This document shows, piece by piece, positions 1 through 64,000 of a stretch of DNA of 64,000 nt; the first letter of the stretch is position 1, and every line of letters begins with the position of its first letter. A model generated the notes under the pieces. It had not been told where the DNA came from and searched no databases. It was given only the letters and a program-made list of their open reading frames with translations. The position numbers and the translations under genes were made by a program. The stretch comes from Macrostomum lignano (lineage: Eukaryota): positions 744,001 to 808,000 of the forward strand of contig NIVC01000051.1 of assembly GCA_002269645.1 (NCBI GenBank), in the 5' to 3' direction.

Positions 1-132
1 AGACTCAGTTGACATACTGAGGAGTTATTCTCAAACAGGCGGTTGAGAGTCGGGCTCACCAGTGTGGCGAGTTGAGCCACGTAAAGTTTATTTGAAGTAG
101 CAGGGTGGAGGCGCGCGAGACAAAGGTCTAAA

Positions 133-170
133 GTTATATAGGCCAGCGGTGTACACTGGGCAGCCAATCA
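133..170 (-). promoter_or_regulatory. Possible leftward core promoter (TATA plus CCAAT)
   Basis: Minus-strand CTATATAAC at 133-141 with AGCCAATCA about 25 bp away (161-169). Motif match only; the transcript would leave the window. Confidence 0.25.
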
Positions 171-571
171 ACGCACAGCGACCGTGCACATAGCGCCGGG
201 CTTCCCGGCCGGGGTTGGGGTGGCTGCCGGAGCGCGCACGCGCGTGTGGCGTGACCTCCACAGCAGCAAATTTGTTGCACCAAACTTATGATTGCGCCAT
301 TATCGTAAAGAATAGTGTCATGCAGTTCCAACTATTGTAAGCTTTAATTAGTCACCAAAGTTGAGTTAAGATTGCAACCAATGAAATTTTATCTACATTT
401 TTTGTTGATGACTGAACTTTATCCCCACTTTTGAGCACACGCATCTTTTCCTTGCCTGTATTTTGAATAATTTAGTCAGTTTCAATTCAAACCTAATTAA
501 AATCAAATGGATAAAACTTTTATCGAAAAATTGTTACAATGGGAGCAGTGCACCAAGCCGTCCATTGGAGT

Positions 572-905
572 CGTCCAGCAGCCCGCCAACGTCCAGCAGC
601 CCACCAACGTCCAGCAGCCCGCCAACGTCCAGCAGCCCACCAACGTCCAGCAGCCCACCAACGTCCAGCAGCCCACCAACGTCCAGCAGCCCGCCAACGT
701 CCAGCAGCCCACCAACGTCCAGCAGCCCACCAACGTCCAGCAGCCCACCAACGTCCAGCAGCCCGCCAACGTCCAGCAGCCCGCCAACGTCCAGCAGCAC
801 GTCAACGTCCAGCAGCCCGCCAACGTCCAGCAGCACGTCAACGTCCAGCAGCACATCAACGTCCAGCAGCCCGCCAACGTCCAGCAGCACGTCAACGTCC
901 AGCAG
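572..905. repeat. 18-bp minisatellite AACGTCCAGCAGCCC(G/A)CC, about 18 copies
   Basis: Visible tandem array. It generates the repetitive ORFs 463-909, 507-983, 503-967, 534-929 and the start of 539-1465. Confidence 0.95.
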
Positions 906-1530
906 TTGAAGAGAACGCGGGCCGGGCAAGAGTGTATCTGCCCGTTTGGCAACTGCTTGCCAATCAAAGAGTCACGGTATTAATAGGGCATATTAAAAGG
1001 GCTCATTCGCCTGTGCTGATAAGTACAAAGGAAAAGCCGGCAGCAGCTGTACAGCTACCGGCAGATGCCTGGCAAACAAAAGCTCTGCAAGCTCTGCGTG
1101 GGGCAATAAAGCTGCACACGCACCAAATGACTGCTGGCCCTGTAGAGAGCGAAGTCGAGAGTGAGAGTTATGCGTTGTGTGTAGCCGAAAAACCTCAAAT
1201 CATTGTAGGCTCTGTGCGATCGATTTATATATTTAGCAGCGACCCTGCAACTGAAAATGCGTACACTAAAAACAGAAAACCAATCATATTGGATGTACAT
1301 CGCATATGCACACCAGGAGTAAAAACAAATATCATGCCAGCCCTAGCCAGCAGGCGCCTGCGACAATCTGACGTCTGTGGAGAGTGGCGAAACAATTCCA
1401 ATCTGTGTAGAGTATTATACCTCCCAGAAAAGCTATTTAAAATTGTTAACGTACTACTTATATAGTAGTAAAATGAGGAGCATGTATAAGGATATGCGCT
1501 GAACCATACATACTCGTATATTTGAATCAA

Positions 1531-1934
1531 CCAATAGAAAGAGAGAAATCTCGAGCATGCTAATTTTAGAAATCACCCAATCACGTGTGACCCGCGCTTG
1601 TCAGCTCAAACCCTAGGTGAGATGCATCATTCAGCATGCACTCAAGTGAACCAATCAAATGTAACTAAAAATAACTCAAATGCGGTAACCAATCATGTCT
1701 TTTTTGCACTAAACCAATGGAGTAACTTTCTAACCCGTCATGTTTGACAGCAAGCAAACCGTGACCCTTTGACAGTTGAGAAGTCGAACTCACGTGACCT
1801 CATGTGGGGTCTATAAATAGAAGTGGTCCGGAGCGGACCGGAGCCTCAGATTTTGGACTCCAGAAGGAGCAGCTCCGAGGAGGAAGCCACTAGAGGACTT
1901 CCTAGCTAAACTCGCTCGAGTTCTTGCGGTAAGC
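1531..1934 (+). promoter_or_regulatory. Pol II-type promoter module: 5 CCAAT boxes, 2 E-boxes, TATA, short first exon and splice donor
   Basis: CCAAT at 1531, 1577, 1651, 1689, 1714; CACGTG at 1582 and 1791; CTATAAATAG at 1811-1820; donor-like G|GTAAGC at 1929. Could be an LTR U3 or an element promoter. Confidence 0.5.
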
Positions 1935-2469
1935 CTTTCTCATTTGCGCCCGTTGGTTGAGACGTCTCACTTGTGTTGAGTTAGAGTCTGTTGAGACTCT
2001 TGAGTCTATTGAGACTCCATTAGCAGTAGTCTCCAGAAGGACTACCCTGATAGATCTTAGAAGACTTATCAGTGATTACCGGAGCTACACCTAGAGTGCA
2101 TAGAGGTACTGCTAGAAGGAGAAGGCTTGACTTAAACAGCAGTTTTGGCGCAGGGTACCCATTGTTAATACGAAGCTTCCTATTGGTCCAAACTACAGAT
2201 ACCGGCCGGAACTACTTAACCAGAAGTGAAAGGAACTCAGACCTGGTCTACTAACCCTAGACGTCTAGAAGTTGACGAGATCTACATCGAGATCTACACC
2301 GAGGTCGACCCAAGAAGTATCGAAGAAACTACTCCGGAGTTAAGGTAACAGATACCTTCATTTGATAACTGGGTTGCCAAGCAAAGTAGCTAGAAGTGAT
2401 TGTTCCTTGATTGCTGAGAGAGTCTCGGTAGTAAGGAACACATTATCTGCTCGGCAGCCAATCTTGAAC

Positions 2470-2981
2470 AAAAACTTGTCGACGCCAGTGCCAAAGTGCC
2501 GGCCAGAGCAGCGGTGGCCGAGCATTCCTCAACAGTTAATGTAGAGGCACTTTGCGGCTTCCTGGCCAGCTCTCTCGGCGGACGGAAAAAGCCAGCTGAG
2601 GTCCGCGAGATCCGCTGCTATTTGAAGCGGCTGATTGCAGCGTCTCGACATTCTGAGTTTCAGAGGATCTGCGCGACACAATCAGCGCACACTTGGACAG
2701 TTTGTCCTATTCGATGCTGAAACAGTGTCCGCACTTGAGAAAGTCGGCATTTTTTAATTACCCGCCGTTATCAACAAATAGCAGACGGTGGCCTGCAGCA
2801 ACAGCTCACGTCGTACAGGCAGGCCACTAAGAGTTGGACGGCAAGCTCTATGGGGCCGAAGGCGGAGTACTACGCGAGGCTGGTTGACCGCCGAGAGGAA
2901 GAGCTGCTCACCAGAGAGCAAATTAAAGCCGTATTTGAGATGAAGGATGCTGTGCTGGCAGAAGCGTGGTCATCCAACTGA
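2470..2981 (+). pseudogene. Frameshifted relic of a probable tyrosine-recombinase (Crypton-like) element protein, N-terminal core-binding region
   Basis: Three frames join into FLASSLGGRKKPAEVREIRCYLKRLI / EDLRDTISAHLDSLSYSMLK / QLTSYRQATKSWTASS..REEELLTREQIKAVF. This resembles the 'F-L-S--GG-K ... W--S ... LLT-E-I' pattern I associate with invertebrate YR-element proteins. Recognition is from memory; no catalytic domain is seen. Confidence 0.3.
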
Positions 2982-3084
2982 CAAAGTGAGTTTCATTTTT
3001 TCCCAATACTTTTTATGACGAGGGATAATATTAGAGAATTCTCTGCCATGTTAAGTTTAATAGGGCTAATAGATTTAAAAAATG

Positions 3085-3335
3085 GTACTGGCATTCAAAA
3101 TTACACTGGGATTAATGAGGCACTGGGATTAATATGGCACTGGGATTAATATGGCACTGGCATTCAAAATGACAATGACATTCAAAATGACACTGGCATT
3201 CAAAATGACACTGGCATTCAAAATGACACTGGCATTCAAAATGACACTGGCATTCAAAATGACACTGGCATTCAAAGTGACACTGGCATTCAAAATGACA
3301 CTGGCATTCAAAATGACACTGGCATTCAAAGTGGC
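3085..3335. repeat. 18-bp minisatellite CACTGGCATTCAAAATGA
   Basis: Tandem array; explains ORFs 3112-3342, 3129-3329 and 3151-3381. Confidence 0.95.
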
Positions 3336-4516
3336 ATTGCAAATTTTATTAGCTCAGAAATTCCAGAAATCTGAGATCTGAAATCTGGGAAAATTTCCTT
3401 TAAATAAATAAATACACAGCTGCAAAGATGACGCACACAGACTGGCCCGCTACTCTCAGCATCTCTAACTAGCACTGTCAATATATAGAATCAAATGGAG
3501 AGCTTAGAAATGACACCCTAGTCCTATAAATTTATTTTAGTTTTCGAGCTAGTTTTTGTCTCATTTTTCCCGAGACGCTGTATGGATGATATGAAATATG
3601 ATTTTTTGGGGAATTTTTATTTCACTAATTGTTTGAATCTGTGAAAAGATAAATTATCATTTCTTACTTGAAGTAGCGTAGAAAGACTTTTTAATTGCGT
3701 CATAGTTACTGTCTTGGATACATTTTTGATGTCATAGTTGCAATTTCGTTCCTCGGTTATCCCCTTGAATTGGAACGTGATCATTTCTCTTCTTAGCGTC
3801 ATTGCCCCTACAGTAGGACATAAGCTAACTTTTTTAAAGAAAACTGCGTGCTGCATTTCTTAAACCCGTAAAGGTCAATTATTCAAAAGTCAAAGGTCTG
3901 CATCTAAAACCATGCATTAAGCCTAGCATTAGACGCAGTCAAGTATTCTTACGGTGCATTTTCAAGTACATATGTTTTTGTATGCGAGTTTACGCTTGCG
4001 GAAAGTGTGTTATCTCGTGCACAATCTCGCGTGTTATCTAGTAGTTTTTGCCTGTAGTACTGGCCAACTTAATATGCATTCAGGTTGAATATAGACTGTT
4101 GACACTGATTGGTTGCGCTCTAGCTGTGCTTTGGAAAACAAGATCATTTTTTCAGATAAAATATTTCCTTTAACCAGTTAAAATTCAGTCTGTAAACGCT
4201 GCCAGAGATCATTCAGAAAGTGGCACAACGCGGCGAATAGGACAAGACCAATAAACATTTTGTACAAGCCGAGTTGCAAGCATGGGATTGCAAACGAGGA
4301 AGCTGCACTTTATCGAGTGCTGTTTTCTGCTTCTGGCAGCGCTGAGAGCGGCAGGCTTTCCAGCTACAGTGGCGCCAGAAACTGACTTTGATGTCTCCGA
4401 ATTTATGAGTCTCTTTGGGTGAGTAAAGCAGGTTAAACAGTCCTTGTACAGCTGTGTTCTACTGTGCATGTAAATTTACAGTACTTAATTAAGTGCATTC
4501 AATCTAATGATGCCAC

Positions 4517-5175
4517 TGAGTCACGTGACGCCACAGTATGAATACTGCGCTCCCATAGAGTCACCTGACGCTATTGTCTAAATGATACGCTCCCATAGAG
4601 TCACCTGACGCAATTGTCTGAATACTGCGCTCTCATAGAGTCACCTGACGCTATTGTCTAAATGATACGCTCCCATAGAGTCACCTGACGCAATTGTCTG
4701 AATACTGCGCTCTCATAGAGTCACCTGACGCTATTGTCTAAATGATACGCTCCCATAGAGTCACCTGACGCTATTGTCTAAATGATACGCTCCCATAGAG
4801 TCACCTGATGCAATTGTCTAAATGATACGCTCCCATAGAGCCACCTGACGCAATTGTCTGAATGATGCGCTCCCATAGAGTCACCTGACGCAATTGTCTG
4901 AATGATGCGCTCCCATAGAGTCACCTGACGCAATTGTCTGAATGATGCACTCCCATAGAGTCACCTGACCCTATTGTCTAAATGATGCGCTCCCATAGAG
5001 TCACCTGACGCAATTGTCTGAATGATGCGCTCCCATAGAGTCACCTGACGCAATTGTCTGAATGATGCACTCCCATAGAGTCACCTGACGCAATTGTCTG
5101 AATGATGCGCTCCCATAGAGTCACCTGACGCAATTGTCTAAATGATGCGCTCCCAAATACGGTAGTCACGTGACG
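4517..5175. repeat. 40-bp minisatellite TCACCTGACGCAATTGTCTGAATGATGCGCTCCCATAGAG, about 16 copies
   Basis: Exact 40-bp period from 4521 to 5121; both outer copies carry the palindrome GTCACGTGAC. Confidence 0.95.
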
Positions 5176-6199
5176 TGCTGCATAAATTTGATAGCGATCT
5201 AATTAAATAATTCACTTCAGAAGCCGCACCATGAAGAAAGACATGCAGCCGCAACAAGGACAAACGGATGATGGAGCCAGAGCGACCCGCCTGCCAGATC
5301 GAGGAGATCCGTCTTTCTCATTGACACCGATCGAAGGCTTACAAAATCGTCTGTCAATATTGGAAATGTTAAAGAAGCTACAAATTCGACCGAATTCCGA
5401 GATAAGAAAGCCTCGACGTCTGTCAATAAAAACATCAACTGCGCCGGACGACTGAACATCGATTGCGCCGATTCTTTGAGCACACAGTTTTTTGACATTT
5501 CAGTGATTTATCGTGTATATAGTCCATTAGTTGGAATCAAGTTTGGAGTTGAACTCAAGGTTAACTCAAGCGCAAGCCTATACGAGCGTACTACCTTTGA
5601 ATGCGACCTTTGAAACTTCACAACAGCAATCCGGTCTTCCGAACATCGATTCGAAAGGATTGCTGAACGGGTCTGATGAAGCTCTCGAATGTTTGTCTCT
5701 TCTCAGCTCTCATCTTCTAACTCATCTCATCTCATCTCATATTTTCTACTCGTTTCTCTTCTCTATACTCTCCTCTCCTCTCTTAATTATGACCTGATGA
5801 GCTGCATGGATTGTTAATCTGGTCCTGGAGGTAAAAAAAAGTTTGCTGAACCTCGCCTTTCCCTGCTTTTTAATATGCATGTACCTTTCTTATTAAATTA
5901 CGTGCACAGGTAAAAAAACAGAATTATATCACGTAATACATATGTTACTATTGTACTTGTTATTATAGACATACAGCTACATGTATACATCAAAATAAGC
6001 TTAAAAAGGCAACTAAGGCTATGATTCTTTGTGCTTGACAGCTATTAAACTCAGCCAATTCAATTAGGTACCGTTTCACAAAGTCGCGGAACCGTTTCCA
6101 AAGAAACTGATATCTGCTTCGGCTCTCATTTTTAGCATTTTAATAAAGCAAGGTCCTCTAGAAGTTACCATTTTACCACCGCTACTTTATATAGTGGTC

Positions 6200-6500
6200 C
6201 TTGTATTGTATAAGTAATTACCGACGAAGCATATATGTAAATATCAAGTCATCATCTTTTAAATCGACGCAGTTTTTGCTTTGCGCTTAGCGCCTTTAGT
6301 TTTTCATCTTTTACCTTCATAACCGTAGCTTACATGTACTTTATTGAGGTTCTCATGATGCAGTTTTTTTCCCACTCAGTTCCTCTCCTTTGGTCTTGCT
6401 TGGGGAACGCATGAACTATATAACCAGGTTCTTCCTTAATCCTTAGGTGTAGACTCTCTCTACTCAGAACCTTTATAATACTGCATGTAAATACGTTTCC
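6200..6500 (-). pseudogene. Possible THAP-domain/coiled-coil transposase fragment
   Basis: ORF 6330-6536 contains HAFPKQDQRRGTEWEKNC (THAP-like FP..R..W). A nearby frame gives KVKDEKLKALSAKQKLRRFKR. The THAP Cys/His ligands are not seen. Confidence 0.2.
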
Positions 6501-6929
6501 TGAACCGATTCGGCCTTCTATACGCACATGTAACATGTAGGTTACCTATGTGCGCCTCTCAGCTTACTCTAGTGGGGGAGTTCCAGAGGTCTAGATTTGA
6601 TTGACTCGAAAATTTCAGATCACCAACAAATTCAAATTATAACGCCACTTTCACAACGCAGAAACATCAGGTTCAGCAGACCGAACTTTCACAAGAACAG
6701 AATTTTGCGACGGCGAGATTTAAAAAAACCCAGAAACGAGGGTCAGCCAGTTAGCAGAATTTGGAAAGAACGGAAGGTTTTTTTACTGAGAAATAGAGCA
6801 GTCGGCAATAAAAAGACCATTTAGCTCACAAAGTCAGCAATCTCAGCATATTCTCCTATAATAGCAAGCAGAGCTAGCAGAGCTTTCTACTTCCTTGATA
6901 AGTTTGTTTAAATCGGTGAGTGCTTCGAG

Positions 6930-7604
6930 GAATTCAGCGCCGCCGGGTCTCCCTAAGGGCCTTTTCATATTACCAATTCCAGAACCAGAATCGGTTCGGA
7001 ATTCCAAGAAAAACAGCAGTATAACTATTAAACTCTGTTAATATTTGACTGCCTTAACAACCTAACTTAGCACAATTTTTCACTTTCTTCTTGGCGATTG
7101 TCATTCAATAATAAAAACTTTATAGCACGTATCTCCCTCTAGTTATGGAGACAAAAGTTATACTTCACAAATTGGTTCTGGTTCTGGAACCAGAGCAAGC
7201 AATATGAAAAGGCCCTAAAACACGCACCGCACCGCCCCGAACCGCTACACATTATAACATTTTTTGTCAATGCAGTATTTAATTGTAAAGAAAACTATTT
7301 GTTGTACGAGTAATGGAATAAATATCTTTAATTATTATTATAAATATCTTTAATTATTATTATAAATATTGTTATAATTTTTAAATTCTTGTTTTCATTT
7401 TTTATTAATTATTAATAATATCACTTGTTATTCACCGAATTTTATATTTCATAGTAAAAAAACTTAATTTAATAAAAACTTTGAAGCTTAACAGAAAACG
7501 CATTTTGAAGTGACTTCAGTTATAGTCCAATTTGTTTTAATGTGTAGCGCTGCAGGGCGGTGCGGGGCGTGTTTTAGGGAGACCCGCGCCGCCCAGCTAA
7601 ATTC
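6930..7604. mobile_element. MITE with about 50-bp imperfect TIRs, left TIR interrupted by a second MITE
   Basis: Left GGGTCTCCCTAA[insert]AACACGCACCGCACCGCC..CGCTACACA versus right TGTGTAGCG..GGCGGTGCGGGGCGTGTTTTAGGGAGACCC (7541-7585) is a near-perfect reverse complement once the insert is removed. Confidence 0.8.
6957..7215. mobile_element. 259-bp PIF/Harbinger (Tourist-like) MITE
   Basis: Perfect 15-bp TIRs GGGCCTTTTCATATT / AATATGAAAAGGCCC with TAA target duplication (6954-6956, 7216-7218). Confidence 0.9.
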
Positions 7605-8365
7605 AAATTTGACTACGCTGACACAAAGAATTTAATTTTTTCTCTCTTCTGCTGACTAGACTTAAGGCAGGCAGGCATGCAGGCCTAGGATTCTAGGAAG
7701 TCGCTGTTGACATTCGGAACTTTGAAGCTTACTAATTTTCTCTGTAGGGTCAAAGAATACTATAATTTACTAGAAAGTTATGTACTAGTATTGTAGTAAC
7801 TACTAGGCCTAGCCTAGGCTATAACTAGCTAAACTAGGCCCTGCTAAATTTAGGAAAAACTAGGGGCCTTGGCCTACAAGTCTACAACAAATATACTCAT
7901 GTTGTTCATAATGATAGGCCTAGTCTAAATTAAAACATTTTAATACACAAGGCTGCAATGTTGAACAATAAAAAGTTATGCAAAAATTCAGAAGTTTTTG
8001 GCTCTTTAATTAGTGTAGCAATCCAACAATGCCAGCTGCTTTTTTATAATCCCACCCTAAGCAGAACATGCTATACGCCTATAGCCACAGCAATATCTAT
8101 TTAGCTTCATAGTATATCATTTTCCCATTGCAGTAGCTCTTATACCAAAGATATTTCTATACCAATATGCAATATGTAGCTTTTGTCTTGTATAATCTTA
8201 AGCCTGCTTTTCAAATTATCAATTTAGCCCATAATTTTATATCCTACCAATCAACAATACCTTACTTTGATTTTCAATTCCTAGGCCTACCTTAGCTTTT
8301 ATATCTAGTTGCAAAGAATAATTGCTAAGATCTGCCTATTGCAGTTTATAAAACATAGGGCCTAA

Positions 8366-9300
8366 CACGAGTATAACTTTGGCCGTCAACTTTTCCGTCA
8401 AGTTTTCCGTTAACTTTTCTGTTAACTATTCCGTCAACTATTCCGTCAACTTTTCGTGTTAGTAGGATAAATAACTTTTTCTGTTAACTATTCCGTCAAC
8501 TTTTCCGTCAACTTTTCCGTTAACTTTTCCATTAACTATTCCGTCAACATTTCCGTTAACTTTTCCGTCAACTTTTCCATTAACTTTTCCGTTAACTTTT
8601 CCGCCAAATATCTCATCACTTTTCCGTTAACTAATTCATCAACATTTATGCAAGTCCGTAAAATATATTCTATCAAATTTTTTGTGTACTCTGAATGGAA
8701 AGTGTTAATTTTTTGCATAAGTGCAGTTTCCTTAGCAATTTTTATACATGCTTTAAATTTGCTGAGTATACACATGTACATGTATAAATTATAAATAAAA
8801 AACACAGGCAAAAATTTCTAGCGCGACATGTTCCAGAACTTAATTGGTATTGCTGCACTACCTGCACTACAACATCTGCACTTGTTCATTGATTTATCTT
8901 TGTGAAATAAAGTGCTGGTACTAGGGAAAATGGAAAAGATGCACGTTGTTACTAACGCAGGCTTGTTTTTTCATCGATATTAAGCATGCAAACACAATAA
9001 ATGATCAAAGAGCTACTCGCATGATGATCCTATTTGAGAAAGTCACATATGTTTTTTCAGAACAATAAATTGTTGACGGAAAATTTGACGGAATACTTGA
9101 CGGAAAAGTTGACGGAATACTTGACGGAAAAGTTGACAGAATACTTGACGGAAAAGTTGACGGAATACTTGACGGAAAAGTTGACGGAATACTTGACGGA
9201 AAAGTTGACGGAATACTTGACGGAAAAGTTGACAGAATACTTGACGGAAAAGCTAACGGAAAAGTTGACGGAAAAGTTGACGGCCAAAATTATACTCGTG
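8366..9300. mobile_element. Non-autonomous foldback-like TIR element A (935 bp) with 12-bp subterminal repeats
   Basis: TIR CACGAGTATAACTTTGGCCGTCAACTTTTCCG versus CGGAAAAGTTGACGGCCAAAATTATACTCGTG; left arm (TTTTCCGTYAAC)n, right arm the inverse; flanked by direct GCCTAA. Confidence 0.9.
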
Positions 9301-9306
9301 GCCTAA

Positions 9307-11956
9307 CCCATACTCAGGAAGGTGGCCTGCACGCGGGAATTTTCCCGCGTGCACAAGCCACGCTAAAATTTTGGCATGCAAAGTTGGCGTGCAAATAGGG
9401 GTCTCAAGCCACGCCTAAATTTTCAGCGTACAAGTTTTTTTACTTGGCGTGTAACCTTGGCGTGCAATTACAAACTGACAGTATATCAACAAGTCAGATA
9501 TAGATGTATACACTATATATATACAATATATAAAGTTGAACGTGAACAATTGAATTTGAATATTGATTAAACCAACTAGTTGAGGCTATAGCCTAGCCTA
9601 CAGCCAGGCCTGGTCACACTCTACAGCCTACATTAAAATTAAAATATCCAATAACTTTTAAACGCTCTTATTTTGTGACTCTTGTAGACTTTTAGTTTAT
9701 TTGTTTCTTGAAATGTGAAGAAAAAGTTTTTGATACTTACTATGTTCTTTGTAGCAAATTTCCTTTTTTTATATAAACTTTGTTTAACGTAAGTAGAAAA
9801 TTTATTTAAAAATCCTATATACTAAAAATGAGTTGTCTGTGGGTAGGTATGCGATAGATTTCAGAAAAATTGGCTCAACCGATTTTCTTCAAACTTGCAC
9901 CATTCGATCAGAAATTTTCCTGGGATGGTACATGCATCTTGGCTAAGAAATTGCTCAATATTAAAGGGATTAAATATTCGAAAAACATGCTTTTTTGCAA
10001 AGGTCAAGCAGCTCTTTTGACCTGAAATGCATTGTAAAAATGCGAGAGAAAATTTTTTTTTAAAAAAAATTTTTTATTAATTTTTTATTAATTTTTTATT
10101 AAAACACCTTAAAAACACAAAAGTGCTAAACATAAAAGAAGCGCAATGTCAAACATAGAAGAGCAACCATGTCGAACATTAAAGAGCCAACATATCGAAC
10201 ATAAAAGAGTTTTCATGTCAAACATTAAAGAGCCCCCATGTTGAACATTAAAGGGCCACCATATCAAACATAAAAGAGCCACCATTTTAAACATTAAAGA
10301 GCCACCATTTCAAACATTAAAGAGCCACCATGTCATCCATAAAAGAGCCACCATTTTAAACATTAAAGAGCCACCATTTCAAACATTAAAGAGCCACCAT
10401 GTTAGACATTAAAAAGCCACCGTATCAAACATAAAAGAGTTACCATGTAGAATAAAAAAGAGCCACCATGTCGAACATAAAAGAGCCACCATGTAAAACA
10501 TTAAAGAGCCACCATGTAAAACATTAAAAAAGAGCCACCATGTCAAACCTAAACGAGCCACCATGTCAAACATAAAAAAGCCATCATGTCAAACCTAAAA
10601 GAGGCATCATGTCGAACATTAAAGAGCCACAATGTAGAATATTAAAGAGCCACCATGTCAAACATATAAAAACATATAAGTGACTTTATGTCAAACATTA
10701 AAGAGCAACCATTTTGAACATTAAAGAGCCCCCATTTCGAACATTAAAGAGCCACCATTTCAAAAATTAAAGAGCCACCATGTCAAACATCAAAGAGCCA
10801 CCATGTCAAACATCAAAGAGCCACCATGTCAAACATTAGAGCCACCATGTCGAACATTAAAGAGCCACAATGTCAAACATAAAAGAGCCACCATGTCAAA
10901 CATTAAAAAACCACCATGTCGACCATATACGTGATTCCATGTCGAACATTAAAGAGTCACTATATCAAAAATTAAAGAGCCACCATGTCAAACATCAAAG
11001 AGCCACCATGTCAAACATCAAAGAGCCACCATGTCAAACATCAAAGAGCCACCATGTCAAACATTAGAGCCACAATGTCAAAAATTAAAAAGCCACCATG
11101 TCAAACATAAAAGAGCCACTATATCAAACATTAAAGAGCCACCATTTCAAACATAAAAGAACCATCATGTCAAACAGAAAAGAGCCACCATGTCAAACAT
11201 TAAAGAGCTACCATGTCGAACATTAAAGAGCCACCATGTAAAACATAAAAGAGCCACCATGTCATACATTAAAGAGCCATCGTGTCGAACATTAAGGAGC
11301 CACCATGTCGAACATTAAAGAGCCACCATGTCAAAGATTAAAGAGCCACCATGTCAAACATTCGAGCCACCATGTTGAACATTAAAGAGCCACAACGTCA
11401 AAAATTAAAGAGCCATCGTGTCGAACATTAAGGAGCCACCATGTCGAACATTAAAGAGCCACCATGTCAAAGATTAAAGAGCCTGTTGTCTTGCTTGCTG
11501 TCTTGGGATGATTTCTTTTTGCATTGCACTTCATTTGAGTAGTTTGTCTGTTTTCTTTGTGAAAGCTTTATTTGGCTATTTTCTTATTACTTGTAGAGAA
11601 CAGAGATTCTATACAGATGTCCCCCAACGGGGGGCGAAGATTGCTAGTAGTATCTAATACTGCGGTTAATATTCAAATCAAGAATGCAAATACATTGTCA
11701 ACGTAGAATAAATAGTCTATCGACAATTTATTTTTTACAATTTACTGTAGGGTAAACAGACAGTGTAACCACTTTTGGCATACAGGATTTTGGTATACAC
11801 AATTTTCGGCGAACATGATTTTTGGTATACAAGATTTTTGGCGTGCAACAGAAACGTCATGTTAAGGGTTTTAAAAAATTGGCATACATTGGCGTGCACC
11901 AAGGATTTTTCCATAAATTGATTCCCGCGTGCACTTGCCACCTTCCTGACTATGGG
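9307..11956. mobile_element. Non-autonomous TIR element B (2.65 kb)
   Basis: TIR CCCATACTCAGGAAGGTGGC..TGCACGCGGGAAT versus ATTCCCGCGTGCA..GCCACCTTCCTGACTATGGG; flanked by direct GCCTAA (9301-9306, 11957-11962); no transposase ORF. Confidence 0.9.
10130..11482. repeat. 23-bp minisatellite AAAGAGCCACCATGTCAAACATT inside element B
   Basis: Tandem, moderately diverged array of more than 50 units. Confidence 0.95.
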
Positions 11957-12044
11957 GCCTAACATTTGCTATTTGCTTGGGGAACTGGTTACTTCAGTCA
12001 TGCTTGGGTGCAACCCCATATTGCAGAAGGTTTTCTGTGTAAGG

Positions 12045-12672
12045 AAGGTTACTAAATTCAAGCGGTACTAAATTCAAGCGGTACTAAATTTGAGCAGTAC
12101 TAAATTCAAGCGGTACTAAATTCAAGCGGTACTAAATTTGAGCAGTACTAAATTCAAGCGGTACTAAATTCAAGCAGTACTAAATTCAAGCAGTACTAAA
12201 TTCAAGCCGTACTAAATTCAAGTGGTACTAAATTCAGGCGGTACTAAATTCAGGCGGTACTAAATTCAGGCGGTACTAAATTCAAGTGGTACTAAATTCA
12301 AGCGGTACTAAATTCAGGCGGTACTAAATTTGAGCGGTACTAAATTCAAGCGGTACTAAATTCAAGTGGTACTAAATTCAAGCGGTACTAAATTCAAGTG
12401 GTACTAAATTTAGATGGTACTAAATTCAGGCAGTACTAAATTCAGGCGGTACTAAATTTGAGCGGTACTAAATTCAGGTGGTACTAAATTCAGGCGTTAC
12501 TAAATTCAGGCGGTACTAAATTCAGGCGGTACTAAATTTGAGCGGTACTAAATTCAAGTGGTACTAAATTCAAGTGGTACTAAATTCAGGCGGTACTAAA
12601 TTTGAGCGGTACTAAATTCAAGCAATACTAAATTCATGGTTACTATTACTAAATTTTGGTTACTAAATTCAA
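12045..12672. repeat. 16-bp minisatellite GGTACTAAATTCAAGC
   Basis: Visible tandem array. Confidence 0.95.
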
Positions 12673-12884
12673 GGGCACCCATAGAAACGGCTGGGTGATT
12701 CCCAAAGTTGTGCATGTATGAATTTGGTGATAATAATTTTGGTGATAGTCACTTCGGTAACAACTGTTTCAGTGACAGGTTACTTTGGTGACAAACGTGT
12801 GTTGAGCCAATGCAAATGGTTCAATAGGACATTTTTTTGTAAAAAAACCTTTTGGTCAATAATTTAAAATCAATTTTGAATTTA

Positions 12885-15800
12885 CCCTATGAAAAATTGG
12901 CCCGAATTTTCGCCCGAAAACATATGAAATTGGGCCCGGAACTTTAAATTTGCGGGTGAAAACTAAAAAGCGGTCGATTCACCCGGAAAGCACGCCGACA
13001 AAACGGTTGAAACTAAATCGGGCGAAAAAGCGGGACTCTCGCCCGGAAAGCGGGGAAAGCAGAAACGGCCCAGACGTGCGGGTCTCTAGCCCGTTTTTTT
13101 CTAAAAGCGTGTCCTGAGGGACTTTGACGTGACGATGCAGATTAAAAATGGGTTTAAATCAATATAGCTAAACGAGTAGGAAGCTAGGTGCCCAGGTTCC
13201 AAGATTCAACCGTACATGTATGTTTATTATTTTAAAAAGTACTATTATAGGAGTTTATATATCGATCACAAATGGTGGGAAATAATGTGTCGAAATCATT
13301 ACTTCCATGCCCTTTTGGGGAATCTTTTTGCATGCTAATCTTTAATTTTTTACATGAGCTGCGTCTGGAGACTGCGTTTAAAATTTTGACGCGGCTGAGA
13401 TGCGGCTGGCGACATGGAAGTGAAATTATTTACAATCGCTTACTATAAATACCTGTTTCTGAATAAGCTATTCACAGGCTAAAATCTATTTTTATTAAGT
13501 ATTTGCTGTGCTTTTCACTCTTTCATTGCGCTGACCAATGTGAAAAAAAGCTAGGAAACTATTTTGTTTGTTTTTGTTACTCGAAAAATATTTAAATTTC
13601 AGACGCCACGTTTTCAGAACTTCGATATTTTATGTGCTAGCTAGTGAAGCGTGTTTTGTTACTTTTGTATTAATTTATCATAATCTAACAGACAAAGTTT
13701 ATTTAACTTCAAAAATAGTCAATGTGAATTATTTCACTAAATGAGTCAATAGCAAGGACTGACCCCCTGCCCCTGCCCTGGTTCAGGAATTGGCAGTCAC
13801 ATAGTTAATTATAATTTAATAAGTCCAGTAATTAGCCTATTTATTTATTTCTTAAAGTTAGTAAAAATAGAAAATAATTTAGAAAACTTATCCTGATTAA
13901 TATTTCACCTATAATGAAGATAGTATTGTATATGAGCACAGAGAGCTTGCTGAATGGTAAAAAGTTTTAGAACATAAGTAACAAATCAATTTAAAAAACC
14001 ATTTATATAAAGTCCAAATATAGCTCGTAAAACTCTGAGTAGCATTAATATAATTTTTGCTTTTTCAAGTTTGTATAGTCTATATAGTACTTTTTAGAAA
14101 GCTATGTATTCACATTATTTTTTAATCTGTATGCTTTTTGTATTTTATTTAATATAATTTTGATAACTTATTATATTCTAAGGGAACCTAAAGCCTAGAA
14201 CTGAGCATTTTTCAAGGAAGCTAATAACTTGAAAAAGTTTTGCAATTTAACATATTCCCAGAGATAAAGGCCCTTTATATCTTATAAATAAGCCTTCTTT
14301 TTGCTCTTATATGAATGTTTTAGATCTAATAATCTGAATATGTTTTGTAGAATAAACATTTACCATCAGATTTAACATTCCAAGCACTGTACTTATACCA
14401 TTATAATTAAAGAAAAATTATTAATAATCAATTTTGTTGCCTTTTAATTTAGGTTTAGATTTTATTGCTCAATAAACAGAATTTTAGCATCATCATACCA
14501 TGCTCCTAAGTCATTTATGCTATGTATACATGCCCCTCAGCCAAGTTTTCCTCTGGCCATTAATGTCTGATGACATTGGACTGCTAAGCGTCGTCGCCGG
14601 GATTATGCCGTGCACTACAGGACTGGTGTTAGGCGACATACTCCAGCCCAAACAGTCTATTTTAAAGTCATGTAAAATCACAAAATCCGAGCTGCAGTGT
14701 GCCTACTCCCGATGCCGAGAGGGCCAACTACCGAGAAAGACCAGCGTCGCTAGAAAGGCGACGAAGACCAAACCAGGTGATGTTTTCATTTTTTTGTATT
14801 GTAGTGTTGTTTAAAACGTTATTGACGCTTTTCTGCAACTGCGCCCCCTTCTACTCCAGGTGCGCTGCTTCGATTAGCTGGTGCTGCAGCATCTCAGCTG
14901 CCAGAATCTGCTGTTACGCCACCCAGCACCAGGCTCACAACCAGTGACACTGCTAACATGTTCAATCAAGCGCAGTATCGCATCCTGTCGCTCGCTGAGT
15001 TATAAATCTATACCTAAACTTTGAACTTATGAATTTCTATCGCATTTGCTTTTGTTCTACACTGATTTGTTTTTTTCATTGCTTCGTAATGTGGCTGCGA
15101 CTGGGAGGGAGGGATCTCGAAGTCACCTTAATTTGCACCAGACCCCATTACTGATCTCGGTTCTTCCTATCCTTCCGAATGTTGCTATTTCCCCCTCACA
15201 TCGTTTCTCTCCTTTCTCCGTGGTCGCGCTAATACTTTCCCTATCTTAGCTATTTCACATGTGCATTCTGTGTGCACCCCTCTCCTTGCACTCTGTGCCT
15301 TAGATCTACCTCTTTTCAGTTGCAAACGTACTAGTATATTTGGTTATTTCTTAGCTGCAAATGCCCTATAAATAGTTAGTTATTTCTCCTTTTTATGGTT
15401 TTCTTCAGAATTTCTCTACGTCAAGCCCCTTCATGTTATCTTCTTTACAACTTTGTTTGTTTCTGTTTCGATTCTTTTCTTAACCCTCCTTTGCTTTTAT
15501 TACTTTAATGCTTTAATGCTTTTGTTTACTGAACGTATTGAATGCATACATTAAATATTTAAATAAACTATCGCTCACACTTTTTCTTATTATGTGGCCA
15601 AGCTTAAACATTTCTATCTAGATCTAGATTTCTTATTGAATCCCTCCAGAATTGCCTTATTTTTCTTCTCGATACATGTAGCTCTCTTGGAGGGGGTCAT
15701 TTAGCTCGTACATGCAAAATCTTCCTATTCAACTAGATACAAGTTTTATTACAGTATGAAAAGTGGCAGTCACCGTAATTAAGTTTATGCCCTCTAAAAA

Positions 15801-16101
15801 CTTACTATAATATCGTGCACTATCACTAAGACCAAAAGCAGGAAATATGACCAGCTCTTCGGGCCGGATTTGCAAGCAAAATATCGGTTAACTGGCCCGG
15901 ATTTTTCGGCGCAAAATAATTCTGGGTGAATCGCCCGTAAATATTCGGGTATAAATGCGGGTGCATGCACGGGTGCATCGCCCGAAAAACGAACTTTTCG
16001 TAACGATTCCGGGCCAGTAGCCCGGCAATTTTTACACCCGCAAAGTGCTGACGATTTCGGGTGAAGAGTAGGGTGAAAATTCGGGCCAATTTTTCATAGG
16101 G
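12885..16101. mobile_element. 3.2-kb TIR element with TA target duplication, non-autonomous
   Basis: TA|CCCTATGAAAAATTGGCCCGAATTTTC ... GAAAATTCGGGCCAATTTTTCATAGGG|TA; CCCG/CGGG-rich subterminal regions; no transposase ORF. It is flanked by inverted GGTGACAG/CTGTCACC-type repeats (12720-12800 and 16590-16655), which suggests nesting in an older element. Confidence 0.85.
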
Positions 16102-17510
16102 TAAGTTAAAATAGGCCTAGTTTTCTTAGAAATTACTATATTTTAATGTCCTGCTAAATGTAGATACAAAATATACATAAGGTACGATATAATTTTTTGT
16201 TTAAGCAAAGGGTTTCTAAAAAATAAACATGAAAAAAATTGCTCTAAGAAATAAATCCAAGCCTTAATTAATCTATCTTATAATTTTACCTTTACATCTA
16301 TGCTTTGCCAATGTGCATAGACACAGTATTTTATATATTTATTTTGTCAGCTTTTGACAAGTTACATTTTTGACGAAATAATATAGCATGTTTCTGAGAA
16401 GCTTCCTTTGCTTTGAAAATAAATGTTAAGAATTAAAATATATGTTCTTTTTCTTAGAAACACCTCACTTTAAATAAGCAATATATTTCCTTTTCAAAAT
16501 TGACCTATTTAAGCAAGGCATTAAATTACAAATGACTAATCTAGAATATTTATTTCAGTTTAGATATGAAATTATGCACACATTATTTTGTTACCAAAGT
16601 AACCTGTCACCAAAATGGATGTTACCAAACTGACTGTCACCAAAGTAACCATAATTCTTTGCTTGATATCTAGGTATAGAAAAATAGTAATATCTGTTGT
16701 TAATGTTAAATAAACTATTGATGCTAGGCTAGTAATCTTTTCAAATAGGCAAATTGTTGAATGGTTAATATTGATCTAATTGAAATCTAAAATAGAGATA
16801 AAATTTATTATAGTGATGTATTATTTGACCTTCAAAGAGTAAATGCAAAATTACAGTCAATGTATGAATTCATATGCTTTAGGCCTATAAAAATTGCAAT
16901 TGTGAAAAAAGGTTGTGAATTTATTGATATGTATTTGAAAACTAGGGGGCCTAAGTTAAATGATATTATATCAACTTTACTAAATTAACTATAATTGTCT
17001 TGTCAAGTTACAAGATTAATTTATATTGTGTTATACTATTATAGGCCTAATAAAGTATCTAATGTATGCTTAAAAAAGATATTAAAAATTGTAACAGAAA
17101 TTTTTAAGAAAGTCTGCAGACTTGTGCTATTTCAATGGGTCAAAGATGCTTAGCAAATTCTACTGTGCCTTAAGTGTATCATTTTTTTCTTTCTATTTTG
17201 ATTTTTTAAATTCTATTCTTGATGAAAATTAATTGCACTTGTTATAGTTTTACTATAGTTTTATGTTTTATATAGACTTAACAGTGTGTGACTTCTTGGC
17301 TATATTTAAATAGAGAATCTTTATATAAATAATCTAATTATTAATCTTAATCTTAAATAATCTTTATATAAAGTAATTTATATAAAGATCAAATTTTCAT
17401 TATGTAAGTTGCTAGTATTGATGACAAAGCCTGTCTGGCAGCAAAAAAAGTTCATTTTTTTGCCAAAAAAAAACCAAATTCATTTTTTTGGTTTATAGCA
17501 TAAATGAATA

Positions 17511-18734
17511 TAGGGTGTCGACACATTTTTTGTTTCTTAAATAAAGGAAATAAAGGAGATTCTTTGCAAGGGTCAGGGTATAGCTAGAGGAGGAGGATTT
17601 CATCCTAATAACAAGACTTAGGCAAAAAACTACAACATTAAAATTAAAAAATGGGACTTTTTATTAATTTTATGCATTTATGTTACATAAGTTGCTGTTG
17701 TACATTCAGAGTTGCACGAGCAACATTTTTGTCTATTATTATTCAGATCTGTTTATCATCATTTATTACGTGTTGGAGAAATACCTGCTGTTAAGAAAGT
17801 ATATGATTGTGTTAAAAATAAATAAAATCAGTGTTACCACTGATATATACACACTTCATCATAAAATGCTTGCACACATGTGAAACTAACTATGTAATGT
17901 AATAGTAATAAAACTGGGAGTTGGGAAAATGTTTACATTCAAAACAGAAAAAAAACACATTTTACACTTCATTCATGCAGGCAAAATATAAAACTACACT
18001 GTCCCCTGAATTGAATTAGCTGTCTCTAGATGTAAAAATGTCAATACTAGGGGCCAGAGCTGTTCAACTCATCAAGCTTCTTTTGAAGCTCATTGGCATC
18101 CTTTGTTGCTGCATCTGCTGTATGACGCTTAGCTGCCACTTCTTTCTCAAGTTTCTCAACCATCTCTTGCTGCCACTTTTTATTTTTAGTCTTCTGTTCA
18201 CTTTCGGAGTCCAGTTTATGCTGCAGCATTCTGGGAGTGATAGCAATTGCTGTGACTGATCTGACATCATGAATAGCTTGGGAAACAATTCTCTGTGCAA
18301 TTAATATTAGAACAACATGCACAATCCAAAGAATCTCCTTGCAATTTTTCAGCACTTTCTGCTGAGAAGAGGTTAGAAAAGAACACATCAAGTCGATCAT
18401 TATGCCTGTCAAACTTCTGCAGAGAGCTACACAGCACTGAGGATCACTTTACATGATAGATTTGTCTTTAAATCGCGAAAAACTTCGAATTGACACTTGG
18501 GCCATCCATACAAACCTGCACCAGGTGGTCTACAGGTAGCTGCAGGCGTGCTAGACAGTTAATAAAAATTTATTGCTACTATTTTGATGCAGAACATTAT
18601 ATCAGTTGAGAGTTATAATTGTACAAAAAGTACACAAATGTACAAAACTGTACAAATACAACAACGAGTATAATAAAGGAGATTTTGTCCAAATAAAGGA
18701 GATAAAGGAGATAAAAGAGGCCGTCGACACCCTG
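17511..18734 (-). mobile_element. 1.2-kb internally deleted TIR DNA transposon with a transposase C-terminal remnant
   Basis: TA|(T/C)AGGGTGTCGAC ... GTCGACACCCTG|TA. Minus-strand remnant FDRHNDRLDVFF / KEILWIVHVVLIL-IAQRIV..ITPRML plus a coiled-coil tail (ORF 18047-18412) resembles, from memory, the C-terminus of hAT-like transposases with the dimerisation motif deleted. Confidence 0.6.
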
Positions 18735-18816
18735 TAATAATAATCTAGTCACATATTTTACCAGCCCTAACCTACTATCAGTAGCGTAAATTACAATTTT
18801 GGACCCAATCTGCAGC

Positions 18817-21800
18817 ATGGATTCCAAACAAAGCAGTGAAGCTGAAGGTCAAAATGGTAATGGCGAAGGCGAACCGCCGACTAAACTGGCTAAACTTGAC
18901 CAGCCAATCAAGCAGGAGGCAAAGGATGAGTTGGACAATAATGGATTGACTGAGTTCAAAACTGAGGCGGAAGATCGTAAACCCGGAACTGATGAGCGAA
19001 GCCGGCACTGCCCATATTTGGACACCATCGATCGGAATCGATTGGATTTCGATTTTGAGAAGCTGTGCTCCGTGTCACTGTCGCATCTGAATGTCTACGC
19101 TTGCCTGGTGTGCGGGAAGTATTTTCAGGTGAGGCTGCGATTTGGGGATGGGGTTTAGGATTTAAAGGATAGGGGTTAGGATTTGGATGATGAGGTTTAG
19201 GATTCGGAGGATAGGGTTTATGATTCCGGGGATGGGGTCTAGAATTCGGGGGGATGGGATCTTGCATTCGGGGGATGGGATCTAGGATTCAGGGGGTGGG
19301 GTCTAGGATTCGGGGGATGGGAACTAGGATTCGGGGGATGGGAACTAGGATTCGGGGGTGGGGTCTAGGATTCGGGGGATGGGAACTAGGATTCGGGGGG
19401 TGGGGTCTAGGATTCGGGGGATGGGAACTAGGATTCGGGGATGGGGTCTAGGATTCGGGGGGATGGGAACTAGGATTCGGGGGGTGGGGTCTAGGATTCA
19501 GGGGGTGGGGTCTAGGAGTTGGGGGATCTGAACTAGGATTCGGGGGTGGGGTCTAGGATTCGGGGGATGGGAACTAGGATTCGGGGGGTGGGGTCTAGGA
19601 TTCGGGGGGATGGGAACTAGGATTCGGGGGGTGGTATCTTGCTTTCGGGGGATGGGATCTAGGATTCCGGGGATGGGGTCTAGGATTCGGGGGGATGGGA
19701 ACTAGGATTCGGGGGTGGTATCTTGCTTTCGGGGGATGGGATCTAGGATTCCGGGGATGGGGTCTAGGATTCGGGGGATAAGATTTAGGATTCAGGGAGT
19801 GCGGTCTAGGATTCAGGGGTGGGGTCTAGGAGTTGGGGGATGGGGTCTAGGATTCGGGGGATGGGGTCTAGGATTCGGGGGATGGGGTCTAGGATTCGGG
19901 GGATGGGGTCCAAGGTTGTAAGCTTAAAAGAGATCTAAGACCCAGAGGATGCGATTAAGGATTCAAAAAGATGGAAGCGAAGATTTGAGAGAGGGAACCC
20001 ACGAGTAGTAAGTTACCTTATTTTACAAAGATGGGACATCTCTCCCCATTCCTTCTTCCCAGGGTCGCGGCAAGGGCACGCACGCCCACACCCACAGCAT
20101 GGCGATGGGTCACTACGTGTTTCTCAATCTGGAGACGCACAAATTCTACTGCCTGCCAGACGATTACGAGTTCGTACACCCGTCGCTGCAGGACATCATC
20201 TACCTGGCTAATCCCACCTATTCCCGAGCTTATATCGCTCGAATGGACTCGGATACTCGAATGGTCCGAGCTCACGACGGCAATCCATATTATCCGGGCA
20301 TTGTCGGCCTGAACAATCTCAAAGCTAGCGACTATTGCAGTGTTATTATTCATATTCTGTCCAGGGCAACGCCTCTGCGTAATTATTTTCTTCGGGAGCA
20401 GAACTACATTGGGCTGCCGAGGCCGCCCGGAGACCGGGCCAGCCTGCTGGTTCGACGCTTCGGGGAGCTGCTGCGCAAGCTCTGGAACCCGCGCAACTTC
20501 AAAGCCCACGTGTCGCCGCACGAGTTTCTCCAGGTATGCTGACGGTACCCTGAGCACTAGTCCCTGAGCACCAGTACCTGAGGGACCAGTCCCTGAGCAT
20601 CAGTCCCTGAGCACTAGTCCCTGAGCACCAGTCCCTGAGCACTAGCCCCTGATCTCTAGTCCCTGAGCACTAGTCCCTGAGCACCAGTCCCTGAGCATCA
20701 GTCCCTGAGCAACAGTCCCTGAGCAACAGTCCCTGAGCACTAGCCCCTGATCTCTAGTCCCTGAGCACCAGTCCCTGAGCACCAGTCTCTGAGCACTAGT
20801 CCCTGAGCACCAGTCCCTGAGCACCAGTCCTTGAGCACCAGTCTCTGAGCATCAGTCCCTGAGCACTAGTCCCTGAGCAACAGTCCCTGAGCACTAGTCC
20901 CTGAGCACCAGTCCCTGATCTCTAGTCCCTGAGCACTAGTCCCTGAGCACCAGTCCCTGAGCACCAGTCCTTGAGCACCAGTCTCTGAGCATCAGTCCCT
21001 GAGCACTAGTCCCTGAGCACCAGTCCCTGAGCAACAGTCCCTGAGCACTAGTCCCTGAGCACCAGTCCCTGATCTCTAGTCCCTGAGCACTAGTCCCTGA
21101 GCACCAGTCCCTGAGCACCAGTCCTTGAGCACCAGTCTCTGAGCATCAGTCCCTGAGCACTAGTCCCTGAGCACCAGTCCCTGAGCACCAGTCTCTGAGC
21201 ACTAGTCCCTGAGCACCAGTCCCTGAGCACCAGTCCTTGAGCACCAGTCTCTGAGCATCAGTCCCTGAGCACTAGTCCCTGAGCAACAGTCCCTGAGCAC
21301 TAGTCCCTGAGCACCAGTCCCTGATCTCTAGTCCCTGAGCACTAGTCCCTGAGCACCAGTCCCTGAGCACCAGTCCTTGAGCACCAGTCTCTGAGCATCA
21401 GTCCCTGAGCACTAGTCCCTGAGCACCAGTCCCTGAGCAACAGTCCCTGAGCACTAGTCCCTGAGCACCAGTCCCTGATCTCTAGTCCCTGAGCACTAGT
21501 CCCTGAGATGAGAATCCATATTCTTGAGCACCAAACACTGAGCACAGACCCTGAAAATCCATATTTCTGAACACCCTGAACATCACCCTCTGAGCAGAAT
21601 GAGTGCCACCCCTACACCCACCTGTTCAGAGTCAGAGCGCAGTCCCACAATCAAAGTCCATCTATTAAAAGTGCACCCAATTTCTCTCCCCAGGCGGTCG
21701 TACTCTGCAGCAAGAAACGATTCCAGTTCACAGTGCAAAGCGACGCTGTAGATTTTATGTCCTGGCTGCTCAACACTCTTCATATGGGTCTTAATGGCAC

Positions 21801-24800
21801 TAAGTCTGTCAACAGTTCAATCGTGAATAAGACTTTTCGCGGCAAAATGAGGATCTATAGTCACAAGGTAAGGCAATTTCCCTAATATTAATACTAATTA
21901 GATGACGAGGCATTTGTCCATTGAACTAAATTGATAGTTACTCGTACCGTTTATTTTTTTTTATCAACAGGTGATCCCAGTCGAGCTCACAGAGGAGCAG
22001 CGACTGCTTCTCGCTCACACGGACGAATACACGGAGAAAGTTGAGGAGTCGCATTTCTTGTTTTTAACCTGCGACCTGCCTCCGCCTCCGCTGTATCCGG
22101 ACGAGATGAAAGAGAAGCTCATTCCGCAGGTGAGAATAGTTTGGGTTTTCAGTTATTGTAATATATCGTATTGATTTTCGTATTTACTGGATAGCCTGCT
22201 AGTAGTACTGTTGGAGTGTCATGTGCTTCAGGGTGCTCAGGGGGAATATTCAGGGTGCTCAGGGGGAATATTCAGAGTGCTCAGGGGAATATTCAGGGTG
22301 CTCAGGGGAATATTCAATGTTTTTAGGGGCGAATATTCAGGGTGCTCAGGGGGAATATTCAGGGTTTTTAGGGGCGAATATTCAGGGTTTTTAGGGGCGA
22401 ATATTCAGGGTGCTCAGGGGGAATATTCAGGGTGCTCAGGGGGAATATTCAGGGTGCTCAGGGGGAATATTCAGGGTGCTCAGGGGGATATTTAGGGTGC
22501 TCAGGGGTATTCAGAGTGCTCAGGGGTATTCAGGGTGCTCAGGGGTAGTATTCAGGATATTCAAGATAAATATGGGCAAAACTGATATTTATATGACTCA
22601 GGGCACATAATTTAGTACTGTATACTTTAGCTCTGAGGCTAGTGACTGACATTTAATTATTTTACCCACAGGTGCCACTGTCCAGCATATTGTCCAAGTT
22701 TAACGGCGTCGCCAAAAAAGAGTACAAGACGCACAAAGACTCCACTATGAAGCGGTTCCAGCTGATCAAGCTGCCCCAGTACATTCTGCTCTATGTCAAA
22801 CGCTTCGTCAAGAATCTATTCACTCGGGAGAAAAATCCCACTATTGTAAATTTTCCCGTTCGCGGAGTTGATTTTGGCGACTTGTTGGACCGTGGACCAG
22901 GGCTAAACACCAGTTCACCACCTACAACTTGGTTGCCAACGTGGTGCATGACGGTGAGTTCCTTAGCATATTCTCAGTCCCTCAGTCTTGTCACTCTGTG
23001 TCTCATTTTCCTGTGTCTGTTCTTGTCACTCTGTGTCTCATTTTCCTGTGTCTGTTCTTGTCACTCTGTGTCTCATTTTCCTGTGCCTGTTCTTCAAGGT
23101 GAAGAACAGACACAGAGTCTGTTCCCTGAGTCTCTGTGTCTCATTTTCCTGTGTCTGTTCTTGTCACTCTGTCTCATTTTCCTGTATCTGTTCTTGTCAC
23201 TCTGTGTCTCATTTTCCCGCGTCTGTTCTTGTCACTCTGTCTCATTTTCCTGTATCTGTTCTTGTCACTCTGTCTCATTTTCCCGCGTCTGTTCTTGTCA
23301 CTCTGTCTCATTTTCCTGTGTCTGTTCTTGTCACTCTGTCTTATTTTCCCGCGTCTGTTCTTGTCACTCTGTGTCTCATTTTCCTGTGTCTGTTCTTGTC
23401 GCTCTGTGTCTCATTTTCCTGTGTCTGTTCTTGTCTCTTTTTCCTGTATCTGTTCTTGTCACTCTGTCTCATTTTCCTGTGTCTGTTCTTGTCACTCTGT
23501 CTCTTTTTCCTGTATCTGTTCTTGTCACTCTGTCTCTTTTTCCTGTATCTGTTCTTGTCACTCTGTCTCTTTTTCCTGTATCTGTTCTTGTCACTCTGTC
23601 TCATTTTCCCGCGTCTGTTCTTGTCACTCTGTGCCTCATTTTCCTGTGTCTGTTCTTGTCACTCTGTGCCTCATTTTCCTGTGTCTGTTCTTGTCACTCT
23701 GTGTCTCATTTTCCTGTGTCTGTTCTTGTCGCTCTGTGTCTCATTTTCCTGTGTCTGTTCTTGTCGCTCTGTGTCTCATTTTCCTGTGTCTGTTCTTGTC
23801 GCTCTGTGTCTCATTTTCCTGTGTCTGTTCTTGTCACTCTGTCTCATTTTCCTGTGTCTGTTCTTGTCACTCTGTGCCTCATTTTCCTGTGTCTGTTCTT
23901 GTCACTCTGTGTCTCATTTTCCCGCGTCTGTTCTTGTCACTCTGTGTCTCATTTTCCCGCGTCTGTTCTTGTCACTCTGTCTCTTTTTCCTGTATCTGTT
24001 CTTGTCACTCTGTCTCATTTTCCCGCGTCTGTTCTTGTCACTCTGTGTCTCATTTTCCCGCGTCTGTTCTTGTCACTCTGTGCCTCATTTTCCTGTGTCT
24101 GTTCTTGTCACTCTGTGTCTCATTTTCCTGTGTCTTTTCTTGTCACTCTGTGTCTCATTTTCCTGTGTCTGTTCTTGTCACTCTTTGTCTCACTCGCTGA
24201 CTATTCTTGTCATTGTGTCTCAGTCGCTAACTATTCTTGTCACTATGTGTCTCACTGGCTTACTAGCCTTATCACTCTTTGTCTCACTCGCTGACTATTC
24301 TTGTCACTGTGTCTCAATCGCTAACTATTCTTGTCACTCTGTGTCTCACTCGCTGACAATTCTTGTCACTCTGTGTCTCACTCGCTGACTATTCTTGTCA
24401 CTCTGCGTCTCACTCGCTGACTATTCTTGTCACTCTGTGTCTCACTCGCTGACTATACTTGTCACTCTGTGTCTCACTCGCTGACTATTCTTGTCACTCC
24501 GTTCCCTTCTCTTATCGCATCTCAAGTTCAAGACTTTCCATCGCCTTTGGCGCCGCATGCTCCCCATGATACCCACCCCAAATCCAATCGCCAGGCACCC
24601 CTGTGAGCGGCACCTACAGGGTGCACCTGCAGCACTCCAGTACGGAGAAATGGTTCGAGTTGCAGGATTTGCACGTTGACGAAATTCTGCCGCAGATGAT
24701 ACCGTTGAGCGAGACCCTTGTCCAGGTCTGGCAGGTGGACACCTCCGTGCCTAATCCCAACTACGGCAAGCCGCCGCCAATGCCTGAGGAGCCAACTGCG

Positions 24801-24911
24801 CTCTCCGAGAGTGTCGGAGCTGCCACCAGCGCTGCATCGTCATCGACGGACGCAGAAATGATGCCACCACCGCCGCCTCCACCGCCTCCACCGACTGCAT
24901 CTTCTGAGTAG
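18817..24911 (+). CDS. USP39: U4/U6.U5 tri-snRNP-associated protein 2 (USP39/Sad1; ZnF-UBP plus inactive USP domain), 6 exons, apparent 1-nt frameshift in exon 5
   Basis: Exons 18817-19128, 20063-20533, 21694-21867, 21971-22129, 22672-22953, 24595-24911; all GT-AG and phase compatible. Motifs CPYLDTIDR..LDFDFEKLCSVSLSHLNVYACLVCGKYFQGRG, GLNNLKASDY, EKNPTIVNFP, TYNLVANVVHDG, WFELQDLHV. Confidence 0.97.
19145..19915. repeat. G-rich ~20-bp minisatellite GGGGATGGGGTCTAGGATTC (USP39 intron 1)
   Basis: Array starts about 15 bp after the donor and fills most of the intron. Confidence 0.95.
20548..21510. repeat. 14-bp minisatellite AGTCCCTGAGCAC(T/C) with higher-order blocks (USP39 intron 2)
   Basis: Tandem array with a recurring order of variant units. 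Confidence 0.95.
22225..22560. repeat. ~21-bp minisatellite TTCAGGGTGCTCAGGGGGAATA (USP39 intron 4)
   Basis: Tandem array; its core GTGCTCAGGG is the reverse complement of the intron-2 core. Confidence 0.93.
22985..24500. repeat. 33-35-bp pyrimidine-rich minisatellite CTGTGTCTCATTTTCCTGTGTCTGTTCTTGTCACT (USP39 intron 5)
   Basis: Tandem array; accounts for the 3' two-thirds of ORF 22672-24294 and for ORFs 22988-24388 and 23136-24200. Confidence 0.95.
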
Positions 24912-25019
24912 TCTAGCAATTTCAAATTTATTCTCCAAAGCATTGAAATTTCAATGTGTTGCCTGCGAGCTTGACATTTTTAATCAATGATGTGGGACGC
25001 TTTCCTGGGTCACTTAAGA

Positions 25020-25580
25020 ACATCCCTGAGTTGATTGAAAAAATCATCCCTGGGTCTCTTTAAAACACCCTTGAGTCTCTTGAAAGCATCCCTGAGTCAC
25101 CTAAAAACATCCCTCAATCACTTAAAAACATCCCTGAGTCACTTAAAAGCATCCCTGAGTCACCTAAAAGCATCCCTGAGTCACCTAAAAACATCCCTTA
25201 ATCACTTAAAAACATCCCTGAGTCACTTAAAAACATCCCTGAGTCACTTAAAAACATCCCTGAGTCACCTAAAAACATTCCTGAGTCACCTAAAAACATC
25301 CCTCAATCACTTAAAACATCCCTGAGTCACTTAAAAGCATCCCTGAGTCACCTAAAAACATCCCTGAGTCACCTAAAAACATCCCTTAATCACTTAAAAA
25401 CATCCCTGAGTCACTTAAAAGCATCCCTGAGTCACCTAAAAACATCCCTGAGTCACCTAAAAACATCCCTTAATCACTTAAAAACATCCCTGAGTCACTT
25501 AAAAGCATCCCTGAGTCACCTAAAAACATCCCTGAGTCACCTAAAAACATCCCTTAATCACTTAAAAAAATCCCTGATTC
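25020..25580. repeat. 21-bp minisatellite AAAAACATCCCTGAGTCACCT downstream of the USP39 stop
   Basis: Tandem array; most units contain TGAGTCA. Confidence 0.95.
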
Positions 25581-26044
25581 AATTCAAATGTGCATAATTT
25601 CTGTTTAGTTTCGCGTGTTTAATCGGTTAGATTGTATAATTAACTATTCCGAGAAACGTTTCGTAAGTTGAAAATATTTTAAACGTGACATCCAGTTGAT
25701 TAAATATTTATAAGGAGCCATTAAGTTAAGTAGTCGTTGGTAGTGCCTGGCCAGTTTATGCTTGTTGCCATGCACAGGGAATACTGTTTGTTTCATGAAG
25801 TCAGTCATTTGTACTTTTGCTCTACGTCTCCCCCTGTAAACTGGCCTGTTTGCTATTGGCGAAAGCCGAAAAATTGACAATAAATATGTATAACTACAAT
25901 TTATAGTAATTGCTAATATTCTCATTGATGAAGCATACAAAAATTTGATGAGGATTCGAAAGGCTTAACTCATTTATGTACCCTCAGTTTGGTTGCTACC
26001 ACTCTTTCTTTGAACCTAATTTTAAGTCTTCAATTTTCGAACAT

Positions 26045-26610
26045 TGAGCTCAGGTATTCTGATGACGCAGCTCTATTCTTGATTATTGATGAGCTCAGGT
26101 ATTCTGATGACGCAGTTCTATTCTTGGTTATTGATGAGCTCAGGTATTCTGGTGACGCAGTTCTATTCTTGGTTATTGATGAGCTCAGGTATTCTGGTGA
26201 CGCAGCTCTATTCTTGGTTATTGATGAGCTCAGGTATTCTGGTGACGCAGTTCTATTCTTGGTTATTGATGAGCTCAGGTATTCTGGTGACGCAGTTCTA
26301 TTCTTGGTTATTGATGAGCTCAGGTATTCTGGTGACGCAGCTCTATTCTTGGTTATTGATGAGCTCAGGTATTCTGGTGACGCAGCTCTATTCTTGGTTG
26401 TTGATCAGCTCAGGTATTCTGGTAACGCAGCTCTATTCTTGGTTGTTGATCAGCTCAGGTATTCTGGTGACGCAGCTCTATTCTTGGTTATTGATCAGCT
26501 CAGGTATTCTGGTGACGCAGCTCTATTCTTGGTTATTGATGAGCTCAGGTATTCTGGTGACGCAGCTCTATTCTTGGTTATTGATGAGCTCAGGTATTCT
26601 GGTGATAGTC
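26045..26610. repeat. 45-bp minisatellite GATGAGCTCAGGTATTCTGGTGACGCAGCTCTATTCTTGGTTATT
   Basis: About 12 near-identical units; explains ORFs 25989-26627 and 26086-26745. Confidence 0.95.
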
Positions 26611-27443
26611 CTATTCTTGCTTATTGAGCTCGTGGACGCTTCTCCGTACTTGACTCAAATCGATCTCCCTCTGCTATCAAGCAACTCAAAACTCAATTTT
26701 GAGCTACAACAGTATTCAGGCGTCAGTTCAGTGTCGGTTAAGTAAGCCGGGCAGGCACCCAAATGAACCTGCAATCAGCTGGGCTGATGGCAAGTGCGCA
26801 CAGTACAAAGTCCACTAGCCCAGCCAATTTGATAGCTTTTATGATCTGCTCCATTCAATTATTGCTGATCCTTCTATACGCATGCTCTCACGGCATCCAG
26901 CATCCCACATCTATTTATATTACACGATGTATTTTCTTTTTAGGTTGAACTAACTGTGGGCTGATGTGCCAAATCCCACAGAATAATCGCTCATGCACAC
27001 TAAATCCCACAGAATAATCGCTCATACACACTGAAATCCCACAGAATAATCGCTCATGCACACTGAAATCCCACAGAATAATCGCTCATGCACTGAAATC
27101 ACCCATGCACTTAAGCATGTACTTTTGTTTCGTGTTATCCGTCTGACTGAACTGACTTTCTAAGCAGTATTAACTCACTAAACTACATACAATATACACA
27201 TATGCATAGAGAGTTACAATATGCGCCCCTATGGCGGGAGCCAATGAGCTTTCATCGCTTGTAGAGTTCCGAGCTTGGTAGGTAGAGCTAGAGCAATGGG
27301 GGGTGGGCATCGGGCAGGCGCGAGGCGCACACACACTAAGCCCCTGATAGCAAATCTACAAAAGCTATATAATTTTTCCCTCCAAGCTAGCCAGTTAAAA
27401 GCTTCCGCCTTTTCGATTGATAATTAGCATTGCCTGACAGGCC

Positions 27444-30400
27444 ATGTCGGTTCAACAGCTGTCAGTAGCTACAGCAGATCCGCCAGATTGTCGGGTTGAT
27501 CGACAGGAAGTGTTCAAACCGAGCGGCCCATCTGCTGGTACAGATCTCCAAAACCCTGGTGAGTTGGCCTCACGCTTATGCTCGTCACGCTTTCAATAAG
27601 GCGAAAGTCGGCCCAGAAACCGACTGATTCAGGTGTGACCGACCTCTGTCACACGTGTGACAGTTCATAAGTTCAGTTTACGAGGTAATAGTTAAATTGG
27701 GAGCGAGATCAGGTGAGAGGGAAAGAGAGAGAAGTGGGAGAGAGGAATTGAGAAAGAGTGCGAGAGACGGAGAGAGAGGGACAAGGAGCGGGAGAGGGAG
27801 AAAAAGAGACGGAGGGTAGAGAAGAGAGAGGGAGGTAGAGGGGAAGAGAGAGGGAGGTAAAGGGGAAGAGAGGGAGAAACAAAGCGAGAGAGAGAAATGG
27901 AGAGAAAGAGGCTGAGGGAAGTGCGAGAGGAGAGAGGGGGGAGTGAGATAGAGGGAGAGAGGGGAGTGAGAGAAGGAGAGAGGGGAAGAGAGGGGGGAGT
28001 GAGATAGAGGGAGATAGAGAGAAGGAGATATATATATAGAGAGAGAGAAAGAGAGCGGAGAGAGGGGAAAGAGGAGAGAGAAAGGGAGCAAGAAAATGAG
28101 AGAGTTAGCGAGAAGAGGGGGAGAGGGGGAGAGAGTGAGCGAGAGAAGGAGAGAGGGGGGAGAGGAGAGAGAGAATGAGAGAGAAGGAGAGAGGGGGGAG
28201 AGGAGAGAGAGAAGGAGGGAGAAGGAGAGAGGGGGGAGAGGAGAGAGAGAAGGAGAGAGGGGGGAGAGGAGATATAGAAGGAGAGAGGGGGAGAGGAGAG
28301 AGAGAAGGAGAGGGGGGAGAGGAGAGAGAGAAGGAGAGAGGGGGAGAGGAGATATAGAAGGAGAGAGGGGGGAGAGGAGAGAGAGAAGGAGAGAGGGGGG
28401 AGAGGAGATATAGAAGGAGAGAGGGGGAGAGGAGAGAGAGAAGGAGAGAGGGGGGAGAGGAGAGAGAGAAGGAGAGAGGGGGAGAGGAGAGAGAGAACGA
28501 GAGAGAAGGAGAGAGGGGGGAGAGGAGAGAGATGAGAGAGAAGGAGAGAGGGGGGAGAGGAGAGAGAGAAGGAGAGAGGGGGGAGAGGAGAGAGAGAATG
28601 AGAGAGAAGGAGAGAGGGGGGAGAGGAGATATAGAAGGAGAGAGGGGGAGAGGAGAGAGAGAAGGAGAGAGGGGGGAGAGGAGAGAGAGAAGGAGAGAGG
28701 GGGAGAGGAGAGAGAGAAGGAGAGAGGGGGGAGAGGAGAGAGAGAAGGAGAGAGGGGGAGAGGAGAGAGAGAATGAGAGAGAAGGAGAGAGGGGGAGAGG
28801 AGATATAGAAGGAGAGAGGGGGGAGAGGAGAGAGAGAAGGAGAGAGGGAGGAGAGGAGAGAGAGAAGGAGAGAGGGGGGAGAGGAGAGAGAGAAGGAGAG
28901 AGGGGGGAGAGGAGAGAGAGAAGGAGAGAGGGGGGAGAGGAGAGAGAGAAGGAGAGAGGGGGAGAGGAGATATAGAAGGAGAGAGGGGGAGAGGAGAGAG
29001 AGAAGGAGAGAGGGGGGAGAGGAGAGAGAGAAGGAGAGAGGGGGGAGAGGAGAGAGAGAATGAGAGAGAAGGAGAGAGGGGGGAGAGGAGATATAGAAGG
29101 AGAGAGGGGGGAGAGGAGAGAGAGAAGGAGAGAGGGGGAGAGGAGAGAGAGAAGGAGAGAGGGGAGAGGAGAGAGAGAAGGAGAGAGGGGGAGAGGAGAG
29201 AGAGAACACTGACTTTAGTATTAAAAAGCCAGCAAGAGGGCGGTCAGCTAATCAACTCGTCACCCCATGCAGCAGCGAGACAGCTAAACGAATTCGACAA
29301 GTCGGGCATAAACGTAAAGATTGGCTTGTGTCTTGTGATCGAGCCTGTCTTTTCTCCTGGGAGCCGGCGAATCGTCGCGTCGCTCTCTAAGTCAGTCGGG
29401 CACAATCAGATTCGCTAGATCGAGCTCCAGCTTCCCCGCCTTCTACTCATTTCTACTCGGCCGCGACTTAATTCACTTGGCAGGCCTCAGCAAAATCGCC
29501 CCCAGCCCAAGAGCTAGGCTAGAGAAAATCTAAGAAATGCCTATGATATGCTTGCATATCAGTCACTAACTGAAAAAAAGGCATTGAAAAATCGAAATTT
29601 GATCATCTTATTTCTTATAACTTTGTCTCGGATTTTTTTTAAAGTTAAATTTTTTTTAAAGTTTAGTGAGTATATATGATGTAACCGCCCTTGTCGCCCG
29701 TCCGCTCCGTTGAGAGATGAACGCATGACCAGAGGGGGCAATGACCGCAGGCTGCCTATGACCGGGCAATGACCTGACGGACCTCCAGCATCAGGCTGTC
29801 CCGCCCACATGATTGATAGCTTTGGTAGCGCTTCGTGACCAGAGGGCCAAGGACCCACATGGACCCCACCTGTAGCCAAGGTGCAATAGTTGGCCACTCG
29901 GTCAGACCTGGCGCACCTAGATCTTACTACCAGACCTCTCGAGGCTAGAGCCCCGCCTGGATTGGTTACCAGGGGATTTAGGCTAACAGGGGAGACACAT
30001 GCAGCCGAGTACAGGGACTCTGCTTGGGGCATGATCGGGAACTCTGGGCTCAGTCTGGAGGATTTCTCAGCAGGGGATCCTTTGTGGCTGTGAGCGAGGC
30101 TGACTTGCGGTTTCAATTACTAAGAGTAGTATGAGGCGAACATGTACTGTCTATAGTTTAGATTGCTCAGGGCGAAGGGACGCGTCAGCATGGGGTTGCA
30201 ACCTTCCTACTGCCATTCTGTGCCAAGACTCGCTAATCCCTCTACTGCACGCACACGCGGCCCCGCAGCACGCACTCACAGGCGGGCTTTGCACGGGGAG
30301 AGGCCATTAGCTTACCCAACTTCCTTATGCTTTGCCACCCCGAGAGAAAGGCTTAGCAAGCCATGGGTGAAATGATGGTGAAAATGTGAATAATGAGGAG

Positions 30401-32652
30401 TTTAGTAATGGTTAATAATTAGGCCCCTAGGCGGAATAATCAGGCAATTAGGCGGCTTCACTATTGAATAAATACAGCAAATAATACGGTATCACAATTG
30501 GCTCAGCTCTCTAATCAAGCAATGGAAAATAGGCAAACCCCGGATAAGCAAAGGCAATTAGAGCACAAATTAGTAATAGGAATTTACCGGCCGCTGCACA
30601 GAGAGAGAGAGAGAGAGAAAGAGAGCGATGGAGTGACCGTGGGCGGCTGTTGGCTGCAGTCAGGCAGGCTGTGAAGCGGCGATGCGTTGAAGCGACGAGG
30701 CGCTGATGTAGTTCAGGCGATGCTGAAGATGATTGTCGGTGACAGACCGCGGACCGGCAGAGGTTCGTCCTATAGACGAATGGGTCAGATCGAGGTCTGA
30801 CGGCGAGTCCACAATAGGGACAAGACAAAAGCCGAAGCGTACGCAGCTGAGGGTTCTCATGCCGAAAACCGCTTCCTTATATAGCCTTCCCAGCCACCGC
30901 TCCAAGTTCGTTTCCATGACTCCCTCTCTCTGATTGGCTGCCGGCAGAATGACGTCAGAATGAGTCATGATGAGAAGCATGAGAACGGCATAGCAACATG
31001 AGAAATGGGAGAATTGCCGGAGAAGGGGTGGGTGGATAATTGGCGCAGCGGGAGGTCGCGAAAGTGTTGCGCAAGCAAACATTGAGAACAATGGGGCTGG
31101 GGTCGAGAACAAAGGAAATGGAAATCGGGGATAATTGGGGAGAATCGAGAAAAATAGAAAAGTAAACATTGGAGAAAAGGTGCTAATTGGGTGCGAAAAC
31201 GAAAACAAAAGAAAGAGAAGATCTGGGAAAATGTGATAATTGGGTGCGAAGACGAGAACAAAAGAATCAAAAACGAGAACAATAGAAGCGGAGGTGGGGT
31301 GGGTGTCGCATGAGAAATTTGGGGAGGAGAACAATGGCATGAGAAAAGGTTGCGCAAGAGGGGTGGTGAGTCATCGATGAGTCATCGAGGGGAAAGAGGG
31401 GTCACAAGACTTGCATCACCGTTTGGGAGTTTCTATAGGGGTGGGGAGACGGTGAGCGCACAAAGTACTGTAAGTAGGTACCAGAAAAGGGAGGGACAGC
31501 GCAGAAAAAAGTGCAAAAAGAGAAAAAAATATGGGAAGCGGGAAAAGTACAAGATAGATAGGGTAAAGCGCATGGGAAAAGGGGGAACGGGTGAGGTACA
31601 GAGAGGTGTGGGGGCTCCGGAAAGGCATGTGTGGCGGCGTGGGAGACGGAGCCGAGGCAGCAGGGGGTGCAGCAGAGCGGGAGTCAGCAGGCCTGGCCAC
31701 AGACCTGGCCCAGTCTCGACGGCTCTGCTCAGGAGGCGCACGGAGATCGGAGGTACTTTTGGAAAATTTCCCTTGCCATATCCCACAACCAGAGCGTGGT
31801 TACATCATATATTGTTTTAAAAAACTTCTCTCATTTCACTCTAAACTCTTCCCCCACCGCTCAGCTCCGCACCCACCCCATCCTCCACTCTCTTTCCCCA
31901 CCGCTCAGCTCCGCACCCACCCCATCCTCCACTCTCTTTCCCCACCGCTCAGCTCCGCACCCACCCCATCCTCCACTCTCTTTCCCCACCACTCAGCTCC
32001 GCACCCACCCCATCCTCCACTCTCTTTCCTCACTGCTCAGCTCCGCACCCACCCCATCCTCCACTATCTTTCCCCACCGCTTAGCTCCGCACCCACCCCA
32101 TCCTCCACTCTCTTTCCCCACCGCTCAGCTCCGCACCAACCCCATCCTCCACTCTCTTTCCCCACCGCTCAGCTCCACACCCACCCCACTTTTCACTATC
32201 GTCCCCCACTGCTCAGCGGCGCACCCACCCCATCCTCGACTCTCTTTCCCCACCGCTCAGCTCCGCACCCACCCCATCCTCGACTCTCTTTTCCGACCGC
32301 TTAACTGTAATTTTCATGCGACAATCTTTCAGACCCGCAGTCCCTCAATGTCGTCGGGGATCCTTCTCAAGCAGCCAACCCGGACACATTGAATTCGAAT
32401 CGCACAACCTACTTACTCATGTCGATTCTAACTGCTATGTTCCTCAACATGCCGTTCGGTCTTGCGGCATTGATTTTTTCGTTTCGTTCTCATCGAATGT
32501 TGGCCCAACGGAGCGTTGACAATTGGCGCAGGCAGGCACGCAGCCAGGGCCGGGTGGCTCTGGCGCTCAATGTGACCGGAATACTTGTGAGCATGGCCGG
32601 CGTCATAGCGGTCTTCTCCACTGGTTGGATAAAGACTGCTTTGTATAGTTAA
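27444..32652 (+). CDS. CD225/dispanin (IFITM/PRRT-like) membrane protein, about 144 aa
   Basis: Exon 32333-32652 encodes YLLMSILTAMFLNMPFGLAALIFS..ARSQGRVALALNVTGILVS, a CD225 two-hydrophobic-segment pattern, behind a phase-1 acceptor TTTCAG. Candidate exon 1 at 27444-27558 (ATG..CCTG|GTGAGT, phase 1) has upstream CCAAT (~27241) and TATATAA (27366). The exon-1 link is less certain than the domain call. Confidence 0.7.
27700..29207. repeat. 1.5-kb polypurine (GA-rich) low-complexity array
   Basis: Almost entirely G/A on the + strand (GGAGAGAGAGAAGGAGAGAGGGG units). Confidence 0.97.
29680..30115. mobile_element. Probable solo LTR (436 bp)
   Basis: Starts TGTAACCGC and ends GCGGTTTCA (9-bp inverted ends, 1 mismatch, TG..CA); flanks ATGA / ATTA (imperfect 4-bp TSD); GC-richer than its left flank. 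Confidence 0.45.
30928..30970. promoter_or_regulatory. Compact motif cluster: CCAAT (reverse), CRE and AP-1
   Basis: GATTGGCTG, TGACGTCA and TGAGTCA within about 40 bp. Confidence 0.3.
31847..32301 (+). repeat. 44-bp minisatellite CCCCACCGCTCAGCTCCGCACCCACCCCATCCTCCACTCTCTTT (left arm of an inverted pair)
   Basis: About 10 units immediately 5' of the CD225 exon. Confidence 0.95.
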
Positions 32653-32761
32653 ATTGTACCGCAGTCGGACTTCACCATTAACGTCAACAGTTTTGAATGT
32701 AAAGCTTAACTAATTTTCCCGATTGTATTTAAAAATTGATTTAATTGTTTTGATATTGAAG

Positions 32762-33271
32762 GTGCGTGCGAAGCTGAGCCGTGGGGAAAGATAGAGAAGG
32801 ATGGGGTGGGTGCGCAGCTGAGCGGTGGGGAAAGAGAGTGGAGGATGGGGTGGGTGCGCAGCTGAGCGGTGGGGAAAGATAGTGGAGGATGGGGTTGGTG
32901 CGGAGCTGAGCGGTGGGGAAAGAGAGTGGAGGATGGGGTGGGTGAGGAGCTGAGCGGTGGGGAAAAAGAGTGGAGGATGGGGTGGGTGCGGAGCTGAGCG
33001 GTGAGGGAAGAGAGTGGAGGATGGGATGGGTGCGGAGCTGAGCGGTGGGGAAAGAGAGTGGAGGATGGGGTGGGTGCGGAGCTGAGCGGTGAGGGAAGAG
33101 AGTGGAGGATGGGGTGGGTGCGCAGCTGAGCGGTGGAGAAAGAGAGTGGAGGATGGGGTGGGTGCGGAGCTGAGCGGTGGGGAAAGAGAGTGGAGGATGG
33201 GGTTGGTGCGGAGCTGAGCAGTGGGCAAAAGATAGTGAAGGATGGGGTGGGTGCGGAGCTGAGCGGTGGGG
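32762..33271 (-). repeat. Same 44-bp minisatellite in reverse orientation (right arm)
   Basis: About 11 units, reverse complement of 31847-32301. Confidence 0.95.
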
Positions 33272-33485
33272 CATGAGCCATGATGATGGTAGTGTCCACT
33301 TTCCTACAAAATGAAGACATTAAGACAAATTAAGTTTCGCTATTTCTGCCATACCTGCTGTAGTTGCAACGATTTTTAAAATTATTTTTATGGCTTCATT
33401 AGCAGCGAAAAATAGAAGCCATTCCACGGTCAGGAACGTAAATGTTCTTTCAAGCTACTGATAGTAAGAAAAGCGTTTTTTTAAT

Positions 33486-44351
<10,866 letters not shown>

Positions 44352-44694
44352 GCTGTGATCTTGTGTTTTGTCAATCAGTTGACTGATTTCTAATTTATTT
44401 AATTATTAAAGAACGGCGAGTACTTTTTATAATAGATCTGAGCTACTTGTAGGCGCGTTCTCTAAGAACTTTGTCCAGCATAGACACAAATGTATAGTCG
44501 ATGGCGCTTACTGGTCCCAACGTCTGGAGTGCATTTTTCATTTCGTCTATGGCATAAGTCGATCGTATATGCAAGCTTTCAATGCTAAGGTTAATAATTC
44601 ATAACTGTTTAGAGTAAATAAGCGATTTATTTGACGCTTCTGGTGCTATGCTTTCCGCGCTGATGACATTTGGATGACACTTCATTTGGATGAC

Positions 44695-44935
44695 ACTTTG
44701 TGGCGCTAAAGACAGTCATATTGTGGAGGCAATTAAACTCAATATTGTGGCGCCAGTTAAACTCGTATTGTGACGCCAATTTAACTCATATAGTGGCGCC
44801 AAAGACACTCATATTTTGGCGCCAATTAAAATCATACTATGGCGCTAATAAAACTCATTGTGCCGCCTATTAACTTATTTGAAGCCAATTAAACTCATTT
44901 TGTGGCGCCAAACACAATCAATTTGTGGCGCCAAT
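44695..44935. repeat. Degenerate ~23-bp TGGCGCC repeat upstream of PC
   Basis: About 10 diverged units TGTGGCGCCAATTAAACTCAT. Confidence 0.7.
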
Positions 44936-45816
44936 AGCATTAAGTGGACCATTCAGCAAATAATTTCCAGAAAAAGCATCATAAACTAAAGTCCAATTTC
45001 GTCTTTTGTTTCAAAAGAATTTTTAATACGATTTCACGCGTAGATGGTTACTTAAAATATAATACAGCACGTTAAAATACTCGATATATACTACTGCCAG
45101 ACAACAGTAGCTTAATTGTGCATCGTAGCAATAAATTATAACAAGAGATAGAAAAACGCGCACAGAAATACTGAATGACATTTTATATTATAAAATGGAA
45201 GCGATTTGAGACAATGAAAATAAAAGTACATAAAGATCGATAATTAAGAAGATTACCTCCAAATTAAAAATATGCTCTTTATTTGTTTTAATTAATGCGG
45301 AGACAATGTTAAAACAAAAAAATCATTATAAAAACAATCTACGATTAAGTTATAAATAACTTTGTGTGTACATTTCAAGTTTAGATAAGAAAGGACACAG
45401 TGTACTTTCTGCACTCTGTACAAAACACTCGCTTTTAAGCTTAGATTCTTCATGCAAAGTAATTTTATGACATTTTTTTCTATAGTCTTTATAAGCTCTT
45501 TGAAGCATTTCATTAAAGCTTTCACGATACATGCTACTGATCTATTAGGACACTATAAGTAGCAAAATGCGCAAATTAACGATTTTTGTGTAGAAATTTA
45601 CCGGAATTAGTAATCCTAGAATAAAAAAGTACAACACAAATACATTTCTGTTGAAATTTCCTTTTACAATTAATACAGTTTGTGTGTGGAACTTGGAGAG
45701 CCAAATTAGAAGGACGCCGTTCTCGTTAATCCGGAAAATTTTGGGAGATTTGTACACACACTGGAAGATAAGAGACGGGAGATGAGAACACTGAGAGAGA
45801 GAGAGAGAACACTGCT

Positions 45817-50024
<4,208 letters not shown>

Positions 50025-50753
50025 AGTCAACTCTCAACTCTATAGCAGATTAATATGAAAGCAATCCTTGTTGCTGTAGCTAATATTTGGTCTGTGTGTA
50101 ATTTATATTCAAGTCTACAAGGTCACACAGTGGTTGGTTGCTTTCACCTGCATATAGCATACAGGTGGCATAGGCAGGGCAGGCAGGTAAGAAGGGAAAA
50201 AGGTGTGACAGATATGTAAGGAGGTTGAGGTTAAGGGCCGATAGACAAGCGCACACAACCGAAGGGCGAGGCCAACGACTGCAGAGAGAGCCTTCGCCTA
50301 ATTTAGCGCTTGGAACAGGGCGGTGGTTTGGGAGGGGAGGGGCTGGGGTTAGAAAAGAATGTACACTCCCCGAGACTGGATGTACATTTGCAAGCGCTAG
50401 TAGATTGTGTTAAAATAAAAATAGCAGCTAATAAAAGTAAATTGAGAAAAGCTTTGCTCACTGATATGCTGGTAAAAAATCTGTCTCAACTGGGGCAGAG
50501 AGCCTGATTTTTCAGGAGCAGAGAATCGCTGACTAAGCGAGGGTTTCAGCGTTTCGTTTTTTCGGTTTCAAACTGTTCTAAACAATTTATAGAGCGGATC
50601 TGGCCTAACACTCTAAATGTATAGATAATCGTATACGTGTACAGATTTGAAGGCCTTGAAGATAATACTTTATTACCCTGTTGGTTACCAAATCGTAGGT
50701 TTGGTCAGAGAATTTCAGAAAGTTCAGTAAATTATATATTAGTAACTACACAA

Positions 50754-50784
50754 AACCCTAACCCTAACCCTAACCCTAACCCTA
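50754..50784. repeat. Interstitial telomere-type repeat (AACCCT)5 = (TTAGGG)5
   Basis: Five perfect hexamers. Confidence 0.85.
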
Positions 50785-51174
50785 GTGTTTTTTGGTATTA
50801 AAAAAATCTCACTTATGCCCGCTTTGTCTACTAATGAAAGAGTAGCTTAAACGAGTATTACGACCGAATAATAAAAAAAACCACATAAATAAGAGCTTTT
50901 ATTATTTCATTTTTCTTGCGGCACTTTGGAAGAAACGAGCTTAATCTGTCTTCGTGTCCCACTGCCTTATCTAATCTCAAAAATCCATCGCCAAGCGCAT
51001 GCAATACCAAAATCCGCATCAAGCCCAGTGTTCTCTGCATTTTGCAGCCTCAATTATAATTATATTATTTAACTAACTGGCTAGAAGGACTGATTAATAT
51101 GCCTAGCCAAGCAAGGATGAGAATCATTCATAATCTATAGGTTTTGGCGCCCCTGAAAAAATCTCACTAAGTTT

Positions 51175-52232
51175 TAAGCAAGAGTTTCAAAATCTCATTC
51201 ATAATCTGTTTTAGGCGAGAGTTTCAAAATCTCATAATCAGTTTCAGGTGAGAGTTTCAAAATCTCATAATCAGTTTCAGGCGAGAGTTTCAAAATCTCA
51301 TAATCAGTTTCAGGCGAGAGTTTCAAAATCTCATAATCAGTTTCAGGTGAGTGTTTCAAAATCTCATAATCAGTTCTAGGCGAGAGTTTCAAAATCTCAT
51401 AATCAGTTCTAGGCGAGAGTTTCAAAATCTCATAATCAGTTCTAGGCGAGAGTTTCAAAATCTCATAATCAGTTTCAGGCGAGAGTTTCAAAATCTCATA
51501 ATCAGTTTCAGGTGAGTGTTTCAAAATCTCATAATCAGTTCTAGGCGAGAGTTTCAAAATCTCATAATCAGTTTCAGGCGAGAGTTTCAAAATCTCATAA
51601 TCAGTTTCAGGCGAGAGTTTCAAAATCTCATAATCAGTTTCAGGTGAGTGTTTCAAAATCTCATAATCAGTTCTAGGCGAGAGTTTCAAGATCTCATTCA
51701 TAATCTGTTTTAGGCGAGAGTTTCAAAATCTCATTCATAATCTGTTTTAGGCGAGAGTTTCAAAATCTCAATCAGTTTCAGGCGAGAATTTCAAAATCTC
51801 AATCAGTTTCAGGCGAGTGTTTCAAAATCTCATAATCAGTGTTAGGAGAGGGTCTCAACATCTCATAATCAGTGTTAGGAGAGGGTCTCAAAATCTCATA
51901 ATCAGTGTTAGGAGAGGGTCTCAAAATCTCATAATCAGTGTTAGGAGAGGGTCTCAACATCTCATAATCAGTGTTAGGAGAGCTAGGGTCTCAAAATCTC
52001 ATAATCAGTGTTATGAGAGCCTCTCAACATCTCATAATCAGTGTTAGGAGAGGGTCTCAACATCTCATAATCAGTGTTAGGAGAGGGTCTCAAAATCTCA
52101 TAATCAGTGTTAGGAGAGGGTCTCAAAATCTCATAATCAGTGTTAGGAGAGGGTCTCAACATCTCATAATCAGTGTTAGGAGAGGGTCTCAAAATCTCAT
52201 AATCAGTGTTAGGAGAGGGTCTCAAAATCTCA
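51175..52232. repeat. 33-bp minisatellite, two-domain array
   Basis: GTTTCAAAATCTCATAATCAGTTTCAGGCGAGA switches to GGGTCTCAAAATCTCATAATCAGTGTTAGGAGA at about 51830. Confidence 0.95.
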
Positions 52233-53079
52233 CCCTTCGAGTATGAAAACATGGCCTTAAAGTCATCACGCCACACTCACCTGCTAGCTGCAGAGCAGAA
52301 TTTCAAATCAGCCGCAGTAATGAACTGCATTATTATTTATTTAACCAGCTTTGCTCTTCAACAGCCGTCTTGAATTCAGCTTAGCAACCTGTCAGCTGTG
52401 TTTAGGATCTTGAGCAGGTCTAGCTATATGACTGACTACGCTATATAATATAGAGATATGGGATATTTGAAGAGGACAGAAAACAACGAACAGGTCTCTC
52501 TTTCTGTCCCTCTAGTCTGCTCCCATTGGCTGTTGGACTTTCAGATATCGCAGCAGCAACAGCAGCAGCAACAGCAGCTGTTTCATTGAGCATTATAGAA
52601 TTGAAGAGTTAGTATAGTACGGAGAGGTGCAGAGAACTGAGAACGCGTCTCAGAGGTTATAACAATTTTTCGTCCAATTTTCTATCTGCCACGTCTCTCT
52701 TCTCCCTCTTTTTCTGCAGCCACCCCCCCCCCCACCACCAAGGAAACGAACGAAGCGAGTTGCAAAGAAACTCAATCCCTCTCGGATCAGTGCACCCGGT
52801 GCCTTCAGGGTAACACATATTGGCCTAACACACGTGACTTTTCTGAGAATATACAGAACACAAAACGTACAGTACACACATACTTCCAATGTAGTTTGCG
52901 TTTCTTAAAAAAATTACCCTTTAACTAGGAGAGATATGGTACAAATCAGGTCTTAAGTCACATTGTAGCCGTTTTCAATCGATATTTTCTTAACAAATAC
53001 AAAGCTCATTCTTTAGTAGATTCAAGGTCATTAGTTTGATTAATTAAAAGAAAAAATAACCTAATCAATTATTCATGAT

Positions 53080-54095
53080 TTATATGGGATTCCCGATTCG
53101 ATTACCCAAGATTCAAGGTCATGATTTGCACGGGATTTCCAAATCCTTCACGAGTCAAGGTCATGATTTGTACGGGATTCCCGATTCCTTTACGAGTCAA
53201 GGTCATGGTTTGTACGGGATTCCCGATTCCTTTACGAGTCAAGGTCATGATTTGTACGGGATTCCCGATTCCTTTACGAGTCAAGGTCATGGTTTGTACG
53301 GGATTCCCGATTCCTTTACGAGTCAAGGTCATGGTTTGTACGGGATTCCCGATTCCTTTACGAGTCAAGGTCATGATTTGTACGGGATTCCCGATTCCTT
53401 TACGAGTCAAGGTCATGGTTTGTACGGGATTCCCGATTCCTTTACGAGTCAAGGTCATGGTTTGTACGGGATTCCCGATTCCTTTACGAGTCAAGGTCAT
53501 GGTTTGTACGGGATTCCCGATTCCTTTACGAGTCAAGGTCATGGTTTGTACGGGATTCCTGATTCCTTCACGAGTCAAGGTCATGATTTGTACGGGATTC
53601 CCGATTCCTTTACGAGTCAAGGTCATGGTTTGTACGGGATTCCCGATTCCTTTACGAGTCAAGGTCATGGTTTGTACGGGATTCCCGATTCCTTTACGAG
53701 TCAAGGTCATGATTTGTACGGGATTCCCGATTCCTTTACGAGTCAAGGTCATGGTTTGTACGGGATTCCCGATTCCTTTACGAGTCAAGGTCATGGTTTG
53801 TACGGGATTCCCGATTCCTTTACGAGTCAAGGTCATGATTTGTACGGGATTCCCGATTCCTTTACGAGTCAAGGTCATGGTTTGTACGGGATTCCCGATT
53901 CCTTCACGAGTCAAGGTCATGGTTTGTACGGGATTCCCAATTCCTTTACGAGTCAAGGTCATGATTTGTACGGGATGACCGATTCCTTTACGAGTCAAGG
54001 TCATGATTTGTACGGGATTCCCGATTCCTTCACGAGTCAAGGTCATGGTTTGTACGGGATTCCCGATTCCTTCACGAGTCAAGGTCATGACTTTT
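53080..54095. repeat. 42-bp minisatellite GAGTCAAGGTCATGGTTTGTACGGGATTCCCGATTCCTTTAC, about 24 copies
   Basis: Highly homogeneous; open in several frames because the unit is a stop-free multiple of 3. Confidence 0.97.
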
Positions 54096-54854
54096 ACAGG
54101 ATTAAAAGCGAAATGACACGAGATTAACTGCATTTATAAACTGTTATAAAAGTTATCGAGTAAATAAACGCGCACACGGTCACACGGTGCGCACTCGTAA
54201 CTTAAATAATATATTATATTATAAATCATAAACCACAATGAATTATTATCGTTGATACAAGTAATAAAAAACGATGCATACTGACGTGGTGTCTGGAAAT
54301 AGAAAGTTAGTTCTTTTTTATTACTAAAATTACGATAGATAGTATTTACTGTAGATAGGTAGTTAATTTATTAATTTAAGAAAGATTATTATTAAACACT
54401 ATCGCACTAAGCGAAAATTGCTTGGCCATCAGATAAGGAAAGGAGTTTATGGTAATTTCAAATAAAATATGACATTGGAATTTCAATTACAGCACTACAA
54501 TGAATTGTACTTTAAGCAGACGCAATAAATATTGTTTCGACATAAACTCCTTATTTAATAAACATTTCTTGTGAGCTTAGCACAACAATTAAAAGATACT
54601 TTTGGACAGAAAGAATGGCAACGCGTCTCTTAGAATTGGAGCAGCAATAGAGAGCTTATTATAGATAATTTATCTAAATCACAAACACTTATGGAAGAGA
54701 AGAAAAAACAGTAATTCTTCTGTTAAGGTCAGAGCAGAATTTATTAGACAAATGAAATGAATATTAACAAGTTCCGTGTTTCGTGTTTGTACACAAATAC
54801 TTAATGAAAAGAACTAAATTTAAATAGCAAAACGATTTTAACTACCGCAAAACA

Positions 54855-56275
54855 GAAGAGAAGAGAGAGAAGAGAGGAGAGGAGAAAGGAGATGAAAGGT
54901 GAGAAGAGGAGAGACGAGACGAGAGGAGAGGCGATGGGGAGAGGAGGGGAGAGGAGAGGAGAGGAGAGGAGAGAGCAGAGGAGAAGGAGAGAGAGAGAGG
55001 AGAAGGAGAGAGAGAGAGGAGAAGGAGAGAGAGAGGAGAAGGAGAGAGAGAGGAGAAGGAGAGAGAGAGAGGAGAAGGAGAGAGAGAGAAGGAGAGAGAG
55101 AGGAGAGGGAGAGAGAGAGGAGAGAGAGGAAGGGAGAGAGGAGAAGGAGAGGAGAGGGAGAGAGAGGAGAGAGAGAGAGGAGAGGGGGAGAGAGGAGAGG
55201 GAGAGAGAGAGGAGAGGAGAGGGAGAGAGAGGAGAGAGAGAGAGAGGAGAGGGAGAGAGGAGAAGGAGAGGAGAGGGAGAGAGAGAGGAGAGAGAGGAGA
55301 GGGAGAGAGAGAGGAGAGAGAGGAGAGGGAGAGAGGAGAAGGAGAGGAGAGGGAGAGAGAGGAGAGAGAGAGAGAGAGGAGAGGGGGAGAGAGGAGAGGG
55401 AGAGAGAGAGGAGAAGGAGAGAGAGAGGAGAGGGAGAGAGAGAGGAGAGAGAGAGGAGAAGGAGAGAGAGAGGAGAGGAGAGAGAGAGAGAGAGAGAGGA
55501 GAGGGAGAGAGGAGAAGGAGAGGAGAGGGAGAGAGAGGAGAGAGAGAGAGAGGAGAGGGAGAGAGGAGAAGGAGAGGAGAGGGAGAGAGAGAGGAGAGAG
55601 AGAGAGGAGAGGGAGAGAGAGGAGAGGGAGAGAGAGAGGAGAAGGAGAGGAGAGGGAGAGAGAGGAGAGGGAGAGAGAGAGGAGAGGAGAGGGAGAGAGA
55701 GGAGAGAGAGAGAGAGGAGAGAGAGAGAGGAGAGGAGAGGGAGAGAGAGGAGAGAGAGAGAGAGGAGAAGGAGAGAGAGGAGAAGGATAGGAGAGGGAGA
55801 GAGAGAGGAGAGAGAGAGAGGAGAGGAGAGGGAGAGAGAGGAGAGAGAGAGAGGAGAGAGAGAGAGAGGAGAGGAGAGGGAGAGAGAGGAGAGAGAGAGA
55901 GAGGAGAAGGAGAGAGAGGAGAAGGAGAGGAGAGGGAGAGAGAGAGGAGAGAGAGAGGAGAGGAGAGGGAGAGAGAGAGGAGAGAGAGAGAGAGAGAGGA
56001 GAGAGAGGAGAAGGAGAGAGAGGAGAAGGAGAGAGAGGAGAGAGAGAGGAGAAGGAGAGAGAGAGGAGAAGGAGAGAGAGGAGAGGAGAGAGAGGAGAGG
56101 GAGAGAGAGGAGAAGGAGAGAGAGGAGAAGGAGAGAGAGGAGAAGGAGAGAGAGGAGAGAGAGAGGAGAAGGAGAGAGAGAGGAGAAGGAGAGAGAGGAG
56201 AGGGGGGAGAGAGGAGAGGGAGAGAGAGGAGAAGGAGAGAGAGAGCAAAGAGAAGAGGAGAGAAATAAGGATAGA
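54855..56275. repeat. 1.4-kb polypurine (GA-rich) array
   Basis: Almost entirely G/A on the + strand. Confidence 0.97.
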
Positions 56276-56511
56276 TGACGGGGGTGGCAGTAAGAGGCCT
56301 AGAGACAGACACACGAGCTGAACAAGTTAGAGCAGAGAGACAGACAAAGATACGCAGACACAGGGGAGTGCACACTGCTAATTAGCTGAAAGCAGACACA
56401 CACACAAATTGATAACAAGTGAGACAACAATACCGAATAAACACAAAGACTAATAAAAATAAATAGTGAGTAGAGAGGAAAAGTCAAAGAACCAGCTCGG
56501 TTTCCCATAGA

Positions 56512-59500
56512 CTAGCTATTGGCGAACTGCTGAAAGAAGGCCTTCTTAAGCTGCCAGACGCAGTGGCAGAGCTCGGCAGAGGCTGACAGAGACAAGCCCA
56601 GCCCGCTAACAACAGTGGGCAGAGTCAGCAACAGGAAGGCCTGTCCATCGACCTTCTCAGACACGAGCAGCTCGCAGACATCGTCAGATATGTCCGTATT
56701 GGATTTCAAATAGATTAACAATTCGTCAATTGACCAATGCAACGGATTAGAAATCAATGGAGGAGCTAATTTAGCTTTCTTACTACTAGTAGTAGTAGCA
56801 GATGCGGCCGCTCCAGCCGAGGCAGAAGCCTGCTGCTGCTGCTGCTGCTGCTGATCATCGTTATGATTATTATTGCGCCGCTTTTTGCGCTTCTCTAGCA
56901 GGGCGTAGCTGGGCAGACGGACGCCGCGAGTTTGCACCCGAGCGGCGCCGCCATTAGCTGAGGAATGGTTGCTAGCCAGATCGTCGTCAACATCCGCGCC
57001 ACCTTGATAGCTGTCGTCTCCGCCTGCCTGATGCTGCGGTTGCTGCTCCAGCTGAGGCAGATTGCTAGCCGAAGCATTCGGTCTGAGCAGCCTAGGCGGT
57101 CGAGTCTTCCTTGGCAACCGTTCGACTGTGAGCAGTTTCTTTAATCTGGCCTGGCAGGTCTCCGGGCAGGAGGTGCGCAAACGGAATACGCTAACAAAAT
57201 AGGGACAGGCCTTCAGTCTGATGCAGAACTGCTTCAAATATTCGTCTAGAAACATGCTGTTATTGCACAGCTGCACTATTGACGAATAAGATTTGCCTTT
57301 GAACTTCGCTTTCATCGGGCGTTGAGCCAGAGAATCGCGCGGCTCTTCGGGATCACGCTCGATGTCTTTTAACACCTTGGTGGGGTTGTAGGCCGCTTGT
57401 ACTATTCGACTGATTAGGTCTTCGAGTAGGACGCACACGTCGCCTGGACCGAGGGACTTTGGTAGGCCGTCTACGGAGCCTTTGGACAGGCTGGGGCCCA
57501 CGTGGCAACGGCTGTTGACGTAGATTTTGCTGCACCAGCTTGGCGGATGCACGTTAGTTAGCAGGCGCTTGTGATGGGCCGCCTGCAATGGTGGCAGGGT
57601 AGTTGAGACTTTTTAAAAGGCTTAACTATAACATTTTTTCTACAGATTGCTACTGTTAGTAGGCGAGAAGCGTGTGTGTTAGAATAATAAGTAAAGCATG
57701 TTCACTGAAGGGTAAAATATATTGCATATGCGTCAATACATCGAATAGTAGTTATAAAAATAAGGTACTCTAAACTAGAGGTAAAATTATTAAATTAGTT
57801 ATAGTACGCCTATTAGCAGGCTTTACTGAGTAGGTCAACAAGTGGGTCAATAAGTAGGTCAATAAGTAGGTCAATTTGTAGGTAAATTAGTGGATCAATA
57901 AGTAGGTTAATTAGTGGGTCAAAGAGTGAACCTTGTGACTAAAGTGAAAACATAAAGCAATTAATTTGAGTAAGTATATATTAATATACCTGTTGATAGC
58001 AAAACGGCACAGACATTCGATGGCCATTCAGTTCGGCCCAGCCAACGTGGAACAGGCTGGTGGATCCCATGTCAACCAGAATTGGCGGAGACAGCGGCGG
58101 CAGATGATTGAGATGCAGCAGCATCAGCCGGCCAATAAACCTGGTGATGGTGGCCGGCACCAGAGTATTAGCTGGTTCCTCTTGGCTGACCATTTCCAAC
58201 TTTTCGCCCAGACAAAAGTCGAACTCTTCGTCTGGCAGCTGGAAATATGAGTCGGGCGGGGCCTGGGCGGCTTGACCGTCCGATGAGGCTGGGAGGCTGG
58301 CCAGGTAACCAGCCCAGGTGAAGTGGCCGCTGTGACCTGGGAATTGCGGTTAATGGGAGTACAGTGGTTTGTGATGGGCTGTTTTGTAGTTATGCTAGTC
58401 TAGTCTACACTGATAAACTAGCTGATAAACACCCCCCACAACTGACTAGCTGATAAACACCCCCACAACTGAATAGCTGATAAACACCCCCACAACTGAC
58501 TAGCTGATAAACACCCCCACAACTGACTAGCTGATAAACACCCCCACAACTGACTAGCTGATAAACACCCCACAACTGACTAGCTGATAAACACCCCCAC
58601 AACTGACTAGCTGATAAACACCCCCACAACTGACTAGCTGATAAACACCCCCACAACTGACTAGCTGATAAACACCCCCACAACTGACTAGCTGATAAAC
58701 ACCCCGCTGTACGACTGACAAGCTGATAAACAACCCAACCACTAACTAGCAGATCGACATTCCCATCACTGACTAGCTGATAAACACCCCGCAACTGACT
58801 CCGATAAACATTTCACAAACGACACCAATAAACACCCTACAACAAACACTAACAAACACCTCATAACCGACACAGATAACATTCTACAGCTGACACATTG
58901 ATAAATATCCCACAACCGACACTGGTAAACTCACCCGGCGGAGGAGTCAAGGGCAGCGACCTCGAGGCGCAAGTATTAGCGGCGAATATCTCGCAGGTCT
59001 CCGCAGTGCACAACCGTTTCACGCTCTGCCGTTCACTAGGCGGCCGTAAATCGTCCAATTCGACAATGAAAAAGTGCTTGTCAATCACTGACACGACAGA
59101 GGCGGGCTGGATAGTCCGCCTATGCACCGGATGCACAGCTTCCATTCGATGGCCCAAGCGGAATCTATGCTGCGGCGGGGCCCGATGCTTGCGCATAAAT
59201 TTACCGGCTAATGCTGGTTGCCATGACGACGATAGGCTGGTGGCCGACTCGTTGGACACCCGGCCCGACTCGGTCAGGCTGGGAGAATAATAGTAGGGAA
59301 GTGACGACTTCTGCTCGCCATCCGAGGCGCCAAACCCCAACGGATGCAGTCGGTGGCTGGTGAAGAACAGGTAGAACGGCTCTCTGTCGGGCCGGGGCTC
59401 CGAGCACTGCTCGTCCATCCACACGAGCTGGAGTCGGCCGCCGCGGTTGCTAACGACCTTTGGGTGGCGGGATGATGGCGTTCGAGGTGCTCGCACTGAG

Positions 59501-61057
59501 GAAACTGGAACTGCGCTATTAGATTAAGGAACCGATCTACCCGAAAGCCGAAACTGGAACCAATCTACCCGATACTGGAACCAACCTACCCGAAAGCCGA
59601 AACTGGAACCAATCTACCCGATACTTGAAACAATCTACCAGAAACTGGAACCAATCTACCCGATACTGGAACCAACCTACCCGAAAGCCGAAACTGGAAC
59701 CAATCTACCCGATACTGGAACCAATCTACCCGATACTTGAAACAATCTACCAGAAACTGGAACCAACCTACCCGAAAGCCGAAACTGGAACCAATCTACC
59801 CGATACTTGAAACAATCTACCAGAAACTGGAACCAATCCAACCGATACTGGAAACAATCTACCAGAAACTGGAAACAATCTACCAGAAACTGGAACCAAT
59901 CTACCCGAAAGCCGAAACTGGAACCAATCTACCCGATACTGGAACCAATCTACCCGATACTGGAACCAATCTACCCGATACTGGAACCAATCTACCCGAA
60001 ACTGGAACCAATCTACCTGATACTGGAACCAATCTACCAGTAACTGGAACCAATCTACCAGACACTGGAACCAATCTAACCGATACTGGAAACAATCTAC
60101 CTGATACTGGAACCAATCTACCCGATACTGGAAACAATCTACCTGATACTGGAACCAATCTACCCGATACTGGAACCAATCTACACGATACTGGAACCAA
60201 TCTAACCGATATTGGAAACAATCTACCCGATACTGGAAACAATCTACACGATACTGGAACCAATCTACCTGATACTGGAACCAATCTACCCGATACTGGA
60301 AACAATCTACACGATACTGGAACCAATCTACCCGATACTAGAAACAATCTACCAGAAACTGGAACCAATCTACCCGAAAGCCGAAACTGGAACCAATCTA
60401 CCCGATACTGGAACCAATCTGCATTCCATCTGCATCCCAGCTAACCTTAACAAACCACAGAGCGTATGGCATCAGACAGTTGCAGCACTCCAACAGGCCG
60501 CCCTCCAGAATCCTCTCAGCCGGTTGCAGGGCGTCACCATCAAGCATCTCAGTCGGAGCGTCCTCGCCTTCGCCTTCGCCTTTGCCTAGTAATAAACTTT
60601 TCAATACGGCATCGTCTGCAGTGTCTGAAGAGTCGCCGACTCGAACTTCGGGCGGCGGTTTTACTAGCGTGGGGTTCTGGCGGCACCAATCCAGCGATTT
60701 GCCAGTCTTGCTGGCCACGCTGTACCACACTGGCTGCTGATGCTGATGCTGCTCCTTAGCAACCGACGAAGCTGCGCCAACGAATTGAACGCCTAGCAAC
60801 GGTCCGCTAGCAGTTGCTATGCGAACTGGCCAATAAGTGTCGCGTTTCCATGGCAACGCGAACAGCATGCCAGGCCGGCAGAGGCTGGCGTGGGCAGCTT
60901 CTACGTGATGGAAAGTGTCGGAATCGGCCGCGATGGCGCCCGTATTCTGCAGGTAATCATCCCAGGTGAACGAGCGGCAGGGGTTCGAGTCATCCTCTGG
61001 TCCCGTTGACGCCGCTAGGGGCGTCTCAACCGGTTTGGCGGTTGCCGGCTCTGCGGT
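56512..61057 (-). CDS. SFMBT: SFMBT1/2-type Polycomb protein (4 MBT repeats, SLED, SAM); no ATG-containing first exon found
   Basis: Exons 61057-60446, 59457-58935, 58336-57990, 57582-56512 are phase compatible. MBT motifs [59 protein letters not shown]; [45 protein letters not shown]; [25 protein letters not shown]. Confidence 0.93.
58405..58860. repeat. 27-28-bp minisatellite CTGACTAGCTGATAAACACCCCCACAA (SFMBT intron)
   Basis: Tandem array. Confidence 0.93.
59528..60420. repeat. 21-bp minisatellite GGAACCAATCTACCCGATACT with higher-order variants (SFMBT intron)
   Basis: Tandem array filling the intron. Confidence 0.95.
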
Positions 61058-61244
61058 CTGCAGAGGGCGGAGGGTCGGAGGGTTGATGTAGTTAAAGAGG
61101 AAAAAGAATTAGAGCAGGAGTCGTGAGTTTGCAAGAAGTTCAGTAACAGGTTATGAAGTTGAGTGAACAGTTGGAGATAGAGATGGTAGACTTAAAGGAG
61201 CAGAATGAAAGTAGAGAGCTGAGAGGAGTCGAAAGAGTTAGAGT

Positions 61245-62025
61245 AGATGAGAGTAGAGAGTAGAGGAGAAAGACAGCAGAGTGTAGACTAGAGAGAGCAG
61301 AGTGTAGAATAGGGAGAGCAGAGTGTAGAATGGAGAGAGTAGAGTGTAGACTAGAGAAAGTAGAGTGTAGACTAGAGAGAGCAGAGTGTAGAATAGGGAG
61401 AGCAGAGTGTAGAATAGGGAGAGCAGAGTGTAGAATAGGGAGAGCAGAGTGTAGAATGGAGAGAGTAGAGTGTAGACTAGAGAGAGCAGAGTGTAGAATA
61501 GGGAGAGCAGAGTGTAGAATAGGGAGAGCAGAGTGTAGACTAGAGAGAGCAGAGTGTAGAATAGGGAGAGCAGAGTGTATAATAGGGAGAGCAGAGTGTA
61601 GAACAGGGAGAGCAGAGTGTAGAATAGGGAGAGTAGAGTGTAGACTAGAGAGAGCAGAGTGTAGAATAGGGAGAGCATAGTGTAGAATGGAGAGAGTAGA
61701 GAGTAGACTAGAGAGCAGAGTATAGACTAGAGAGAGCAGAGTGTAGAATAGGGAGAGCAAGAGTGTAGAATGGAGAGAGTAGAGTGTAGACTAGAGAGAG
61801 CAGAGTGTAGAATAGGGAGAGCAGAGTGTAGAATAGGGAGAGCAGAGTGTAGAATAGGGAGAGCAGAGTGTAGACTGGAGAGAGCAGAGCGTAGACTAGA
61901 GAGAGCAGAGCGTAGAATAGGGAGAGCATAGTATAGAATGGAGAGAGTAGAGTGTAGACTAGAGAGCAGAGTGTTGACTAGAAAGAGCAGAGTGTAGAAT
62001 AGGGAGGGAGAGAGTAGAGTGGATT
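61245..62025. repeat. 21-bp minisatellite AGAGTGTAGAATAGGGAGAGC between NUBP1 and SFMBT
   Basis: Tandem array. Confidence 0.95.
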
Positions 62026-62139
62026 AGAGAGAATAGGTTAGTGTCGAATATATTGCAGTAAACCTAATGCGGCAGCAAAATGACTATAACAAAGAAAAGA
62101 CGAAGCCTGGCAAAGAAATTAAAAAACCAAAAGATATTA

Positions 62140-62145
62140 TTTATT
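62140..62145 (-). terminator. Probable NUBP1 polyadenylation signal AATAAA followed by a U-rich tract
   Basis: Minus-strand AATAAA then TAATATCTTTTGGTTTTTTAATTTCTTTG; the only such hexamer I noticed between the NUBP1 stop and the SFMBT acceptor. Confidence 0.5.
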
Positions 62146-62524
62146 ATAAATCAATCAAGCCCGAAGATAACCGCTCTACTACAAACATTCTTCAGAGCAT
62201 TAGAATTTAGAAGTACAATCAACAGTTTTTGTACAAATTCAGAGCATTAATTGCAGATCTTAATGAATATTGGCCGAATAATTGGAGTAATATTATTGTA
62301 TTGCAGATGACGCATATGATTAACCAATAACTTTATCAGTTCGATGACACATGAAGACATGACACTTAAACGTAGTTAAGAAGATTAAGCATCATAATTG
62401 GTATTGAGAAATCATGAGCACAAATAAAACACAAACCAGAAGTCTGCTGTAGCGAGGGAGAAGGGCGAGTTACATTCCGTACAACAAGAGGCTGATAGAG
62501 GCGGAGCTTATGAAAAAATGAGCG

Positions 62525-63300
62525 GATAGAAGCGCAGATAAGAGTAGAGAAGGGAAGGATGGATAGCAGATAAGGAGGCGGATAAAGGCGGATAAGGGGC
62601 GGATGGAGGCCGATAAGGGGGCGGATGGAGGCGGATAAGGGACGGATAGAGGCCGATAAGGGGGCGGATGGAGGCGGATAAGGGACGGATAGAGGCCGAT
62701 AAGGGGGCGGATGGAGGCGGATAAGGGGGCGGATGGAGACGGATGGAGGCGGATAAGGGGGCGGATAGAGACGGATGGAGGCGGATAAGGGGGCGGATGG
62801 AGACGGATGGAGGCGGATAAGGGGGCGGATGGAGACGGATAAGGAACGGATGGAGGCCGATAAGAGGGCGGATGGAGGCAGATGGAGGCGGATAAGGGAC
62901 GGATAGGGGGGCGGATGGAGGCGGATGGAGGCGGATAAGGGGGCGGATGGAGACGGATGGAGGCGGATAAGGGGGCGGATGGAGACGGATGGAGGCGGAT
63001 AAGGGGGCGGATGGAGACGGATGGAGGCGGATGGAGGCGGATAAGGGGGCGGATGGAGACGGATGGAGGCGGATAAGGGGGCGGATGGAGATGGATAAGG
63101 AACGGATGGAGGCCGATAAGAGGGCGGATGGAGGCGGATAAGGAACGGATGGAGGCCGATAAGAGGGCGGATGGAGGCAGATGGAGGCGGATAAGGGACG
63201 GATAGGGGGGTGGATGGAGGCAGATAAGGGAAGGATGGAGGCGGAGAGGGGACGGATAAGGGGGCGGATGGAGGCGGATAAGGGGGCGGATGGAGACGGA
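62525..63300. repeat. G-rich minisatellite GGCGGATGGAGGCGGATAAGGG in the NUBP1 3' region
   Basis: Tandem array; explains ORF 62366-63313. Confidence 0.95.
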
Positions 63301-63373
63301 TGAATATAGTCATATCAGAGCAAACGTGGTCAGGCCAGAATGCAGCAGAGCATACAAATCCAGTGAAGCCTCA

Positions 63374-64000
63374 TCAAGGCAGAGCAGTCCTCAGCTGGTC
63401 AACCAAGAGCCGCATAGCAGTCATGGTCTCGCTACCGTCAGGCATGGTGTCAATCGGACATTGACCCTGATCCAGGGCCCGCGCCAGCCCCGGCTCAATA
63501 GGCACCCTGGCCAATAGCGGCAGTCCGAACTCTTTGCACATAGCCGCAGCTCCTCCGGTGGTGGCCGGAAAAATGTCCGACTTTCGTGTACAATTCGGAC
63601 ACACATAACCGGACATGTTTTCAACGACGCCTAGAACGGGCACGCCTAGCCGGCGGCAGAAATTCACCTCCTTGCGAGCGTCTAGAAGGGACACCTCCTG
63701 CGGCGTGGTGACAATAATTGCTCCGTCTACTCCGGCAGACTTGAGCAGCTGAACAATTGACAGGTGCTCATCGCTGGTGCCAGGTGGCGTGTCAATCAAC
63801 AGGTAGTCCAGCTGGCCCCAATCTACATCGCGTAGAAACTGTTTAATTAATCCGTTTTTACGGGGCCCGCGCCAAACCACCGCTTCGTCTGGCGAGGCCA
63901 ATAGAAAAGCGACGGACATGACGGCGAGGGACTCGTCGGCGTAGACGGGCGACCAGCCGTCGGCGCTCTGGTGGACAGTTTCGCCCAGCAGGCCCAGCAT
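63374..64000 (-). CDS. NUBP1: Cytosolic Fe-S cluster assembly factor NUBP1/Nbp35 (3' part; 5' end outside the window)
   Basis: [77 protein letters not shown]. [15 protein letters not shown] and FPxTTGGA match NUBP1 rather than NUBP2. Confidence 0.95.

Follow-up and report, generated by a model that had tools for sequence, protein, structure and literature searches.

SFMBT of Macrostomum lignano lacks a genomic start codon: probable initiation at the spliced-leader AUG and a possible operon with NUBP1

The genome of Macrostomum lignano encodes no start codon for SFMBT, which almost certainly obtains one from the AUG of the spliced leader. The explanation preferred here, to which a probability of roughly 75% is given, is that SFMBT is trans-spliced at position 61057, started at the leader AUG and probably polycistronic with the upstream gene NUBP1. 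The SFMBT pre-mRNA would then lack a 5′ cis exon, and exon 1 would open at the 3′ splice site at 61057. The 35-nt leader would be joined there in trans to give an mRNA reading ...UUGCAUG/ACC GCA GAG, and translation would begin at the leader AUG, since no other AUG precedes it in the mRNA. The predicted product, M-TAEPATAK..., would have 851 residues and an intact first MBT repeat. Sequence 5′ of 61057, in which a 785-nt minisatellite is flanked by a U-rich and a pyrimidine tract, would be an outron and most likely continues the NUBP1 transcript. NUBP1 and SFMBT, perhaps together with a bromodomain (KIAA2026-like) gene further upstream, would form one polycistronic unit, resolved by 3′-end formation at NUBP1 and by trans-splicing.

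The locus and its public annotation

The window, meaning the whole 64,000-nt stretch of DNA that was analysed, comes from the Mlig_3_7 assembly of M. lignano (GCA_002269645.1) and is collinear with NIVC01000051.1 at approximately 744001 to 808000. The flatworm origin guessed in a preliminary description of the window can thus be narrowed to this species. Two adjacent same-strand genes are present, NUBP1 and a single SFMBT-type Polycomb reader with four MBT repeats, SLED and SAM (Table 1).

Table 1. Coordinates of genes, spacer segments and splice sites in the window
Feature	Position	Strand	Description
NUBP1 last exon	63374..64000	−	Cytosolic Fe-S assembly factor; cut by window edge; stop TGA 63376-63374
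Minisatellite A	62550..63301	−	TRF; C-rich, units of 22, 32 or 43 nt; starts 72 nt after NUBP1 stop; presumed NUBP1 3′ UTR
Unique AT-rich segment	62146..62549	−	From composition; presumed distal NUBP1 3′ UTR; 96-99% identical among 3 copies
AATAAA	62140..62145	−	Sole canonical poly(A) hexamer between NUBP1 stop and SFMBT acceptor
U-rich stretch 3′ of hexamer	62019..62139	−	43% T, 13% G over 62119-62019
Minisatellite B	61234..62018	−	TRF; pyrimidine-rich 21-nt unit, 37.5 copies, 785 nt; bulk of spacer/outron
Unique pyrimidine-rich outron end	61058..61233	−	72% pyrimidine; holds acceptor and in-frame TAA
SFMBT acceptor CTGCAG/ACC	61063-61058	−	Exon start 61057 (805,057 in NIVC01000051.1); fits [T/C]TNCAG
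Possible tandem acceptor, second CAG	61053-61051	−	Exon start 61050; 7 nt inside exon 1; read from sequence
SFMBT exon 1	60446..61057	−	Opens with ACC GCA GAG (T-A-E); 204 codons, both ends in phase 0
Exon 1 landmarks	60970; 60868-60866	−	MBT1 arm from FTWDDYL at 60970; earliest genomic ATG in frame, 60868-60866
SFMBT exon 2	58935..59457	−	End of MBT2, then MBT3
SFMBT exon 3	57990..58336	−	MBT4
SFMBT exon 4	56512..57582	−	SLED, low-complexity linker, C-terminal SAM; stop TAG 56514-56512

The splice model of SFMBT comprises four minus-strand exons and 850 codons, equal to the length of the GenBank products PAA67991.1 and PAA83740.1. Pfam recognized MBT in three stretches of the product (9e-35) and SLED (2e-23), and the best match outside Macrostomum was SFMBT1 at 97% coverage, which bears out the identity first proposed for the gene. 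In alignments, MBT1-2 match fish SFMBT1 and MBT3-4 match Drosophila Sfmbt 4c5e/3h6z, and the SAM-like C terminus matches the SAM domain of the fish protein; the full SFMBT architecture of four MBT repeats, SLED and C-terminal SAM is present. The annotated NUBP1 CDS spans 64828-63374 in window numbering (6212-7666 of the retrieved NIVC01000051.1 locus sequence). Its identification as NUBP1 also holds: the full protein matched PF10609 at 5e-88, and identity to NUBP1/Nbp35 proteins from many eukaryotes is 60-65%. The product is an Mrp/NBP35 P-loop ATPase with the N-terminal four-cysteine motif CPGVSSESAGKAAPCAGCPNQGLC.

According to the gene tables, the order bromodomain gene, NUBP1, SFMBT on one strand recurs in all three genomic copies, and in each of them NUBP1 and SFMBT are direct neighbors that share an orientation and are not separated by any gene on the opposite strand. 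Because the copies are recent duplicates, this shared order is not independent evidence. The SFMBT locus tags are BOX15_Mlig010103g2 (window copy), Mlig021614g4 (PAA67991.1) and Mlig025360g3 (PAA83740.1).

In GenBank, the SFMBT product is marked partial at the 5′ end in all three copies. Both PAA67991.1 and PAA83740.1 (850 aa) begin TAEPATAK, and the CDS of each opens at precisely the base that corresponds to 61057. The model for the window copy, PAA92499.1 (844 aa), has its CDS start at 61039, 18 nt downstream of 61057, where there is no AG; the acceptor was thus not taken as the transcript boundary for the window copy. The UniProt models, made by other pipelines, likewise carry no start; they either open with QTAEP... 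or, like A0A1I8HY27, are cut back to MLFALPW. The annotation pipeline cut transcript 5′ ends where leader-bearing reads peak and called ORFs with TransDecoder (PMC5730564). The NUBP1 CDS in NIVC01000051.1 starts 2 nt after CCCGCAG, the same annotation behavior as in the SFMBT copies.

The 5′ end of SFMBT and the leader AUG

The SFMBT frame is open from the acceptor as first described: ACC at 61057 directly follows CTCTGCAG, in phase 0, and the frame continues open through exon 1. The nearest upstream in-frame stop is TAA at 61111-61109. From this stop to 60868 the frame is without ATG, and there is no genomic in-frame ATG 5′ of codon 64. The first in-frame ATG, at 60868 (ORF 60398 to 60868), does lie inside MBT1, where BLASTP aligned it with the Met of PGMKLEV in fish SFMBT1; this residue, Met64, supplies the M of GMKLE, a conserved core motif of the repeat. 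Since the conserved FxWDDYL arm of MBT1 lies 34 codons 5′ of 60868, a start at that ATG would remove it. The arm aligns to FNWDDYLEETG of fish SFMBT1, with 12 of 23 residues identical around it, and the flatworm stretch from the arm to PGMLFAL aligns to fish residues 19-58, the fish protein having its own Met 18 residues before the arm. Residues 5′ of the first genomic ATG are thus conserved with vertebrate SFMBT1 and must therefore be translated. The 34 codons before Met64 were identical in all three genomic copies. Across the acceptor, the three-copy comparison identified seven differences in the 190 nt before it (five substitutions and frame-breaking indels of 2 nt and 8 nt) and none in the 189 nt after it.

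The preliminary description had left room for a host that lacks spliced-leader trans-splicing; M. lignano, however, has a published leader, a single 35-nt sequence, CGGTCTCTTACTGCGAAGACTCAATTTATTGCATG, ending ...TTGCATG, so that the general statement that flatworm leaders end in AUG applies here (PMC8629364). Neither the window nor the genomic loci searched encode the leader sequence, and its 3′ part was also found on a transcript of a related worm. The trans-acceptor motif published for the species is [T/C]TNCAG (PMC8629364). Joined at 61057, the leader would give ATG/ACC GCA GAG and hence M-TAEPATAK in the frame foreseen earlier, with no stop over the 204 codons of exon 1 or the 850 codons overall. 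To judge from the CDS boundaries of the two paralogous copies, trans-splicing at 61057 is very probable, and use of the leader AUG as the SFMBT initiator is likely. The leader-AUG reading of the preliminary description is thus well supported, by indirect evidence.

Met64 or a non-AUG codon could instead serve as the start, with the leader AUG skipped or confined to a minor isoform. A start at Met64 would agree with UniProt A0A1I8HY27, modelled from MLFALPW, and with the U at −3 of the leader AUG, a weak context by vertebrate rules. For NUBP1, moreover, the leader AUG opens only a short upstream ORF, so ribosomes in M. lignano must often pass the leader AUG. This reading is nevertheless improbable, given that the MBT1 arm, conserved from flatworm to fish, sits in the 34 codons before Met64, that the invariance of these codons among the three copies fits translated sequence rather than UTR, and that the leader AUG would be the first in the mRNA, in frame and without an intervening stop. 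In a variant of the same improbable reading, the second CAG 7 nt downstream would serve as a tandem acceptor with exon start 61050, creating a short upstream ORF followed by reinitiation; the leader AUG joined at 61050 would read 11 codons out of frame and then TAG. This second CAG could compete with the acceptor at 61057.

Very improbable is a cis-spliced, ATG-bearing 5′ exon in 62030-62520 or further upstream, joined to 61057 and missed by incomplete public models. All public SFMBT models are 5′ partial, leaving the 5′ end formally unannotated, and within 62482-62179 there are 10 ATGs, along with several occurrences of GTA or GTG. Yet the dominant M. lignano donor is GT[AG]AG (PMC8629364), and in none of the three copies does it occur from the NUBP1 stop to the SFMBT acceptor, an absence for which the G-poor composition of the repeats (6-8% G) is partly responsible. 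In the window copy, the last 1.1 kb before the acceptor also contained no GTA or GTG. The RNA-seq-guided annotation has no such exon in any copy and starts the CDS at the acceptor in two, and NUBP1 3′ UTR is the simpler interpretation of 62146-62549.

The NUBP1-SFMBT spacer and shared transcription

Between the AATAAA hexamer and the acceptor, the spacer was composed as previously outlined, of a U-rich tract, one minisatellite and a pyrimidine tract, and held exactly two ATGs, at 61929 and 61678, whose ORFs end at 61708 and 61238. The observation of this hexamer, the likely NUBP1 poly(A) signal, holds with one qualification. From the stop at 63374 to the acceptor it is the sole AATAAA or ATTAAA in the window copy, but the other two copies have AATGAA; as the canonical hexamer occurs in one copy only, the 3′ end of NUBP1 is uncertain. 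Minisatellite B is ∼0.6 to 0.8 kb longer in the other two copies, and the distance from NUBP1 stop to acceptor is 2316 nt in the window copy versus 3100 and 2951 nt in the others. The NUBP1 ortholog transcript of a related worm begins with CTGCGAAGACTCAATTTATTGCATG and so carries the leader, from which it follows that NUBP1 is trans-spliced too. This transcript also enters a C-rich repeat ∼110 nt past its stop.

Operons in M. lignano have been defined as adjacent same-strand genes of which the downstream one is trans-spliced, at a repeat-adjusted distance of <1 kb (PMC8629364). In the window, hexamer and acceptor lie 1082 nt apart, or 297 nt after subtraction of 785 nt of tandem repeat, and the distance from NUBP1 stop to acceptor is ∼780 nt after repeat adjustment (2316 minus TRF arrays of 752 and 785 nt); both are below 1 kb. 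With trans-splicing of the downstream SFMBT taken from the annotation, the pair plausibly fits this operational definition. Further hints of multi-gene transcription units come from the SFMBT tags g2, g3 and g4 under three different prefixes, since a common locus-tag prefix is given to genes that were split out of a single transcription unit, although gN numbers can also count duplicated loci. That SFMBT is the downstream gene of a true operon, cotranscribed with NUBP1, appears somewhat probable; the operon claim of the preliminary description, which was hedged in the same way, is plausible.

A rather unlikely alternative keeps trans-splicing and the leader AUG but makes SFMBT monocistronic, with a promoter in 62120-61058 or 62549-62146, the repeats serving as outron and NUBP1 terminating independently. 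It would be in keeping with the ∼60% of trans-spliced M. lignano genes that have been assigned to no operon (PMC8629364). It would also suit the length of the raw spacer (1.1 kb in the window copy and ∼1.7-1.9 kb in the others), far above the modal ∼100 nt. However, intergenic distances in M. lignano are bimodal, and the repeat-adjusted 297 nt falls in the operon mode (PMC8629364). The tags g2, g3 and g4 suggest that SFMBT is never first in its transcription unit, and with the spacer taken up almost wholly by tandem repeat and pyrimidine tract, a promoter would have little unique sequence to occupy.

Relation to described trans-splicing systems

The proposed leader-AUG and operon arrangement of SFMBT is ordinary gene organization of a kind already described for M. 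lignano. Trans-spliced genes and operons of this species have been reported by Wudarski et al. 2017 (PMC5730564), for example Mlig030697.1 with.g1 and.g2, and by Ustyantsev and Berezikov 2021 (PMC8629364). The present locus shares with them the species, the 35-nt leader, the acceptor motif and same-strand pairs with repeat-inflated spacers. The NUBP1-SFMBT pair and its reliance on the leader AUG, however, are not discussed in these two papers, and GenBank describes the CDS simply as partial.

The AUG of a flatworm leader is an established initiator in Schistosoma mansoni (Cheng, Cohen, Ndegwa and Davis 2006, J Biol Chem 281:733; as summarized in passages of PMC9851317 and PMC12582326), and the leader AUG has been noted as a likely start codon in Macrostomum (PMC10468722). 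The mechanism is known (Cheng et al. 2006; Ustyantsev and Berezikov 2021), and leader trans-splicing and operons are documented and common in M. lignano. SFMBT would resemble the S. mansoni leader-AUG mRNAs in that a flatworm leader ending in AUG is joined directly to a phase-0 exon and provides the sole in-frame start 5′ of conserved protein sequence. It differs from them in belonging to a free-living macrostomid, in the gene concerned, and in that the leader junction and translation start are inferred.

Operons of the SL2 type in Caenorhabditis elegans would be similar in that a polycistronic pre-mRNA is resolved by two coupled steps, 3′-end formation at the upstream gene and leader trans-splicing at the downstream one, and that a U-rich element lies in the intervening sequence. 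In C. elegans, however, SL1 and SL2 are specialized and the spacer is about 100 nt, whereas M. lignano has a single leader and the spacer here is 1.1 kb. The nematode leader supplies no AUG.

Gene models and genomic copies

Cluster look-ups identified three genomic copies of both NUBP1 and SFMBT. The copy on NIVC01000051.1 was exactly collinear with the window (position in this locus, L004, equals 71040 minus window position), which places the window at about 744001-808000 of that contig and identifies Macrostomum lignano as the host where the preliminary description had guessed a flatworm. A paralogous copy on NIVC01001433.1 (GCA_002269645.1) encodes a NUBP1 of 334 amino acids; its exons are near-identical and its minisatellite lengths differ. 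NUBP1 ends at 63374 on the minus strand, and the SFMBT model downstream of it matched the GenBank products from the other two copies in length (850 codons) and sequence. Minisatellites with units of 12 to 43 nt were present in all introns of SFMBT, in the 3′ UTR and one intron of NUBP1, and in the spacer between the two genes. The array lengths vary by hundreds of bases among the three copies, the exons being nearly identical, and the arrays in the NUBP1 intron and 3′ UTR have a similar C-rich unit.

Coordinates of genes, repeats and GenBank records (window positions unless stated; L004 is the copy on NIVC01000051.1)
Feature	Position	Strand	Description
SFMBT exons	61057-60446, 59457-58935, 58336-57990, 57582-56512	minus	open frames and GT/AG sites; 850 codons
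SFMBT of window, PAA92499.1 (Mlig010103g2)	CDS start 61039		844 aa; GenBank
SFMBT copy, PAA67991.1 (BOX15_Mlig021614g4)			850 aa, "partial"; GenBank
SFMBT copy, PAA83740.1 (BOX15_Mlig025360g3)			850 aa, "partial"; GenBank
Minisatellites, SFMBT introns	59548-60420, 58417-58800, 57829-57922
Minisatellites, spacer and NUBP1 3′ UTR	61234-62018; 62550-63301
Minisatellite, NUBP1 intron	L004 6600-6980
Next downstream gene	~46900-50024	minus	342 aa, genomic ATG (MTFPIHPNNY...)
Pyruvate-carboxylase-like gene exons	36077-36685, 40433-43697	minus	CPSase_L_D2, HMGL-like, PYC_OADA
Ubiquitin-hydrolase (UCH) exon	22672-22950	plus	continues into a repeat

Pfam identified MBT repeats and a SLED domain in SFMBT, the component of the PhoRC Polycomb complex that reads methyl-lysine. 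MBT3-4 aligned to Drosophila Sfmbt structures, and the best match outside Macrostomum was fish SFMBT1 (97% coverage), to which MBT1-2 and the C-terminal SAM aligned. The exon-1 peptide (205 amino acids) returned no match as a query in the word-indexed homolog search, a false negative of the word index and not an absence; the full-length query found proteins containing this peptide at ~99% identity. No SFMBT transcripts of M. lignano or its relatives were found in Logan assemblies by the homolog search, the only matching entries being from NCBI and UniRef, and an Rfam scan of the window identified no RNA family.

The start codon of SFMBT

The SFMBT frame is open from ACC at 61057, the closest in-frame stop upstream being TAA at 61111-61109, and its first in-frame ATG is at 60868, just as originally described. 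The placement of this ATG inside MBT1 also held. PGMLFAL pairs with PGMKLEV of fish SFMBT1, and the first genomic ATG therefore encodes the conserved Met with which the MBT1 barrel begins, 34 codons past a conserved arm in which an 11-residue stretch pairs with FNWDDYLEETG (fish SFMBT1 residues 19 to 29). Judged from the alignment, translation starting at 60868 would remove this arm. The own Met of fish SFMBT1 lies 18 residues before the arm and a leader-derived Met would lie 30 residues before it, so that the two N-termini would be comparable. UniProt models begin with QTAEP... or are truncated at MLFALPW, indicating that other annotation pipelines likewise had no genomic start.

M. lignano has a single 35-nt spliced leader, CGGTCTCTTACTGCGAAGACTCAATTTATTGCATG, which bears out the earlier assumption of a host with spliced-leader trans-splicing; trans-splicing affects ~30% of its genes, with [T/C]TNCAG as the enriched trans-acceptor motif (PMC8629364). 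The SFMBT acceptor, CTGCAG/ACC, matches this motif. All three copies lacked a GT[AG]AG donor from the NUBP1 stop codon to the SFMBT acceptor, and in the window the final 1.1 kb before the acceptor had neither GTA nor GTG; the lack of donors is due in part to the G-poor composition of the repeats. Trans-splicing classically requires an acceptor that has no donor upstream of it. The window and the genomic loci were also searched for leader-like sequence and contained none, ruling out a genome-encoded leader upstream of SFMBT.

In two copies, the GenBank CDS, whose product is labeled partial, starts precisely at the counterpart of base 61057 (L001, position 14603; L003, position 10001). These annotations were made with the TBONE pipeline, which placed transcript 5′ ends at peaks of leader-bearing reads, followed by calling of open reading frames (ORFs) with TransDecoder (PMC5730564). 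A 5′-partial ORF beginning at the first base after CAG is the output expected from this pipeline for a trans-spliced mRNA with its start codon in the leader. Direct annotation support for 61057 comes from the paralogs, since the window's own CDS (PAA92499.1) begins within exon 1, 18 nt past the acceptor, at a position lacking an AG. The three copies are thus annotated inconsistently over DNA that they share without a difference, from 19 nt before the acceptor to 60811, and given this identity the 61039 start looks like a difference in boundary assignment rather than a biological one. Across the 190 nt upstream of the acceptor, the three copies differ by five substitutions and by indels of 2 and 8 nt; the 189 nt from the acceptor to the ATG at 60868 are invariant, a distribution that fits an exon boundary at 61057.

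As the leader contains no other AUG, its terminal AUG would be the first of the mRNA, and it is in frame with the SFMBT ORF. From sequence considerations, it would be the sole AUG able to give translation of the conserved MBT1 arm. Initiation at the leader AUG is an established principle in flatworms (Cheng et al. 2006, as cited in PMC9851317 and PMC12582326), and the final ATG of the Macrostomum leader is a likely start codon (PMC10468722). Leader-bearing reads would be expected to contain ...CAATTTATTGCATG.

SFMBT probably belongs to the class of flatworm mRNAs that depend on the leader AUG and to the documented set of trans-spliced and operon genes of M. lignano, and public annotation already includes the gene. 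Start codons supplied by a leader, like operons inflated by repeats, have been described in flatworms and in M. lignano, and no new mechanism is involved; no earlier statement that an intact MBT1 in SFMBT requires the leader AUG was found in the sources consulted. SFMBT would be a clean case of a conserved chromatin regulator needing the leader AUG for a complete first domain, and it illustrates why gene finders that require a genomic ATG mis-model flatworm genes. For curation, PAA92499.1, PAA67991.1, PAA83740.1 and several UniProt models are 5′-partial or truncated at the ATG at 60868 (Met64), and the partial M. lignano SFMBT records could be completed by a leader-derived Met.

Exon 1 contains a second, tandem CAG 7 nt from its start (61053-61050; ACCGCAG/AGCC). 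Leader addition there is predicted to put the AUG out of frame, opening an 11-codon upstream ORF that ends in TAG. It is conceivable, though very unlikely, that acceptor choice (61057 in frame, the tandem site 7 nt on and out of frame, or no trans-splicing) serves to switch SFMBT on and off, or between isoforms, at the post-transcriptional level, in which case full-length SFMBT would be made only after trans-splicing at one precise acceptor. Such a switch could matter in neoblasts, 85% of neoblast-specific genes being reported as trans-spliced, and would tie chromatin regulation directly to the machinery of leader addition. Transgenesis is possible in M. lignano.

Possible co-transcription of NUBP1 and SFMBT

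The spacer proved to be as first outlined. In the window, the sole canonical hexamer between NUBP1 and the acceptor is AATAAA at 62145-62140; 3′ of it are a U-rich stretch, a minisatellite spanning 785 nt in 21-nt units and a stretch of 72% pyrimidine, and the only two ATGs (61929 and 61678) open ORFs ending at 61708 and 61238. An operon is operationally defined in M. lignano by adjacent genes on the same strand that are separated, after adjustment for repeats, by <1 kb, with trans-splicing of the downstream gene, and repeats inflate operon spacers in this genome (PMC8629364). From AATAAA to the acceptor there are 1,082 nt, of which 785 nt are tandem repeat and 297 nt remain, and the repeat-adjusted distance counted from the NUBP1 stop codon is ~780 nt. 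With a repeat-adjusted spacing below 1 kb, the NUBP1-SFMBT pair would therefore fall within the operational definition.

The operon proposed in the preliminary description was weighed against several further observations, and we put the probability that NUBP1 and SFMBT are co-transcribed at roughly 0.6. All three copies have, on one strand, the order bromodomain/KIAA2026-like gene, NUBP1, SFMBT and 342-aa gene, which counts as one observation rather than three because the copies are recent duplicates. In the locus tags the three SFMBT copies are numbered g2, g3 and g4, each under a prefix of its own; a common prefix is given to genes that were split from one transcription unit, and SFMBT thus seems never to be first in its unit, a hint only, in part because duplicated loci can share a prefix too. 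Against the operon stand the long raw spacer and the majority of trans-spliced M. lignano genes that lie outside operons (PMC8629364). The presumed NUBP1 poly(A) hexamer also counts against it, being AATAAA in the window copy only, with AATGAA at the aligned position in L001 and L003 and no canonical AATAAA from the NUBP1 stop codon to the SFMBT acceptor in either. In nematodes, AAUGAA is often used as a variant of this signal. NUBP1, SFMBT and the gene identifiers were absent from the supplements consulted for PMC5816591 and PMC5730564, and a full-text literature search with the gene identifiers gave no match.

NUBP1 is itself trans-spliced, as judged from the leader on the transcript of its ortholog in a related worm. 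This RNA-derived contig (SRR30276804; NUBP1 81% identical; L002, positions 1 to 60) starts with CTGCGAAGACTCAATTTATTGCATG, which corresponds to the leader's 3′ portion. The NUBP1 CDS in L004 begins 2 nt after CCCGCAG, the same behavior as SFMBT. Being trans-spliced, NUBP1 is possibly a downstream gene of a longer unit, which may begin at the bromodomain/KIAA2026-like gene. Past the junction, the NUBP1 5′ UTR is 26 nt in both species (L002, positions 1 to 60; L004, positions 6200 to 6240, upstream of the window). On NUBP1 the leader AUG begins no more than a short upstream ORF, with seven codons after the AUG in the relative and five in M. lignano (MRIVAQ, then stop).

Other features of the window

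No Pfam match was found in the 342-aa gene downstream of SFMBT, and a unique exon structure for it was abandoned after exhaustive splice enumeration gave at least 119 equally valid models. The exons of the pyruvate-carboxylase-like gene are broken by (TCTGTCTG)n-type and "QHNVH" repeats. A purine-rich (AG/GGAGA)n satellite of ~1.5 kb (window 54800-56375; GC skew, 0.72) starts ~140 nt past the SFMBT stop, and a second, similarly strongly skewed block lies at ~27.7 to 30 kb of the window.
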